A stretch of DNA of 64,000 bases from NCBI GenBank assembly GCA_039806955.1, contig JBDHQI010000015.1, forward strand, positions 33,437 through 97,436, in the 5' to 3' direction. Below, one piece after another: positions 1-64,000 of the stretch; position 1 is the first letter of the stretch, and each line of letters opens with the position of its first letter. This DNA is from Verrucomicrobiota bacterium (GTDB lineage Bacteria; Verrucomicrobiota; Verrucomicrobiia; Limisphaerales; JADLHS01). Position numbers and translations under genes: made by a program. The notes beneath the pieces were generated by a model, which made no database searches, was not told the DNA's origin, and saw only the letters and a list, made by a program, of their open reading frames with translations.

Positions 1-10
1 GAGAGCTTTT

Positions 11-1393
11 ATGTTCAACATCCGCTTCGCTTCCATTCCGTTGTTCGCAACGATGTTATTGACCGGCTCGGGAATCTTCCGCACGGTGGCCGCCCCGGAA
101 ATCGTCAGCATCATTCCAGTCGCGCAATTAAGCATTCAAAGCGACATTGGCATCAACAATCAGATTGAGTTCAAGACCGCATTGGACCAACCCGCCTGGG
201 CAATCCTCAGCAATCTGACCGTGTCGCACTCGCCTTACCAAATCATTGATGTCACGCCACCGCCCAGCCCAAACCGTTTTTATCGGGTCGCCACACCCGC
301 CGGGCATATCGCCACAATCGCCCTGCCGCAATTTGTGCGGCAGCTCACCATCACCAGCGAAACCGGGATCACCAACCAAATCCAGTACACTCCCGATCCG
401 CTGCAATCTGCCTGGACCGCGCTGACCAATCTCGTCGTGACCGAAAGTCCGTATGCCATTGTGGACGATGCGGTGTCGTCCTTGACGCCGCGAGTTTATC
501 GAGTCGTCGGACCACAGACCAACGCGCCGCCGCCCACGAACCTGGTCTTCATTCCCGCAGGCGGATTTCAAATGGGTGACGCCCTGGACGGAATGACGGA
601 GGCCCAACCCATCCACACCGTTCAACTCAGCGCGTATTACATTGATCCAACTGAAGTCACGCAAACGCTTTGGGATGAGGTTCATCAATGGGCCATCACC
701 AATGGCTACGATTTTTCCGCCGGAATTCGCAGTGTGGCTTCCAATCATCCGGTTCATTCCGTGACTTGGTATGACGCGGTGAAGTGGTGTAACGCTCGCA
801 GCGAGCGCGAAGGCCGGGTGCCGGCTTATTACCTCAACCCCGGCATGACGCTCGTCTATCGCAGCGGCGAGACGGGCATCCAAAATTCCTGGGTGCTGTG
901 GGATGCCGGTTATCGCCTGCCCACGGAAGCCGAATGGGAAAAAGCCGCGCGCGGTGGAGCGGCGGGACACCGCTTTCCTTGGGCGGTCCCTGATACGATA
1001 TCGCATGAGCGCGCCAACTTTTACAGTTTCTGGCGCAACAGCCAACCGCTCGACGCTTACGATACGAGTGTGACCAACGGTTATCATCCGGCCTTTTCCA
1101 GCGGCACAACGCCATATACAAGCCCCGTCGAGCACTTTGCGCCGAACGATTATGGCTTGTACGATATGGCGGGTAATGTCTGGGAATGGTGTGGCGACTG
1201 GTGGTCGGACGCGTATTACGCCGCGTCAGCGGAAGCGAATCCGCTCGGCCCGATTTCAGGCTCGTTTCGAGTGCTGCGCGGCGGAAGCTGGGCGACGCAG
1301 GCTAATGGCTGTCGCGTGGCCCATCGCGGTAGCGGCACTCCCGATGCAGGCTTTAACACCGTTGGTTTCCGCACTGTGCTGCCGGCACATTGA
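11..1393 (+). CDS. Secreted formylglycine-generating enzyme (FGE/SUMF1) family protein with two N-terminal repeat modules
   Basis: Complete ORF with a hydrophobic signal-like N-terminus (MFNIRFASIPLFATMLLTG). Two tandem ~55-aa modules end in RFYRV / RVYRV. The C-terminal half carries FGE-sulfatase hallmarks: GGFQMGD, HPVHSVTWYDAVKWCNARS, YRLPTEAEWEKAARGG, YGLYDMAGNVWEWCGDWW, RVLRGGSW. Confidence 0.85.
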   Translation: MFNIRFASIPLFATMLLTGSGIFRTVAAPEIVSIIPVAQLSIQSDIGINNQIEFKTALDQPAWAILSNLTVSHSPYQIIDVTPPPSPNRFYRVATPAGHIATIALPQFVRQLTITSETGITNQIQYTPDPLQSAWTALTNLVVTESPYAIVDDAVSSLTPRVYRVVGPQTNAPPPTNLVFIPAGGFQMGDALDGMTEAQPIHTVQLSAYYIDPTEVTQTLWDEVHQWAITNGYDFSAGIRSVASNHPVHSVTWYDAVKWCNARSEREGRVPAYYLNPGMTLVYRSGETGIQNSWVLWDAGYRLPTEAEWEKAARGGAAGHRFPWAVPDTISHERANFYSFWRNSQPLDAYDTSVTNGYHPAFSSGTTPYTSPVEHFAPNDYGLYDMAGNVWEWCGDWWSDAYYAASAEANPLGPISGSFRVLRGGSWATQANGCRVAHRGSGTPDAGFNTVGFRTVLPAH

Positions 1394-1613
1394 GTGTGGT
1401 CAGAGCCTGCCAGGGGTTTGCTCTATCGTTTTTCTGTCCCTCACGTTCTTTCGGCGGAGCTTCGCGCGCGCCGGGATTATCCTTTCATTTCGTCTCTTCA
1501 CTCCCCACCCAATGCTCCCGGTTTCCGCCTTCAGCCCGCATTTGTTCGCGATTCGCGTTGTCGCGAAAATATGTTCAATAACCATCCATATTTGTTACAA
1601 TCCGGTGGCGATA

Positions 1614-2225
1614 ATGGAAAGTGAAGCCCAACTTCTGGCGCGTTGCCGTCAGGGCGAAACCACCGCCTGGGATACGCTGTTTGATCAGCACTATGCGGCG
1701 GCGGGGCGTTTTGTCTTTCAACTGGCATCAGATTTTACCCGTGAAGACGTCGAGGAAGTTTGCCAGGAAACTTTTCTGAGTGTGATTCGCAATCTGCATG
1801 CGTTTCAGGGTCAAAGCCAGTTCCGCACCTGGTTGTTCCACATTGCCGCCAACAAAGCCCGCGATTTTCGCGAAAAGAAAAATGCCGCCAAGCGCGGCGG
1901 CGGCCAGCAGCCGCTTTCCTTGCAGACGGAACTTGAACCGACCGGGCGGGTGCTGGAACCATCGGATCCAACTCCCCCACCAGACCTCCGCCTGATCAAA
2001 CTGGAACAAGCCGGACAGGTGCGCGAGGCGGTGGCCTTGCTCGACGCGCCCTGCCGCGAAATCATCGAGCTGCGGTACTTCGGCGATTTGAGCTACGACG
2101 AGTTAAGCCGTTTATTGGCGCTGCATCCCAAAACGGTCAGCTCGCGCCTCAGCAAATGTCTCGACAAGCTGGAGTTGATTGTTTGCCGCATCTTTTCACA
2201 GGAAAATTCACCAAATCCCGTCTAA
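1614..2225 (+). CDS. ECF-type RNA polymerase sigma-70 factor
   Basis: In-frame ATG at 1614 inside track ORF 1137..2225; the upstream part of that ORF overlaps gene 1 and looks non-coding. Region 2 (FRTWLFHIAANKARDFREKK) and region 4 helix-turn-helix (IIELRYFGDLSYDELSRLLALHPKTVSSRLSK) are present. Confidence 0.85.
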   Translation: MESEAQLLARCRQGETTAWDTLFDQHYAAAGRFVFQLASDFTREDVEEVCQETFLSVIRNLHAFQGQSQFRTWLFHIAANKARDFREKKNAAKRGGGQQPLSLQTELEPTGRVLEPSDPTPPPDLRLIKLEQAGQVREAVALLDAPCREIIELRYFGDLSYDELSRLLALHPKTVSSRLSKCLDKLELIVCRIFSQENSPNPV

Positions 2226-2239
2226 ACTGGAGTGAGTTA

Positions 2240-3610
2240 ATGAACGACGAACGTCTCATTGAAGAATTGCTTCGCCGCGCGGTTCGCGAACGCAACGACG
2301 CAGCGGGGGAAGCGCTCGAATTACATCCGCTCCACCGGCGCCAGTTGCAAGCGGAGGTGGCGCGACAGTTTCCTGCGACGTCCGATGCGCCCACGGCTGC
2401 GGCCAGCATTCCGTTCTGGAAACTTCCCCTCTGGCGCTTTGGTTACGCGCTGGCCGCGTTGCTGGTGATCGCCTTCATCGTCTTCCGACTGTTTTTCCAA
2501 TCAGATAGAACCGAATTTCAACCGATCCACGAGCTGGCACAAAACTCACTCGACGAAGCTCCGCTGCGCGTGCTGAACGAGCCGCCCCCGCCCAATCCTC
2601 CCGCAGTGGCGCCGGTGGCGGTCGCGTTGAATGACACTGAAAAGACCGAAGCGAAACCTGCTCTGGCGACCGATACAAGTTCTGCTTCCCGCGAAAGCGC
2701 CGCAACGGCACAAACGGCCCCAGTGGCTGGCGGGGAATTCATTATCGCCGCCAAAAGTCAGGCGGAATTGAGCTTCGCAGGAGCGACCGCCGTTCCGCCG
2801 GCAGATTCCACGTTGCGCCCTGCGCCGCCCGCTTCGCCATCACCGGCCGCTCCGCGGCCGGCGCCGATTGCCTTGGGCAGATCAGCTCAGGCCCAGCCCC
2901 GAAAGACTGATGCGGAAGCGTCACCCCGAATCCTGCTGGCGGCTGCGACGCCGACCGAAACGTCCAGTGCGACTGCGGGTTTGACGGCCGGCGCCGCACC
3001 GGCGCCAACCAGCGTGCCGACCGTGACGGAAGCGGCGCCGGTGGAAGTACACTCAGTACACTCGCAATCCTTCGTCCGCTTTGCCACGGCGCAACAGGAA
3101 AAAGCGCGCGATGAACGCCTGCCGCAGTTTCCCGTGCCGCCGCTGCTGCAAAGTTTCAAGGTGGAACAAAACGGGTTGAACCTGCGCGTCATTGACGCGG
3201 ACGGTTCGATTTACCGCGGGATGTTTGATGAAGCGAACACGATTTACGGTCAAGTTTCCACGCGCCGGACCCGCGATCTGGCGGTCGCCAATCGCAACCG
3301 GTTTCGTTCGCCCTCGCCCAAAGCCAGCGCGGAACTGACGCGGCGCGAGCCGGTGATTTATTTCTATCAAGTCAGCGGCACCAACCTGACGCGCAAAGCC
3401 ACGCTAACCTTTAGTTGGAATTTCGTTTCCACCAATGAAGTGACGCTGGCGGCCATGCCCGATTACCGGCCGGTGATCAAGGACGCGGATTTCAGCAAAC
3501 AAATCTCGGACTTCCCCGAGTTGCTGCACCGCTCCTACCTCAAGGGCCGCGTGCAGTTTGATGACGGTCGTGTAACCGAAATCAACGCCGCGCCGGTATT
3601 CACGCCGTGA
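2240..3610 (+). CDS. Putative membrane-spanning anti-sigma factor (single TM, Pro/Ala-rich linker, C-terminal globular domain)
   Basis: ATG at 2240 lies 14 nt after the sigma factor stop. It has a short N-terminal cytoplasmic segment, one TM helix (LWRFGYALAALLVIAFIVFRLFF), a long P/A/T-rich region and a C-terminal domain. The call rests on position and topology only; no zinc-finger anti-sigma motif was seen. Confidence 0.55.
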   Translation: MNDERLIEELLRRAVRERNDAAGEALELHPLHRRQLQAEVARQFPATSDAPTAAASIPFWKLPLWRFGYALAALLVIAFIVFRLFFQSDRTEFQPIHELAQNSLDEAPLRVLNEPPPPNPPAVAPVAVALNDTEKTEAKPALATDTSSASRESAATAQTAPVAGGEFIIAAKSQAELSFAGATAVPPADSTLRPAPPASPSPAAPRPAPIALGRSAQAQPRKTDAEASPRILLAAATPTETSSATAGLTAGAAPAPTSVPTVTEAAPVEVHSVHSQSFVRFATAQQEKARDERLPQFPVPPLLQSFKVEQNGLNLRVIDADGSIYRGMFDEANTIYGQVSTRRTRDLAVANRNRFRSPSPKASAELTRREPVIYFYQVSGTNLTRKATLTFSWNFVSTNEVTLAAMPDYRPVIKDADFSKQISDFPELLHRSYLKGRVQFDDGRVTEINAAPVFTP

Positions 3611-4881
3611 GCGTGACTGCCAGGGTTGGCAGCTCCCAACGGTTTACAATCAATAAACCAAAACCAGGGCTGCGGCGCGTTCCGCCTCCTGCACCACGAC
3701 CTCAAATTTTTCTCTTGGGTGGCCGGTTCTTTGAGTTTGGCTGCCACTGCGGGTACGGACTCCAGAAAGCTCAGGAAATAACTGCTTTTCACGGCGTAAT
3801 TCACGTTCTCCGGCAACGCCCCGCTGGTTTCAAGCGCGGCACTGGCGCTTAATTTGGCGGACACCACGCCCACCGCATTGCCGCACATATCCACCAGTGC
3901 GCCCCCCGAATTACCCGGTTGGACCGGCACGCTGATTTGGAAGTAACGCACATCGTCGCCCGCACCGGAGAGCGAAGCGATTTCTCCCTTGGCCAACTTG
4001 GGGGCAAACCCCTGAAGACCAATGTTGGGAAACCCCACCGTGGCCACGGTGCCGCCCAGTTTTACCCCGCGACTGGCGGCGACCGTCAACGGCGTGAAGT
4101 GGCCTTCCGCCTTGAGCAACGCCAGATCGTTGGCTGCATCCACCTTCACCACCCGGGCGGGCACCGAGCCAGCCCGCGTAACCAAGCGCACCCGATTGGC
4201 GTTGCCCACGACGTGATGGTTGGAAACCAAGTAACCATCCTCAGAAATGAAAAATCCGGTCCCGCTGCTCTCCGGCTGAGTGGCTACGACCCCATTAGCC
4301 GAGTTCGGTGGTTCGGCCTTAATTGCCTCACGCGGCTTGAAATTACGTGCCGCTCTTTGTGCTTGGGCGATCTGTTCCCGGGTTAAGCGACGTTCCATAA
4401 TCGCCATAACTTCCTACGCATTTTCTTGGCCTTGCGCTCCAGCCAACAGAACCCACTTGTAACCTTCCATTTCATCTTTCACCACTCCCATACCATTGTT
4501 ATAACACCAGCCCAAATTGTTTTGCGCCTCGGCATCACCTTGTTCGGCGGCCTGGCGATACCACTTCACCGCTTCCGCTGGATCCTTTGCGACGCCCATA
4601 CATGCGCCCAAACAGAATTGCGCCTCGGCATCACCCTCTTCAGCAGCTTTCTTAAACTAGGTTACCGCCTCAGTATAATTAGTCGCTTTATAAAGCATCA
4701 TGCCACGCTCATACGGAGACGGAGTATTCTGGCTTTCTTTAGCCGCCACCGGAGTATGGTCCGAAAGCAATTCCGCCTCTCTTGGTTTAACCAGTTGGTA
4801 CGTAACGGCGACGGTGGCGCTGACCACCACCACTCCCAAAAATGCGCCAATGATAATGATTTTCGGTTTAATGATTTTCAT
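3535..4881 (-). pseudogene. Membrane-anchored Sel1-repeat / trypsin-like (S1, HtrA-like without PDZ) serine protease, interrupted by two in-frame TAG codons
   Basis: Track ORFs 4657..4881, 4414..4611 and 3535..4407 are all in one minus-strand frame. They are separated only by TAG at 4657-4659 and at 4414-4416. Read together they give a TM anchor (IIIIGAFLGVVVVSATVAVTY), Sel1 repeats (AVKWYRQAAEQGDAEAQNNLGWCY) and a protease with an intact triad context (VSNHHVV, NDLALLK, GNSGGAL). The 3535..4407 piece has its own ATG and could be expressed alone. Confidence 0.6.
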
Positions 4882-5081
4882 GGTTGCACGGGATTCGTTC
4901 TCGGCAAAACCCTCGGTAGGAATTTATTTTCAGAAAATGTTTTGATCGGTAAATCCTCGTCATCACTTTTCACATCGCACGAGCCCGGTTGGGCTTTGAG
5001 CACAATTTCCCAATCACAACGATTGCCGAGTGTTTCCGCGAGGTTCTGGGAGAGTTTTGAAGTGCTCCAAGCTTCAGCCAA
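4878..5081 (-). CDS. Hypothetical small protein (67 aa)
   Basis: ORF whose TGA overlaps the ATG of the Sel1/protease gene in an ATGA junction (4878-4881), suggesting translational coupling. Codon usage is plausible. No recognisable domain. Confidence 0.35.
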   Translation of the reverse strand: MAEAWSTSKLSQNLAETLGNRCDWEIVLKAQPGSCDVKSDDEDLPIKTFSENKFLPRVLPRTNPVQP

Positions 5082-5757
5082 ATCGTGAAATCTGTCATAA
5101 AAACTAAAACGGCACGTTCATTTTTGAGGCAGCCATAAGTTTTCGCATCGCCATGCGGTCGGTGCGCGTGTAAAAAGCAGGGAAAATGCTACAAGCCGTT
5201 GTTTTTCGCCCAAAGCGATTTCTGTCTCGGCAACCGCTACCTGACCGCGTTTGGGGATGCGCAAGGGTCATTCCCAACACTCAATTCAAGTCCGTGGTCT
5301 CCGCTTGTCTCGCCAGCAGCGTTCTGGGGCATTTTAAGTAATTCTTTAACCGCCGACATGACGCAGCGGGCCTCCCAACCTCAAGCCAAGCGTTGGGATC
5401 AAACTGACGACCACTCTTGGTTCGGGGCGAGCCCCGGCGCGCCCGCGTCTTGGACTGCGGCAGCCCGCTGCCGCCGTGGAATCATCGACCTGCGACCGGG
5501 AAGCGGCAGAAGACTGCCACGTTCCAAAACCTCGCGGACGGCGGCGCCATTCCCCATCCGGACTCCACCTTCATTGGGTTACGCTCGTTCGGCGCCACGG
5601 CTGCAACTTTAATCCGGAAGGATGCAGTTGGCCCATTCCACCCAAACTCCAATCGAATCGCTCCGGTTAATCAAACCGCTATGATCTACGAGCGTTCTCG
5701 CTACGGTGTAACGATTTAACATTTTAACGCTTTCCCGGTCGCCGCTATGCTGGGCGC

Positions 5758-7047
5758 ATGATTTCGCGGACCAAATCCGAGGCGCTGTTTGCGGCGGCGC
5801 TCAACTATATTCCGGGCGGGGTTAATTCACCCGTGCGCGCCTTTCGCGCGGTGGGCGGTCAACCGTTCTTCGTCTCCCAAGCCAGCGGCGCTCGGATCAC
5901 CGACGTGGACGGCAACAACTACATTGATTACGTCGGCACGTGGGGGCCGGCCATTCTCGGGCACGCGCATCCGAAAATCATCGCCGCCGTCAAAGCCGCC
6001 GCTGATTTCGGCACGAGCTTTGGGATTCCGAATCCGCACGAGGTCACCATGGCCGAGCGGATTGTCCGGCTTGTGCCCAGCGTGCAAAAAGTCCGCATGA
6101 CCAATTCCGGCACGGAAGCGTGCATGAGCGCCATCCGGCTGGCGCGCGGTTTTACGAAGCGCGACCAGATCATCAAGTTCGCCGGCTGCTATCATGGCCA
6201 CGCGGATTCCTTGCTGGTCAAAGCGGGTTCGGGCGCGCTCACGTTCGGCAACCCCGACAGCGCGGGCGTTCCGGCGGATTTTGCCAAACACACCCTCGTA
6301 CTGCCGTATAACGAAACGGAACCGCTCCAGGCCGCGTTCGCCGCGCACCCCGACACCATCGCGTGCATCATCGTCGAACCGGTGGCGGGTAATGCGGGTT
6401 TGTTCATCCCGAAACCGGGCTGGCTGGAATTTCTGCGCGCCATTACGAAGGCGAACGACGCGTTGCTCATCTTTGACGAGGTGATGACTGGTTTCCGGCT
6501 CGCGCCCGGCGGCGCGCAGGAAAAATTCGGCATCACGCCGGACCTTTCAACGTTCGGCAAAATCATCGGCGGCGGTCTGCCCGTCGGCGCACTGGGTGGC
6601 CGGGCGGACATCATGGATTACCTCGCGCCGGTGGGGCCGGTGTATCAAGCGGGCACGCTCAGCGGCAATCCGCTGGCCATGGCGGCCGGGTTGGCGAACC
6701 TGGGCGAATTGGCGGCGGGAGATTATTACGCGCAACTGGAGACGCGCGGGGCGCAGTTGGAAGCGGGGCTGCGCGCGGCGGCCAAGGCGGCGGGCGTCGC
6801 GGCGACCTTCAATCGCTGCGGCTCGATGTTTTGTTGTTACTTCACCGATCAGCCGGTCTGGAATCTCGACGACGCGATGAAATCCGATCGTGAGCGTTTC
6901 AAAAAATTCTTTCACGGCATGCTGGCGGCGGGTGTGTATCTGGCGCCGTCCCAGTTCGAAGCCGGTTTCATCTCCGCGGCGCACACCGAGGCGGACATCG
7001 AGCAAACCGTAAAGGCGGCGGCTCAGGTGTTGAAGGGGCTGGCGTAA
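5758..7047 (+). CDS. hemL: Glutamate-1-semialdehyde 2,1-aminomutase
   Basis: Full-length 429 aa with the typical HemL N-terminus ([28 protein letters not shown]) and class III aminotransferase core (FDEVMTGFR ... [15 protein letters not shown]). Confidence 0.95.
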
Positions 7048-7097
7048 TCAGTTTGAGCAATCAGAGTCATCAGAACGAACCCGCAAGAATCAACGTA

Positions 7098-10000
7098 ATG
7101 AAATCCATACTTTTCGCGATTACCGTCTTGTGGCTGATCGGAGCAGCCGGGGCCAATGAGGTCTATATCAACGAGGTGTTGCCCAATGCGCCCGGGGCGG
7201 ATACCGGCAATGAATACTTCGAGTTGCGCGGCGCGCCCAATCTGTCTTTGACCGGTTATTATTTGATCAGCGTAGAGGGTCAGGGCACAGGCACGCCCGG
7301 CAAAGGCGACATCAATCAGTTTTTTAATTTGAGCGCCTTCTCGCTCGGGGCTAACGGCTATTTGTTTGCGCGTCAAGCCGGCAGTCAATACACGCCGACT
7401 GCGGCGGGGGCCGCCGTGATTGAAAACACCAGCGGCACCGGCTGGGGACAAGCGAACACCGGCGGCGTGGGCAGCACGGTGGGACATTATTCGGATGGAA
7501 CTCAGGTGGATTTGGAAAACAGCGCGACCACCATTCTGTTGGTCAAAGTGGCGCCGGGCGGGGTGGCGCCCACCAACACTATTGATCTGGACCCGAACAA
7601 CGACGGCTTCCTGGATTTGCCCGCAGGTTGGACGGTGGTGGATTCGGTGGGAATCATGGATGGGGCCGGCGCGGCGGCGACGGATGCCGTTTATGGGGTC
7701 ATTAATTTTCGGGCGCCAGACACCAATGGGAACTACGTGGGCACCTGCGCTTACGGGAACATCATTAATGTGCCGGGGCAGCTTACCACCAGCGCGGGCA
7801 CGTTTTACGTTGGACGCAAAGGCGAATCCACCGGCTCGTCCACCAACGATTGGGTGGGCGCAATCGCGGATGGTTCAGCGGGCAGTCCGCTGGACTTCAT
7901 TTTCCATAGCGCCAGTGATCCGGCTTACAACGGCCTGAAGATCGCCGACATGGTTTATGGCGGGACCAATTGGGGACCGACGGACGCGCCGGGCTCGCCC
8001 GAAATCCCGGTCTTGATCGGGCCGTCGAGCAACGCGGTGAACGTCGCCACCGCTGCGGCATTACAGGCCAGCGTGGGCGATCCGGGCGGCAGCAATCTAA
8101 CCGTCGTGTTTTATGGGGGTCCGGTTTCGACCGGTCCGGACTTCACGCTGGTGGCGCTGCCGGATACGCAATACTACAGCGCCTCGGCCCGGCGCGGGCT
8201 TCCCGCCATGTTCAACGCGCAAACGGATTGGATCATCGCCAACCGCCTCGCGTGGAACATCGCCTACGTGGCGCATTTAGGTGACATCGTGGATACGGGC
8301 GACACGCTGGCGCAATGGCGCAACGCCACCAACGCGCTTTACCGGCTGGAAGATCCGTTGCTTACGGGGCTGTCGGATGGCATCCCGTACGGAGTAACCG
8401 TGGGCAACCATGATCAGGCGCCCAATGGGGATCCAAACGACAACAGCACCGCGTACTTCAACCAATTTTTGGGTGTGGATCACTTTGCCGGCAAGTCGTA
8501 CTACGGCGGCCATTACGGGACCAACAACGATAATCACTTCGATTTATTTTCCGCCGGCGGCATGGACTTCATCGTGATTTACTTTGAATACGATACCCAA
8601 GCCAATGCGGCGGTGTTGGCCTGGGCCAAAGCGCTGCTGCAAACCTACTCGCAACGGCGCGCCATCGTTGTCAGTCATTACATCGGTCGCGCGGCCACGC
8701 CTTCCAGTTTTGGCGCGCAAGGCGCCGCCATTTACAACGAACTCAAGTCCCAGCCCAATCTCTTCCTCATGCTCTCGGGACACGTTAATGGCGAGGGAAT
8801 GCGCGAGGATGTCTTTGCCGGGAACACGGTGCGCACCCTGGTTTCCGATTTCCAGTTTCGACCCGACGGCGGCGGCGGGTTTCTGCGGCTGCTGCGTTTC
8901 TCGCCCGCTTTCAACCAGGTTCGCGTTTTCAGCTATTCTCCCTGGCTGCGCGAGTACGAAACTGATGCCGACAGCCAGTTGGAGTTTGCCTACAACATGC
9001 AGGCGGCGGCGACCACTTTCACCCCCATCGCCACGAATTACGTGCCTGCGGGCAGTTTGGTGGATTGCAACTGGACGGGTTTGACGCCCGGCGCCGCCTA
9101 CGATTGGTACGTCACGGCCAGCAACGGTCGGGAAACCGCGGTCAGCCCCGTTTGGCGTTTTGCCACGGCACCAGAGAATCCGCCGTGGACCAACCTCGCC
9201 CCGATCCTCAATGAATTTTCGCACCATACGATGCCGGCCAATACCACCGCCGAGATTCCCTTCACAATTGCTGATGCGGAAACGGATCCTACCAATTTGG
9301 TGGTGACCGTCGCTTCGAGCAACGCCCCGCTGCTGCCCCCGGCGGGCATCAACGTGACGGGCGCGGGAGCCAACCGCGTGTTGCAATTGACCCCCGCACC
9401 CGATCAAGCCGGCGCCGCCTGGATTACGGTTGCCGTGAGCGACGGCGATTACACCCCCAGCAAATCGTTCATGCTTAAGGTGCAACAGCCGGAGATTCTG
9501 GCGCTCTGGAATTTCAACAGTAATCCACCGGATAACAACACTTCCACCGGCACCCTGATTCCCGCGATCGGTGCTGGCGTCGCGGCCAGCGTGGGCACGG
9601 CCACCGACTCGCTGAACAGCGACGTGGCGTCGCGCAGTTTTGATCCCAATCAGACCGATAATTCCAAGTGGCGATTGACTGCGTTCCCATCCCAAGGCGC
9701 GGGCAATCGGACCAGCGGCGCGGAATTCCGCGTCAGCACCGTCGGCAGCCGCAACCTCGGGATTTCCTGGGATCACTACAACAGCGCCACCGCCAGCCGC
9801 TATTGGCGGGTGCAATACACCGTGGACGGCGTCAACTTCAACAACACCTCCTTCGTTTATACCAATCCTCATGAAACATTGTGGTTTCCCACCGGGCTTA
9901 GTCTGGCCGGTCTTCCCGGCGTGGACGATAACCCCAACTTTGGCTTCCGCATCGTCAGCGAATGGGAAAGCACGGCCACAGGCCAGGGCGCGAATCAGTA

Positions 10001-10289
10001 TCGAGGCACTCAAACCAGCGGCAGTTACAGTTCCAGCGGCACCCTTTGGCTGGACATGGTGACGCTCTCGGCGGAGATCATTCCACCGCAACTCACGCTG
10101 GAGCGGATGGAGAATCGGCTCTGGCTATCCTGGCCCACCAACCAGTGGGCGTTCACGCTCCAAAGCCGCACCAATCTGATCCTCGGCACGTGGGCAGCGG
10201 TCCCGACTCCGCCGGTGATCACGAATGGGCATCACCTCGTTGTGACTACCAATTTCCCTGGCACGCGGTTCTTCCGTCTGGCTCACTGA
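7098..10289 (+). CDS. Large secreted protein: lamin-tail domain + calcineurin-like metallophosphoesterase + C-terminal beta-rich domains and RFFRL tail module
   Basis: ATG at 7098 gives a signal peptide (MKSILFAITVLWLIGAAGA). LTD signature: EVYINEVLPNAPGADTGNEYFELRG. Metallophosphoesterase motifs: LPDTQYY, HLGDIVDTGD, VGNHD, SGHVNGEG. The protein ends ...GTRFFRLAH. Confidence 0.8.
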   Translation: MKSILFAITVLWLIGAAGANEVYINEVLPNAPGADTGNEYFELRGAPNLSLTGYYLISVEGQGTGTPGKGDINQFFNLSAFSLGANGYLFARQAGSQYTPTAAGAAVIENTSGTGWGQANTGGVGSTVGHYSDGTQVDLENSATTILLVKVAPGGVAPTNTIDLDPNNDGFLDLPAGWTVVDSVGIMDGAGAAATDAVYGVINFRAPDTNGNYVGTCAYGNIINVPGQLTTSAGTFYVGRKGESTGSSTNDWVGAIADGSAGSPLDFIFHSASDPAYNGLKIADMVYGGTNWGPTDAPGSPEIPVLIGPSSNAVNVATAAALQASVGDPGGSNLTVVFYGGPVSTGPDFTLVALPDTQYYSASARRGLPAMFNAQTDWIIANRLAWNIAYVAHLGDIVDTGDTLAQWRNATNALYRLEDPLLTGLSDGIPYGVTVGNHDQAPNGDPNDNSTAYFNQFLGVDHFAGKSYYGGHYGTNNDNHFDLFSAGGMDFIVIYFEYDTQANAAVLAWAKALLQTYSQRRAIVVSHYIGRAATPSSFGAQGAAIYNELKSQPNLFLMLSGHVNGEGMREDVFAGNTVRTLVSDFQFRPDGGGGFLRLLRFSPAFNQVRVFSYSPWLREYETDADSQLEFAYNMQAAATTFTPIATNYVPAGSLVDCNWTGLTPGAAYDWYVTASNGRETAVSPVWRFATAPENPPWTNLAPILNEFSHHTMPANTTAEIPFTIADAETDPTNLVVTVASSNAPLLPPAGINVTGAGANRVLQLTPAPDQAGAAWITVAVSDGDYTPSKSFMLKVQQPEILALWNFNSNPPDNNTSTGTLIPAIGAGVAASVGTATDSLNSDVASRSFDPNQTDNSKWRLTAFPSQGAGNRTSGAEFRVSTVGSRNLGISWDHYNSATASRYWRVQYTVDGVNFNNTSFVYTNPHETLWFPTGLSLAGLPGVDDNPNFGFRIVSEWESTATGQGANQYRGTQTSGSYSSSGTLWLDMVTLSAEIIPPQLTLERMENRLWLSWPTNQWAFTLQSRTNLILGTWAAVPTPPVITNGHHLVVTTNFPGTRFFRLAH

Positions 10290-10393
10290 GCTGGCTGTGT
10301 TTCCATTTCTGCGGCACGGGTGCGGTTGCAAAATTGTGAATTGTTAATTAAGACTTGACCCGTTGGCAGCGGATTAGCTACGGTTCGCTCGTA

Positions 10394-10474
10394 ATGAACG
10401 GGTCGGTTCGACAAGTAGTACTGGCAATCCTCGTAGTCGTAGGCAACGAGGCCGTCGGTCCTTGTCGAAATTGA
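10394..10474 (+). CDS. Putative ilvB leader peptide (26 aa, MNGSVRQVVLAILVVVGNEAVGPCRN)
   Basis: Short ORF below the ORF-track cutoff, found by hand translation: ATG 10394, TGA 10472-10474. Ten of 26 residues are Val/Leu/Ile, and 8 of 9 in the core VVLAILVVV. It sits between a promoter-like TTGACC (10355) and an intrinsic terminator directly upstream of ilvB. Confidence 0.6.
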   Translation: MNGSVRQVVLAILVVVGNEAVGPCRN

Positions 10475-10491
10475 AACAATTTTAACAAGAA

Positions 10492-10522
10492 CCCACGGCT
10501 GGCAACGGCTGTGGGTTTTTTT
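10492..10522 (+). promoter_or_regulatory. Attenuator terminator of the ilvB leader (hairpin + T7 run) with an upstream alternative pairing
   Basis: The hairpin cccacggct/ggctgtggg (10492-10515) is followed by ttttttt (10516-10522), 44 nt before the ilvB ATG. The 5' arm acccacggc (10491-10499) can instead pair with gccgtcggt (10451-10459) at 8 of 9 positions. Upstream pairings: ttcgacaag (10407-10415) with cttgtcgaa (10461-10469), and cctcgt (10429-10434) with acgagg (10446-10451). Confidence 0.6.
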
Positions 10523-10565
10523 ATTGCCCGCCTGCCGCGTTCGGCCAGAAACAAGAACAAATAGT

Positions 10566-12461
10566 ATGAGAAAAAACACCGAAAGCATAAAAACGAAACC
10601 GTCCAAGACCCGCGCCCCCAAGCGGCGCGAAGTGGGTCAGGCCATGTTGGGCCGCGACATCTTTGTCGAGGCGCTCGAGCGTGAAGGCGTGGAAGTCATC
10701 TTCGCTTATCCCGGCGGCGCGAGCATGGAAATCCATCAATCCCTGACGAAATCCAAGATTCGCACCATTCTGCCACGCCACGAACAGGGCGGCTCGTTTG
10801 CCGCAGGCGGTTACGCTCGCGCCACCGGCAAGGCCGGAGTGTGCATGACCACCAGCGGTCCGGGCGCCACAAACATGGTCACCTCTATTGCCGACGCTTA
10901 CATGGATTCCGTCCCGCTGATCGCCATCACCGGCCAGGTGCCCAGTGCAATGATTGGTCGCGGCGCCTTTCAGGAAACCGACATCATCGGCATGACGCTG
11001 CCGGTGGTGAAACAAAGCTATCTGGTGAAGGACGTGAATGAAATTCCGTGGATCATCAAGGAGGCGTTTTATCTGGCGCAATCCGGTCGCCCCGGTCCGG
11101 TGGTGATTGATGTGCCCAAAGACGTGCAACAGATCAAAACGCATCCGGTCTGGCCCACGTTGGAGCAGGTCAAGAAACGGCTGCGCGGCTACCAGCAACC
11201 GCAGTTGAAGGCGGACGACCTGGCGTTGAATGAAATCATCGGTTTGATCGAAAAGGCCGAGCGCCCGGTGTTGTATTGCGGCGGCGGCATCATCATGGGC
11301 AACGCCATGGCTGAATTGAAAAAATTCGCCGAGGCCACCAACATCCCCGTGACCACGACCCTGGGCGGGTTGGGCGGATTCCCGGAAACGCATCCGCAAT
11401 CCTTGCGCTGGCTGGGCATGCACGGTTCGGCCGTGGCCAACTGGGCGGTGAGCGGGGAATTCGAGAAACGCAAATCCTTCAGCGAGCCCATGGTCAAGTT
11501 GCATGAGGGGGCGGATTTGTTGCTGGCGTTTGGGGTGCGATTCGATGATCGCGTGACCGGCAAGGTGGAGGAATTCTGCAAGACTGGCACGATCGTTCAC
11601 ATTGACATTGACGCCTCGGAGATTAACAAGAATTGCAAAGCCCATCTGCCCATCGTCGGGGAGATCAAGGATGCGCTGACCCGCTTGAACCGCTTGCTGG
11701 CCAAGCGACCCCTGAACAAAAAATATCCAGCCTGGTGGAAGCGGATTGAGGCCTGGCGCGAGAAAGCGCCGTTCGCCTATGCGGTGACGCCGGAAATCAT
11801 GAACAGCGAACACATGCGCAAACACCTCAAAGGTCAGCCCGAGGAATGTATTCTGCCGGAGATGGTCGTGGAAGAATTGTACGCCCTGACCAAAGGCGAC
11901 GCCTTCATCACCACTGGCGTCGGGCAGCACCAGATGTGGGCGGCGCAATGGTATAAGTACAAACAACCGCGGCGCTACATCAGCAGTCTGGGGTTGGGTT
12001 CGATGGGTTTTGGTTATCCGGCGGCGCTGGGCGTGAAGGCCGCATTCCCGAACAAACAGGTGATTGATATTGACGGGGACGGTTCGTTCCTGATGAACAA
12101 CCAGGAACTGGCCACGGCCAAGGTGGAAAAGCTGGCCGTGAAGGCCATCGTGTTGAACAACCAATACCTCGGCATGGTGATGCAGTGGGAGGATAAATTC
12201 TACGGTGGCAACCGCGGGCATACGTATCTCGGCAACCCCGAAGCGCGCACGGAAATTTATCCCGACTACGTGCAGATGTGCGAATCGTTCGGCGTGAAAT
12301 GCGAGCGGGTGCTGTACAAAAAAGACCTGCGCGCCGCCATCCAGCGCATGTTGGCTGCCGATGAACCCTACGTGCTGGACGTTATCGTGCCGCACACCGA
12401 GCACGTGCTGCCGTTCATTCCGGGGGGCAAAACCGTGGCGGACATGATCTGGAAACTCTGA
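10566..12461 (+). CDS. ilvB: Acetolactate synthase (acetohydroxyacid synthase) large subunit
   Basis: ThDP-enzyme hallmarks: GVEVIFAYPGGASMEIHQSL, TSGPGATNMVTSIADAYMDSVPL, GLGSMGFGYPAALG, DGDGSFLMNNQELAT, NNQYLGMVMQWE. ATG 10566 was chosen inside track ORF 10524..12461. No ilvN follows. Confidence 0.93.
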   Translation: MRKNTESIKTKPSKTRAPKRREVGQAMLGRDIFVEALEREGVEVIFAYPGGASMEIHQSLTKSKIRTILPRHEQGGSFAAGGYARATGKAGVCMTTSGPGATNMVTSIADAYMDSVPLIAITGQVPSAMIGRGAFQETDIIGMTLPVVKQSYLVKDVNEIPWIIKEAFYLAQSGRPGPVVIDVPKDVQQIKTHPVWPTLEQVKKRLRGYQQPQLKADDLALNEIIGLIEKAERPVLYCGGGIIMGNAMAELKKFAEATNIPVTTTLGGLGGFPETHPQSLRWLGMHGSAVANWAVSGEFEKRKSFSEPMVKLHEGADLLLAFGVRFDDRVTGKVEEFCKTGTIVHIDIDASEINKNCKAHLPIVGEIKDALTRLNRLLAKRPLNKKYPAWWKRIEAWREKAPFAYAVTPEIMNSEHMRKHLKGQPEECILPEMVVEELYALTKGDAFITTGVGQHQMWAAQWYKYKQPRRYISSLGLGSMGFGYPAALGVKAAFPNKQVIDIDGDGSFLMNNQELATAKVEKLAVKAIVLNNQYLGMVMQWEDKFYGGNRGHTYLGNPEARTEIYPDYVQMCESFGVKCERVLYKKDLRAAIQRMLAADEPYVLDVIVPHTEHVLPFIPGGKTVADMIWKL

Positions 12462-12484
12462 AGTTCGGAAGCGGTTGATTTCAA

Positions 12485-12516
12485 GCCGGACGAGCCAACC
12501 CTCGTCCGGCTTTATA
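12485..12516 (+). terminator. Intrinsic terminator after ilvB
   Basis: Perfect 10-bp stem gccggacgag (12485-12494) / ctcgtccggc (12501-12510) with loop ccaacc, followed by tttatactt. Confidence 0.7.
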
Positions 12517-13003
12517 CTTGGAGTCACGAGATTCCGAACGCTTCGCTGGAACGATTCAGTCGCGCCAACGCCCGCTCAACCCGATGCCGGCCAGCACCGG
12601 AACGGAGCGCGCCATTGATGTCGCTTCAGTGTGCCAATCCAAAGGGGCGTTCGCATCAGGACCAGCGCCCTGGCGCCCGCCCCGCGGAAGCGGGCTGAAG
12701 CTCGTGATCCCAACCCGGTTCGTCTGCATTATTCCTGCCTGGCAGATTGCCGCGACCAGTGACGATTGCACTCCCTTGGGGCCGGGTGGAACGGTCAACC
12801 TGGCCGTTCTGGTCGGGAGAGGAGATGTTTCTTGGAGGGCCGCGCGTTCCGCCGCGTCCCTTGAGGGGGCAAGGCGGATGGAAGAACGACAATTTACCGA
12901 AAGACTTTTACCCCGGCCTCGGACGCGGAGCAAAGCTCACAAAACCTACATTTTTATTGGGTAACGTGGTGTCCCACGTCATTTTGCACAACGCATGAAG
13001 TGA

Positions 13004-13088
13004 TGGTGCGCACGACAGGACTTGAACCTGTACGCCTTACGGCACTACCACCTCAAGGTAGCGCGTCTGCCAATTCCGCCACGTGCGC
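13004..13088 (-). tRNA. tRNA-Leu (anticodon GAG), CCA encoded
   Basis: The reverse complement reads GCGCACGTGGCGGAATTGGCAGACGCGCTACCTTGAGGTGGTAGTGCCGTAAGGCGTACAGGTTCAAGTCCTGTCGTGCGCACCA. It folds as a 7-bp acceptor stem, anticodon stem CTACC/GGTAG with loop TTGAGGT, a long variable arm, and T-arm ACAGG-TTCAAGT-CCTGT. Confidence 0.93.
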
Positions 13089-13208
13089 GCAGCGGGCAAA
13101 ATAGAGCAATTCCCCGGCGGGCGGGCAAGGTTATTTCGCGCGGCAGCGACGCGATTGGACCGACCGATTCCGGCTTTGCATTGCGGTCGTACGCGTTAGA
13201 CTTTGCTC

Positions 13209-13790
13209 ATGAAGAAGCTCCGTCTGCTCCTGCTCGCGCTGGGATTCGGCGCCGTGCTCCTCGGCGGCTTGTGGCTCGGGTTGACCCTCCACCGGTTTAC
13301 AAGCGGAACGCGTAAGGGATACAATTCCGCCACCGTGCTCCAGCAGGTGCAAACGCTCTCGCAATTGGTCACGGTGAAATACGTCATGGAAAAGGTGGTG
13401 GTTTACGAGGATGTAAAGTGGTATCCGGGCGGGGATAATCGCGTGTTGATGGTGGCGCACGGCATCGTCAAGGCCGGGGTGGATTTGCAACGGCTGCAAC
13501 CCGAGGACGTGCGTCTTTCCGGCGCGACCGCCCGCGTGCGGTTGCCCCGCGCGCAGATCACGGACTGTTACCTGGATGAGAACCAAACCCAGGTGGTCGA
13601 GCGCACCACAGGCCTGTTGCGGGCGTTTGACAAGGATTTGGAACAGACGGCGCGGAAAATCGCCGTGGACGACATTCAGCGTGCCGCCCGTTATGCGGGA
13701 ATTTTGAAGGACGCTGACGAACGGGCGCGCGCCCAGCTCAAAGAATTTTTTCTGCTGACGGGCTATGCGGTGGAGTTTGTGGAGCCGTGA
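13209..13790 (+). CDS. DUF4230-like membrane-anchored protein
   Basis: ATG 13209 gives MKKLRLLLLALGFGAVLLGGLWLGL (N-terminal anchor) followed by a ~170-aa domain. The family assignment comes from overall pattern memory only. Confidence 0.55.
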   Translation: MKKLRLLLLALGFGAVLLGGLWLGLTLHRFTSGTRKGYNSATVLQQVQTLSQLVTVKYVMEKVVVYEDVKWYPGGDNRVLMVAHGIVKAGVDLQRLQPEDVRLSGATARVRLPRAQITDCYLDENQTQVVERTTGLLRAFDKDLEQTARKIAVDDIQRAARYAGILKDADERARAQLKEFFLLTGYAVEFVEP

Positions 13791-13890
13791 TCCGGAAGTG
13801 CCGGTCCGTTTCTCGCACAATGACCGCAGGACACTGCCCCGAAACAAGCCAGAGCCAACGCGACCAAATCAATCGCAGCGCAACGCCGGA

Positions 13891-14127
13891 CTAATCCACC
13901 AGCGCCACCTTGTCGCCGTTGACGAGATTGATTTTGATGGATGCGGGCGCACGCGAAGATTCGGCTTCCACTTGCAGGCGCCGCCGTTGTGTGCCGCTGG
14001 ATTGATGGCGCGAGCGCAGTTGCATGAGAAAAAGCAAGGACGACCGAGGTGCGGGTTTGCGATTGGTGATTTGCGCCAGGGCTTTGGCCTCTTGGAGCAC
14101 CTTGAGTAATTTAATTTTTGTAGCCAT
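13891..14127 (-). CDS. Hypothetical small basic protein (78 aa)
   Basis: Internal ATG (14127) of track ORF 13891..14166, giving MATKIKLLKVLQEAKALAQITNRK... Codon usage is plausible. No recognisable domain. Confidence 0.35.
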   Translation of the reverse strand: MATKIKLLKVLQEAKALAQITNRKPAPRSSLLFLMQLRSRHQSSGTQRRRLQVEAESSRAPASIKINLVNGDKVALVD

Positions 14128-14297
14128 AGGGCGTCCTTGGCGGCGAATGTGCAGGTCGTGTGCCACCAGAAATTTCGTCAGGGTTCACGCATCCGAATCA
14201 ACTGTCATTCCGCAACAACCCTGATGAGAAGCGTCGCGTGGCGGGGTAAATGAAACTTGGCACTGTCGTCGCGTTTTGGTTTCCTGCCCGCGCCCGA

Positions 14298-16496
14298 ATG
14301 AAATGTTACCGCGTCGCCACGCTCGCCCTGCTGTTGATCACAGGTATGGTCGGCGGCGCGTTTGCTCAGGAAGATCCCGGACTGGAATTACAGGGCGACC
14401 AGGTGCTTTTCATTCGCACGAACAACACCGCCATTATCACCAACGGCACGGTCACGGGTTTGGGCGGAATCCTCACCGCTGATCGCGCGGTGGTGAATAT
14501 GCAGACCGGCGACATCGAAGCGGAAGGCCATGTGCGCATCCAACGCGATAACATGACTTGGGCCGGGGAAAGCATCCGCTACAATTTCCGTACCCGGCAG
14601 ATGCGGGCCGCGCAATTTCGCACCGGGCGCGCGCCGTTTTTTGCGGGCGGTGAGGGCTTATCCAGCGATCGCGCTTCCACCACCAACAGCGTGTATTCCG
14701 CTCAACACGCTTTTCTTACGACCGATGACGTTGCTGATCCGGGACTGCGGATTCAGGCCAGTTCGTTGAAGATCGTTCCCGGTCAGTATTTTCAGGCGCG
14801 CAATGCCGTGCTGTATGCCGGCTCCGTGCCGGTGTTTTATTTTCCATTTTACACGCAGCGCCTGGACGGCAAGGGACACCATTTCGATTTTGTCCCCGGC
14901 TATCGCAATCGCTACGGCGCGTATTTGTTGAGCAGTTACAATTGGGCGTGGCGCGAGGAGCTGGATGGCAAATTGCGTCTGGATTACCGCACCAAACGCG
15001 GCGTGGGGGCCGGTACCGATGTGAACGCGCATCTCGGTCCGTGGGGCGAAACCACGGTGAAGTATGATTATTTGCACGATTTGCGCCCGGACATTGGCAA
15101 CCCCGGTTACAACCTTCCGGCGGATCGGCAGCGCGTCTGGTTCAGCTACAACGCGGCCCCGACGACGAATTTCACCATCAAATCCCAGGTGCGCTATCAA
15201 ACCGACGAGCGCATCGTCCAAAACTTCTTTGAAAGCGAGTACCGCGAAAATTCGCAGCCCAGCACCTACGTGGAGATCAATCCGCATACGGATAATTTTT
15301 CCGTCAGCGTTTACGCGCAACCGCGCCTCAACGAGTTCTTTGAAAATGTGGAGCGTTTGCCGGACGTGCGGCTGACCGGGTTTCGCCAGCAAGTTCTCAA
15401 CACGCCGCTCTATTACGAGAGCGAAACCTCGGCGGGCTATTATCGCCGGCGGTTTGCCGTGACCAACGACGTGGTGGCAGGCGCGAATTATGCCGGGATG
15501 CGGGCGGATACGTTTCACCAACTCACTCTGCCGCGCACATTCTGGGGCTGGCTGAATCTTGTCCCGCGCGCCGGTGGCCGCTTCACGTATTACGGAGATG
15601 CCACCGGTCCGGGCGCGACGACGGATGAGTTGGACCGCACCGTTTTCAACGCCGGCGGCGAACTCACTTTCAAAGCGTCGCAGACGTGGGCGGGCGAAAC
15701 CAATCGCTGGCTGGCCTTGGATGGTTTGCGCCACATCATTCAGCCCTCCCTCAATTATGCCTATGTGAAAACGCCCAACCATCGCCCCGGCGAACTGCCG
15801 CAGTTTGACATGGAACTGCCCAGTCTGCGCCTGTTGCCGCTGGAGTTTCCGGAGGACAACGCCATTGATGCCATTGACGGCGAAAACGTGATGCGGTTGA
15901 GTCTGCGCAATCGTGTGCAAACCAAGCGTGACGGACGCATCCAGGATTTCCTCTACTGGGATGTTTATGCGGACTGGTTCATCAACCCGCGTTCCGGGCG
16001 CGAAGATTTTTCCGACCTGTATTCCGATCTCGTCTTCCGACCGCGTTCCTGGATTACGTTGGAATCCATGAACCGTTACAACGTGCGAAGCGGACTGTTA
16101 CGCCTGGCCTATCACAATCTGACGTTACAACCGAACGAATGGTGGAGCTGGGGCATCGGGCACATCTACGTGCATGACGATTTCAGCGCGAGTCCGACCG
16201 CGTTGCAGGCAGGCAACAGCTCATTGATCAGCACTCTTTTTTTGCGCGTCAATGAAAACTGGGGTTTCCGGGCGCAGCACCAATACGAAGTGCGGGAAAA
16301 CTGGCTGCAACAACAGACCTACTCGATTTACCGCGACCTGCGCAGTTGGACGGCGGCGCTGGCGTTTCGGGTGCGCGATCCGCACAACGGTGAAGGCCGG
16401 GACTTTGCCGTGGCGTTCACCTTCTCGCTCAAAGCCGCGCCGAAAACGAGCGTCGGCGAAGATGCCATTCGCGAAACCCGGTTGCTGGGGTATTAA
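14298..16496 (+). CDS. lptD: LPS-assembly outer membrane protein LptD/OstA family
   Basis: ATG 14298 gives signal peptide MKCYRVATLALLLITGMVGGAFAQ. An N-terminal OstA-like beta-jellyroll (LQGDQVLFIRTNNTAIITNGTV...TADRAVVNMQTGDIEAEGHVRIQRD) is followed by a ~600-aa aromatic-rich beta-barrel region. Confidence 0.75.
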   Translation: MKCYRVATLALLLITGMVGGAFAQEDPGLELQGDQVLFIRTNNTAIITNGTVTGLGGILTADRAVVNMQTGDIEAEGHVRIQRDNMTWAGESIRYNFRTRQMRAAQFRTGRAPFFAGGEGLSSDRASTTNSVYSAQHAFLTTDDVADPGLRIQASSLKIVPGQYFQARNAVLYAGSVPVFYFPFYTQRLDGKGHHFDFVPGYRNRYGAYLLSSYNWAWREELDGKLRLDYRTKRGVGAGTDVNAHLGPWGETTVKYDYLHDLRPDIGNPGYNLPADRQRVWFSYNAAPTTNFTIKSQVRYQTDERIVQNFFESEYRENSQPSTYVEINPHTDNFSVSVYAQPRLNEFFENVERLPDVRLTGFRQQVLNTPLYYESETSAGYYRRRFAVTNDVVAGANYAGMRADTFHQLTLPRTFWGWLNLVPRAGGRFTYYGDATGPGATTDELDRTVFNAGGELTFKASQTWAGETNRWLALDGLRHIIQPSLNYAYVKTPNHRPGELPQFDMELPSLRLLPLEFPEDNAIDAIDGENVMRLSLRNRVQTKRDGRIQDFLYWDVYADWFINPRSGREDFSDLYSDLVFRPRSWITLESMNRYNVRSGLLRLAYHNLTLQPNEWWSWGIGHIYVHDDFSASPTALQAGNSSLISTLFLRVNENWGFRAQHQYEVRENWLQQQTYSIYRDLRSWTAALAFRVRDPHNGEGRDFAVAFTFSLKAAPKTSVGEDAIRETRLLGY

Positions 16497-16596
16497 GGGA
16501 ATCGCCACTCAAAACTGAATTGGCGCCCCTGATTCCAGCCCCAAAGAACCATAATTTAAGCTTTGGTTTTCCGGCCCGGAACATTAGGATGGCGGC

Positions 16597-17001
16597 ATGT
16601 CCGAGATCGCTAAATTTGTCAACATCGGCGCGGCGAGCATCACGCCCGGCATCGCCGAAAAGGTCTTGCGATTTTTGCCGCAGTGGAAGCTGGAGTTCAC
16701 CCAGATCAACGCGCCGTTGTTTCCGCATTTGGTGGATCAACTCGCGTTTCTTGCGGATCTCGTCGAGGACGTCCTCGAAGGCGTCTATAAGGAATTGCCT
16801 TATTCCACCCTGGCACAAGCCGTGTTCGCCTTAGTTTACGCGCATAAAAAGGTCGGCATCATTCCGGACAGTGTGTTGAGCCTGGGCTACGCCGATGATT
16901 CCAGCGTGGTGCGCGCGGTACTCATTCAAAACGAAAAGCCGCTCGCCTTCTACGCGGGTTCGCAAGGCCTGGATTGGAAGAAAATTACCAGTCACCCCTG
17001 A
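16597..17001 (+). CDS. Hypothetical protein, DUF1232 (YkvA)-like
   Basis: 134-aa ORF. The segment VGIIPDSVLSLGYADDSSVV resembles the DUF1232 iPD...G..DD motif. Confidence 0.5.
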   Translation: MSEIAKFVNIGAASITPGIAEKVLRFLPQWKLEFTQINAPLFPHLVDQLAFLADLVEDVLEGVYKELPYSTLAQAVFALVYAHKKVGIIPDSVLSLGYADDSSVVRAVLIQNEKPLAFYAGSQGLDWKKITSHP

Positions 17002-17037
17002 ATTGGAGCGGCTTCCGCAAATCGTCGGTAATCCCGC

Positions 17038-18297
17038 TTAATGCTCCGGTCGGGCGGCGCCCCAGATTTGCTCGGCCAGGCGTGACTTCTCGGCAAATTC
17101 CGTATTGAGTTCCGGCAACGAGCGTGCGGGAGCGGTCGGCAGGTGCAAGGTGAACGTGGTGCCTTTGCCGTCCACGCTGTCGGCAGCGATACGTCCGCCG
17201 TGGTGGTGGACGATGAAAAAGCAGCCCATCAGATGAATGCCGTATTCAGCGGGATCATCCATTCGCACCATGAACGGATCAAACAGATAACGCAATTTTT
17301 CTCTGGAAAGTCCCGGGCCATTGTCGGCGATTTGCAATTGCACTTCGGGCCGTTCCGGATTTTCGTAGTGCGTGGTCCCGGTAAAAGTGATCTGACTGCC
17401 ATCGGGTAAACTGGCCAGTTCCTCCCGGAGCAGCAAATCGAACAGGCGCTGGAACTTCGCGCGCTCGGCAGTGACCACCGGCAGGTCTTCGGGGATTTGA
17501 TTTTCGATGCTGATTTTCTTTTCCGCGATCAGCGGCTGCAGTCCCTCAGTGGTTGCCGCGAGCAACTGGCGCAGGTGAATCTTCTCGGTGGTTTGCGTCG
17601 CCGGTTTTTCCGCCGCCGCCCACAGGGCTTTGAGCAGATCGTTGATCTTGTCAATCTGACCCAGCACGCTTTTGTGATAGTCCGTCCAAAATTCCTCGTG
17701 ATGAATCTTGTCCGGAGCGGTTTTTTCATCCCGCATCATTGCGGGGGCGAGTTCGAGGAAGGTTTTGACCGTCACGAGGGCATTGCGGATGTGGTGGCTG
17801 AGGCCGGCGGTGAGCATGCCGAGACTTACCAAACGATCCGCAATCAACAAGTTGCGCAGAGTCTCCATTTTCTCCCGCAGCAACCGTTCATTTTCCCGCT
17901 GCAACCAGAAGAACTCCATGGCGCGCTTGAGTTGCGCCTCCAGATAATTGGGGTCCCAAGGTTTGGTGACGTAGTGGAAAATGCCCCCGGCATTGATGGC
18001 GGTGACTGCGTCATTGAACTCGGTGAAGGCGGTGACCAAAAACCGCAGCGTGGCCGGACTGACCTCCTTGGCGCGCTGCAACAGCCAGGTGCCCTTTTCT
18101 CCCGGCATACGTTGATCGGTCATCAAAATGGCGACCTCGTCCTTGTGTTCCTGCAACAGGCGGAACCCATCCTGCGCGTTGGTGGCCGTCAAAATGCGAA
18201 AGTCATCACCGAACGCGCGCGCGAAGGCTTTCAACGATTTTTCCTCGTCGTCCACATAGATTACCTGAAATTTGCGATAATCGTATTTTTCAGCCAT
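17038..18297 (-). CDS. Response-regulator receiver fused to a HisKA/HATPase-like module (PhcR-like architecture)
   Basis: Receiver: VIYVDDEEKSLKAF, phospho-acceptor context ILMTDQRMPGEKG, HYVTKPWD. C-terminal half: H-box-like GLSHHIRNALVTVKTF and ATPase-like IADNGPGL ... FDPF. No DNA-binding output domain. Confidence 0.85.
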   Translation of the reverse strand: MAEKYDYRKFQVIYVDDEEKSLKAFARAFGDDFRILTATNAQDGFRLLQEHKDEVAILMTDQRMPGEKGTWLLQRAKEVSPATLRFLVTAFTEFNDAVTAINAGGIFHYVTKPWDPNYLEAQLKRAMEFFWLQRENERLLREKMETLRNLLIADRLVSLGMLTAGLSHHIRNALVTVKTFLELAPAMMRDEKTAPDKIHHEEFWTDYHKSVLGQIDKINDLLKALWAAAEKPATQTTEKIHLRQLLAATTEGLQPLIAEKKISIENQIPEDLPVVTAERAKFQRLFDLLLREELASLPDGSQITFTGTTHYENPERPEVQLQIADNGPGLSREKLRYLFDPFMVRMDDPAEYGIHLMGCFFIVHHHGGRIAADSVDGKGTTFTLHLPTAPARSLPELNTEFAEKSRLAEQIWGAARPEH

Positions 18298-18312
18298 AAA
18301 ATTGGGCGCGCG

Positions 18313-19731
18313 TCAAACGGGATGCGGAAATTCCAAGGTAAACTCGCAATACTTTCCGGCCTCGGAACGCACCGAGATTTTGCCTTCACATTCCTGCATG
18401 ATGCGATAACAAATGCTCAACCCCATGCCCATGCCCTCGCCGACGTCCTTGGTGGTGTAGAACGGGTCAAAGATTTTGTCAATGTGCGCGGTGGGAATGC
18501 CCGGGCCGTTGTCGCGGACAACAAGGTAGCTGGTCTGCGGGGTTTCCCGCGCTTCAATCCAGATCGTGGGCGCTTCGCCATTGGCAAAAGCCTTGTGGCG
18601 CATCGCATCCAGTGAGTTTTGAATCAGGTTCACGAAGACGTGGATCAGTTTATTTTTGTTGGCGCGAACGGACAGGTGATCCGGCAGTTTGAGTTCAATG
18701 GCCGCCTGATCCTTCTTTTCACTGCTCAAAAATCGTAGCGCCGACGTGGCGACCTCTCCGACGTCAACGGTGTCCAAATGGTCGGTGGACGGATGGGTGA
18801 AAACGCGCAAGTCGGAGACGATGTTTTTAACGCGCTCGACGCCCGCTTCAACGTCCTGCAAAATTTCGGTGTATTCCTCCTGTTGTTCCGATGCGACGTG
18901 GCGCGTTTTCTTTTTCAATGTGAACAGACTGGTGGCGACAAAATTCAACGGGTTGTTGATCTCGTGGATAATGCCGGCGCTCATGCGGCCCAACGACGCC
19001 ATTTTTTCCGATTGGATGAGTTGCGATTCGGCTTCGGTCAGTTTTTGGATGGTATCGGCCAGTTCCTTGTTTCGCGCATCGAGCTGCAAATTATTTTGTT
19101 GCAAGGAGCCTTGACTCTCGGACAGTTGGTGTCGCAGCGAAAATTCGTGGAAGCGCGATTTGCTGTGAAAATAACTGCCCGTGACCACAATGATGCCAGT
19201 CAAACTCAGAAAATAAAGGTTGTTTACGAGCGCACCCAAATTTTCATTGGTTGCTGTTTGAAATCCATCATGCGCAAAACTAGCCACCAAGTATAACACA
19301 ATAACCAGCGTTGACGCGGCGAAGCTTTCCCAAAACGTCCAGTGCAACACGAAGGCCAATACGAGCAGCACCAGATTTAATCCAGCATAGTAGGGCGACC
19401 CAGCGCCTTCCGTTTTGGCGATCATCCAAGCGATGAACGAAGTCGGAATCATGAATAGAACAATGCCGAGAAAACGATAGTGACGCCGCCCCAGCTTGGT
19501 CAACAAGACGGCCAGAAAGGCGCCGATCAATACCGAACTAAGCAAGCGCGCTTGTAGAAAATGAAACTGCTCAGCGACGCGGGGATAGACGTAGCGATCC
19601 AGAATGAAACCGGCGGGCATCAAGATCATGCCGAGGACGCAGGCAATCTTGAAGTTGTTGATGGTCTCCTGCTGATCATAAGCGGCGAAGGCTTTTAGCA
19701 GCGATGTGTCGTTTGAGTGTGATTCAGCCAT
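18313..19731 (-). CDS. Polytopic membrane sensor histidine kinase (PhcS-like position)
   Basis: About six hydrophobic helices lie in the first ~200 aa, followed by a coiled coil, H-box MSAGIIHEINNPLNF and HATPase (VRDNGPGIP ... GEGMGMGLSICY). There is a 15-nt gap to the downstream receiver-kinase gene and an 8-nt overlap with the upstream methyltransferase gene. Confidence 0.9.
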   Translation of the reverse strand: MAESHSNDTSLLKAFAAYDQQETINNFKIACVLGMILMPAGFILDRYVYPRVAEQFHFLQARLLSSVLIGAFLAVLLTKLGRRHYRFLGIVLFMIPTSFIAWMIAKTEGAGSPYYAGLNLVLLVLAFVLHWTFWESFAASTLVIVLYLVASFAHDGFQTATNENLGALVNNLYFLSLTGIIVVTGSYFHSKSRFHEFSLRHQLSESQGSLQQNNLQLDARNKELADTIQKLTEAESQLIQSEKMASLGRMSAGIIHEINNPLNFVATSLFTLKKKTRHVASEQQEEYTEILQDVEAGVERVKNIVSDLRVFTHPSTDHLDTVDVGEVATSALRFLSSEKKDQAAIELKLPDHLSVRANKNKLIHVFVNLIQNSLDAMRHKAFANGEAPTIWIEARETPQTSYLVVRDNGPGIPTAHIDKIFDPFYTTKDVGEGMGMGLSICYRIMQECEGKISVRSEAGKYCEFTLEFPHPV

Positions 19732-21151
19732 GAGCGGATTTGCGCACTTCGACGATCAAGTTAACCTCAGTATCATCTCGATAAACGCGGCAATCACTCG
19801 AGAGTGCCTCGGGTGGGATCAAGGCGCGTCCTTGTGTGGTGTCGCGATATATCAAATGCCAGTCCAGCAGAAATTCCAGCATATGCTGGAAAGGTTTGCA
19901 GGCTACAACATTGGTGATCAGCAAAAGCCCGTCCGGCGCGAGCCATCGGTAAAAGATACTCATCAGTTGGCGGCAGGTTTTATCCGTCAGATAATCGAAA
20001 AGTCCGGCACAGTAAATATAATCGTATTGCGCCGTGTCCGTTTGGGTTTGTGCGCGTCCGCTTTCCTTGAAAACCTGTTGGATGGATTTCTTGACGATTT
20101 GAATCCTGGTTTGCCGGGTGTGTTTCTGGCGGGCCTCTTCAAGCCGCTGACCGGTGTGAGCGACGGTTTCGTCGTTGAAGTCCCACAACGTGAATTCCGT
20201 ATGATCGGACAACGCGCTTGCAGCCAGAAAAAGCTCAATTTCATGAGCCGGACCGCAACCCAAATTAAGCACCCGAACAGGACGGCGACGGCGTTCTCCT
20301 CGCAGGGCTTCCTCACCAAGCCGTGTGGTCAGATATTTGATGCGATTCCGATGGGCCTCGGCCGGCCATTGTTGGAGGAACCAACTGTTGAGCACCTGCG
20401 CGTAAAATGAATTCCCCTCCAACGGTTCACGTAGAATCATGTTCACCATTTCATAATCACCCGCGTAGCCCAGCGGTTTGTGAAACGTCCGATAGGCAAA
20501 CGGCGAACACATTACCAACGAGTGTAATTGTTGCCGGACAAAACTCGCGTGCATCGGTCGCAGCGGTTCGCTGATGGTCGCCCCGATTGCCTCAAACCGC
20601 TCGTGCAGTGAGTTGAAGGCGCGGATCATTTTCTCACTGAGGCCGCGTAAATATGCCTGCACCTCGATTGGTTGGTGCGTCGAAGCTTTTAGTTTGAACC
20701 CCAGTTCCAACCGATCCATCCAGCGCGCAAAATCGCGCAAGAACATTTGGATGTCGGTCACGGCGATTTTGAATTCGGGAAAAATGCGATAGGATTTCTG
20801 CCAGGCGCTTAAGAATGCGTCAAAATCCAGATGCTTGCTTTCTTGCCGTGCGTCCACCGCCAACGCTTCTTTAACGAATCCGTTTTCCTCCAATTCGATG
20901 TCGCTTGTCAGCGTCATTCCCGAGCCTACCAACCCCGCAACCGTGCCCCGCCCGATGTAGATTACGGAATCTTCGACGGTGATTTTCAGTTCTGGTAGAA
21001 CCTGGGAAACACGCAGGACAATGGACGGATCGTAAAATTCAGCGACAACACGAAAGCGCGTCAGCCGGGTGGCGGAAGCCGCAAACTCAATTCCATCTGA
21101 AGTTTTGCCGACGACCGCATGCGCTGAAATCTGGTTTGATTCTGTTGGCAT
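19724..21151 (-). CDS. Class I SAM-dependent methyltransferase with N-terminal beta-rich domain (PhcB-like position)
   Basis: SAM motif I VLNLGCGPAHE, DYIYCAGLFDYLTD, LAPDGLLLITN. ATG at 21151 is preferred. The track ORF extends to a TTG at 21235 with no Shine-Dalgarno sequence. Confidence 0.8.
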   Translation of the reverse strand: MPTESNQISAHAVVGKTSDGIEFAASATRLTRFRVVAEFYDPSIVLRVSQVLPELKITVEDSVIYIGRGTVAGLVGSGMTLTSDIELEENGFVKEALAVDARQESKHLDFDAFLSAWQKSYRIFPEFKIAVTDIQMFLRDFARWMDRLELGFKLKASTHQPIEVQAYLRGLSEKMIRAFNSLHERFEAIGATISEPLRPMHASFVRQQLHSLVMCSPFAYRTFHKPLGYAGDYEMVNMILREPLEGNSFYAQVLNSWFLQQWPAEAHRNRIKYLTTRLGEEALRGERRRRPVRVLNLGCGPAHEIELFLAASALSDHTEFTLWDFNDETVAHTGQRLEEARQKHTRQTRIQIVKKSIQQVFKESGRAQTQTDTAQYDYIYCAGLFDYLTDKTCRQLMSIFYRWLAPDGLLLITNVVACKPFQHMLEFLLDWHLIYRDTTQGRALIPPEALSSDCRVYRDDTEVNLIVEVRKSAHG

Positions 21152-21468
21152 TACGTTGAAACCTGCCGGTTGATTTGGCTGCGTGCCCGGCAGCCCTTCC
21201 TGATGACTATCTAACCGAAAATGACCGGCATACAAAGAGATATCAAATCTCGCGCCAATTTTAGCGCAAATACCGAGAACTTCACTTCAACGATGCCGCG
21301 AGCCACTTCGGCGATTTGGTTTCACTGGCATCTGGCCTGCTCTTTTGCTTCAGTCGTTCCAGTTGTGCCAGCCATCCAATAGTGTTGATGGCCGTGGCGG
21401 ATGCCAATGCGAATTCCGTCGACGGGAGAGGATTGCAGATTCAATCTGCGGTAGTAACCCCTGTAAAT

Positions 21469-22815
21469 ATGAACATACTCTTTAACCAAGATCGCCGGCG
21501 GAATCGTGCGGCCTGCCCGTCCTGCTCCCGCGAATACCTGATCGGGTTCGGGCTTCTGCTTTCATGGCTGTTGGCAAGTTCGTCCGTTTCTGAGGGATTT
21601 CGAAATCCGCCGGCCGGCGCCTTTAATTTGGGCCGGGCGGGCGGACGAATTGCCCATGTTCAAGACGCTACCGCCGTAACTCACAACCCGGCTAATCTTG
21701 TTGCCGCAACCAATTATCAAGCCCAGGCGGTTCTGGGTTTGGTTTATATGAAAGTAGCGCATTCCTCAGCGGCCCCCGGACAATCAGCGCAAACAGAAAA
21801 TCCGTGGAAGGTACTACCTGCAGCCTATTTCGCCACGCCGGTGTTGGATGATAAATGCGTATTTGGTTTGGGTCTCACCAGTCCGTACGGATTGAGCGTG
21901 GATTGGAATGAAACTGGTTCAAGCGCCTTTGCCGCGCCGGCTGGAACTTTGCGCTACACCTCTCCGCACTACACCGAGTTGATGACTTTGAATCTTAATC
22001 CAACCGTCGGCATCAAACTGACCGAAAGCATCTCCGTGGGCGTCGGTTTGGACATCATGTGGTCGCGGCTGACATTGAAACAGTTTTATCCGTGGGCAAT
22101 TTTTCCTGGTAGCAGCGGAACGGAACCTGATGGTCTGCTGCGCGGTGAAGGTGATGGCTATGGGCACGGCGGAAATTTGGGCTTCACCTGGAAGATTACG
22201 CCGCGTCAAACCGTCGCGCTTACCTACCGCTCGCAAATGGATGTGGATTTTGATGGAGACACACAACTGAGCAACATCACCCCGACGGCGACTGCCTTTG
22301 GGGTGACCGGACGCAGCTTGTTTGCCTCGCGCCTGGCGTTTCCGAACATCGTAGCCGCAGGTTATGGATTGCAAGTCACCGATCGGCTACGTCTTGAAAC
22401 AGATGTTGAATGGTTGCAATTCTCGCGGTTTAAGCGGTTGCCAATCAACATCGGCAACAACAATATTCTTCTTCCTGCGACCAGCCAAAGCGTTCAAGAG
22501 AATTGGCGCGATACTTTTACCATCGGCATCGCCGGCGATTATCGGCTTTCGGATAATTGGTCCGTTCGCGGTGGATATCAATACTATCAAAGCCCGGTTC
22601 CGGACTCGACTTTCTCGACTACTATTCCTGATGCTAATCAAAATGTGCTGACAGTCGGTCTGTCATATCATTCTGGTGCGCAAGCTGTTGAGCTTGGCTA
22701 CGGGGCGGATTTTTACGATCGCCGTAATTTGGTTGGCAACCAAAATCCTGCTTTTGACGGCAAATATAAAATCACTGTGCATCTGTTTTCCTTGAGCTAT
22801 CAATTGGCGTTCTAA
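21469..22815 (+). CDS. FadL/TodX (OMPP1) family outer-membrane hydrophobic-compound channel
   Basis: The N-terminal conserved stretch after the signal region (FRNPPAGAFNLGRAGGRIAHVQDATAVTHNPANL), alternating beta-strand pattern and C-terminal ...LSYQLAF are typical of FadL-family barrels. ATG 21469 was chosen inside track ORF 21316..22815. Confidence 0.75.
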   Translation: MNILFNQDRRRNRAACPSCSREYLIGFGLLLSWLLASSSVSEGFRNPPAGAFNLGRAGGRIAHVQDATAVTHNPANLVAATNYQAQAVLGLVYMKVAHSSAAPGQSAQTENPWKVLPAAYFATPVLDDKCVFGLGLTSPYGLSVDWNETGSSAFAAPAGTLRYTSPHYTELMTLNLNPTVGIKLTESISVGVGLDIMWSRLTLKQFYPWAIFPGSSGTEPDGLLRGEGDGYGHGGNLGFTWKITPRQTVALTYRSQMDVDFDGDTQLSNITPTATAFGVTGRSLFASRLAFPNIVAAGYGLQVTDRLRLETDVEWLQFSRFKRLPINIGNNNILLPATSQSVQENWRDTFTIGIAGDYRLSDNWSVRGGYQYYQSPVPDSTFSTTIPDANQNVLTVGLSYHSGAQAVELGYGADFYDRRNLVGNQNPAFDGKYKITVHLFSLSYQLAF

Positions 22816-22936
22816 AATTTGCGGGGTGTTGATTCAACTTGAGAAACGGACCGGATTTATCGCAGGCTGTGTCTGCTGTCATTCGGCTAAAATAGCTCAA
22901 AGGGGAGTCGAATGAGTGCAGAAGTAAAACGCGACC

Positions 22937-24034
22937 ATGGCTGCCAGGTGCCAAATTCCGACCGCCAGGCCGGACGGGGAATTTAATCTCGTCACGGCGC
23001 TTCAAGCCTGTCTGTCGCCGGGTAACATCGTTATTGGATCGGCGGGAGAAGTTCTAACCTGCTCTTTGGAGGGCAGTGAATTTCTTAACCGGCTCGTCAC
23101 CCCGGGCATGACGCTTGCCGTACTGCCTGCGGCATTAGCCGATTTGGTCGCCCAGGCAAAAACCGCGCGCGCGACCATCACCGTGCCAGTTTTGAAATTG
23201 CACAATTCGGAGGACGCAGCGCGTCAGTTTCATGCGACTGCCGTTTTTCTCGCTCTCAGTTCTGGAGAATCCATCGTCATCCTCAACTTGACGGATATCA
23301 CCCGATTGGCTCACTGGCAAAAAAACCTCGAACAATTGGATCGGCTCGCCACGACGGGAACCCTGGCCGCCGGCATGGCGCACGAAATCAAGAACGCCTT
23401 CGTAGCGATCAAAACCTTCGTGGACTTGCTCGTCGAGCAGAATAAAAACGCGGAACTGACGGATTTGGTCCAACACGAACTGGCGCGCATCAACGCCATC
23501 GTCCGGCAATTACTCAAGACCGGCCCGGCGACGCCGGAACACGCACCCGTGCGGTTGCACGATGTCCTGGAGCACTCGCTGCTTATGGTGCGGCAGCAAT
23601 TGAGCGACAAACTGATTTCGCTGCATCGCAGCTTTGCGGCCACATCCGATGTAGTACGAGGTGATCCGCACCAGTTGGAGCAGGTGTTCGTCAATTTGTT
23701 GTTGAACGCAGTGGACGCCACGGGAGCGAATGGTTCGCTGACCGTGCAAACGGAATTTCTTGCCGCGACGACCTCGGAAATTTCAGAGCCTAAATTTGCC
23801 GGCCGGCCACTCGTGCGCGTCAGCGTGGCGGATACCGGGACGGGGATCGCTCCCGACACACTGGCGCGAATGTTCGAGCCGTTCTTCACAACCAAGAGCC
23901 ACGGGACGGGGCTGGGCTTGCTCATTTCGCAGCGCATTGTCGAGCAGCATCACGGCGCCATTCACGTCGAGAGCCAACCGAGCAAAGGCACGACCTTTCG
24001 GGTGATCCTGCCGTCCGGGCAACCGCAGGCGTGA
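22937..24034 (+). CDS. Cytoplasmic sensor histidine kinase (PAS-like N-terminus, HisKA, HATPase)
   Basis: H-box LAAGMAHEIKNAFVAIKTF. N/G boxes: NLLLNAVDAT, DTGTGI, FEPFFTTK, GTGLGLLISQ. No TM segment. Confidence 0.88.
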   Translation: MAARCQIPTARPDGEFNLVTALQACLSPGNIVIGSAGEVLTCSLEGSEFLNRLVTPGMTLAVLPAALADLVAQAKTARATITVPVLKLHNSEDAARQFHATAVFLALSSGESIVILNLTDITRLAHWQKNLEQLDRLATTGTLAAGMAHEIKNAFVAIKTFVDLLVEQNKNAELTDLVQHELARINAIVRQLLKTGPATPEHAPVRLHDVLEHSLLMVRQQLSDKLISLHRSFAATSDVVRGDPHQLEQVFVNLLLNAVDATGANGSLTVQTEFLAATTSEISEPKFAGRPLVRVSVADTGTGIAPDTLARMFEPFFTTKSHGTGLGLLISQRIVEQHHGAIHVESQPSKGTTFRVILPSGQPQA

Positions 24035-24040
24035 TCGCTC

Positions 24041-25015
24041 ATGGGCCGTTATCGCCTCGCGCTGGTCAGCGATATTCATTATGCCGGGGTGCGGGAGCAG
24101 GCGGAGGGCGATGATTTTGAATATCGTGATCTCAAAAATCCGCTGCTGCGCTTTCTGATCCGACAATACCGCTGGCACGTCTGGCTGCGTCATCCCCTGC
24201 GGCAGAACGGCCAATTCGATCGGTTTCTGGCGGAAGTTCCTCCGGTGGATTATGCCATCGCCAATGGTGATTATTCCTGTGACACCGGCGCGGTCGGTTT
24301 GAGCGCCGCCGCCGCCCTGGAAAGCGCGCGGGAAAGCGTCGGCAAATTGCGGCAAAAGTTTGATGACCGTTTGCGTCTCAACTACGGCGATCATGAACTC
24401 GGCAAACTGCGACTCGTTGGCGCGGTGGGTGGTATGCGATTGGATAGTTGGCGGCGGGCGCGGGAGGATTTGCAAATGCCGCCGCTTTGGCGGCTGGAGT
24501 TGGGCCGTTACGTCTTGTTTAATTGCGTTTCCTCGTTGATCGCGCTCCCGGCTTTTGGTGCCGACACGCTGCCGAAAGAGCGGGCTGGATGGGAACAGTT
24601 GCGTGCCGAACATTTTGCCCAGGTGCGAGACGCTTTTGCCGGGCTGCAATCGGGGCAACGCGCGCTGTTTTTCTGTCACGACCCGACCGCATTGCCGTAT
24701 CTCTGGCGGGATGAAGTTGTTCGCGCAAAACTTCCGTTTGTTGAACGCACGATCATTGGGCATCTCCACTCGAACTTCTATTTGCGCCTGAGTCGCGCGC
24801 TGGCCGGGATGCCGCCACTCAACTTTTGCGGCCATGCGGTTCGACGTTACAGCCGGGCGCTACGTGAGGCGCGCGGGTGGCGACCCTTCCGCGTATTATT
24901 GTGTCCTTCGCTCGCTGGAATTGAACTGCTCAAAGATGGCGGCTATTTCACGGTGGAGCTTGATGCGGCGGCGACGGTCCCGGCGCGGTTTCAATTTCAT
25001 CCGGTTCCGCGTTAG
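24041..25015 (+). CDS. Calcineurin-like metallophosphoesterase
   Basis: LALVSDIHYAG, ANGDYSCD, YGDHELG, FFCHDP, IIGHLH. It starts 6 nt after the kinase stop. Confidence 0.7.
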   Translation: MGRYRLALVSDIHYAGVREQAEGDDFEYRDLKNPLLRFLIRQYRWHVWLRHPLRQNGQFDRFLAEVPPVDYAIANGDYSCDTGAVGLSAAAALESARESVGKLRQKFDDRLRLNYGDHELGKLRLVGAVGGMRLDSWRRAREDLQMPPLWRLELGRYVLFNCVSSLIALPAFGADTLPKERAGWEQLRAEHFAQVRDAFAGLQSGQRALFFCHDPTALPYLWRDEVVRAKLPFVERTIIGHLHSNFYLRLSRALAGMPPLNFCGHAVRRYSRALREARGWRPFRVLLCPSLAGIELLKDGGYFTVELDAAATVPARFQFHPVPR

Positions 25016-25079
25016 TCGGATTACAGGGCGGGCGCAATCTTGCCATTGCCGTCATTCTGCGGCTTAATGGTTTCCGGAC

Positions 25080-27185
25080 ATGCGTTCAGGAAAACGGAAG
25101 AAGACATCCAATCAACCGGAGTTACCGATTGATGATCGAAAACCAGACAGGAATCTCGGGCCAACCGATGGAAACGGGCACCAACCGCTCGACACCAAAG
25201 CGGTCGAAACGATAACGCATCGTCCGTTTAATCCGAAGCAGGTCGCGGCGGGTTTGCATCGGCGGGTGGATCGTGGCTTTTTGGATTACGCCAGCTACGT
25301 CATCCGCGATCGCGCCATTCCGAATCTGGCGGATGGTTTGAAGCCGGTGCAGCGTCGCATTCTCTGGGCCATGCATCGAACCGACGATGGCCGCTTCACC
25401 AAGGTCGCCAATCTCGTCGGGGACACGATGAAATTTCATCCGCATGGCGATGCGTCCATCGGGGATGCGCTCGTGGTGCTGGCCAACAAGCGGTATCTCA
25501 TCGAAGGCCAGGGTAACTTCGGCAATTTCCACACGGGGGATCCCGCCGCCGCCTCGCGCTACATTGAAGCGCGGCTGACCGGGCTGGCGCGCACGGAGTT
25601 GTTCAACGACGAGATCACCGAGTTGATTCCCAGTTACGACGGACGCAACCAGGAGCCGGTCGCGCTTCCGAGCAAACTGCCGCTTACGCTGATGCTGGGC
25701 GCGGAAGGCATTGCCGTTGGTTTGAGCGCGCGGATTCTGCCGCACAATTTCCCCGAACTGCTCGAAGCGCAGATTGCCATTCTCAAAAACCAGCCCTTCA
25801 AGTGCGTGCCGGATTTTCTGACCGGCGGGTTGATGGATCCGCGCGATTATCAGGATGGCAGGGGCAGCGTGAAAGTGCGGGCGCGCATCAAGTATCGGGA
25901 CGATCACGCCGTCGTGATCACCGAAATTCCGCCGGGGACCACAACGGAATCACTCATCGCTTCCATTGAAGCCGCGTCGCAGAAGGGCAAGTTGAAGGTA
26001 AAAGCCATCAACGATTTCACCTCGGAAAACGTGGAAATTGAAATCAAATGCCCGGCGGGCGTGGATCAGGATCAATTGATGGATGCGCTGTATGCATTCA
26101 CCGATTGCGAGGTGACCATTTCCAGCCGCATCGTGGTCATCCAGGACAATCGCCCGGTCGAACTGACGGTGAGCGAGGTGTTGCGCGCGAACACCGAGCA
26201 ACTGGTGGCGCTCATCAAGCGCGAACTGGAACTGCGCGAGCAAAAACTGCAGGACGAACTGCATTACCGCACGCTGGAACGCATTTTCATCGAGGAACGC
26301 ATCTACAAATTGATCGAAAAATGCAAAACCGCCGAGGCGGTGAAGGCCGCGGTGTACGAGGGCTTCAAGCCGTTCAAGAAGGAATTGTTGCGCGACCTCG
26401 TGGAGGCTGATGTCGAACGGTTGTTACAGGTGCGCATTCGCCGGATTTCGCTCTTCGATATCAACCAGCACCGCCAGGAAATGGAGCGGACCAAGGCGGA
26501 CCTGGCGGAGACGCGGAAGCACCTGAAAAATCTCACCAAGTATGTCATCGGACATCTCGAGGCGTTGCTGGCGAAATATGGACCGCAGTATCCGCGGCTG
26601 ACCACCAAGTCCGCCCGCCACGAGGAGATTGATACCAAGGCGGTCGCCTTCAAGGCGTTCAAGGTCGCATACGACCGTGAGAGCGGTTATGTGGGTTACA
26701 AGGTCAATGGCGAAGAGTTCAAAACGGAGTGTACGAAGTTCGACAAAATCCTCCTCGTGTTCAAGGACGGCACGTACAAAGTCACCGAACTGCCGGAGAA
26801 ATTGTTTGTCGGGCCGGAACTGTTTTACTGCGGTCTGCCGGATCGCGAAGCCGTATTCACCTGCGCTTACACCGATCGCAAGGCGAGTTATCTGAAGCGC
26901 TTCAAGTTCGGCGGCACGATTCTAAACAAAGCGTATCTCTGCATTCCCGAGAAGTCGCGCATCTTGTTCTTTGAACCCGGAACGCCGAAAGTTTTGTACG
27001 TGCGCTACAAGCCCGCCCCGCATCAGAAGATCAATCAACAGACCTGTGATCCATCCCGGATCGAGGCGAAATCGGCCAAGACGCGGGGCCGGCAGATTTC
27101 GATCAAGGACATCAGCAGCGTGACCGCCAAACCCACGCGCGGCTGGGACGAAGCTGCCGCCACGACAGAAATTGTGTTCGCATAA
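25080..27185 (+). CDS. parC: Type IIA DNA topoisomerase subunit A (topoisomerase IV ParC-like)
   Basis: FLDYASYVIRDRAIPNLADGLKPVQRRILWAM, GDTMKFHPHGDASIGDALV, and active-site Tyr context AAASRYIEARL. The 701-aa length with a short C-terminal domain favours ParC over GyrA. Confidence 0.75.
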   Translation: MRSGKRKKTSNQPELPIDDRKPDRNLGPTDGNGHQPLDTKAVETITHRPFNPKQVAAGLHRRVDRGFLDYASYVIRDRAIPNLADGLKPVQRRILWAMHRTDDGRFTKVANLVGDTMKFHPHGDASIGDALVVLANKRYLIEGQGNFGNFHTGDPAAASRYIEARLTGLARTELFNDEITELIPSYDGRNQEPVALPSKLPLTLMLGAEGIAVGLSARILPHNFPELLEAQIAILKNQPFKCVPDFLTGGLMDPRDYQDGRGSVKVRARIKYRDDHAVVITEIPPGTTTESLIASIEAASQKGKLKVKAINDFTSENVEIEIKCPAGVDQDQLMDALYAFTDCEVTISSRIVVIQDNRPVELTVSEVLRANTEQLVALIKRELELREQKLQDELHYRTLERIFIEERIYKLIEKCKTAEAVKAAVYEGFKPFKKELLRDLVEADVERLLQVRIRRISLFDINQHRQEMERTKADLAETRKHLKNLTKYVIGHLEALLAKYGPQYPRLTTKSARHEEIDTKAVAFKAFKVAYDRESGYVGYKVNGEEFKTECTKFDKILLVFKDGTYKVTELPEKLFVGPELFYCGLPDREAVFTCAYTDRKASYLKRFKFGGTILNKAYLCIPEKSRILFFEPGTPKVLYVRYKPAPHQKINQQTCDPSRIEAKSAKTRGRQISIKDISSVTAKPTRGWDEAAATTEIVFA

Positions 27186-27517
27186 AGTTGCCCGCCTCCA
27201 TTGGATCCCTGTTTGAAAACCCTGGAACAGGATTGCGACCAAGTGCAAGCCCATCGTCAGGCTGTCAGGCTGTCGTCAGAAAGGGTCGTGGGCCGGGCCT
27301 TTGTCGCGGCGAGCGTGAACCCAAATGGCGAGCCGGAATTTGTGCGCGGTTAATGCACGGCTTGAGCGAAGGCTTGGGTGTCAAGACACCCATGTCCACC
27401 AGCAGACCTCACCGCGCCACTGATCCGGGTTGGCGCTTGATTGCCTGATCAAAATCTCTTGCGCGCTCATGGGTTGATGGTCGGTCAAACAACACCTTTG
27501 ACAAATGGAACAGAACT

Positions 27518-28498
27518 TCAAGGCACCGGTACCGCGTTGAATACCTTCTTGATGATCGCATCGGTCGTCACCGCTTGCGCCTCGGCTTCGTAGGTCAGGA
27601 TGATGCGATGGCGCAACACGTCCGGGCCGATGCTCTTTACGTCCTCGGGCGTGACGTAGGTGCGGCCTTGCAACAACGCCCACGCTTTGGCGGCGAGCGT
27701 CAGGAAGATGGTCGCCCGCGGTGACGCGCCAAACTGGATGTAATGCTTCACGTCCAGTTTGTATTTTTCCGGCCGCCGCGTGGCGAACACAACCTGCACG
27801 ATGTAATCGCGCACTTTATCGTCCACATGAATTTGATCCACGAGTTTGCGCGCCTTGAGTATTTCGTCGAGGCCGACCACAGGTTTGACCGGCGTCTCGG
27901 GCGAAGTGAAGGCCATGCGATCCAGGATTTTTCGCTCTTCAGCTTCCGAAGGGTAATCAAGGATCACCTTGAACATGAAGCGGTCCACCTGCGCTTCGGG
28001 TAGCGGATACGTGCCTTCCTGATCAATCGGATTTTCCGTCGCGAGCACCAGGAACGGCGCCGGCAACGGCATAGTTTCGCCCCCGAGTGTCACCTGACGT
28101 TCCTGCATGGCTTCGAGCAGGGCGGACTGGACTTTGGCTGGCGCGCGATTGATTTCGTCGGCGAGCAGGAAGTTGGCGAACACCGGGCCACGCGTGGCGT
28201 GGTATTTCCCGTCCTGCGGACTGTAAATCAGCGTGCCCACGATATCGGCGGGCAGAAGGTCGGGCGTGAATTGGATGCGGCGGAAACTGGCCTGCACCGC
28301 CGCCGCGAGCGTGCGGACGGAAAGGGTTTTTGCCAGTCCGGGGACGCCTTCGAGCAAGACGTGTCCATTCGCCAGCAAGCCCACCAGCAGGCGATCCACC
28401 AACTGTTCCTGACCGACGATTACCCCGGCGATTTCCGTCCGGAGTTGTTTCACCCATGTGGCGACCGCCTGCGCCGGTTCGTGCAATGAAGAATTCAT
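27518..28498 (-). CDS. MoxR-family AAA+ ATPase
   Basis: ATG 28498 gives MNSSLHEP... Walker A HVLLEGVPGLAKT, RIQFTPDLLPADIVG, Walker B NFLLADEINRAPAKVQSALLEAMQE, ATENPIDQEGTYPLPEAQVDRF. The upstream 149 codons of track ORF 27518..28945 look non-coding. Confidence 0.9.
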   Translation of the reverse strand: MNSSLHEPAQAVATWVKQLRTEIAGVIVGQEQLVDRLLVGLLANGHVLLEGVPGLAKTLSVRTLAAAVQASFRRIQFTPDLLPADIVGTLIYSPQDGKYHATRGPVFANFLLADEINRAPAKVQSALLEAMQERQVTLGGETMPLPAPFLVLATENPIDQEGTYPLPEAQVDRFMFKVILDYPSEAEERKILDRMAFTSPETPVKPVVGLDEILKARKLVDQIHVDDKVRDYIVQVVFATRRPEKYKLDVKHYIQFGASPRATIFLTLAAKAWALLQGRTYVTPEDVKSIGPDVLRHRIILTYEAEAQAVTTDAIIKKVFNAVPVP

Positions 28499-28714
28499 CC
28501 GCAGCACTTTAGAGGGCGAGCCGCACTGACTCAAGCGCCGGAAACACCAACTCCACGTCGCGACCGGGAAAAGACACGCGGCTTGCCCGGTTTCAGGACA
28601 CTCTGAGCGCGGGATGACGAACCGTGCGTGTGAAAATTTGCGACGAAACCGCCACTTCGTTTTCTTCGCTGCCGCCGGGAAAATGGGCACGACACCTGCG
28701 TCGAAGCGCCGGTT

Positions 28715-30193
28715 ATGGAGAAGTTGTACATTGCTTGCGAGCTGGGGGCACGCACGAGTCGGGTCATGTTGGGCTCCTTGGAACATAACACTCTCAAGCT
28801 CGGCGAACTGGCGCGTTTTGACAGTCCAATTCTGGAAGACAAAAAGGCGTTGCAGTGGAATATCCCGGAATTCTTTAACTACATTCTGCGCAGTCTGCTT
28901 GAAGTGGGCACGCAGGACGCGGATATCCACAGCATCAGTTGCCATTCGTGGGGCGCGGATTATCTCCTCTTTGACCGGCGCGAAACTCTCCTATCGCCCG
29001 TCTATCACCACTTGGATTCGCGCACGGAGAAAAACCGGGCGGCGGCCCTGCGGCACATTACTCCGGAAACCATTTATACCGAAACCAACTCTCCTCCCGA
29101 CCCGCGGGCCACGCTGTTTCAACTGCAAACCGAATTGCCCAAACGGCTGAAACAAAGCGAGGTTCTATTGCTGGTGGCCGATGCGTTCAATCATTTACTT
29201 GGCGGGATTGCCTGCGCAGAAATGTCCCTGGCCAGCACGACACAATTATACACGCCGGTCAGCAAAACGTGGTCGCGCCGCTTGATCAACGACTTGCGTT
29301 TGCCCGGCCAGTTGTTTCCCGCGATTGTTCCGGCGGGCACCCGCCTGGGCGAATTAAAACCGGAAATCGCGCGCCAAACCCGGCTGGAAGGCACACAAGT
29401 CATCGCCACCAATTCGCATGAACTGGCGGCGTCATTGTCGAGTCTGCCGCTGAATCACGGCAGCGATTGGGCTTACGTGAAGATTGGTTCGGAAACCTTG
29501 ATCGGCACCCAAATCAATGACCCCATCACCACCCCCGGCGATCAGGCCCGGCTCTACTCACATGCAACCTGCCTCGGTGGCACGACGAATCTTTACCGCC
29601 AACTTATCGGCCTTTCCATCTTCGACGCCTGTCGCAAATTCTGGCTCGAACGCGATCGCGAACTGTGCGACGATGTGTTGATGCATCTGGCCACGACCTC
29701 GCCCGCTTTTGAGGTGTTGATTGATCCAATGGATCCGCGCTTCGCCACGTCGGAAGACATGCCATTGAAGATTCAGGCTTATTGCCGGGAAACGGGTCAG
29801 GAAATTCCCCGCAAACCCGGACAAATCATCCGTTGCTTGCTGGAAAGCCTCGCACTGGCTTATCGCAAGGCCTTTCACGAACTCGAGGTGCTGACCGGGC
29901 GGAAGTTCGCCCGTATTTATCTTTTCGGCGCGGGAGAAAACACCCTGTTAAATCATTTCATCGTCAATGCGTTTCAAGTCCCGGCGATCATCGCTTCGCC
30001 CGATGCGGCGGCGGTTGGCAACGTCATCGTGCAGGCGTTGACGCTGCGGCACATTCCCTCCCTGGAAGCCGCGCATGAAATTCTTCGCAGCTCCTATAAA
30101 ATCCAGGCAATTATTCCACACGAAGTGGACTGGGATACCCCGGCGCTCCGCCAATCCGAGCTGGCGGCGGCAACGGTGCTGGCGAACGCCTGA
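28715..30193 (+). CDS. FGGY-family carbohydrate kinase (rhamnulokinase-like)
   Basis: The N-terminal ATPase fold motif YIACELGARTSRVMLG, the ~490-aa length and the C-terminal GAGENTLLNHF segment are typical of FGGY kinases. The substrate is not determinable. Confidence 0.65.
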   Translation: MEKLYIACELGARTSRVMLGSLEHNTLKLGELARFDSPILEDKKALQWNIPEFFNYILRSLLEVGTQDADIHSISCHSWGADYLLFDRRETLLSPVYHHLDSRTEKNRAAALRHITPETIYTETNSPPDPRATLFQLQTELPKRLKQSEVLLLVADAFNHLLGGIACAEMSLASTTQLYTPVSKTWSRRLINDLRLPGQLFPAIVPAGTRLGELKPEIARQTRLEGTQVIATNSHELAASLSSLPLNHGSDWAYVKIGSETLIGTQINDPITTPGDQARLYSHATCLGGTTNLYRQLIGLSIFDACRKFWLERDRELCDDVLMHLATTSPAFEVLIDPMDPRFATSEDMPLKIQAYCRETGQEIPRKPGQIIRCLLESLALAYRKAFHELEVLTGRKFARIYLFGAGENTLLNHFIVNAFQVPAIIASPDAAAVGNVIVQALTLRHIPSLEAAHEILRSSYKIQAIIPHEVDWDTPALRQSELAAATVLANA

Positions 30194-30201
30194 CCCGCGG
30201 C

Positions 30202-31728
30202 TCACCCCCACAACTGCCGATCCAACGAACGCAGTTGAATGGCTTCGCTGACGTGATCAGTGGAGATTGGGGCCGCGCCCGCCAAATCGGCAATGGTGCG
30301 CGCCACCTTCAAAATCCGATCGTACGCCCGCGCGCTGAGATTGTATTCCGCCATGGCCATTTGCAGCAGTTCCTTCGTCGTTTCATCCAATCGGCAAAAC
30401 TCCTTGATCTCCCGCGTCGCCATGCGCGCGTTGCAGGTGATTCCGTTTTTACGGATGAAGCGTTGCTGTTGAATTTCGCGGGCGGCTACCACCCGGGTCC
30501 GAATTTGCGCCGAGGTTTCACCGCTGCGCTCGCCGGTCATTTCGCGAAACTTAACCGGCGGCACTTCGACGTGGATATCAATCCGATCCAACAGCGGACC
30601 GGAAATGCGACCCAGATAATTTTGAATTTCGCGCGGTGAACTCCGGCTCTCATGCGGCATCTTGCCATCTGGCGTAGGATTCATCGCCGCCACCAGCATG
30701 AATTGGCTGGGAAAAGTCATCACGCCTGCCGCCCGGGAAATCGTCACGCGTCCTTCTTCCAACGGTTGCCGCAATGTTTCCAACACGCTCCGTTTGAATT
30801 CGGGCAGTTCATCCAAAAACAACACGCCGTGATGTGCCAGGGAGATTTCGCCGGGGGTCGGATTAATGTTACCCCCCAACAGACCGGCGTCGCTCGCGGT
30901 GTGATGCGGCGCACGGAACGGTCGTCGCGTCAGCAATCCTTCTCCGGTCGGCAACAAACCTACGATGCTGTGAATCTTGGTCGCCTCCAACGCTTCCGCC
31001 AGCGTCAACGGCGGCAAAATGGTCGCCAGTCGTTTGGCCAGCATGGACTTGCCCGTGCCCGGCGGACCAATCAGCAGCACGTTATGACCGCCCGCCGCCG
31101 CGATTTCCAGCGCGCGCTTGACCGATTCCTGTCCCTTCACCTCGGCAAAGTCCACGTCGTCATCACGAGGTTGATCGAAAACATCCCGTAGATTTACTCG
31201 CACCGGCTTGAGGGTGATCAAGCCTTCGAGAAAATTGGTGGCTTCACGCAAATTCTGAATCGGGATGACCTGTAACCCCGTCACCACGGCGGCTTCCGCG
31301 GCGTTCTCCATCGGCACCAACACGCCCGCCTTGCCTTCCTGTTGCGCGCGAAGGGCGATCGGCAAAACCCCCTTGCAGGGCCGCACCGCGCCAGTCAACG
31401 CCAGCTCGCCCACGCACATGAAATTATCCAACTGATCCGTCTCGATCTGCTCGCTGGCGGCCAACATTCCAAGCGCAATCGGCAGATCGAAACTCGGACC
31501 TTCCTTGCGCACGCTGGCGGGTGCCAGATTGATCGTGGTTCGACCATAGGAAACTTTGAAGCCGGAACTGGTCAGCGCCGTGGTGACGCGGTCTTGCGAT
31601 TCTCGCACGGCCGCATCCGGCAGACCCACAATCACAATGCGTGTATCCCCAAATCCGGCACTGACTTCCACTTCGACGGGGAAGGCTTCAATGCCGTTGA
31701 CGGCGGCGGACCAAACCCGGGCTAACAT
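30202..31728 (-). CDS. comM: YifB/ComM family Mg-chelatase-like AAA+ ATPase
   Basis: [22 protein letters not shown] (Lon-like N-domain), Walker [33 protein letters not shown], and the C-terminal ...[17 protein letters not shown]. Confidence 0.9.
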
Positions 31729-31824
31729 ACGCCGCATCTTCCCGAACCGCGTCGGGAAGCGCAACCGCATTTTCCCGCAGTTCGGCGCCGGCTGGCTCAA
31801 ATCCTGGAAGCGTGCCGCCTCGGA

Positions 31825-32109
31825 TCACGTTGCAGCACTGCGTTTCAAATGTACAATTGTCGCGCCCCACCCACCGCAGGATTCATTTGCCAGATGAAAT
31901 TCCGCGACGTGTGGATGGCGCCGCAACAGATGATGGACCGTCTGGCGCAGTTGCCCCGTGCCCTTGCCGTGGATGATGCGCACACGAAAAATGCCGCGCC
32001 CCAGACATTCCGCCAGATAATCCGGCACCAGGGATTTCACTTCGCGAGGTTGAAACGTGTGCAGGTCCAACACCCCGTCAATCGGCAGTTGCAGCGGTTC
32101 GTCGTCCAC
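31825..32109 (-). CDS. Smr domain protein
   Basis: LDLHTF...ECLGRGIFRVRIIHGKGTGQLRQTVHHLLRRHPHV is characteristic of small MutS-related (Smr) domains. Confidence 0.8.
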   Translation of the reverse strand: MDDEPLQLPIDGVLDLHTFQPREVKSLVPDYLAECLGRGIFRVRIIHGKGTGQLRQTVHHLLRRHPHVAEFHLANESCGGWGATIVHLKRSAAT

Positions 32110-32238
32110 CCCGCCACCTTACTAAGCCGCGCCGGTATTGCACCCGTAATTCTTGGCACGGGTGGCGGTCGCGTTTTCAGAATCCGCCTGGAATTACCTC
32201 GCGCTTGCGTGGCGGGACATCTCCGCCAAACTGGATTG

Positions 32239-33498
32239 GTGAAGGTCGAATTGATCAATACCGGCAGCGAATTACTGCTGGGGCAGGTGCTCAACACGCA
32301 CCAACAATGGTTGGGACGACGATTGGTCGGGCTCGGTTATATCATCTCCCATCAAGTCGCCGTGCCGGATACTGCCGCGGAAATTGAAATGGCCGTGAAA
32401 GCAGCTTTGACCCGCGCCGATCTGATCATCACCACCGGCGGATTGGGTCCCACCTCGGATGATCTCACCCGAGAATTGATCGCGCGGCTGCTGGGCCGGA
32501 AACTTTACGAAGATGTTGCCATCCTTCAGCACCTTCAGAGTTTCTTCGCGCAGCGCCAGCGCCCCTTGCCCGCCAGCACGCGCGTGCAAGCGCTGGTTCC
32601 GGAAGGCGCCACGGTCCTGCCCAATCTTCATGGCACGGCCCCTGGCCTGGCGCTCAAACTCGCGCCGCTGCCGCAACATCCCGCGCGCTGGCTCATCATG
32701 CTGCCCGGACCGCCCCGCGAGTTGCATCCCATGTTTGATCTTTCCGTGGTGCCGCTGTTGCAACGGGAGTTGCCCTCGGCAGCCGGCTTTGTTTGTCACA
32801 CGTTGCGCACGGTGGGGCTGGGTGAGTCGCAGGTTGCCGAACGCATTGATGCGCGATTGCAAACGGCCATCGCTCAAGGTTTGGAACTGGGTTACTGCGC
32901 GCACATCGGCGCCGTGGATGTGCGGTTTATCGCCAGAGGCGCAACCGCGAATGAGCTGGTTCGCGCCGCCGAGGCCATTGTTCACGAGGAATTACGCGGT
33001 CACATTTTCACCGCGGCGGACGAAAGCCTGGAAGCGGTCATTGTGCGTTTGTTGACCGAGCGACGCCAAACCCTGGCGCTCGCCGAATCTTGTACCGGCG
33101 GCGGTTTGGCAAACCGCATCACCAACGTACCTGGTGCTTCGGCGGTATTGCTCGCCAGCCTCGTCACCTATGCCAACATTGCGAAGCGGAAATTTCTCGG
33201 CGTGCGCGACGCGTCGTTGCAGACCTACGGCGCGGTTAGTGAAGTCGTGGCGCGGGAGATGGCCGAAGGCGCGCGCCGCGAGACGGGCGCGGATTATGCC
33301 CTGTCGGTTACCGGGATTGCGGGACCGGGCGGCGGCAGTGCGGCCAAACCAGTCGGGACGGTGTTTGTCGGCTTTGCTTCCGCATCGGAAAATTTCGTCC
33401 GGCAGCAATTCAATCCGTTCGACCGCGAAACCTTCAAACAAGTGACCGGCACGCAAGCCTTGGAAATTTTGCGCCGGAAGATTCTGCAACTGGAATAG
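32239..33498 (+). CDS. cinA: CinA family protein (MoCF-binding N-domain + nicotinamide-nucleotide amidohydrolase PncC domain)
   Basis: GTG 32239 (or TTG 32236) gives VKVELINTGSELLLGQVLNTHQQWL, then ITTGGLGPTSDDLT. C-terminal CinA domain: LALAESCTGGGLANRITNVPGAS ... ALSVTGIAGPGGG. The upstream part of track ORF 31849..33498 is antisense to the Smr gene. Confidence 0.88.
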   Translation: MKVELINTGSELLLGQVLNTHQQWLGRRLVGLGYIISHQVAVPDTAAEIEMAVKAALTRADLIITTGGLGPTSDDLTRELIARLLGRKLYEDVAILQHLQSFFAQRQRPLPASTRVQALVPEGATVLPNLHGTAPGLALKLAPLPQHPARWLIMLPGPPRELHPMFDLSVVPLLQRELPSAAGFVCHTLRTVGLGESQVAERIDARLQTAIAQGLELGYCAHIGAVDVRFIARGATANELVRAAEAIVHEELRGHIFTAADESLEAVIVRLLTERRQTLALAESCTGGGLANRITNVPGASAVLLASLVTYANIAKRKFLGVRDASLQTYGAVSEVVAREMAEGARRETGADYALSVTGIAGPGGGSAAKPVGTVFVGFASASENFVRQQFNPFDRETFKQVTGTQALEILRRKILQLE

Positions 33499-33676
33499 AA
33501 GCGTCGCCGGCCCAATGCACCCGCATCTTGAAGTGCGGTGACACGCGCCGTCCATGACATTCCTAATCTCAGCCTCACTAAATTCATCGATGAAGCCCAA
33601 GTGACGAAGGATGGCCGAGAGGAACCTCAACAATCATTCCCTCTTCCAGAACGACATTTGTGTCCGTTGTTCCGCA

Positions 33677-34039
33677 TCACACCAAGCGGCGGCGTTCGTT
33701 TAGCATCAGACCATAGCGAAACTTGTTCCCACGCGAGGTGGTGACAAGAATATGCGATCGGGCTGAAAACTCAGTGAACCCACCAGCCTCAAGAATCGCT
33801 TCCAGCAAAGTGGTCCCTTGTGGCAGCTCAAAAACGCCGGGCTGAATAACTTGGCCGCTAACCCGGACGGTTATCGTTTTACTCGGATCAAGATCATTGG
33901 TGCGCAGCGCACGATACGTCTGCTCGGGACCAAACCTCGAGGCCAACATTTTAAGTGTCTTGGTTGACTTCGTCTGCAAGGCGGACTGACATCCGGCGCA
34001 TAATGCCAGCCCGATCAAAAGGGCAATGATGGCTTTCAT
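33677..34039 (-). CDS. Lipoprotein with SLBB (soluble-ligand-binding beta-grasp) like domain
   Basis: Lipobox LALCAGC. ITVRVSGQVIQPGVFELPQGTTLLEAILEAGGFTEFS resembles the polysaccharide-export / SLBB fold motif. Confidence 0.6.
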   Translation of the reverse strand: MKAIIALLIGLALCAGCQSALQTKSTKTLKMLASRFGPEQTYRALRTNDLDPSKTITVRVSGQVIQPGVFELPQGTTLLEAILEAGGFTEFSARSHILVTTSRGNKFRYGLMLNERRRLV

Positions 34040-34078
34040 GTTGTGGTGAAACTTGGACTTTCGATCCCGCCAATGTGT

Positions 34079-34741
34079 TCAATAACAAAAAATCGTCAGC
34101 TTTTTCGGGCCGTGCGCGCCGAGCACCAGGATGCGTTCGATGTCGCCCGTTCGGCTCGCGCCGGTGATGAAGGAAATCATGCTGGGGTATTGATCCCCAA
34201 ATCTTTTCTGTACCAACTGCATGGCCGCTGGTAAATCCGGCACCATTTGCTCGCGGCGCGCGAGTACCACATGATGCGGCGGCAGACAGGTCAATGCCCG
34301 GCCGCCGGCGGTGCGACTGGTTACCAGTACCGTGCCGGTCTGCGCCACCAAGGCGTCACATTCCGTGATCCCGACATCGCACTGCTCCAGCTCATGTTTT
34401 TCGCTGTTTTCCTCGGTAATCATCAAGGGCAATCCCAGACTCCGCGCCTGCGGCTCGGCCAGTGAGCCGCGGTGCGTCGCCACGCGCTGCCACTTTTCCG
34501 AGTCTCGCAGCGCGCGCAGTTCCGCCGTCACTTCGCCCAAATCCTTGGCGCGTTTGAAGGTGGCGCGCAGGTCGGTCGCGTTCTTCGCGAACAGCTCGAA
34601 TAACTCCGATTCGGATTTTCCAACCGGCGGCATGACGTGCCGTTGTTCTTCGATGGTGGGTAACCCACGACCGTGCCGCGCGGGCGCTTGCAACTTCAAC
34701 GCCTCTTTGAGGCGGGCGAAAATGTTATCGCGTTCACTCAT
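34079..34741 (-). CDS. lutC: LUD-domain lactate utilization protein C
   Basis: ATG 34741 gives MSERDNIFARLKEAL... The LUD-domain C-terminus is VGITECDALVAQTGTVLV ... LPPHHVVL ... ISFITGASRTGDIE. It overlaps the lutB stop by 8 nt. Confidence 0.8.
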   Translation of the reverse strand: MSERDNIFARLKEALKLQAPARHGRGLPTIEEQRHVMPPVGKSESELFELFAKNATDLRATFKRAKDLGEVTAELRALRDSEKWQRVATHRGSLAEPQARSLGLPLMITEENSEKHELEQCDVGITECDALVAQTGTVLVTSRTAGGRALTCLPPHHVVLARREQMVPDLPAAMQLVQKRFGDQYPSMISFITGASRTGDIERILVLGAHGPKKLTIFCY

Positions 34742-36146
34742 GCGCGCCTTGTTCTTTCCACCACTCGCGAAAGCTCTGCCGGGCGAGGGGCGGCAAATCA
34801 CGGGTCTTGGTCCAGGCGCGCATCGGGTCCAGCACCCCGCCTTTCACCGGACCATGAAAGACCTGCGCGAAACGTCCGAGTTTGGTGGTCAGTTTCCAGA
34901 GCCTGGGACGCGCGGCGATGGCGCCGTAAATTTTGAAAAGCTGTCGCTGCGTCCAGCTCGGTTTGCCAGTCTTGGGCGCGGATGCGTTGCGCCGGTTGCG
35001 CAGCAAATGATGATGGATGTCAATGCCCACCGGACACGTTTCGGTACAGGCGCCGCACAGCGAGGACGCGTAGCTGAGATGTTTCCAATCCTGCAGGTCG
35101 CGCAAGTGCGGGGTGATCACCGAACCGATCGGCCCGCCATAGACCGTGCCGTAAGTGTGGCCGCCGACATTGCGATAAACCGGGCAAACATTCAGACACG
35201 CGCCGCAGCGGATACAGCCCAGCGCATCACGTTGCTCGACATCGGCCAGCACCAATGTCCGGCGGTTGTCCAGCAGCACCACATGGAACTCCTCCGGCCC
35301 GTCCGCCTCATCGGCCTGGCGCGGGCCGCCATACATCGTGTTGTAACAGGTCAACGCCTGCCCGGTGCCCATGACCGCCAGCATCGGAAGAAACAACGCC
35401 AGATCCTCGTAACGTGGCAGAACTTTCTCGATGCCCAGCAACGTGATCATCGTTTTAGGTAACGCCGCCGTGAGTCGCGCGTTGCCTTCGTTCTCAGTGA
35501 TGGAAATCATTCCCGTCTCAGCAATGGCGTAATTGGCCCCGGTGATGCCGACGTCGGCTTGAATGTATTTCTTCCGCAGTTGTCGGCGGGCCACCATCGT
35601 CAACTCCTCTGGATCATTTGAAGGCGCATCATGCAGTTTTTTCTCGAAGACGTCCTTGATCTCGTCGCGCGTCAGGTGCATCGCGGGGAAGACCAGATGA
35701 TACGGCGGCTCGCCACGTAATTGCACAATGAACTCGCCCAGGTCCGATTCCACCACCTCGACACCCGCCCGTTCCAGCGCGCCATTAAGGTGGATTTCCT
35801 CAGAGGTCATGGATTTCGACTTCACGACGACCTTGGCGTTCTTTGCCTTCAGAATATCGAGGATGATTACACACGCCTGCGCGCTGGTGCTGGCCCAATG
35901 CACTTTCGTGCCGCGCGCTTCGAGCTGCTGGGTGAAGCGGGTGAGATGCGCGTCCAGTCCATTGACCGCCTCGTATTTGGTCCGCGCCGCGAGGGTTCGC
36001 GCGCCTTCCCAATCTTGAAACCAGCGCTTCCGTTGGTCGCGCACCACTTCGTATTTGCCCATCGCGGTCTGGATGGTGGCGCGATGGCGCAAATCTGCGG
36101 CCATGCGTTTCGCGTCCGCTTTGAATTGAGCGGCCGGGGCGCTCAT
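34734..36146 (-). CDS. lutB: Lactate utilization protein B (4Fe-4S, LUD domain)
   Basis: Two ferredoxin-type clusters (CIRCGACLNVCP, CGACTETCP) and a LUD domain. ATG 36146 overlaps the lutA stop in an ATGA junction. Confidence 0.85.
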   Translation of the reverse strand: MSAPAAQFKADAKRMAADLRHRATIQTAMGKYEVVRDQRKRWFQDWEGARTLAARTKYEAVNGLDAHLTRFTQQLEARGTKVHWASTSAQACVIILDILKAKNAKVVVKSKSMTSEEIHLNGALERAGVEVVESDLGEFIVQLRGEPPYHLVFPAMHLTRDEIKDVFEKKLHDAPSNDPEELTMVARRQLRKKYIQADVGITGANYAIAETGMISITENEGNARLTAALPKTMITLLGIEKVLPRYEDLALFLPMLAVMGTGQALTCYNTMYGGPRQADEADGPEEFHVVLLDNRRTLVLADVEQRDALGCIRCGACLNVCPVYRNVGGHTYGTVYGGPIGSVITPHLRDLQDWKHLSYASSLCGACTETCPVGIDIHHHLLRNRRNASAPKTGKPSWTQRQLFKIYGAIAARPRLWKLTTKLGRFAQVFHGPVKGGVLDPMRAWTKTRDLPPLARQSFREWWKEQGAHE

Positions 36147-36862
36147 GTTTGTGCCAGCACCTCCGCCAAATGCAGGGTCTTGATGGGTTTGCGTTGTCGG
36201 TCTGCCAGACCTTGAATCTGCATCAGGCAACTGGAATCACATGAAACCACGTATTCCGCCTGGGTGTCCAGGGCGCTGGCGCATTTCACCTCCGCCATGG
36301 CGGTGGAGATTGCCGGAAACTTCACTGAAAAGGTCCCGCCAAAACCGCAGCAGATTTCCGCTGCGCCCATTTCGACCAACTCCAGCCCCTGCACCTTGGC
36401 GAGCAATTCGCGTGGAGGTCGTTTGTTATGCAGTTCGCGCAATCCGTGGCAACCATCGTGAAAGGTGACCTTGTGCGGAAACCGCGCGCCCACATCGGTC
36501 ACCCCCAGTTTGTTGACCAGAAAACTGGAAAACTCCCACACCTTGGGCGCGAATTCCCGGGTCAGGGCGGCATGTTCCGTTTTTGTGAACAACTCCTGGT
36601 AAAACACCTTCATCATCGCGCTGCACGAACCGCTCAGGACGACGATTGCCTCCGCCTCCCGCAGCGTTTGCATGACTTGCAACGGGAGGTCGCGACATTC
36701 ATTGCCCCAGTAACCGGTATTGAACGCCGGCTGCCCGCAACACGCCGGTCCCTCGGGCACAACCACCCGGTGCCCCAACCGTTCGAACAGGCGCACCGCA
36801 CTGATCGCCACCTGTGGAAACAGCAAATCCACAAAGCATGGAACGAACAAGGTAACGGTCAT
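36143..36862 (-). CDS. lutA: Lactate utilization protein A (CCG-domain Fe-S oxidoreductase)
   Basis: ATG 36862 gives MTVTLFVPCFVDLLFPQ. Two CCG motifs are present: PACCGQPAFNTGY and EICCGFGGTFSVKF. Confidence 0.85.
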   Translation of the reverse strand: MTVTLFVPCFVDLLFPQVAISAVRLFERLGHRVVVPEGPACCGQPAFNTGYWGNECRDLPLQVMQTLREAEAIVVLSGSCSAMMKVFYQELFTKTEHAALTREFAPKVWEFSSFLVNKLGVTDVGARFPHKVTFHDGCHGLRELHNKRPPRELLAKVQGLELVEMGAAEICCGFGGTFSVKFPAISTAMAEVKCASALDTQAEYVVSCDSSCLMQIQGLADRQRKPIKTLHLAEVLAQT

Positions 36863-37243
36863 GGCAACCTCATCATGCGCCTCTTGGCCAGGATTTCGAG
36901 AAGATTTTCCAGATGACAGACTTGAAGGGGGCAATTGGGGCCACCCCGACATTCTCAAGGAATGTCATGTGAATGATTGTGGGCAGCAGTCTGCGGAAAA
37001 AGGACCATGGAGGTTCGGCTTCTATGGAGTCGCAATCAGGATGGCGTCGCCATCGTGTGTTTCATCCGAAACCATTTGCGTTCGACGAACTTGAGGCAAC
37101 GTGCTTTTTTCTGGGAATTATAATTACTCTTGACGGTCTGTGAAGTTGCTGTTGGAATCACTCCAGTTTCAAGTCATAACGCGCGCTGGTTCTGGGCGGG
37201 CCGAATGCTTGGGGTAAAAAATCAAACTTAATCCACTAAAACC

Positions 37244-40200
37244 ATGAAACTTCGCCAAATGATTCGTATTCTTAGGTGGCCCGGTCGGCTCGGTGCCGGC
37301 TTGGTCGCGTCTATTTGTCTCTTGGGCCAGGCCGTTATTGGCCAAACCATTCCCAATCCCAGCTTTGAAGCCGACACCTTTACCGTTTTTCCCGGTTATA
37401 TCAGCGGGAATGGGCCAATCACGGGTTGGGTGGGCAATCCTGAGGAGCGGGTGGGATTAAACCCCGCGGGTGGTAGTCCGTTTGCCAATAACGGAACGAT
37501 TCCCGATGGCAATAACGTGGCGTTTATCCAGTCCAACGCCACCGAGCCGAGCATCCCAACGAAGCTCAGCACGACCATTAGCGGTCTGAGCGTCGGCACG
37601 ACCTACAAGGTGACCTTTCGTGCCAATGGTCGGAACCGGACTGCCGACGTGCCGTACTTAAAGGTTTATATTGACGATATTTCAGTTTTGCTGCCGGGAT
37701 TACCAGGATACTGGCCGGATGGGTTTATCCCAGGAGTAGTGGGCGGGGTCGCTGGTTATTGGTATGTTGCGTTCGAGTTTACGGCCAATGCCGCGACTGC
37801 GGAACTCTCGCTCGTAAATGACGCGGTGGGCGACCACACGGTGGTGGTTGACGATTTTAAGATTACCCCCAGCACCCAGCGTTGGTCGGTTGGGGCGTGG
37901 AACTGGGACGGCGATTCGGGAATAGATCCGGATTATGTTTACACGCACGCTTACAGCTTTGGCAGCAGTGAAGACACAACCGTTAATGATGTCAATTTTA
38001 CCGGGGTGGGTGGAGCGAATCCTGCGGTGGCGGGACAATTTTCCACCACTTTGCTGGGGAGTGTCTATAACGGTGATGTAAACGGACCGACGGTGGGCGG
38101 TGGTGGTGGAGAGATACTGGGCCGTGATTTTTTGTATAGCAGCGCGGTCGCCGCTGGTTCTTATGAGAGTATTACCCTCCAGGGGCTCTCACCGGGGACA
38201 GAGTATCTCCTGAGCGTTTTTTCGGTGGGCTGGGAGAACGCTTCCGAGACGGCCCGTTGGGCGACGTGCAGCATGGGCGATGATTATCTGACATTCAACC
38301 AGGACCAATTTGGCAACGATGTGGGCATTCGGCTTTCCTATCGTTACACGGCTGATGCCAGCGGTAACGCGACGTTCCGAATTGCCCCCTTCCAGGCGAA
38401 TAACGTGAGTATTCACGTTTATGGTTTTGCGAATCGCGAAACGACGCCACGTCCAGCAGCCCCGGTGATTACTGCGCATCCGAAGAGCACGATCGTTTCT
38501 CCAGGTCTTTCTGTGAGCTTCAAAGTCACAGCTTCGGCGGTGCCTTTGCCGACTTATCAATGGCGCTGGAATGGGAACAATCTTCCCGGAGAAATCAACA
38601 ATACCTTGGTGGTGAATTCGGTTTCTGCCGCCAACGCCGGACTCTATGATGTGGTGGTGGCGAACTCGGTTGGCTCAGTCACCAGTCAGGTGGCCCAGCT
38701 GACGGTGGGCGCGATTAACATTATCAATCCAAGTTTCGAAGAGGATGAGTTTTATATTTGGCCGGGTTACCTTCATAATCCCACCTTCGGCGATAACGCC
38801 GTATCAATCATCGGCTGGAATTCTCTCGACGATCACGGCATTAACCCTGTGCGGCCACCAGATGGGCGTAGCCCCTTCGGAGATAACGGAGCCATTCCAC
38901 AGGGAAGCCAGATCGCTTTCATGCAGGGGAATGGTGAGCTGAGTCAAACCTTGAGCGGTTTCACGGTGGGCGGTCACTATTATGTGCATTATTATGAAAA
39001 CGCTCGTTCTCAGGTCACCCGCCCCGGAATGGAGGTCAAGGTGAATGGTGATGCCGTCGTTCCATTACATTTGCTGGCTCCGGTCGGGGGCGGCAATCCT
39101 TATCGAGAAGTTTCCAGTGCCATGTTTGCGGCCACGGCCACGGATTTAAATTTGGCGTTCATTAAAAGCGCTCCAGAAGCCGGAGATTGTACCGCGTTGA
39201 TTGACAATGTGGCGATCATTCAAGTGGCGCCGGGAACGCCGCCCAGCCTTAGTTCACAGCCGCAATCCGTATCGGTGGTGCCGGGCAGTGCGGTGAGTTT
39301 CAGCACCGTCGCGCAGGGTAGTTTGCCCTTAAGCTATCAATGGTATCGTGACGGCACCGCACTTTCCGGCGAAACGAATCCAGAATTGTCTATCTCCGCT
39401 GTCGGAGTCGGTGATATAGGCGATTACACAGTCGTAGTGGCAAACAGCTCCGGCTCGGTGACCAGCGTCGCGGCAGAGCTGGCCTTGGTGCAACCAATTT
39501 ATTCGCTGCGCAGTACCGGCATTGGCGCTGACGGGTTACCGCAGGCGAACGGGATTGTTACTCCCTTTTGGGTCTTGACGGAAAATCCGGACAGCGGCTC
39601 CGCCGATGTCTTTGTGGCCAATGATGATCAATTTCCCATTTCGACCGGAAACTGGCTGGCCAGTAGCGCTGCGTCAAAATGGGTCGCCCCTCGGGCCACA
39701 GCTGGCGATGCTGATATCCCCGTGGGAAATTATCGGTATCGTACTACCTTCGATCTGAGTGGTCGCGATACGAGCACCGTGGTGATCAACGGACGCTGGA
39801 GCACGGATAACACCGGCGTGGCCGTGTATGTCAACGACCAACAAGTAAATGTGCCCTTAAGCACTGGATTCGCTGCCTGGACCGCCTTCACGATTACCAG
39901 CGGCGACGTTCCGTTCATTGCAGGAAACAACACGATGGATTTTGTGGTGGCTAACATTGGAGAGGCTGGTCCATCCGGATTACGGGTTGAATTCACCCAA
40001 ACGAGCACGAAAGTGCTGCCGGGGTTGCCGGCCAGCATTGTAAGCCAACCGCAAGGCGTCCAAGCGGTTGAAGGTGACAATGTGGTGTTGAAGGTGATTG
40101 CCGGCGGTTCGTTGCCCTTCAGTTATCAGTGGCGCAAAGACGGTCAGGACTTGGTCGGAGAAACCCAGGACACCTTGACACTGGTCGGAGTGACTGGAGC

Positions 40201-41035
40201 GGCTACGGGAGCCTACACGGTTCACGTTTCCAATCCGTGGGGCGACGAGACTAGCAGCGAGGCTTACGTTGACGTGGCTTTTCAGGTCATCCCGGGTATT
40301 TTTGGCACGGGCGTGGATGCCAATGGAGCGTTGTTGGGCGATGGGGCGGTAGATCCGCATTACGTGCTTTCGGCCAGTGCTGATGGGAACTTCCCCGGAC
40401 CGGACGCAGTCTGCATCACGAACGTCTGGCCGATTGCGCCCGCTGGTCCGTGGCTGGCCAATGGCCCGAGTTCCCGTTGGATTGGCGCCTCCTCCAATCA
40501 ACGCCAGGACATTGATCCGTCGTCTGGCAATCTGCCAGGCCTTTATACATACCAGACGACTTTTGATCTGACTGGTTACGATCTGAGCAAGGTCCGGGTG
40601 ATTGGCGGGGTCGCGGCAGATAACGCGGTCAACGACGTGTTGCTCAACGGAGTCAGCACGGGAGTCACGGTGGCTGGCTTTGGTGGACTGAACAGCTTCA
40701 CGTTCAGTAGCGGCTTGGTGGCGGGTGTAAACACGGTTGATTTCATTCTGGAGAATGCGCTGACGGGTGGCACCGATCCCAATACACCCAACCCGGCTGG
40801 TTTGCGGGTGGACCTGCGGGGATTGCTGGACATCCGGACCAGTCTGCCCGAGGTCACTCTCGCGGTGGGAGCGAGTGGGAATAATCTAACCATCTCGTGG
40901 TCCCCCATTCGTCCTAATCAGAAATTGCAATGGGCGCCGAGCGTCACCGGGCCGTGGACAGAAATTACCGGGGCAACCAGCCCATATCAGACAACGTCCA
41001 CCGGAACGCAGCGTTTCTTCCGAATCGCGCAGTAG
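37244..41035 (+). CDS. Giant secreted protein: 2 DUF642-like modules, 3 Ig-like (I-set type) domains, 2 copies of an unassigned ~160-aa module, RFFRI tail module
   Basis: The signal-like N-terminus is followed by IPNPSFEADTFTVFPGY...ITGW and INPSFEEDEFYIWPGY...IIGW (DUF642-like). Three repeats follow the pattern P.I...P.S..V..G..V.F.V.A.G.LPL.YQW...G..L.GE....L.......G.Y.V.V.N..GS.TS. The protein ends ...GTQRFFRIAQ. Confidence 0.85.
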   Translation: MKLRQMIRILRWPGRLGAGLVASICLLGQAVIGQTIPNPSFEADTFTVFPGYISGNGPITGWVGNPEERVGLNPAGGSPFANNGTIPDGNNVAFIQSNATEPSIPTKLSTTISGLSVGTTYKVTFRANGRNRTADVPYLKVYIDDISVLLPGLPGYWPDGFIPGVVGGVAGYWYVAFEFTANAATAELSLVNDAVGDHTVVVDDFKITPSTQRWSVGAWNWDGDSGIDPDYVYTHAYSFGSSEDTTVNDVNFTGVGGANPAVAGQFSTTLLGSVYNGDVNGPTVGGGGGEILGRDFLYSSAVAAGSYESITLQGLSPGTEYLLSVFSVGWENASETARWATCSMGDDYLTFNQDQFGNDVGIRLSYRYTADASGNATFRIAPFQANNVSIHVYGFANRETTPRPAAPVITAHPKSTIVSPGLSVSFKVTASAVPLPTYQWRWNGNNLPGEINNTLVVNSVSAANAGLYDVVVANSVGSVTSQVAQLTVGAINIINPSFEEDEFYIWPGYLHNPTFGDNAVSIIGWNSLDDHGINPVRPPDGRSPFGDNGAIPQGSQIAFMQGNGELSQTLSGFTVGGHYYVHYYENARSQVTRPGMEVKVNGDAVVPLHLLAPVGGGNPYREVSSAMFAATATDLNLAFIKSAPEAGDCTALIDNVAIIQVAPGTPPSLSSQPQSVSVVPGSAVSFSTVAQGSLPLSYQWYRDGTALSGETNPELSISAVGVGDIGDYTVVVANSSGSVTSVAAELALVQPIYSLRSTGIGADGLPQANGIVTPFWVLTENPDSGSADVFVANDDQFPISTGNWLASSAASKWVAPRATAGDADIPVGNYRYRTTFDLSGRDTSTVVINGRWSTDNTGVAVYVNDQQVNVPLSTGFAAWTAFTITSGDVPFIAGNNTMDFVVANIGEAGPSGLRVEFTQTSTKVLPGLPASIVSQPQGVQAVEGDNVVLKVIAGGSLPFSYQWRKDGQDLVGETQDTLTLVGVTGAATGAYTVHVSNPWGDETSSEAYVDVAFQVIPGIFGTGVDANGALLGDGAVDPHYVLSASADGNFPGPDAVCITNVWPIAPAGPWLANGPSSRWIGASSNQRQDIDPSSGNLPGLYTYQTTFDLTGYDLSKVRVIGGVAADNAVNDVLLNGVSTGVTVAGFGGLNSFTFSSGLVAGVNTVDFILENALTGGTDPNTPNPAGLRVDLRGLLDIRTSLPEVTLAVGASGNNLTISWSPIRPNQKLQWAPSVTGPWTEITGATSPYQTTSTGTQRFFRIAQ

Positions 41036-41065
41036 CGGTCGGGCCGACGCGAACCGTAGTCAAAC

Positions 41066-41100
41066 GCCGGGAGCGTGTGAATGCTCCCGGCTGTTTTTGT
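41066..41100 (+). terminator. Intrinsic terminator
   Basis: Stem gccgggagc (41066-41074) / gctcccggc (41083-41091) with an 8-nt loop, followed by tgtttttgt. Confidence 0.65.
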
Positions 41101-41207
41101 CCCTGCTCGCTGGAGGGTGTTCCTGAGAATTGCGAGGGGCGCCGGTGGTTTGAGGTCGGACGACTTGTAATTTGCGGTCGTTTGAGGAAGTCTAGGAAGT
41201 CGAATTC

Positions 41208-44200
41208 ATGAGGCAGCAATTTAAGATGAAACGCTTTTCGCCACTGGCGCAAAGCTTACTAGACGCCCGCCCCCGGCAAAAACAAGCCGGCGCCGGCAAA
41301 CCATCGCAATGGGCCGCGCTCCGGATGCTCTTGATTTTTCTCGGCGCTACCGCTTCAACCGCGCTGCGCGCGGACAGCGTCGTGGTCTTCAATGAAATCA
41401 TGTACCACCCGCCTGCCAACGAGGCGATGATGGAATGGGTGGAGCTGCACAATCAAATGGCGGTGAATGTGGACCTATCCCGGTGGTCATTGAGCGGCGG
41501 AATTGATTTCACGTTTCCGGAAGGCACGGTCATTCCTGGAAAAGGTTATCTGGTCATCGCGTCGTCACCGGCGGACTTGATGGCGGCAACCGGTTTGACG
41601 AACGTGCTGGGCCCGTTCAGCGGCCGCCTCTCCAACAGCGGTGAGAAGTTGGAGCTGCGCAACAATAATCGTCGGTTGATGGATGCGATCACATATGGCG
41701 TGGATGGTGACTGGCCGGTTGGACCAGATGATGCGGGAGTATCGCTGGCCAAACTCAACGAAAACGGCGCCAGTGAGCAGGCTTCCAACTGGGCGATGAG
41801 TGCTCTGGTCGGCGGCACGCCCGGGCGGCGCAATTTTGTCTCCACGCCTTACGAGGTCACCAGCATCACGACGCTCCAACTGGATTCCGTCTGGAAGTAT
41901 GAGGCTTCGGGAGTTGATTTGGGCCCGGCTTGGCGGGAGGCGGATTTCGATGATGCCGGCTGGTCATCGGGCGCGGGGCTTTTCAAAGCCGGAAACATCA
42001 GCGTGCCCATTGGTGATCCCGAACCGATCCCCACGGTTTTTAGCAGTGGGATAGGTGCTGATGGCGCGGTGTTATCGCCCGGCGCGGCCGATCCGCACTA
42101 TCAACTGACCCAATCGGCGCAGAGCACTCCGCCGCCACCCGCGATTGCTGCCACGGTCATCCAAAACCATCCCGCGTGGTTGGCCAACGATCTGTTATCG
42201 AGCTGGATTGGCCCCGTGAATCCAGGCACCGAGAATGTTGCGGCGGGCAATTACAACTACCGCACCACATTTTCTCTCGCGGGCTTCGATCCCACCTCGG
42301 CCAGCTTGACGCTCAAGCTGGGCGTGGACAACCGACTGACGGGACTCCAACTGAATGGAGTATCCACCGGCATCACCTTTGAAGGCTTCGCTTCGTTAAG
42401 CGGCAATTTCAGTCTTCCGAATGGTTTTGTGGCCGGAGATAACACGCTGGATTTTCTTACGGTCAACGATGGGGACAGTCCGAATCCGGCCGGGTTGCGG
42501 GTGCAGTTGACGGGTACCGCGCGGCGTCAAATGGTCAGCAACACCCCGCTGCCGGACGAGCGAACCAACTACTACTTTCGCACCCAATTCGTTTTGCCGG
42601 GCGCGCCACATCTATCCAGTGTGCGGCTTCGCCCAGTGGTTGCCGATGGCGCCGTGTTTTATCTGAACGGCACCGAAGTGTTGCGCTGGAATATGCCCGC
42701 CGGCCCCATCACCGCCGGGACGCTGGCCGTGTCCAATGTGCCGAATCCCACGGTGTTGGGACCGTTTCAACTGTTGAACACGGCCTTGGTTGCGGGGGCG
42801 AATGTGTTGGCCGTGGAATTGCACTCCGCCTCCGGCAATCTTGTGGATGCGCTGTTCGGTGCGGAATTGGAACTGACCACCACCAATCTGCTCGCGCCGC
42901 CACCCTTGCCTGTGGCGTTTAATGAATTGAGTTCCCCCACCAACGGGGCGTTTTGGCTGGAGTTGATCAACTCCGGCGCCGCGCCGGTGGATCTGGTGGG
43001 TTGCATTTTGTCCCTGCGCGGTAAAGGCGCTCCCGCGGATTACGTTTTTCCCGCGCAAACTCTGGCGGCGGGACAACTGTTGTCATTAACGCAAGCCACG
43101 TTGGGTTTTGCGGCGCAACCGGATCAGCGCCTTATTTTGTATCGGCCCAATGGCATCGGAGTGCTGGATGCGGTGGTGGTGAAGGAGCCGGCGCGCGCCC
43201 GCTGGCCGGACGCCACCGGGCGTTGGTGGTTTCCCACTACGCTGACCCCGGGCGTTTCAAACCATTTTGAATTTCGCGACGAGGTGGTCATCAACGAGAT
43301 CATGTATCATCCCCCGATGTTGCCACCCACGCCGACCACTTACGCCACCAACATTCTCCTGAGTATCACCAATACCTGGAAGTATAACGCTCAAGGCTCC
43401 GATCTCGGCAGCACCTGGCGCTCGCCCAGTTACAACGATGGCTCGTGGCCCGAAGGTCGGGCGTTGTTCTATAACACCAGCTCGGTTTTGCCAGCGGAGA
43501 AAAATACCGAACTGCCGCTGGTTGACGCGTTGAATCGCCGGATCATCACGTGGTATTTCCGCACTTCATTCGTGTTCTCTGGGGGCACCAATGACGGGCA
43601 GTTGACGTTCAACTCCATCGTGGATGATGGCGCAGTATATTATCTCAACGGAGTCGAGATTCACCGGCAGAATATGCCCGCCGGATCAATCAGTTATTCG
43701 ACCCTGGCCAGCGCCGGCGTGGCGACTCCCGCCTACAGCGGTCCGTTTACCGTGCCAGTTTTTAATCTGAACGTCGGTACCAACGTGCTGGCCGTGGAGG
43801 TGCATCAATTCACCACCAACCCGATTGCCGCCGACATGGCGTTTGGGGTGGAGGTCAGTAATTACGGATTTCAATCCCCCGCGCTCCCAGCGCAAGAAGG
43901 TCCTGATTCCTGGGTGGAATTGTTCAACCGCAGCGCCAACGCCGTGGACCTCACCGGCTGGCGATTGGATGAAGGCATTGATTTTAGGTTTGCTGCGGGA
44001 ACCGTTCTTCCGGCCAACGGCTATCTAGTGGTGGCCAAGGACGTAAGCTTCATGCAATCCAACTATCCGGGGATCACAGTGGTCGGTCCGTACACCAACA
44101 AGCTGTCGCGCAGCAGTGATTATCTGGTGTTGAAAGATGCGGCGAACAATCCAGCGGATGAAGTTCATTATTTTGACGGTGGCCGCTGGCCCGGCAACGC

Positions 44201-47200
44201 CGATGGCGGTGGCAGCAGTCTGGAATTGCGCGATCCTTGGGCGGATAATTCCCAACCTGAAGCCTGGGCTGCGAGCGACGAGACGGGCCGTTCCCAGTGG
44301 CACACCTACTCATATCGCGGGGTGGCGCAAAACATCCTCGGTCCGACGTTGTGGAACGAATTTGTACTCGGCTTATTGGACGAGGGCGAGTGCCTTATTG
44401 ATGATCTGCACGTCATTGAGTCGCCCGATACCGCACCGGTCGAGTTGTTGCAAAACGGCTCGTTCGAGACGGGCCTGAGTGCGTGGCGCGCGTTGGGCAA
44501 TCACGGCGCGAGCGCTGTCATTGTGGACCCGGATAACGCGGGGAACCACGTCCTGCATCTCAAGGCCGCCGGCCCCACCGGCCACATGCACAATCATTTG
44601 GAGACTACTTATGCCGACGGAAAGTCCGTCGTGAATGGACGGCAGTATGAAATTTCCTTCCGCGCCAAATGGCTCGCGGGCAATAACCGCCTGAATACCC
44701 GGCTTTATTTTAATCGCGTTGCCAAAACCACCGCGTTACCGACCCCTCGATGGCGCGGCACACCCGGTGCGGTTAACTCCACGCACACGCCGAATTTGGA
44801 ACCCACTTTTGCCGCGTTCCAGCATCACCCTGTGATACCCGCCCCCAATCAATCCGTCACAGTGACGGCGGATGTTTTCGATCCGCACGGCGTCACCAAT
44901 GTCACCCTCTATTGGTCGGCCAGTGGCGGCAGTTGGCAGACGGAAAACATGACCTTTACGGGCCACGCCTCGACGCCCAATTACGCCACTTATTCGGGGC
45001 TGATCCCGGGTCAGGCGGCGAACACGATGGTGCAATTTTTCGTGCAAGCCACGGATGGGTTGGGCGCGGTCGCCACCTTCCCGGCAGGCGGCACCAACTC
45101 GCGCGCTTTGTATCGGGTGGATAACGGTCAGCCGCTGATGACGCAGCTTCATCGGTTGCGCTTATTGCTGACGCCGGCGGATGTGGCGCGGCTGCACGCC
45201 TCCACCAATGTCATGAGCAACGACCGGACAGGGTTAACCGTGGTGTATGACGAACAGGAAGTTTTTTACGATGTCGGCATGCACCTGCAAGGCAGTGAGC
45301 GCGGCCGGGACGCTTCTTCGCGAGTGGGTTTTACAATTAGTTTTGATGCGGAGCATCTGTTTCGCGGCACGCAGAAGAGTCTGGTCATTGATCGCTCTGG
45401 AGGATATTCGGGCCGCGGCGGGAAACACGACGAGATTTTGCTCTGGCACGCGGTCAACCACGCTGGCGGCGGTTTGCTGGGTATCGAGTGCGATTTGGTG
45501 CAGGTCTTTGCGCCGCGCAGCTCGGAGGACGGCACAGGGTTGTTGCGGATGCAGGCTTTTAACAACGATTACTTTGAAAGCCAGTTTGCCAATGGCGACG
45601 ATGGCCAACGCTACATGCTGGAGTTGATTTATTATCCGACCACCACGGCCACCCCTGGCAACCCGCAATCGCCCAAACTGCCGCAGCCCGATGACGTGTT
45701 GAATGTTGACTATCAGGACTGGGGCAACGACCAGGAGAATTACCGCTGGATTTTCAGTCAGGAAAATCATTCCGATCTCGACGATTACAGTCAAATCATC
45801 GCGCTCAACCAGGCGTTCAGTTTGAGCGGCGCGACATTTGAAAATCAAATGCGGCAACTGACCGACGCGGATGAATGGATGCGCACGCTGGCGTTCAAGG
45901 CGCTGAACGGCGATGGGGATACGTTCACGGCCGGATTGAATCACAACTGGAAGACGTATTTTCGCCCCGAGGATGGCAAAGCGTTGGGACTGCTCTGGGA
46001 CATGGATTTTGCGTACTCTCAGGACGTTTCGGCGGGATTCCCGGGGAGTGGTTCCCCGAATACCCGCCGCTTTATCCTGCTGCCGGATAACTACCGGCGT
46101 TACTACAACCACCTGTTTGATTTGGTGACGACCACGATGAACGCGGCGCATCTCGGGCCGTGGGCCACGCACTACGCGGGCTTGCTGGGACAAAACTGGA
46201 GCAGCGCCGTGACGTATCTCCAGCAGCGCGGCAACTACGTTTTGAGTTTCATGCCCACGTCGGCGCCATTTGTCATTACCAGCAACGGCGGGCAGAATTT
46301 CGGTACGACCAACGAGGTCGTGACCCTGGCGGGGCTGGCGCCGATAGCGGTGAAGGACATTGCCGTAAACGGCAGCGTGGGTGAATTAACCTGGACCAGC
46401 CTGACGAACTGGACGCTGACAGTTTCGCTGCCGAATTTTGTCAACCCGTTTTCTCTGCAAGGCTTGGATAATCAAGGCAATGCTTTGCCCAATGCCACCG
46501 CTTCCATCACGATTACCAACCTGGGCACGCTGCCGCCCGGACCGGTGGTGATCAACGAGTGGATGGCCGCCAATACCGGCCCCGGTGGTTTTGCGGATCC
46601 GTTGGATGGGCTGTTCCAGGACTGGTTCGAGCTCTACAATCCCAATACCGTTGCGGTGGATCTGTCCGGATTTTATCTCACGGATAATCTGAGTAATCCT
46701 GCTAAGTGGCAAATTCCGCCCAACGTGGTCATCGCGCCGCACGGCTTTCTGCTGGTCTGGGCCGATGGTGACGTCGGCCAGAATGGTCAGAGCGAAAACG
46801 GCGATTTGCACGCCAGCTTTTCATTGAGCTTGAGCGGGGAGGCTTTGGGACTTTCCACTCCTGATTTAATCCTGCAGCACGCCGTGGTCTTTGGTCCGCA
46901 AACCCAAAACGTCAGTCAGGGATTGTACCCTGACGGCGATACCAACGCCGTGTTCTTCATGCCGGATTGGACGCCGCGCGCCAGCAACCGATTGGGCGCG
47001 CCCGCTGCGCCGCTGGTTGGTAATATCACCATTCAAGGCAATGGAACGCTCCAATTCCAATCTGGAGTCATCGCCGGTCGGACTTATCGCGTGGAATACA
47101 AAGACGATTTACAAGCGCCGTCATGGACGCCGTTGGGCACCAATCGGACGGCCACCGGTCCGGTACTCACCATTACCGATCTGCCGGGCGACGCTCCCCA

Positions 47201-47231
47201 ACGCTTCTACCGGCTTGTTTTGCTGCCGTAA
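41208..47231 (+). CDS. Giant secreted protein with four lamin-tail domains, carbohydrate-binding-like modules and a CotH kinase-family domain
   Basis: LTD signatures: VVFNEIMYHPP...EWVELHN...VDLSRWSL; AFNELSS...FWLELIN; VVINEIMYHPP ... SWVELFNRSANAVDLTGWRL; VVINEWMA...DWFELYNPNTVAVDLSGFYL. CotH-like core: LRLLLTPADVARL ... VVYDEQEVFYDVGMHLQGS ... YMLELIYYP ... LWDMDFAY. The protein ends ...PQRFYRLVLLP. The start could also be the ATG at 41226. Confidence 0.85.
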   Translation: MRQQFKMKRFSPLAQSLLDARPRQKQAGAGKPSQWAALRMLLIFLGATASTALRADSVVVFNEIMYHPPANEAMMEWVELHNQMAVNVDLSRWSLSGGIDFTFPEGTVIPGKGYLVIASSPADLMAATGLTNVLGPFSGRLSNSGEKLELRNNNRRLMDAITYGVDGDWPVGPDDAGVSLAKLNENGASEQASNWAMSALVGGTPGRRNFVSTPYEVTSITTLQLDSVWKYEASGVDLGPAWREADFDDAGWSSGAGLFKAGNISVPIGDPEPIPTVFSSGIGADGAVLSPGAADPHYQLTQSAQSTPPPPAIAATVIQNHPAWLANDLLSSWIGPVNPGTENVAAGNYNYRTTFSLAGFDPTSASLTLKLGVDNRLTGLQLNGVSTGITFEGFASLSGNFSLPNGFVAGDNTLDFLTVNDGDSPNPAGLRVQLTGTARRQMVSNTPLPDERTNYYFRTQFVLPGAPHLSSVRLRPVVADGAVFYLNGTEVLRWNMPAGPITAGTLAVSNVPNPTVLGPFQLLNTALVAGANVLAVELHSASGNLVDALFGAELELTTTNLLAPPPLPVAFNELSSPTNGAFWLELINSGAAPVDLVGCILSLRGKGAPADYVFPAQTLAAGQLLSLTQATLGFAAQPDQRLILYRPNGIGVLDAVVVKEPARARWPDATGRWWFPTTLTPGVSNHFEFRDEVVINEIMYHPPMLPPTPTTYATNILLSITNTWKYNAQGSDLGSTWRSPSYNDGSWPEGRALFYNTSSVLPAEKNTELPLVDALNRRIITWYFRTSFVFSGGTNDGQLTFNSIVDDGAVYYLNGVEIHRQNMPAGSISYSTLASAGVATPAYSGPFTVPVFNLNVGTNVLAVEVHQFTTNPIAADMAFGVEVSNYGFQSPALPAQEGPDSWVELFNRSANAVDLTGWRLDEGIDFRFAAGTVLPANGYLVVAKDVSFMQSNYPGITVVGPYTNKLSRSSDYLVLKDAANNPADEVHYFDGGRWPGNADGGGSSLELRDPWADNSQPEAWAASDETGRSQWHTYSYRGVAQNILGPTLWNEFVLGLLDEGECLIDDLHVIESPDTAPVELLQNGSFETGLSAWRALGNHGASAVIVDPDNAGNHVLHLKAAGPTGHMHNHLETTYADGKSVVNGRQYEISFRAKWLAGNNRLNTRLYFNRVAKTTALPTPRWRGTPGAVNSTHTPNLEPTFAAFQHHPVIPAPNQSVTVTADVFDPHGVTNVTLYWSASGGSWQTENMTFTGHASTPNYATYSGLIPGQAANTMVQFFVQATDGLGAVATFPAGGTNSRALYRVDNGQPLMTQLHRLRLLLTPADVARLHASTNVMSNDRTGLTVVYDEQEVFYDVGMHLQGSERGRDASSRVGFTISFDAEHLFRGTQKSLVIDRSGGYSGRGGKHDEILLWHAVNHAGGGLLGIECDLVQVFAPRSSEDGTGLLRMQAFNNDYFESQFANGDDGQRYMLELIYYPTTTATPGNPQSPKLPQPDDVLNVDYQDWGNDQENYRWIFSQENHSDLDDYSQIIALNQAFSLSGATFENQMRQLTDADEWMRTLAFKALNGDGDTFTAGLNHNWKTYFRPEDGKALGLLWDMDFAYSQDVSAGFPGSGSPNTRRFILLPDNYRRYYNHLFDLVTTTMNAAHLGPWATHYAGLLGQNWSSAVTYLQQRGNYVLSFMPTSAPFVITSNGGQNFGTTNEVVTLAGLAPIAVKDIAVNGSVGELTWTSLTNWTLTVSLPNFVNPFSLQGLDNQGNALPNATASITITNLGTLPPGPVVINEWMAANTGPGGFADPLDGLFQDWFELYNPNTVAVDLSGFYLTDNLSNPAKWQIPPNVVIAPHGFLLVWADGDVGQNGQSENGDLHASFSLSLSGEALGLSTPDLILQHAVVFGPQTQNVSQGLYPDGDTNAVFFMPDWTPRASNRLGAPAAPLVGNITIQGNGTLQFQSGVIAGRTYRVEYKDDLQAPSWTPLGTNRTATGPVLTITDLPGDAPQRFYRLVLLP

Positions 47232-47414
47232 ATTCAGCGGGCACTGGTGGCGTTGCTGGAGTAATCCGACTCCGACTTAAGCAAGCTTAAACGAGTTTGT
47301 CCCTTGAAGCACCCACCCCAGGGTTCGCGGCGAGCAGATTGAATAAAATCGGGAATAAGATGGGCTTGCGTTTACTCGCGGAATTAATCAAGCTGTCGTC
47401 AATAATTCGTCACC

Positions 47415-48296
47415 ATGGCCAAAGCAATTCGAGCAACGCTATCTTCGCAACCCTTACAAGCGGAGCCGCTGCCGCGTCGCTGGCGAACCAAAGCGGGCTT
47501 CACCTTGATCGAGCTGCTGGTGGTCATTGCGATTATCGCCATCCTGGCGGCGATGCTGCTACCGGCACTCGGTCGCGCAAAATTAAAGGCGCAAGCGGCG
47601 ATCTGCCTCAGCAACGTCAAGCAGCTTAACGTGGGCTGGGCCCTGTACATCGGCGATTACAATGATGTCATGCCGCCCAATTGGTTGAACGATTCGCGGG
47701 CATGGATTGATGGGACCGTCGGCAGCGTTTATCAGTTGCCGGGAGCCACCAATCTTCTCGCGATCCGTCGCGGTCTGCTCTTTCCTTACAATCCCAACGT
47801 GGGAGTTTACCGCTGTCCCAGCGCCAAAGGTGGTCCAGTGTTGCCGCCGGCGCCAGCTAACATGCGGGCCGTGCAATTGGTGCGGCACTACTCGCTCGAA
47901 GGCCGGATGGGCGGTGCGGATCAGGGAACGGCCGCGAAGTATGGAGTCAGCGACACCAGTTGGGTGCTCGGTACGACCTTTCCGCAATACAAGAAGTTAT
48001 CCGAGGTCAAACGACCGTCGCCGGCAGAGGCCATGACGTTCATTGATGAAAGCATTGAGACATTGGATGACGGTTATTTTGCGGTCAATGCCACGGATCG
48101 CCTCAACCAGTGGCAAAATTCGCCGACGGTCCGGCATGGCAAGGCGGGGGTGTTGGGATTTGCCGATGGCCACAGTGAGAATTGGAAATGGCGGGCACTG
48201 GCGCGAGACAATGTGCTGGACGCGCCGTTGATTCAAGCGGGCGTCAATACCGAGGTGGATTTGCGGCGGTTGCAGCGCGCGGTTTTCCTGCGATAA
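47415..48296 (+). CDS. Prepilin-type N-terminal cleavage/methylation domain protein with H-X9-DG motif (pseudopilin-like)
   Basis: [25 protein letters not shown], and near the C-terminus [13 protein letters not shown] (H-X9-DG). Confidence 0.85.
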
Positions 48297-48403
48297 GGGG
48301 CACTGCCCAGGACGCGGAAATCCACCGAGGAGTGCGCGGCGTCATAAGTAAACAGAGTCGAAGTTGAGCAGACCCAAACGGCTTGAGTTGTTCAAAACAG
48401 TCC

Positions 48404-49186
48404 ATGAAAACCAGTGTTAAACGGGCCTTCACCCTTATTGAATTGTTGGTGGTGATTGCCATCATCGCCATCCTCGCCGCCATGCTCATGCCCGCCCTGG
48501 CCAAAGCCAAGGCCAAGGCCAAAGGCGTGCGGTGCGTGTCCAACATGAAAAATTGGGGCTTGGCGACCGTGATGTATTTGGGCGATAACGAGGATCGGCT
48601 GCCGCCCTTTGGCGATTTGTCCTCGGACTACACCAAGGATTTTTGGCACATGAAACTGGCCCCCTACGTGGCGCGTCGGGTTCAGCAGGGAGTCCAGTTT
48701 GGTCAAACCGATGTTTTCACCAACGAACTGCGCCAATGCCCCGGAGGCAGCTACGCCGCGCCGGAGTATTATCGAGGCGCATGGGATGGCAAAACTTGGA
48801 ATTGCTGGATCGGCGCCAACTTTGGCGCGTTTGGCGATCCGTTGAGCGGACCGTTTTATTATACCGATACCCGTCCGTCCTTGAAGGCCACGCGAGTCAA
48901 GAAGGCTTCCGACGCCATGCTGTTCATGGAGACCATCACGCATTATGTCTATTCACCAGTGCATAGCGGCTATCGTTTTTCATTGGATTTGGATGGCGAT
49001 GGCCGGCGCGACACCATGCCGCAGTATCCTGACGTACCATACAATTATGGCCGGCCCCGGGTTCATGATAATGGAGCGAACGTCACCCTGCTGGATGGGC
49101 ACGTGGAACGCGTGACTTTTGCCAAATTGTGGGCAACGGATGCTTCCGGCAAAGTGCTCCACTCATTTTGGTACCTGGAAGATTGA
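48404..49186 (+). CDS. Prepilin-type N-terminal cleavage/methylation domain protein with H-X9-DG motif (pseudopilin-like)
   Basis: ATG 48404 gives [33 protein letters not shown]-terminal [13 protein letters not shown] (H-X9-DG). Confidence 0.85.
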
Positions 49187-49288
49187 CGCGCCCGGATCAG
49201 GAACGATCCACGGGTTCGCCAGACTTGACTCCTCCATGAAACTCCTCATCCATCGAGCTGATCGGCGCTTCGCATCGGGCGCACGACA

Positions 49289-49801
49289 TCAAATCGGTTC
49301 GATCACTTCCGCTCCCAGTTCCACGGCTGCCGCCTGATTGATGAAGTCCAGACGAAGAAAGATTCGGCGTGGACCCGAGCGCGCCTCGATCAACCCTTCG
49401 ATGCCTTGCAACGGGCCGGAGCGGATTCGCACTCGTGTGCCCACCGTGAGGTTGGGGGCCAGGTGAACCTCCAGCCCGGAAGCCAGGGCGACGAGAATTT
49501 CCTGTAGTTGTTTCTCGAAGGTGGCTTGATCGAAAATGTCCAACAGATTGGCGACATGATCATTTTGTCGCACCAGGGCGGTTTGCGTGGGTTGCAGTTG
49601 TAAAAAGACGTAACCGGGGAAGAGTGGTTTTTGAAAGACAGCCGTTTTGCCCCGATACTGGTGTGGAGAGTTGTAACATGGCAGCGTGGCCTGGAGTTCG
49701 TGTTGCGCGCAAAATTCGACCAGTTTTTTTTCCCGTCGTGGCCGCGTGTGGGCCGCATACCAAAGTAATTCCGACATGCCCGGAGGATTATTAGCGCTCA
49801 C
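49289..49801 (-). CDS. NusG paralog (RfaH/UpxY/LoaP-like specialised transcription antiterminator)
   Basis: NGN domain: LWYAAHTRPRREKKLVEFC ... KPLFPGYVFLQL. KOW-like: LTVGTRVRIRSGPLQGIEGLIE. At 170 aa with no ribosomal-operon context, it is not the housekeeping nusG. Confidence 0.75.
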   Translation of the reverse strand: MSANNPPGMSELLWYAAHTRPRREKKLVEFCAQHELQATLPCYNSPHQYRGKTAVFQKPLFPGYVFLQLQPTQTALVRQNDHVANLLDIFDQATFEKQLQEILVALASGLEVHLAPNLTVGTRVRIRSGPLQGIEGLIEARSGPRRIFLRLDFINQAAAVELGAEVIEPI

Positions 49802-50505
49802 GAGAAGTCAATCCGAAGAAATGTCCGCCGCGCAATTTGGCGACCACGCACCGCGACGGCTATGGAGTTTCGTAAACGCGGAAAAATGGCCTGAGGTCGG
49901 CGGAAATGTTCGTGAAAATTGCCAGCGGCATCGCGACCAAATTCGTGCGGACACCGCTCCAGATCGTCCGATTGGCCGAAGCCCTCAGTCCCACAAAATA
50001 TCCGATGTCAGCCCGCCGCCCTCAAAAAGAAACTGCTCGTTTTCGATTTGCGGCGCGGCAAGCTCGATTCCGGTGGACTGATGGCGGTTACGGTAATGCT
50101 ACCGCTTCCACCGGTGAAGTTGTTGGAGCGAGTAAATTTGCCGACCTGCCGGAACCCTTTGCCGAAGGCATCGCTTTCATCAAGTAAACCCGCCGCCGCC
50201 ATTTCATCACCAGTCGAGAGACGCTGCCGTGGCCCGACAGTAATCTTGAAATACAACCGCCAATACCGCTCAAACGAACCATGACAACCTTTTGTTGCAT
50301 ATGCGACAAAACTTCGCCATAACTTCAGGCCATGCCATGCTTCACCATGAACAACGCAGCGTCGTAGAACTGATAAACTCGAACCCCTTCCTTCCGCATC
50401 GCATCCCTTCCGACTCCGGAAACATTTAATTTAAGTCAACTCGGTCCTGCTTTCGTGGCGCAAAAAGTGTTTCCCTTGACGCGTGGACGACGTACAGTCT
50501 GCGCC

Positions 50506-51750
50506 ATGTCTGAGGTCCATCACGGTGCGGGCGCTGATTTTTCCCGCCGCCAGTTTCTGCACATCGCCGCGTTGGCGGGAGCGGGGGCGATCCTGACTCG
50601 CGGCGGAGGCGCCGCTCGCGCCGCCGAAACGGTGACGCTTCCGTTCGTGAATGGCGAACGCGAACTGGTCCGCTACCCGCAAAAGCGACCGCTGATCCGG
50701 CTGACCGCGCGGCCTCCGCAGTTGGAAACGCCGTTTGCCATTTTCAACGAAGGGTTGCTTACGCCCAACGATGCCTTTTTCGTGCGTTATCATCTCGCTG
50801 AAATTCCCACCGAGATTGATCCCCAAACCTTCCGCCTCGAAGTCAAGGGGCAGGTCAAGCGACCGCTCACGCTTTCACTGATGGATTTACGAACGCAATT
50901 CGAGCCGGTGGAGATTGTTGCGGTCAATCAATGTTCCGGCAACAGTCGTGGCTTTTTCCAACCGCACGTTGGCGGTGGACAACTGGGCCATGGGGCCATG
51001 GGGAACGCCCGGTGGAAAGGTGTACGCCTCAAAGAAGTGCTCGCCAAAGCGGGCGTCGCAGTTGGCGCCAAGCAGGTGGTCTTCAACGGCCTGGATCGGG
51101 CGGTCTTGGAAGCCACGCCGGATTTCCAAAAGGCGCTGGACGTGGATCAAGCGCTGGATGAAGACGTGCTGCTCGCTTACGCGATGAATGGCGCGGATTT
51201 ACCGATGTTGAATGGTTATCCCCTGCGGTTGATTGTGCCCGGGTACTACGGCACCTATTGGGTCAAGCACCTCAATGAAATCACGGTGGTGGATGAAACC
51301 TTCAAGAGCTTCTGGATGAATCCGGCTTATTTGATCCCGGACAATGCCGGCGCGTGCGTGGCGCCGGGGACGACGCCCACGCGGACCCGGCCCATCGGAC
51401 GCTTTAATATCCGTTCCTTCATCACGAGTCTGGCCGAGGCGGAGGTGATCCGTAACGGGCATCCGCTCACCGTGCGCGGCATTGCCTTTGATGGTGGCTA
51501 CGGTCTCCAGGAAGTTCTATTTTCGGAAGACGACGGTCAATCGTGGCGCGCCGCCGAGCTGGGCCAGGATTTGGGCAAATACTCGTTCCGTGAATGGACC
51601 ATTCCCTTCACGCCGCGCCGGACCGGAGACTTTGCGCTGCGCGTGAAAGCCACAAATCGTATTGGCGAATCGCAACCGCTTGAACCATTGTGGAATCCCG
51701 CCGGTTACATGCGCAACGTTGTGGAAACCGTTCACGTCAAAGCCGCCTGA
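50506..51750 (+). CDS. Sulfite-oxidase-family molybdopterin oxidoreductase (SorA-like sulfite dehydrogenase), Tat-exported
   Basis: ATG 50506 gives a twin-arginine signal (SRRQFLHIAALAGAGA). Moco-Cys context VNQCSGNSRGFF, YAMNGADLPMLNGYPLRLIVPGYYGTYWVKHL, and a C-terminal dimerisation domain. Confidence 0.8.
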   Translation: MSEVHHGAGADFSRRQFLHIAALAGAGAILTRGGGAARAAETVTLPFVNGERELVRYPQKRPLIRLTARPPQLETPFAIFNEGLLTPNDAFFVRYHLAEIPTEIDPQTFRLEVKGQVKRPLTLSLMDLRTQFEPVEIVAVNQCSGNSRGFFQPHVGGGQLGHGAMGNARWKGVRLKEVLAKAGVAVGAKQVVFNGLDRAVLEATPDFQKALDVDQALDEDVLLAYAMNGADLPMLNGYPLRLIVPGYYGTYWVKHLNEITVVDETFKSFWMNPAYLIPDNAGACVAPGTTPTRTRPIGRFNIRSFITSLAEAEVIRNGHPLTVRGIAFDGGYGLQEVLFSEDDGQSWRAAELGQDLGKYSFREWTIPFTPRRTGDFALRVKATNRIGESQPLEPLWNPAGYMRNVVETVHVKAA

Positions 51751-51754
51751 TCTT

Positions 51755-52381
51755 ATGGTGCGAATCCTTCTCTTTGCGACGGCCATTTTGATTGGTGTAT
51801 TTTTGGCGGGCGGTGAGAATCCGCCCAATGCTCCGTTAAAAATTCAACTGCCGCCGGAAACCAGCGCTTTCAAACAAGCCGCTGGTGCGGCACTGGTCAA
51901 TGGGCAGTGCCTGGTTTGTCACTCGGTCGAATACGTGACTTCACAACCGCCGCTGCCGCGCACGTTCTGGAACGCCGCCGTTAAAAAAATGGTGGACAAA
52001 TACGGCGCAAACGTGCCGCCGGATCAGGTTGAGCCAATTGTGGATTATTTGTACCACAACTATGGTGACTCGCCGGCAACTGCCGCGCCACCGCCGGCAG
52101 CGCCGCCTTCACCCACCCGCGCCGTGTCTTCCGACCCCGTGCAGCTTGGCACGAAATACGGTTGTCTGGCCTGCCACCAGCCCACGGTAAAAATTATTGG
52201 ACCGAGCTACCGTGAAGTTGCGCAAAAGTATCAGGCCGATTCCGAGGCGGCGCATAAGATTGCGCAACAGATTCGCCAGGGCGGTTCGGGCAAGTGGGGG
52301 TCAATCATCATGCCGCCGTTTCCGCAAATCAGCGACGGCGAGGTCCAGGTGCTGGCGAACTGGATTCTCAATCAGAAGTAG
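51755..52381 (+). CDS. Di-haem c-type cytochrome (SorB-like electron acceptor)
   Basis: ATG 51755 lies 4 nt after the oxidoreductase stop. It has a signal anchor and two CxxCH motifs (CLVCHS, CLACHQ). The second half resembles class I c551/c552 cytochromes. Confidence 0.8.
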   Translation: MVRILLFATAILIGVFLAGGENPPNAPLKIQLPPETSAFKQAAGAALVNGQCLVCHSVEYVTSQPPLPRTFWNAAVKKMVDKYGANVPPDQVEPIVDYLYHNYGDSPATAAPPPAAPPSPTRAVSSDPVQLGTKYGCLACHQPTVKIIGPSYREVAQKYQADSEAAHKIAQQIRQGGSGKWGSIIMPPFPQISDGEVQVLANWILNQK

Positions 52382-52417
52382 GCGGCCACTGGGCGGAGCC
52401 GCAAAATTGAGCGTTGC

Positions 52418-53005
52418 TCAATCCGCCGGCTTCAACGCGTTGATGGCAGCGCGGATTTTTTCCACACCTTCATTTACCGTCCATTCACCAGTCAGTAATT
52501 CCACTTCCGGCTGCAGCGGCGGTTCGTAAGGGGCCGAAATGCCAGTGAATTCAAGCAACTCCCCGGCCCGGGCGCGGGCGTAAAGTCCCTTGGGATCGCG
52601 TTGCTCGCAAATGGCCAGCGGCGCGTTGATGTAAACCTCAATGAATCTTCCCGGCGGCGCGGCCGCACGGGCGCGATCTCGATCGCGGCGGTAGGGCGAA
52701 ATCAGTGCCACCACGCAAATCAAACCCGCGTCGGCAAACAGCCGCGCTACTTCGCCGACCCGGCGGATGTTTTCCTGTCGGTCCGCTGTCGAGAATCCCA
52801 GGTCCGAACACAGGCCGCGTCGCAACGCATCACCATCCAGGACGCAAACCGCGCGATTTTCCGCACGCAGCACCGCGGCCAACGCACGGGCTGTGGTGGT
52901 TTTTCCCGCGCCACTCAAGCCGGTCAGCCACACCACGCCGCCGGGCGAATCCAGTCGTGGCCCCGCCGGTGCGCGCTCAATTGCTGGAGTCGTTGACGGC
53001 TTCAT
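52418..53005 (-). CDS. cysC: Adenylyl-sulfate (APS) kinase
   Basis: VVWLTGLSGAGKTTTARAL (P-loop), LDGDALRRGLCSDLGFS..DRQENIRR, ISPYRRDR. Confidence 0.92.
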   Translation of the reverse strand: MKPSTTPAIERAPAGPRLDSPGGVVWLTGLSGAGKTTTARALAAVLRAENRAVCVLDGDALRRGLCSDLGFSTADRQENIRRVGEVARLFADAGLICVVALISPYRRDRDRARAAAPPGRFIEVYINAPLAICEQRDPKGLYARARAGELLEFTGISAPYEPPLQPEVELLTGEWTVNEGVEKIRAAINALKPAD

Positions 53006-55874
53006 CTTGCAAATTTTTCAGGCGCTCGCGGGCAATCGTGGTCAGCGGCGTGACGGCCGGCGCATTGGAGAGCACCGCGTGGTAATAGCGGAGGATGGCG
53101 TTGGTGTCGCGTTGTCGCCAGGCGATTGAGCCCAGGCCGAACAACGCGGACTGACTCGTGTCCGCGTTTTTCAGCAGGGCTTGATAATCTTTTTCAGCAT
53201 TTTCAAACAAACCGGATTCCACCGCGGCGCCAGCCCGGAGCCAGCGCGCCATGTGGTTGTCGGGCGCCAATTCCAACGCCCGGGTCAGGGTATTGCGCGC
53301 CGCCGTAAAATCCTTGGCCCGCAATTCGGCCCGACCTTTCTTGACGAAGCTCTCTGTGTTTTGCGGATCCAGTTCGGTCAGTCGCGCACTCCATTTCAAC
53401 CCGGCGGCAACATTGCCGAATGTTTCACAGAGACTGACGGCTTCACCAACCACTTCAACGGTCTGTTGGTGGCGCATCGTAAAATGCTCGATAAAATCCA
53501 GCGCGGCGTTGGTTTGACCCAAACCCCACAAGGCGGCGGCTTGCGCGCTCAACAAGCGTGCCTGAAAGCGCGGCGACAAGGTGCTTTCCTGCGTCAATAA
53601 TTCGGCGCTCAAGGTATTGGCGGAGGCAAACTTGCCCAGCACATTCAAGGTTTGCGCGGCTTCCAGGCGCGGCGCCAGCCAGTCTGGAGCGAGGATCATG
53701 CTGCGGTTGAAACATTCCCAGGCCTGTTGCACGCAACCGCCGTTCAGGTACGTGAATCCCGAGAAACACAAAAACACGGGCGCGTCCACCGGCCCGTTCC
53801 GACCGATCACGTCGGGCCAGGATTGGTATTGCGACATTAATCGCGGAAAGGTTTGCTGCGCCCAAGCCATCGTCAGCCGGTTTGATACCTCGTTGCCGCC
53901 GGATTCGCTGGCGGCCAGATTGATCCTTGCCGCCAAGTTGTTGGGAGCTAATGCCAATGCGCGCTCGAACCAGACCAAGCTCGCTGCTGGTGACTCGCCC
54001 CGGCGCAACTCCACCCCGTGTTGATTCAGCGTCTTACCATAAAAATTTCCCAACAACGTCACCGTCTCGTTTGTCGGGATGGTCAGATAAAGCGCTTTCC
54101 AAAACGGGGTGTTCCATCGTTCGACTTGGCGCCGGTGCGATTCAAATTGCCGGCTGCGTCGCTCCAGACTCTGCTTCCAGCGCTCTTCCCAGCGTTCTTG
54201 CTGACGCCGCATCGTTTCGGCCGGCGGGGCGCTGACCACGCCAAACTCATCCGGCTGACGCAGTTTCAGCCATTGCGTCCAACCGTGTGGTTCGGCGGTG
54301 AAGGCTTCCAAAAACAAACCGGAACTGGAATGCAAATAAACTGTCGGCTCGTGCGCGGCAAGTGACCGGATTAATTGCGTCATTTGCACCGGGGTCAGGG
54401 AAGTCAGATTCGTCCGGGCGGCTTCCGGCCAGCGCGTCGGATAGCGGGCGGCCAACTGGGCGAGATACGCCGGTGTAGCCAGCGTCCGCGTTTCAATCAA
54501 CAGCGGCGCTTTGGATTCGTCGTGTGTACGTAATTCGGCGCGCAGCAGGGGCAACAGCCACGGTTCATCGCTGAGCGCGATGGTGGGGCCGGCGGGAAGA
54601 TCTTCGTAAAGTTGCGTGGCGAATTCCTTCAGGCTCGAGCCGTTCGCCAGCCAGATCGTGTTGAAATTGCGGACCACCAACAGCAACGGCAGCGCGAGGC
54701 CAAGCACCATGGCTGAAACGACGGGCCAACGCCGGGCGCGCTTCCGCCATGGAGTCCATTGGAACAGCAACAGATAACCGACGCCATAACCGGCGACCAG
54801 CGCCCACGCGTATTGATAAACCAGCAGCGCGCCGCTGAGTTCGTTCTGGCCGGGCGCAAACAACGGGTTCAAAGCCAGCCACAGCGCCGCCAGCATAAAC
54901 AGCAGATGGATGGAATGGCCGGTGAGTTTGGTGAGAAAAATGCCCGCGTGCGTGTCGTCGGCCAGTTGCACGGAATGTGAGCGCCACCGCACCGCCAGCA
55001 ACAAAAAGGGCAGCCCCGCCGTCACCGTGAGCAGCCGCCACGCGGGCGTTGACAGAATCCGTAGAAAATTTTTCTGTCCGGCCACGTAAAACCGCAGGGT
55101 GGGCCAGTAATCCGCCCCCACGGCGGCACGTTCGGAAATCATCCACGGCACCAGGAAATACAGGCTCCAACCCAGCAACGCGCAGCCGCTTAAGCGCCAG
55201 AGAAACCGCCATTCCAGGCAATGTCCAAAACCCTTGGCCCAAATTACTGCCGCCAGGTAAACCGGCGCGTAGGCCAGCAGCATCCAGTTGTCGGTCATGC
55301 CGAGCGCGTAAATCAGCGTACTCCAATACAACCACTTTTCCTGCGCGTGGCGGCGATATTCCAGGATGCCCCGGAACGCGAAGGCGAAGCACAGCACGCT
55401 GGCCATTTCCCCGGTGGCGGCGGTGGCGTGTTGCCAGAACGATCGTTGCAAGGCCAGGGCCGCAACCGCGAACGCGGGCGGCAACCATTTCCAGGCGTCG
55501 GGGGCTGTTACTACGTCGGCGAGCCTTGAGCGCATCGGGTTCGGCGCGACGGAATCGTAACGCAGAATGCTGACCGAACGCGCCAGTTGCACCAGGACCA
55601 ACGCTGCGCTTCCCGCCGTGAATAGATTCAACGCCAGCGGTAGCCACCGCGCTGGCAACCAGCGGAACGCCGCGCAGATCAGCCAGCTTAGCGGACGACC
55701 AAGCTCCGGCTGTTCAGTCCAGCCCGCCCAACGCGCGACCAATCCCAAACTCGTATTCGTGAGCCAACCGTTGAGCGTGAGAAGAAACAACAAACCGGCT
55801 GCCCCACCCAGCCCCCAAAGCCAATACGCGGAAACGGCATCGCTTTCAGTGGACTGACGGTTGGTTGCGGTCAT
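52977..55874 (-). CDS. Large polytopic membrane protein with C-terminal TPR repeats (DUF2723 / PMT-like glycosyltransferase fold suspected)
   Basis: The ~450-aa N-terminal region holds more than 10 hydrophobic helices. The C-terminal ~400 aa contain TPR-like repeats (ALELAPDNHMARWLRAGAA, KDYQALLKNADT). The 3' end overlaps the cysC start by 29 nt. Confidence 0.6.
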   Translation of the reverse strand: MTATNRQSTESDAVSAYWLWGLGGAAGLLFLLTLNGWLTNTSLGLVARWAGWTEQPELGRPLSWLICAAFRWLPARWLPLALNLFTAGSAALVLVQLARSVSILRYDSVAPNPMRSRLADVVTAPDAWKWLPPAFAVAALALQRSFWQHATAATGEMASVLCFAFAFRGILEYRRHAQEKWLYWSTLIYALGMTDNWMLLAYAPVYLAAVIWAKGFGHCLEWRFLWRLSGCALLGWSLYFLVPWMISERAAVGADYWPTLRFYVAGQKNFLRILSTPAWRLLTVTAGLPFLLLAVRWRSHSVQLADDTHAGIFLTKLTGHSIHLLFMLAALWLALNPLFAPGQNELSGALLVYQYAWALVAGYGVGYLLLFQWTPWRKRARRWPVVSAMVLGLALPLLLVVRNFNTIWLANGSSLKEFATQLYEDLPAGPTIALSDEPWLLPLLRAELRTHDESKAPLLIETRTLATPAYLAQLAARYPTRWPEAARTNLTSLTPVQMTQLIRSLAAHEPTVYLHSSSGLFLEAFTAEPHGWTQWLKLRQPDEFGVVSAPPAETMRRQQERWEERWKQSLERRSRQFESHRRQVERWNTPFWKALYLTIPTNETVTLLGNFYGKTLNQHGVELRRGESPAASLVWFERALALAPNNLAARINLAASESGGNEVSNRLTMAWAQQTFPRLMSQYQSWPDVIGRNGPVDAPVFLCFSGFTYLNGGCVQQAWECFNRSMILAPDWLAPRLEAAQTLNVLGKFASANTLSAELLTQESTLSPRFQARLLSAQAAALWGLGQTNAALDFIEHFTMRHQQTVEVVGEAVSLCETFGNVAAGLKWSARLTELDPQNTESFVKKGRAELRAKDFTAARNTLTRALELAPDNHMARWLRAGAAVESGLFENAEKDYQALLKNADTSQSALFGLGSIAWRQRDTNAILRYYHAVLSNAPAVTPLTTIARERLKNLQDEAVNDSSN

Positions 55875-55924
55875 TAAACGCTGTTATTATACGAACAATG
55901 CGCGGCGGATTGGCAAGCCGACAG

Positions 55925-58900
55925 TCACGTCGCCGGCGGCGGTTTGGATCGGGACAACTTGCGTTCGCGCAGCCAGGCAAAGATGACGGGCGTCACAATC
56001 AAAATGTGCAACAAGCTGCTGATCATGCCGCCGATTACTGGCACGGCCAGCGGTTTCATCACTTCCGCGCCCTGACGATGACTCCACAGGATCGGTAGCA
56101 AACTCGCCACAATGGTCGCCACGGTCATCACTTTCGGACGCAATCGCAGTCGCGCGCCGTCCTTGACCGCGCGGACCAGGTCCGCGGCATTGAAGGCGGC
56201 ACCGCGTTCTTTCCGCCGTTTTTCCAACATCTCCTCCAAATAAACCACCATCACCACGCCGGTTTGCACCGCCGTGCCAAACAGCGCAATGTAACCGACC
56301 CACACCGCGCCGTTGAAGTTGTAGCCCATCAACTTTTGCAGAAACACCCCGCCGCTCAACGCAAACGGCACCGCCAACAACACGTGCGCGGCTTCCGCTG
56401 CGCGGCGATAAATCTGATACAGCAGCAGGAAAATGATTAGCAACACCGTCGGAAAAACGAGCCGCATCGTTCGTGCGAATCGGCGTTGGTTTTCGTATTC
56501 GCCAGCCAACTGATACGCCATGCCGCTCCAGTTCAACTGTCGCAGCGCTGCTTCCACGTCGTGCACGAAACCGCCGAGATCGCGGTCCTGGACGTTCGCC
56601 TGCACATAAGCGCGCAGTTGTCCGTTCTCGCTGGCAATCTCGTTTGCGCCGACTTCGCGGGTGATGGCGGCCACCATTGCCAGTGGAATGTATCCTGGTT
56701 CATCCCGCTCACTGGAAACGGTTGCTCCGCCGTCGTCCGGGGCCGCCGCGCGATTGTTGTTTTCAGAATGAGTGGCGATGAGCAATCGTCCGATCTTTTC
56801 CAGATCATCGCGTTCGCCGCGTTCCAGGCGTACTTGGATCGGATAGCGTTCGCGTCCGGCGATGACGACGCTCACATTTTTGCCGCCAAGCCCTACCTCG
56901 ACGGCGTCAAGCACGTCGCGCGCGCTCAACCCATAGCGCGCCATGGCCCGGCGATCCACTTTCACGTTGAGGTACGGTTTGCCCTGATCGCGCGAAGGTG
57001 AAACGCCGGTGGCGCCGGGAATTTTTCGCACGACGGCTTCCACCTCGTACGCTTTGCGCTGCAATGTCTCCAGGTTATCGCCATAAATTTTCACGCCGAC
57101 CTGCGCACGAATCCCGGTGTACAGCATCAGGATGCGGCTCTCGATCGGTTGCAGCAACGCAGGCACATAACCCGGGACGACCCGCAACTGCTCGGTCAAT
57201 TCCGCCTTGAGCTTCTCGAGGGTCATGCCTTCGCGCCAGGCAGGGTTGCGCATGACACGGGGCAGTTTGATAAAGCCCAGCACTGTGCGGTTGGTGGAAA
57301 TCCATTCCGGCTTCAACGTGATGGTGGTTTCCAACATCTCGGTGGGTGCGGGATCGGTGGGCGTCTCGAAGCGCCCGAGCTTGCCCGCCACCATTTCGAT
57401 TTCCGGGATTTTCGCCAGCATCTCGTCCTGCCACGACATGACCCGTTGAATTTCGGAGAATCCGGTTTTGGGCAGCAGCACCGGCATGGACAGCAATCCG
57501 CCCTCGTTCAACGACGGCATGAATTCCTTGCCGAAACCCTGCGCCCAGTTTGCGGTGCGCGTCCAACCCGCCTGCCGCCAGCGCGCGGTCCATTCCGTTG
57601 GCAGACCGAACGCCACCACCAGGGCCGCGGCCAACACCAAGGCCGCCGCCGCAATGACGGTTTTGCGAAAGCGCAACGCCCAATCCAACACCGGATCGTA
57701 CATTTTTAGCAGCAATCGCATGAAGAGGTTGCGGTCCTCGGAATGAAACGGACCGCGCACCAGCAGGCTGCACAAGACGGGGACTAACGTCACCGCCAGC
57801 AGCGTCGAACCGATCATCGCAAAGGTTTTGGTCCAGGCCAGCGGATGAAACAGCTTGCCTTCGCGCCCCGTCAGCGCGAACACCGGCACGAAGGCCAAAA
57901 TGATGATGGCCATCGCAAAGAAGATGGGCCGCCCAACCTGTTGACAGGCCGCCAGCGTTACGCTCCAGCATTCATTCGCCGTCAACGCGCGACCTCGTTC
58001 CGCTTCGCCCCGTTCGCATTGGCGGATCACATTTTCCGTCACCACGATGGCGGCGTCCACCAGCACGCCGATGGCAATCGCAATTCCGGTGAGCGACATG
58101 ATGTTGCTGGTGATGCCCAATTCCCGCATCAACAGAAACGAAATCAGAATGGAAATGGGCAGCGGCAGGGTGACGATGAAAATGCTGCGGAAATGCCACA
58201 GGAAAATAATATGTGCCAGGGTGACGAGCAGGATTTCCTCGACGAGCGCGTGTTTCAGCGTGTCCAGGGTGCGGTCAATCAACGTGCTGCGATCGTAAAA
58301 CGAGCGGATGGAAACGCCCGGCGGCAAACCCGCCGCCAGGTCCGCGATCCGATCTTTCACCCGTTGAATCACCGCCTTGGCGTTCTCGCCGGTGCGCATG
58401 ATGACCGTGCCGCCCACTGCCTCGGCGCCGTTGATGTCGAGCGCGCCGCGCCGAAACGCCCCGCCGATTTGAATGGTGCCCACGTCGCGCAAATAGATCG
58501 GCGTACCATTCACGGTTTTGATGGCGGTTAGCTCAAGGTCGTCAGGGCTGGTGATCAAGCCGATGCCGCGCAGCACAAATTCCGCGCCGTTTTTCTCAAG
58601 CGCCTTGCCGCCGACGTTCAGATTGGCGTCCTGCACGGCGCGCAGAACTTCCCCGAGCGAAACGCCCACCGCGCGCATTTTTGTGCTGCTCAATTCAATC
58701 TGGTATTGCTTGACGAAGCCGCCGATGCTCGCCACTTCCGCCACTCCCGGCACACTGGCGAGTTGATAACGCACCTGCCAATCCTGCACGGCGCGCAACT
58801 GCCCCAGATCGTACCCGCCGCCCGGCGCCCGGGTCGGGTCCACATACAGATAGTATTGATAAATCCAACCCAGCCCGGTCGCATCCGGACCGAGTTGCGG

Positions 58901-59278
58901 TTGCACCCCCGCCGGCATGTTCGCCTGCAAATAATTCAACCGCTCCAACACGCGTGTCCGCGCGAAGTAGGCATCCACGTCCTCATCAAAAATGATTGTG
59001 ACCAGCGCGAAGCCGAACATGGAAGCGGCGCGCACGTCTTTGACGCCGGACAATCCCTGCAACCCCGTCGTCAGGGGGAAAGTCACCTGATCCTCCACCT
59101 CCTGCGGGCCGCGCCCCGCCCAATCCGCATAGACGAGTACTTGATTTTCCGTGAGATCGGGGATCGCGTCCACCGGCGTGCGATACATCGCGCGCCCGCC
59201 CAACGCGATGATCAGCAGCGTGGCGCTAATGACCAGAAACCGGTTCTTGAGACTCCACTCGATGAGGCGATGAATCAT
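55925..59278 (-). CDS. CusA/CzcA-family heavy-metal efflux RND permease
   Basis: 1117 aa with the typical N-terminus MIHRLIEWSLKNRFLVISATLLI and a 12-TM RND architecture with two large periplasmic loops. It lies downstream of the adaptor and outer-membrane-factor genes. Confidence 0.92.
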   Translation of the reverse strand: MIHRLIEWSLKNRFLVISATLLIIALGGRAMYRTPVDAIPDLTENQVLVYADWAGRGPQEVEDQVTFPLTTGLQGLSGVKDVRAASMFGFALVTIIFDEDVDAYFARTRVLERLNYLQANMPAGVQPQLGPDATGLGWIYQYYLYVDPTRAPGGGYDLGQLRAVQDWQVRYQLASVPGVAEVASIGGFVKQYQIELSSTKMRAVGVSLGEVLRAVQDANLNVGGKALEKNGAEFVLRGIGLITSPDDLELTAIKTVNGTPIYLRDVGTIQIGGAFRRGALDINGAEAVGGTVIMRTGENAKAVIQRVKDRIADLAAGLPPGVSIRSFYDRSTLIDRTLDTLKHALVEEILLVTLAHIIFLWHFRSIFIVTLPLPISILISFLLMRELGITSNIMSLTGIAIAIGVLVDAAIVVTENVIRQCERGEAERGRALTANECWSVTLAACQQVGRPIFFAMAIIILAFVPVFALTGREGKLFHPLAWTKTFAMIGSTLLAVTLVPVLCSLLVRGPFHSEDRNLFMRLLLKMYDPVLDWALRFRKTVIAAAALVLAAALVVAFGLPTEWTARWRQAGWTRTANWAQGFGKEFMPSLNEGGLLSMPVLLPKTGFSEIQRVMSWQDEMLAKIPEIEMVAGKLGRFETPTDPAPTEMLETTITLKPEWISTNRTVLGFIKLPRVMRNPAWREGMTLEKLKAELTEQLRVVPGYVPALLQPIESRILMLYTGIRAQVGVKIYGDNLETLQRKAYEVEAVVRKIPGATGVSPSRDQGKPYLNVKVDRRAMARYGLSARDVLDAVEVGLGGKNVSVVIAGRERYPIQVRLERGERDDLEKIGRLLIATHSENNNRAAAPDDGGATVSSERDEPGYIPLAMVAAITREVGANEIASENGQLRAYVQANVQDRDLGGFVHDVEAALRQLNWSGMAYQLAGEYENQRRFARTMRLVFPTVLLIIFLLLYQIYRRAAEAAHVLLAVPFALSGGVFLQKLMGYNFNGAVWVGYIALFGTAVQTGVVMVVYLEEMLEKRRKERGAAFNAADLVRAVKDGARLRLRPKVMTVATIVASLLPILWSHRQGAEVMKPLAVPVIGGMISSLLHILIVTPVIFAWLRERKLSRSKPPPAT

Positions 59279-59288
59279 GATCGGCTCC

Positions 59289-60977
59289 TCAAGGTTTCAC
59301 TTCCGCGCCACAATCCAGCATCTCGGCCCCGAACCACGGATTGCGCGCGCCGGGTTGCAGTTGCATCCATTCCGCCCGATTGGGTGCGCCTGGAAACGCG
59401 TCTTTCGTCATGGGGCAACGGAACACCTTCACGCTGGCAAATGCGGCTTCGTATTTGCGCGCCGCCTGCGCCAAAGCGACCGTCGCTTCGCTGAACGGAT
59501 AAAACGCTTTCCGCGCGGCTTCGAGGGTCGTGGCGGAAGCGAGTTGCCCCGGGTTCAACGTGGCTCGCGCCAGCGATTGCCACGGCCCCGCTTCCTCAAA
59601 TGCCGCCAGCAGTCGTGCGCTCACTTCGGCCGCCGGCGCGGCGCGCAAATTAAACTGCTTCACGTCGTCCGCCGCGAGCGCCGCCGCCAACGCATCGGCC
59701 AGCGCCAGATAATCCGTTACCGCTTGTTGTTGCGTTGCGGTCAAGGCTGGCCACGCCTCTGTCGGGACGGTTGCGTCGGCTCGCGCCGAGGTTGGGGGGC
59801 GATTAATTTCCACTTGTCCGTCCATCAATAAATTGCCGCTCACCACCACGTTTTCCCCGGCGCTTAGGCCGCCGAGAATTTCCACGAGTGTGTCGCCGTG
59901 CCGACCCAACTGCACAGTGCGTCGGGAATAACCGCCGCCGCCCTCGTCCACGAACACCACCGCTTCCGGGCCGGTTTGCAGAATCGCACGGCGCGGTACC
60001 GCCAGCACCTCGGGCGCCGCCAATTGCACCCGGCCTTCGGCATAACTGCGATAGGTCAGAAGGCGCCGCCCGTTGACGACGGGGTTTTCCAATTCCACTC
60101 GGGCCCGCAACGTGCGCGTCAACGGATCAAGCTCTGGCGAGAGGAAATTGATGACGCCCGTGACGGATTGACCGGGATGCGCGGGCGTGCTGACGGTTAC
60201 GGTTTGCCCGGGACGCACCCACGGCAGGTCTTGCTCGTAAACCTGAAACTGAAACCAAAGTCGGGAAAAATCCGCGATCTCGAACAGGCGCGTCCCCTCG
60301 GAAACATATTGTCCGGCCACGACGTCTTTCGCCGTCACGGTGCCGCCGATGGGCGCCAGAATTTCCGAGGTGAGCTGATGAGGATCCTTCTCCGGCACGC
60401 CTTGAATTTGCGCCTCCGTCAACCCCAGTTGCCGCAATCGCGACGCGACCGCCGCCCGCAATTCGTCCGGCGCGACCCGATATTCACGCTCCGCTTGCAG
60501 CAGCGCCGGACTGTAAATTTCGGCCAACGGTTGCCCCGCCGCCACCTCCGCCCCGACAAAACCGAAGTGCAATTTATCAATGCGGCCGCCGACGTAAGCC
60601 GTGATTGCGCGGCGCCGCGTGTCGTCCTGTTCCATCGTCCCGGCCACCGTCAGGGTCTTGGTCAGCGCCTGCGTTTTCACTTCGGTGGTCTGGACGTTCA
60701 GCACGCGCACGGAATTTTCCGAAAGCATGACCGTGTTTTCGTCCGCGCCCGCGCCGTGGTCGCTTGCGTAAATCGGGGTGAGTTCCATGCCGCAAATCGG
60801 GCAGCGCCCCGGTTGCTCGGCCCGGATGTGCGGGTGCATGGAACATTGGTAATACCGTACGGAGCGCCCGGTGGGCGCAGGATGGTCTCCGGAATCTCGA
60901 CAACCGGACAGCGCGAACCACATCAGACCCAAGCCGACGGCGACAATCAGTCGTCCACAGCAAGAGAGAGTTTTCAT
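59289..60977 (-). CDS. RND efflux periplasmic adaptor (CusB-like) with N-terminal heavy-metal-binding domain and C-terminal DUF3347-like extension
   Basis: ATG 60977 (ATGA overlap with the upstream stop) gives lipoprotein-like MKTLSCCGRLIVAVGLGLMWFALSGC. HMBD motif: YYQCSMHPHIRAEQPGRCPICGMELTP. A biotinyl-lipoyl/beta-barrel MFP core follows, then a ~170-aa tail with VFRCPM ... NPWFGAEMLDCG. Confidence 0.88.
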   Translation of the reverse strand: MKTLSCCGRLIVAVGLGLMWFALSGCRDSGDHPAPTGRSVRYYQCSMHPHIRAEQPGRCPICGMELTPIYASDHGAGADENTVMLSENSVRVLNVQTTEVKTQALTKTLTVAGTMEQDDTRRRAITAYVGGRIDKLHFGFVGAEVAAGQPLAEIYSPALLQAEREYRVAPDELRAAVASRLRQLGLTEAQIQGVPEKDPHQLTSEILAPIGGTVTAKDVVAGQYVSEGTRLFEIADFSRLWFQFQVYEQDLPWVRPGQTVTVSTPAHPGQSVTGVINFLSPELDPLTRTLRARVELENPVVNGRRLLTYRSYAEGRVQLAAPEVLAVPRRAILQTGPEAVVFVDEGGGGYSRRTVQLGRHGDTLVEILGGLSAGENVVVSGNLLMDGQVEINRPPTSARADATVPTEAWPALTATQQQAVTDYLALADALAAALAADDVKQFNLRAAPAAEVSARLLAAFEEAGPWQSLARATLNPGQLASATTLEAARKAFYPFSEATVALAQAARKYEAAFASVKVFRCPMTKDAFPGAPNRAEWMQLQPGARNPWFGAEMLDCGAEVKP

Positions 60978-62326
60978 GGCGTGTTTCCTTTCGTTTCGCT
61001 CGCGAGAGTTTGCAACGCTTCCCAATCGGCACAGCCGCAATAGCGAGCCAATTCAGCAAGCGCCTGATATTGTTCGGCCACGGCTTGGGCGTAACGCAAC
61101 CGACCGTCCAGCAACATACGCCGCGCGTCGAGCGCGTCGCGCAACAGCCCGCCGGATTCAAAGAGCGCCTCGGCGCTGGCCAACGCCTGTTCGCTGCGAG
61201 GAATGACTTGATCCTGATACAGCAACGCCTCGCGGCGCGCGGCGGCAGCGCGGGTGATGAGCGCATGAATTTCCACCCGCACTATCTGGATGGCGTCGAG
61301 CGATTCCAGCTCGGCGGCGCGACGCTGCTGTTCCTCCCGGCGGACGGCGGCGCGGTATTTGGCGCGATTCCCCCACGGGATGCTGAAGCCGAGCATGACT
61401 TCTGTGGAGCGCCAGTTGCGTTCACGAACATAAGTGCTGTTTTGCAATTCCAACATCACGTCGGGCCAGCGTTCCTTGCCCGCCAGTTGTACGCCGGCCG
61501 TCGCCACTTGAATTTCCGCCCGCGCCCGCGCCAGGTCCGACGAATGAGCCAGCGCCGCCGCCAGTAAGCGCGGGTGAAATTGAATTTCTGCCGCCACTGG
61601 TGGCAATCGCAGTCGAGGCCAGGCTTGGGTCAGATCGCGATTCAGCAATCGGTTCACGACCAAGTAAGCTTGCGCGCGGTTGGCGCGTTCGGTCTGGAGT
61701 TCGGCGGCGCGTTTGCTTTGCTCGTTTTGCAAGGTCAACACGTCCACGAGTCGCGCGTTGCCCGAGCGATAGCTGGCTTCAATGGTGCGCGTGGTCAAAT
61801 CCAGCCATTGCAAATCCTGTCCGGCAATTGCCACCGTTTCATCCGCCAACGCCGCGCGCCCCAGCGCCTGGAGCAATTCCTGGCGCAACCGTTGAAATTG
61901 CGCGTCACCCGTCGTAGCGGCCACGGCCAGTTCCGCCGCCGCCAGCTCGCGTTGCGCGCCCGGCTTGCCGAACAGCGGCAGCTTCTGTTCGAGGCCGTAA
62001 ATAAAATCGCCGTCGTCCCGGCGCATCATGCGGTTTGCCGCCATTCCGCCCACGCGCACCACGGGATCTTCCCAGGTGCGAATGGATTCAATTTGCGCGG
62101 CAGCGGCGTTGGTGCGGGCTTGTGCCGCCAGCAACGCCGGATGGTTCGTTGCCAATTCAGCGACCCATTCCGCGAGCAACGCCGGCGTGAGTTGCCGCCC
62201 GGCATCCGCTGTGGGCGGCGGATTGATGTCCGACAACTCTGGCGGCGTCTGGCCGAATCCAGACCCGCTCCCCGTGGCCAATACAATGATGACCGCAACC
62301 AACCGACCCAGTATTTTTCTCTTCAT
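60974..62326 (-). CDS. TolC-family outer membrane efflux factor (CusC-like)
   Basis: Signal peptide MKRKILGRLVAVIIVLATG. Two repeated alpha-helical/beta-barrel halves follow. It is the first gene of the three-gene efflux operon. Confidence 0.85.
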   Translation of the reverse strand: MKRKILGRLVAVIIVLATGSGSGFGQTPPELSDINPPPTADAGRQLTPALLAEWVAELATNHPALLAAQARTNAAAAQIESIRTWEDPVVRVGGMAANRMMRRDDGDFIYGLEQKLPLFGKPGAQRELAAAELAVAATTGDAQFQRLRQELLQALGRAALADETVAIAGQDLQWLDLTTRTIEASYRSGNARLVDVLTLQNEQSKRAAELQTERANRAQAYLVVNRLLNRDLTQAWPRLRLPPVAAEIQFHPRLLAAALAHSSDLARARAEIQVATAGVQLAGKERWPDVMLELQNSTYVRERNWRSTEVMLGFSIPWGNRAKYRAAVRREEQQRRAAELESLDAIQIVRVEIHALITRAAAARREALLYQDQVIPRSEQALASAEALFESGGLLRDALDARRMLLDGRLRYAQAVAEQYQALAELARYCGCADWEALQTLASETKGNTP

Positions 62327-62413
62327 GCCAATCAGAATTTTTCAACTTCAAACCACGCCTCCGTACGCAGTGCGTCCGGAACAAGACACACGTCAGGTGT
62401 TTGATATGAAGAA

Positions 62414-62761
62414 TCAGATCAGCAGGGCGCAATTCCGCTGGAACAGCGGAACGGCTGGGAGCAACTCGAAGGCAGAAGGAGAAGGGAAAAGGTTTGCCGC
62501 CGTCACTACGCCAATGACCGGAGTCGTGGCGCGCGCCAGATCCGCATGAAAATCGGTTGAACTGTTGACGGGCAGCGTCGCGGCGGCTACCGGCAGCGCA
62601 TCAGGAGTGGCGGCTTCCACGCAACCGCAGGTGGTTTTGGTGACGCAACAAGCGCAGACCGGCTCAGGTGTGGCTGCCGCTGTGGTGACTTTGGGCGCGG
62701 CAACCATGATTTGCAGCCAAATCATGGCCAGACCCAGAATGATTGCCGCCGTCTTTTTCAC
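62414..62761 (-). CDS. Small exported Cys-rich hypothetical protein
   Basis: Signal/anchor MKKTAAIILGLAMIWLQIMVAAP, then the cluster CACCVTKTTCGC. It sits 87 nt upstream of the efflux operon on the same strand. Confidence 0.5.
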   Translation of the reverse strand: MKKTAAIILGLAMIWLQIMVAAPKVTTAAATPEPVCACCVTKTTCGCVEAATPDALPVAAATLPVNSSTDFHADLARATTPVIGVVTAANLFPSPSAFELLPAVPLFQRNCALLI

Positions 62762-62816
62762 CGCTTTAATTCATCATTTACCGTGCCAGACCCCGCTCGG
62801 AAGTGTAATCCGGGCG

Positions 62817-63104
62817 CTACTTTTTCTCTGCCTGGGTCGTCGTTTTTTTTGCAGCTTCCAGCTTTTTGAGATACTTGGCGGGATCTTTTTTGAAGTCCTT
62901 CGCGCAGGGTTTGCAGCACAATTTAATCTCCTGATCCTTGTGGATGAACACGTAAGGATCGTCCATTTCTCCGAGCTTCTCATCCGAAACAAGGCATACG
63001 TCGAGTGGATACGGTTTGATGGCCGCCTTCTTCTTGCTGGCGGCGAGCAAGGGCAGCGCGGTCGCACTCAACAAAATGAGGAGCAAAGGTAAAATCTTTT
63101 TCAT
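62817..63104 (-). CDS. Small secreted protein with YHS/TRASH-like Cys motif
   Basis: ATG 63104 gives signal peptide MKKILPLLLILLSATALPLLAA. LDVCLVSDEKLG...YVFIHKDQEIKLCCKPCAKDFKKDPAKYL resembles the YHS/TRASH metal-binding arrangement. Confidence 0.55.
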   Translation of the reverse strand: MKKILPLLLILLSATALPLLAASKKKAAIKPYPLDVCLVSDEKLGEMDDPYVFIHKDQEIKLCCKPCAKDFKKDPAKYLKKLEAAKKTTTQAEKK

Positions 63105-63157
63105 AACGCTTATTTTTCCACGCTCATTAGAGGCGAATCCAGCCATAAAGTTCAAGA

Positions 63158-63973
63158 TTATTTGCTCGCGGCCGTTGGACGCAGCGCCTGATATCTTCCG
63201 ATCCGGTAACTGCGCGCAATGGCGCGAGTGATAAATCGCTTCGCCGCCCGGACGGCGGCTTCCAGTTTCGCTCCGCGCGCCAAATAGGCGGTGATGGCTG
63301 CTGAATAAGTGCAGCCCGTGCCGTGCGTGGTGACGCCTTTGATGCGCCGGGTTTTCAGCACGGTGAAGCGCTTGCCGTCAAACAACACATCCACCGCTTC
63401 TCCCTGTAAGTCGAGATGGCCGCCTTTCACCAGGGCCGCGCCGCCAAAAGTAGCGTGCAACGATTCCGCCGCTTCCAGCAAATCCTCCAGAGTGCGGAGC
63501 TTCCGGCCGACGAGAAGCTGAGCCTCATCCAGATTTGGCGTGATCAAGACGGCGCGTGGCAACAAGCGCTCTTTCAGCGCGCGGATGGCCGAAGATTTGA
63601 GCAATACCGCGCCGCTGGTGGCGACCATGACCGGGTCCACCACCAGCGGCGGGCGTCGGCCCGCCTCCCAAAAATCGGCAACGCGGTTGATGATGTCCGC
63701 CGAAAACAACATTCCGGTTTTTGCCGCGCCGACGGGCAATGCATCCATGATCGCCGCCATTTGGTCGCGCACCAGGTCCGGGCGTACCGGCTGAATGCCC
63801 GTCACCGCCTTGGGATTCTGCGCCGTGATACAGGTGATGGCGCTCGTGCCGTGACAACGCAACGCCGCAAAGGTTTTCAGATCGGTCTGGATGCCCGCGC
63901 CACCGCCGCTGTCCGAACCAGCGATGGTGAGTGCGATGGGCCATGCGAGACGTTTCATAAACAGATCAGGCAA
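63158..63973 (-). CDS. thiD: Hydroxymethylpyrimidine / phosphomethylpyrimidine kinase
   Basis: [74 protein letters not shown]. The start could be the internal ATG at 63955. Confidence 0.92.
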
Positions 63974-64000
63974 CGAATGAAAAAGGTTTTCATTTCAAGC

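Follow-up and report, generated by a model that had tools for sequence, protein, structure and literature searches.

The question raised by this locus is whether a member of the Verrucomicrobiota carries a signalling system of the Phc type. The Phc system has been studied almost solely as the virulence switch of a bacterial-wilt pathogen, and to our knowledge cell-to-cell signalling in Verrucomicrobiota, as in other phyla that abound in soil and freshwater but are poorly represented in culture, is essentially uncharted. The stretch analysed here (the window) comprises 64,000 nucleotides of contig JBDHQI010000015.1, in which a sequence-only reading had pointed to three adjacent genes as a candidate phcB-phcS-phcR-like cassette. 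The cassette, which lies in a Verrucomicrobiota-like genome, is a homologue of phcBS(R/Q) from Ralstonia and Cupriavidus, and we consider it probable that it serves Phc-type signal production and sensing.

Organization of the locus

Three co-directional ORFs were confirmed on the minus strand, at the coordinates first given for them. The first (19724..21151) encodes a PhcB-family methyltransferase and putative signal synthase of 475 aa, the second (18313..19731) a PhcS-type sensor histidine kinase of 472 aa, and the third (17038..18297) a protein of 419 aa in which a receiver is joined to a HisKA/HATPase-like module. The ATG of the kinase gene sits within the final codons of the methyltransferase gene (ATGGCTGA), giving the overlap of 8 nt already described, and the gap between the kinase gene and the third gene is 15 nt, also as described. 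This spacing suggests translational coupling of the trio, which we count for the Phc-type reading. The motifs quoted earlier for these genes (VLNLGCGPAHE, DYIYCAGLFDYL, LAPDGLLLITN, DQRMPG and KPW) were all present in the translations. Two methyltransferase starts had been left side by side, 21151 and 21235. The ATG at 21151 is the more likely one because the database cluster has a length of 475 aa and that Met is where the alignments of homologues begin, while the TTG at 21235 (19724..21235, minus strand, 503 aa) had no homologue support.

The gene after the third gene is convergent and unrelated to the cassette. A second kinase (22937-24034) and a 324-aa phosphoesterase-like gene were considered as cassette members and rejected, since both are kept only in a close relative and are unlinked in distant loci.

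Divergent from the cassette, on the plus strand, lies a gene for a FadL/TodX-type outer-membrane channel (21469..22815; Pfam Toluene_X, 4.9e-56; NCBIfam FadL, 2e-31). Its ORF opens at TTG 21316, and the likely start is ATG 21469, which precedes a signal peptide. The channel gene also adjoins the cassette in a Verrucomicrobiota relative of 73% identity, and a FadL-like gene was located at most 1.5 kb upstream in 25 of 48 environmental loci versus 1 of 80 betaproteobacterial loci. Because FadL is unlinked to phc in Betaproteobacteria, its proposed role draws no support from the model system.

The divergent intergenic region of 317 bp holds a conserved block (21237..21271, minus strand), which is nearly unchanged in locus L082 of the 73%-identical relative, while the flanking intergenic DNA has diverged. 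Inside the block there is a sigma-54-like -24/-12 element (TGGCGCGAGATTTGAT, 21242-21257), which precedes the ATG of the methyltransferase gene by 106 nt; the background rate of the motif is about 0.002 per 330 nt. The corresponding regions ahead of the methyltransferase gene did not contain it in 77 other environmental or in 69 betaproteobacterial loci. No sigma-54 activators or other transcription factors were found downstream in related loci, which instead had receiver-kinase or receiver-GAF-PAS proteins, and scans of sigma-70 promoters and terminators gave matches at chance level.

The three proteins and their Phc counterparts

Reference operons were phcBSRQ of Ralstonia spp. and Cupriavidus, tied as orthologues to the operon of R. 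pseudosolanacearum OE1-1 by published protein sizes and by peptides encoded in OE1-1 primers (LAHELNT in PhcR; MTNPGGN versus MTNPGDN in PhcQ). A codon-degenerate OE1-1 phcB qPCR primer found nothing in the species-representative genomes that were scanned, and the plasmid collection yielded a phc-like cluster with a truncated PhcR on Paraburkholderia graminis pPHS1_P. Pfam and NCBIfam contain no models for PhcB, PhcS or PhcR and returned only generic names. Direct comparison with the reference proteins gave end-to-end matches for the first two proteins.

The methyltransferase is colinear with Ralstonia and Cupriavidus PhcB across all three domains, with 34-36% identity over residues 6-468 of 475 (E 4e-93). 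The motifs KPLGYAGDYEM, AHRNR, GCGPA and YCAGLFDY are invariant and common to it and betaproteobacterial PhcB. In its AlphaFold model (pLDDT 85.8), residues 11-87 form a beta-barrel, residues 110-287 make up a helical domain, and a Rossmann fold covers residues 292-470. The barrel (20891..21121, minus strand; pLDDT about 90 there) bears out the beta-rich N-terminal domain that was proposed earlier, and it is PilZ-like: its top Foldseek PDB matches were nearly all PilZ domains (PP4397, BcsA, MrkH, YcgR and VCA0042; TM 0.61-0.67, E about 1e-3). Alignments of the barrel made no canonical c-di-GMP motifs (RxxxR, D/NxSxxG) visible, and Pfam PilZ gave no match in the protein. The helical domain (20291..20824, minus strand) is family-specific and holds most of the invariant family residues, namely H210, R221, KPLGYAGDY and AHRNR. 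The Rossmann domain (19742..20278, minus strand) is a class I SAM-binding domain, on which Pfam agrees with the earlier assignment (Methyltransf_12/23/25; about residues 311-462 of the 503-aa ORF), and its best Foldseek matches are the small-molecule C-/O-methyltransferases SgvM, AprA MT2, SibL and CurJ. A PDB sequence search gave no match at E<=0.01. The protein did not group with any named methyltransferase type, including the ubiquinone and cyclopropane-fatty-acid enzymes that might have claimed it (best NCBIfam match 27 bits, cut-off 180).

In a neighbour-joining tree of 110 members, the 12 betaproteobacterial PhcB sequences were monophyletic, and the methyltransferase grouped outside them with the Verrucomicrobiota relative P0002. 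The methyltransferase belongs to the wider family defined by the common N-terminal 290 residues, but not to the narrow betaproteobacterial clade (PhcB of Ralstonia, Cupriavidus, Paraburkholderia and Oxalobacteraceae).

The kinase matches Ralstonia PhcS with 33% identity over residues 1-470 of 472 (E 5e-78). A hydropathy scan found six hydrophobic segments between residues 26 and 183, which agrees with the six-helix membrane sensor described earlier, and none in the methyltransferase or the third protein. This sensor domain (residues 1-215; 19087..19731, minus strand) is membrane-embedded without a sizeable periplasmic loop. Compared by itself it shares 31% identity with the sensor of PhcS (E 6e-21), and its conserved positions are common to the kinase and betaproteobacterial PhcS. 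Pfam identified HisKA and HATPase_c behind it; the H-box SAGIIHEINNPLNF (H256) aligns with that of PhcS, and canonical N, G1 and G2 boxes are present. Pfam MASE8 (PF20968) scored 11.3 bits in the kinase (E 0.41), below the gathering threshold of 26.2 bits. The kinase of the 73%-identical relative scored 21.4 bits and Ralstonia PhcS had no match. A distant kinship of the sensor with MASE8 is possible.

For the third protein Pfam agrees with the description of a receiver fused to a HisKA/HATPase-like module: it found Response_reg, a sub-threshold HisKA (21 bits) and HATPase_c covering profile positions 23-110 only. D16, D17, D61, T89 and K112 were kept in 30 of 30 orthologues, and His168 in 26 of 30. 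The proposed likeness to PhcR stands for architecture, operon position and full-length similarity (24% identity, E 1e-28), but not for the receiver, which is 45% identical to PhcQ versus 31% to PhcR; receiver and linker together match PhcQ with 39% identity over 186 residues (E 1e-38). Asp/Glu stands in place of the N-box Asn, which PhcR keeps, and the third protein has a degenerate G2 box. By these comparisons the third gene appears to combine a PhcR-like architecture with a PhcQ-like receiver and is not a clean PhcR orthologue.

Conservation in environmental relatives

A set of 80 metagenome loci was used for synteny, with counts covering the informative loci. A PhcS-like sensor adjoined the methyltransferase gene in 69 of 69 and an orthologue of the third gene was present in 26 of 26, so the trio occurred together in all informative relatives; the sequence-only reading had named a lack of such co-conservation as grounds for refutation. 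The sensor gene also followed the methyltransferase gene in all 79 betaproteobacterial loci. Because the same order recurs in all these loci, the arrangement is not due to chance.

The nearest relatives are environmental PhcB-family cassettes of 41-73% identity, with the gene order of the window and FadL often upstream. At NCBI the 73%-identical relative, whose synteny is identical, carries the label Verrucomicrobiota bacterium, which supports the Verrucomicrobia/Planctomycetes-type host that had been suggested; for distant members only the labels Verrucomicrobiota and Kordiimonadaceae were recovered. The family is large, with at least 1069 clusters (50% identity) and at least 596 species-level genomes, and the first 300 methyltransferase residues alone retrieve 1069 clusters at E<=1e-3. 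At NCBI its environmental methyltransferases are named "class I SAM-dependent methyltransferase", and homologues of about 50% identity carry the JGI name [quoted passage not shown]. Since the family is large and JGI already gives it the PhcB product name automatically, the claim that no Phc-type system is described in such hosts holds for the literature but not for the databases. A published survey limited to Proteobacteria found phc clusters in Betaproteobacteria only (PMC10653808). The distribution of homologues suggests that fatty-acid methyl-ester signalling between cells is far more widespread than Betaproteobacteria.

In 35 of 52 loci the kinase has a long form of about 880 aa, with membrane sensor, kinase core, receiver and second kinase core. 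The window kinase and Ralstonia PhcS are of the short form, whose sensor leads straight into a core that matches the second core of the long form. We considered the long form as a PhcS-PhcR fusion and rejected it, because Ralstonia PhcS (E 5e-53) and the window kinase (E 5e-121) match the second core and not the first; in addition, the PhcR receiver is nearer to that of the third gene than to the internal receiver.

Explanations and comparison with known systems

Under the Phc-type reading, the cytoplasmic PhcB-family enzyme would turn a fatty acid, probably a 3-hydroxy one, into a hydrophobic methyl ester by methylating its carboxyl group. The product of Ralstonia PhcB is methyl 3-hydroxymyristate or methyl 3-hydroxypalmitate, and His230 of PhcS is required for sensing (PMC8578825, PMC11960443). 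Closely related Ralstonia strains differ in the chain length of the ester (PMC8578825), and therefore the product of the cassette is not readable from sequence. The ester may exit and re-enter across the outer membrane with help of the divergently encoded FadL-type channel, and would be sensed within the membrane by the six-helix sensor of the PhcS-type kinase, followed by autophosphorylation on His256. The phosphoryl group would pass to Asp61 of the co-transcribed third protein. Like PhcR and PhcQ, this protein has no DNA-binding domain and therefore must act by further phosphotransfer, possibly through His168, or by protein-protein contacts. The circuit would then be expected to behave in a density-dependent manner.

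Several features count against the Phc-type reading. The proteins share no more than 24-36% identity with the characterised system, and the methyltransferase lies outside the monophyletic betaproteobacterial PhcB clade. No separate PhcQ gene and only one receiver domain were found within the 64-kb window, and OxyR tblastn found no LysR (PhcA-like) gene there (best E 1.1); as a positive control, the same search found LysR genes in betaproteobacterial loci at 1e-7 to 1e-11. The ATP-binding domain of the third protein also lacks both the N-box Asn and the canonical form of the G2 box.

Alternatively, the cassette might share phc ancestry and do another job. The enzyme might modify another lipid or a small carboxylic acid, and the kinase might monitor the state of the envelope or of lipids, or else a hydrophobic cue from outside that arrives via FadL, as a private homeostasis or foraging circuit and not as density-dependent signalling. 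The low identity to PhcB and the separate clade fit this explanation; so do the FadL linkage, which is specific to the environmental clade and concerns what is primarily an uptake channel, the missing LysR gene, and the neighbours in other loci, which are more phosphorelay proteins and not a PhcA-like regulator. However, strict coupling of a synthase-type enzyme to a dedicated membrane sensor (69/69 and 79/79) is a hallmark of producing and sensing, the sole characterised members are an autoinducer synthase and its sensor (PMC8578825, PMC11960443), and the invariant residues of the substrate-side helical domain are common to PhcB. We regard another job as rather unlikely, with a weight that still has to be reckoned with. 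It is very improbable that the enzyme is a CheR-like protein methyltransferase, which methylates the adjacent kinase or receiver and tunes its sensitivity with no diffusible molecule. A weak Pfam CheR match below threshold (E 3.7e-4, 20 bits, cut-off 27) and the tight coupling to the kinase gene speak for it, but the CheR N-terminal domain is absent, the closest structures are small-molecule enzymes, the kinase has no methyl-accepting (MCP-like) segment, and methyl 3-hydroxymyristate is what the homologous PhcB makes in Ralstonia (PMC8578825). That a generic class I methyltransferase came to lie next to an ordinary two-component pair by accident has a negligible chance of being the explanation: few bacterial domains are commoner than methyltransferase, HisKA/HATPase and receiver domains, and the database names are generic only, but the coding regions overlap or nearly abut, the synteny across distant lineages refutes it (69/69, 26/26, 79/79), and homology runs beyond the generic domains through the family-specific N-terminal 290 residues and the membrane sensor.

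If the Phc-type reading is extended to the whole family, Phc-type methyl-ester signalling might be an old and widespread module with which bacteria of soil and freshwater, in Verrucomicrobiota, some Alphaproteobacteria and many uncultured lineages, produce and sense a signal. In the form that looks ancestral there would be one receiver-kinase-like partner, later duplicated to give PhcR and PhcQ, along with a FadL gate through which the hydrophobic signal passes; the synthase would carry a PilZ-like regulatory domain. We offer this wider reading tentatively, as a possibility we would not yet lean on; if it is true, no dedicated autoinducer system would have been identified in Verrucomicrobiota before this cassette. 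If such cassettes make and sense fatty-acid methyl esters, these volatile esters would be a common type of soil signal, cross-talk with or eavesdropping on Ralstonia signals would be plausible, and the PhcR/PhcQ step would have a simpler model in the single receiver-kinase gene. Testable leads on signal trafficking and on the control of production come from the FadL linkage and from the PilZ-like domain of the synthase.

FadL handles long-chain AHL (acyl-homoserine lactone) signals in Sinorhizobium (PMC9938287), which likewise ties an outer-membrane FadL channel to a hydrophobic quorum signal. The role there was shown genetically with the gene outside the signal operon, whereas the tie here is one of genomic linkage. 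With Ralstonia and Cupriavidus Phc the cassette has in common the order of synthase, sensor kinase and receiver protein without DNA-binding domain. It differs from Ralstonia in having one receiver gene instead of two, a divergent FadL-type channel, what appears to be a Verrucomicrobiota host and a methyltransferase outside the betaproteobacterial clade. With CqsS/LqsS and LuxN (the Lqs system as described in PMC10653808) it shares the concept of a multi-helix membrane sensor without periplasmic domain that is paired with a dedicated synthase for a hydrophobic signal. Kinship with these sensors, however, was found for the kinase core only, the NCBIfam LuxN match covering kinase residues 222-469. 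The synthases of those systems are a PLP enzyme of the CqsA/LqsA type or an AHL synthase of the LuxM/LuxI type, while the putative synthase of this cassette is a methyltransferase.

The cassette and its phcBSRQ counterparts

The three minus-strand ORFs claimed by the sequence-only reading were present at the positions described: a methyltransferase gene (19724-21151), a kinase gene (18313-19731) and a third, receiver-kinase-like gene (17038-18297). The outermost start of the methyltransferase ORF is TTG at 21235; because the database cluster for the exact protein is 475 aa long and the homologues all align from the Met at 21151, the gene is likely 19724-21151. The kinase ATG (19731) lies within the final methyltransferase codons (ATGGCTGA), giving an overlap of 8 nt, and the kinase stop is followed after 15 nt by the start of the third gene. 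With Pfam, the first protein showed class I SAM methyltransferase domains, the second HisKA and HATPase_c, and the third Response_reg with a weak HisKA and a partial HATPase_c. The kinase sensor, proposed to have about six membrane helices, has six hydrophobic segments at residues 26-183. The G+C content was 0.52-0.53 across the cassette (18001-22000) and 0.56-0.62 in most of the window, and the dip could reflect either membrane-protein composition or old horizontal acquisition.

Pfam and NCBIfam contain no curated PhcB, PhcS or PhcR model, so actual operon sequences were needed as references. The operon of Ralstonia pseudosolanacearum OE1-1 was not found by a primer-derived pattern scan; a protein-guided scan of species-representative genomes gave 80 Burkholderiales loci, several Ralstonia and Cupriavidus among them. 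Their gene order was methyltransferase (464-470 aa), kinase (442-447 aa), receiver-kinase (368-371 aa) and receiver protein (335-340 aa), sizes which agree with those published for PhcB (464-468 aa), PhcR (368-374 aa) and PhcQ (336-337 aa) (PMC8578825). The receiver-kinase carries LAHELNT, the translated OE1-1 phcR primer, and the receiver protein begins MTNPGGN, where the OE1-1 primer encodes MTNPGDN. Since sizes and primer-encoded peptides agree, these loci are genuine phcBSRQ operons.

BLASTP against these operons bore out the proposed likeness to PhcB and PhcS over nearly the full span. The methyltransferase matched PhcB at 34-36% identity (residues 6-468 of 475, E 4e-93), and the kinase matched PhcS at 33% (residues 1-470 of 472, E 5e-78), with the membrane sensor alone at 31% (E 6e-21) and the core alone at 37% (E 5e-56). 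The motifs KPLGYAGDYEM, AHRNR, GCGPA and YCAGLFDY were invariant between the methyltransferase and PhcB. CheR-like protein methylation by this enzyme is unlikely. Invariant positions are also shared with PhcS in the sensor helices and the H-box, where kinase H256 aligns with H230 of OE1-1, a histidine experimentally required for signalling (PMC11960443).

The beta-rich N-terminal domain noticed in the sequence appeared in the AlphaFold model of the methyltransferase (pLDDT 85.8) as a beta-barrel (residues 11-87; 20891-21121, minus strand), followed by a helical domain (110-287) and a Rossmann fold (292-470). Nearly all top Foldseek PDB matches of the barrel were PilZ c-di-GMP receptors (TM 0.61-0.67), and a PilZ-like barrel is the predicted N-terminal fold in all PhcB-family proteins examined, in which canonical c-di-GMP-binding motifs were not evident. 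No description of this fold for PhcB was found in the literature looked at. Published work on Ralstonia places an adaptive PhcB mutation, R22C, outside the methyltransferase domain (PMC6989110).

Co-inheritance and spread of the family

Co-conservation of the trio in relatives was examined in 80 metagenome loci with a methyltransferase sharing 41-53% identity with the window protein, and it was found in every informative locus. A PhcS-like sensor starts less than 250 nt from the methyltransferase stop in 69/69 loci with enough DNA, and a receiver-kinase orthologue follows in 26/26. In the betaproteobacterial set of 80 loci, the methyltransferase gene is followed by the sensor in 79/79; PhcQ is encoded in 74/74 and a full PhcR in 59/74 (absent in 15/74). 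A chance neighbourhood of a methyltransferase and two-component genes is thus unlikely. Homology of the cassette to phcBS(R/Q), and its inheritance as one unit, are nearly certain.

Two forms of the kinase were found. The short form of the window and Ralstonia occurs in 17 metagenome loci, while 35/52 environmental loci encode a long form (about 880-950 aa) with membrane sensor, HisKA/HATPase, receiver and second HisKA/HATPase (for example L114 7427-10084, L098 7383-10049 and L140 7367-10219, among environmental loci L086-L165). The window kinase and Ralstonia PhcS both match the sensor and second core of the long form, a pattern expected if the short form had lost the intervening kinase-receiver unit or the long form had gained it by insertion.

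The family was searched among 1.84 billion cluster representatives using the first 300 methyltransferase residues, leaving out the generic SAM-binding fold. At E<=1e-3 this gave 1069 clusters (50% identity), of which 144 remained at E<=1e-30. In the scan of species-representative genomes, a relative is encoded in at least 596 species-level genomes. The phcB-like label does not extend to clade membership: in a 110-member neighbour-joining tree, betaproteobacterial PhcB formed one clade and the window protein fell outside it, in another, beside a 73%-identical relative. The 90% cluster of this relative includes NCBI HNQ72193.1, [quoted passage not shown], and its locus shares FadL, cassette, second kinase and ParC with the window. 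One further member carries the label of an alphaproteobacterial family, Kordiimonadaceae.

The third protein, PhcR and PhcQ

The phcR-like assignment of the third gene stood in part. The protein matched PhcR over its full length (24% identity, E 1e-28), but its N-box Asn and G2 box, which are canonical in PhcR, are altered. Across 30 orthologues, receiver residues D16, D17, D61, T89 and K112 are invariant and H-box His168 is retained in 26/30, whereas in the ATP-binding domain Asp/Glu stands in place of the N-box Asn and the G2 box is reduced to one Gly. The receiver and linker matched PhcQ at 39% identity over 186 residues (E 1e-38), and the receiver alone at 45% (E 2.7e-38). PhcQ aligns over these parts and lacks the H-box and ATP-binding domain, while PhcR retains the canonical boxes and carries a deletion in the linker. 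The simplest reading, we infer, is that one receiver-kinase gene resembling the third gene was duplicated and that its copies diverged into PhcR and PhcQ. In the phc-like cluster of the conjugative 494-kb Paraburkholderia graminis plasmid pPHS1_P, PhcR is a 134-aa receiver alone (L001 9715-10119); full PhcR is missing from other Paraburkholderia loci too.

Neighbouring genes, predicted function and known systems

A FadL/TodX outer-membrane channel gene (Pfam 4.9e-56) is divergent from the methyltransferase gene. Some 35 nt of conserved sequence (21237-21271, minus strand), lying 106 nt before the methyltransferase ATG, are near-identical in the 73%-identical relative and contain a sigma-54-like -24/-12 element (TGGCGCGAGATTTGAT; 21242-21257, minus strand). 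This element is specific to the lineage of these two, because the corresponding upstream regions of 77 other environmental loci and 69 betaproteobacterial loci lack it.

Beyond lie plus-strand genes for a soluble AtoS-like histidine kinase (22937-24034, 365 aa), for which the window encodes no separate cognate receiver, and, directly after it, a metallophosphoesterase-like protein (24041-25015, 324 aa); both adjoin the cassette in the Verrucomicrobiota relative and not in distant loci. Because the third cassette gene carries the sole receiver domain in 64 kb, the AtoS-like kinase might feed into its product. Convergent with the cassette is a 134-aa ORF (16597-17001, plus strand), kept in the Verrucomicrobiota relative and without Pfam or NCBIfam match. 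Two adjacent plus-strand prepilin-type proteins with a C-terminal H-X9-DG motif (47415-48296 and 48383-49186), one with a sub-threshold DUF1559 match, fit Verrucomicrobiota; together with a 748-aa LptD-like outer-membrane protein (14250-16496, plus strand), whose best NCBIfam match is the chlamydial CT351 family, they fit a PVC-group host.

The whole model, in which the cassette would make a fatty-acid methyl ester and the kinase would respond to it according to cell density, is in our judgement rather probable, drawn by analogy from the only characterised relatives. The main rival, that the same machinery serves another methylated lipid or a non-social sensing task, is considerably less likely. 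In Sinorhizobium, a part for FadL in the handling of long-chain AHL signals has been proposed from published work (PMC9938287), so it is reasonable that FadL may pass the hydrophobic ester across the outer membrane.

The divergent FadL linkage distinguishes the window and environmental loci from the Ralstonia system: 25/48 environmental loci have a FadL-like gene at most 1.5 kb upstream, against 1/80 betaproteobacterial loci. In Cupriavidus numazuensis, a YceI-like gene (L016 6028-6654, Pfam 9.7e-37) is directly upstream of phcB, and a similar ORF occurs in a second locus (L030). YceI-like proteins are a periplasmic family which binds lipids and polyisoprenoids; in Cupriavidus this other, putative hydrophobic-ligand protein takes the position of FadL in environmental loci. 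The Ralstonia system has separate PhcR and PhcQ, while the 64-kb window encodes just one receiver protein and lacks a LysR-type, PhcA-like gene. The phc cluster was described as having restricted distribution in Betaproteobacteria, in a survey of Proteobacteria only (PMC10653808), and other papers, PMC6989110 among them, mention no homologues outside Ralstonia, Cupriavidus and Paraburkholderia. No account of such cassettes was found in full-text literature on phcB with Verrucomicrobia or metagenomes. Although a Phc-type cassette outside Betaproteobacteria is undescribed in the literature found, homologues of about 50% identity, generic methyltransferases at NCBI, are auto-named with the PhcB product name by JGI, and we therefore regard the cassette as a variant of a known system.
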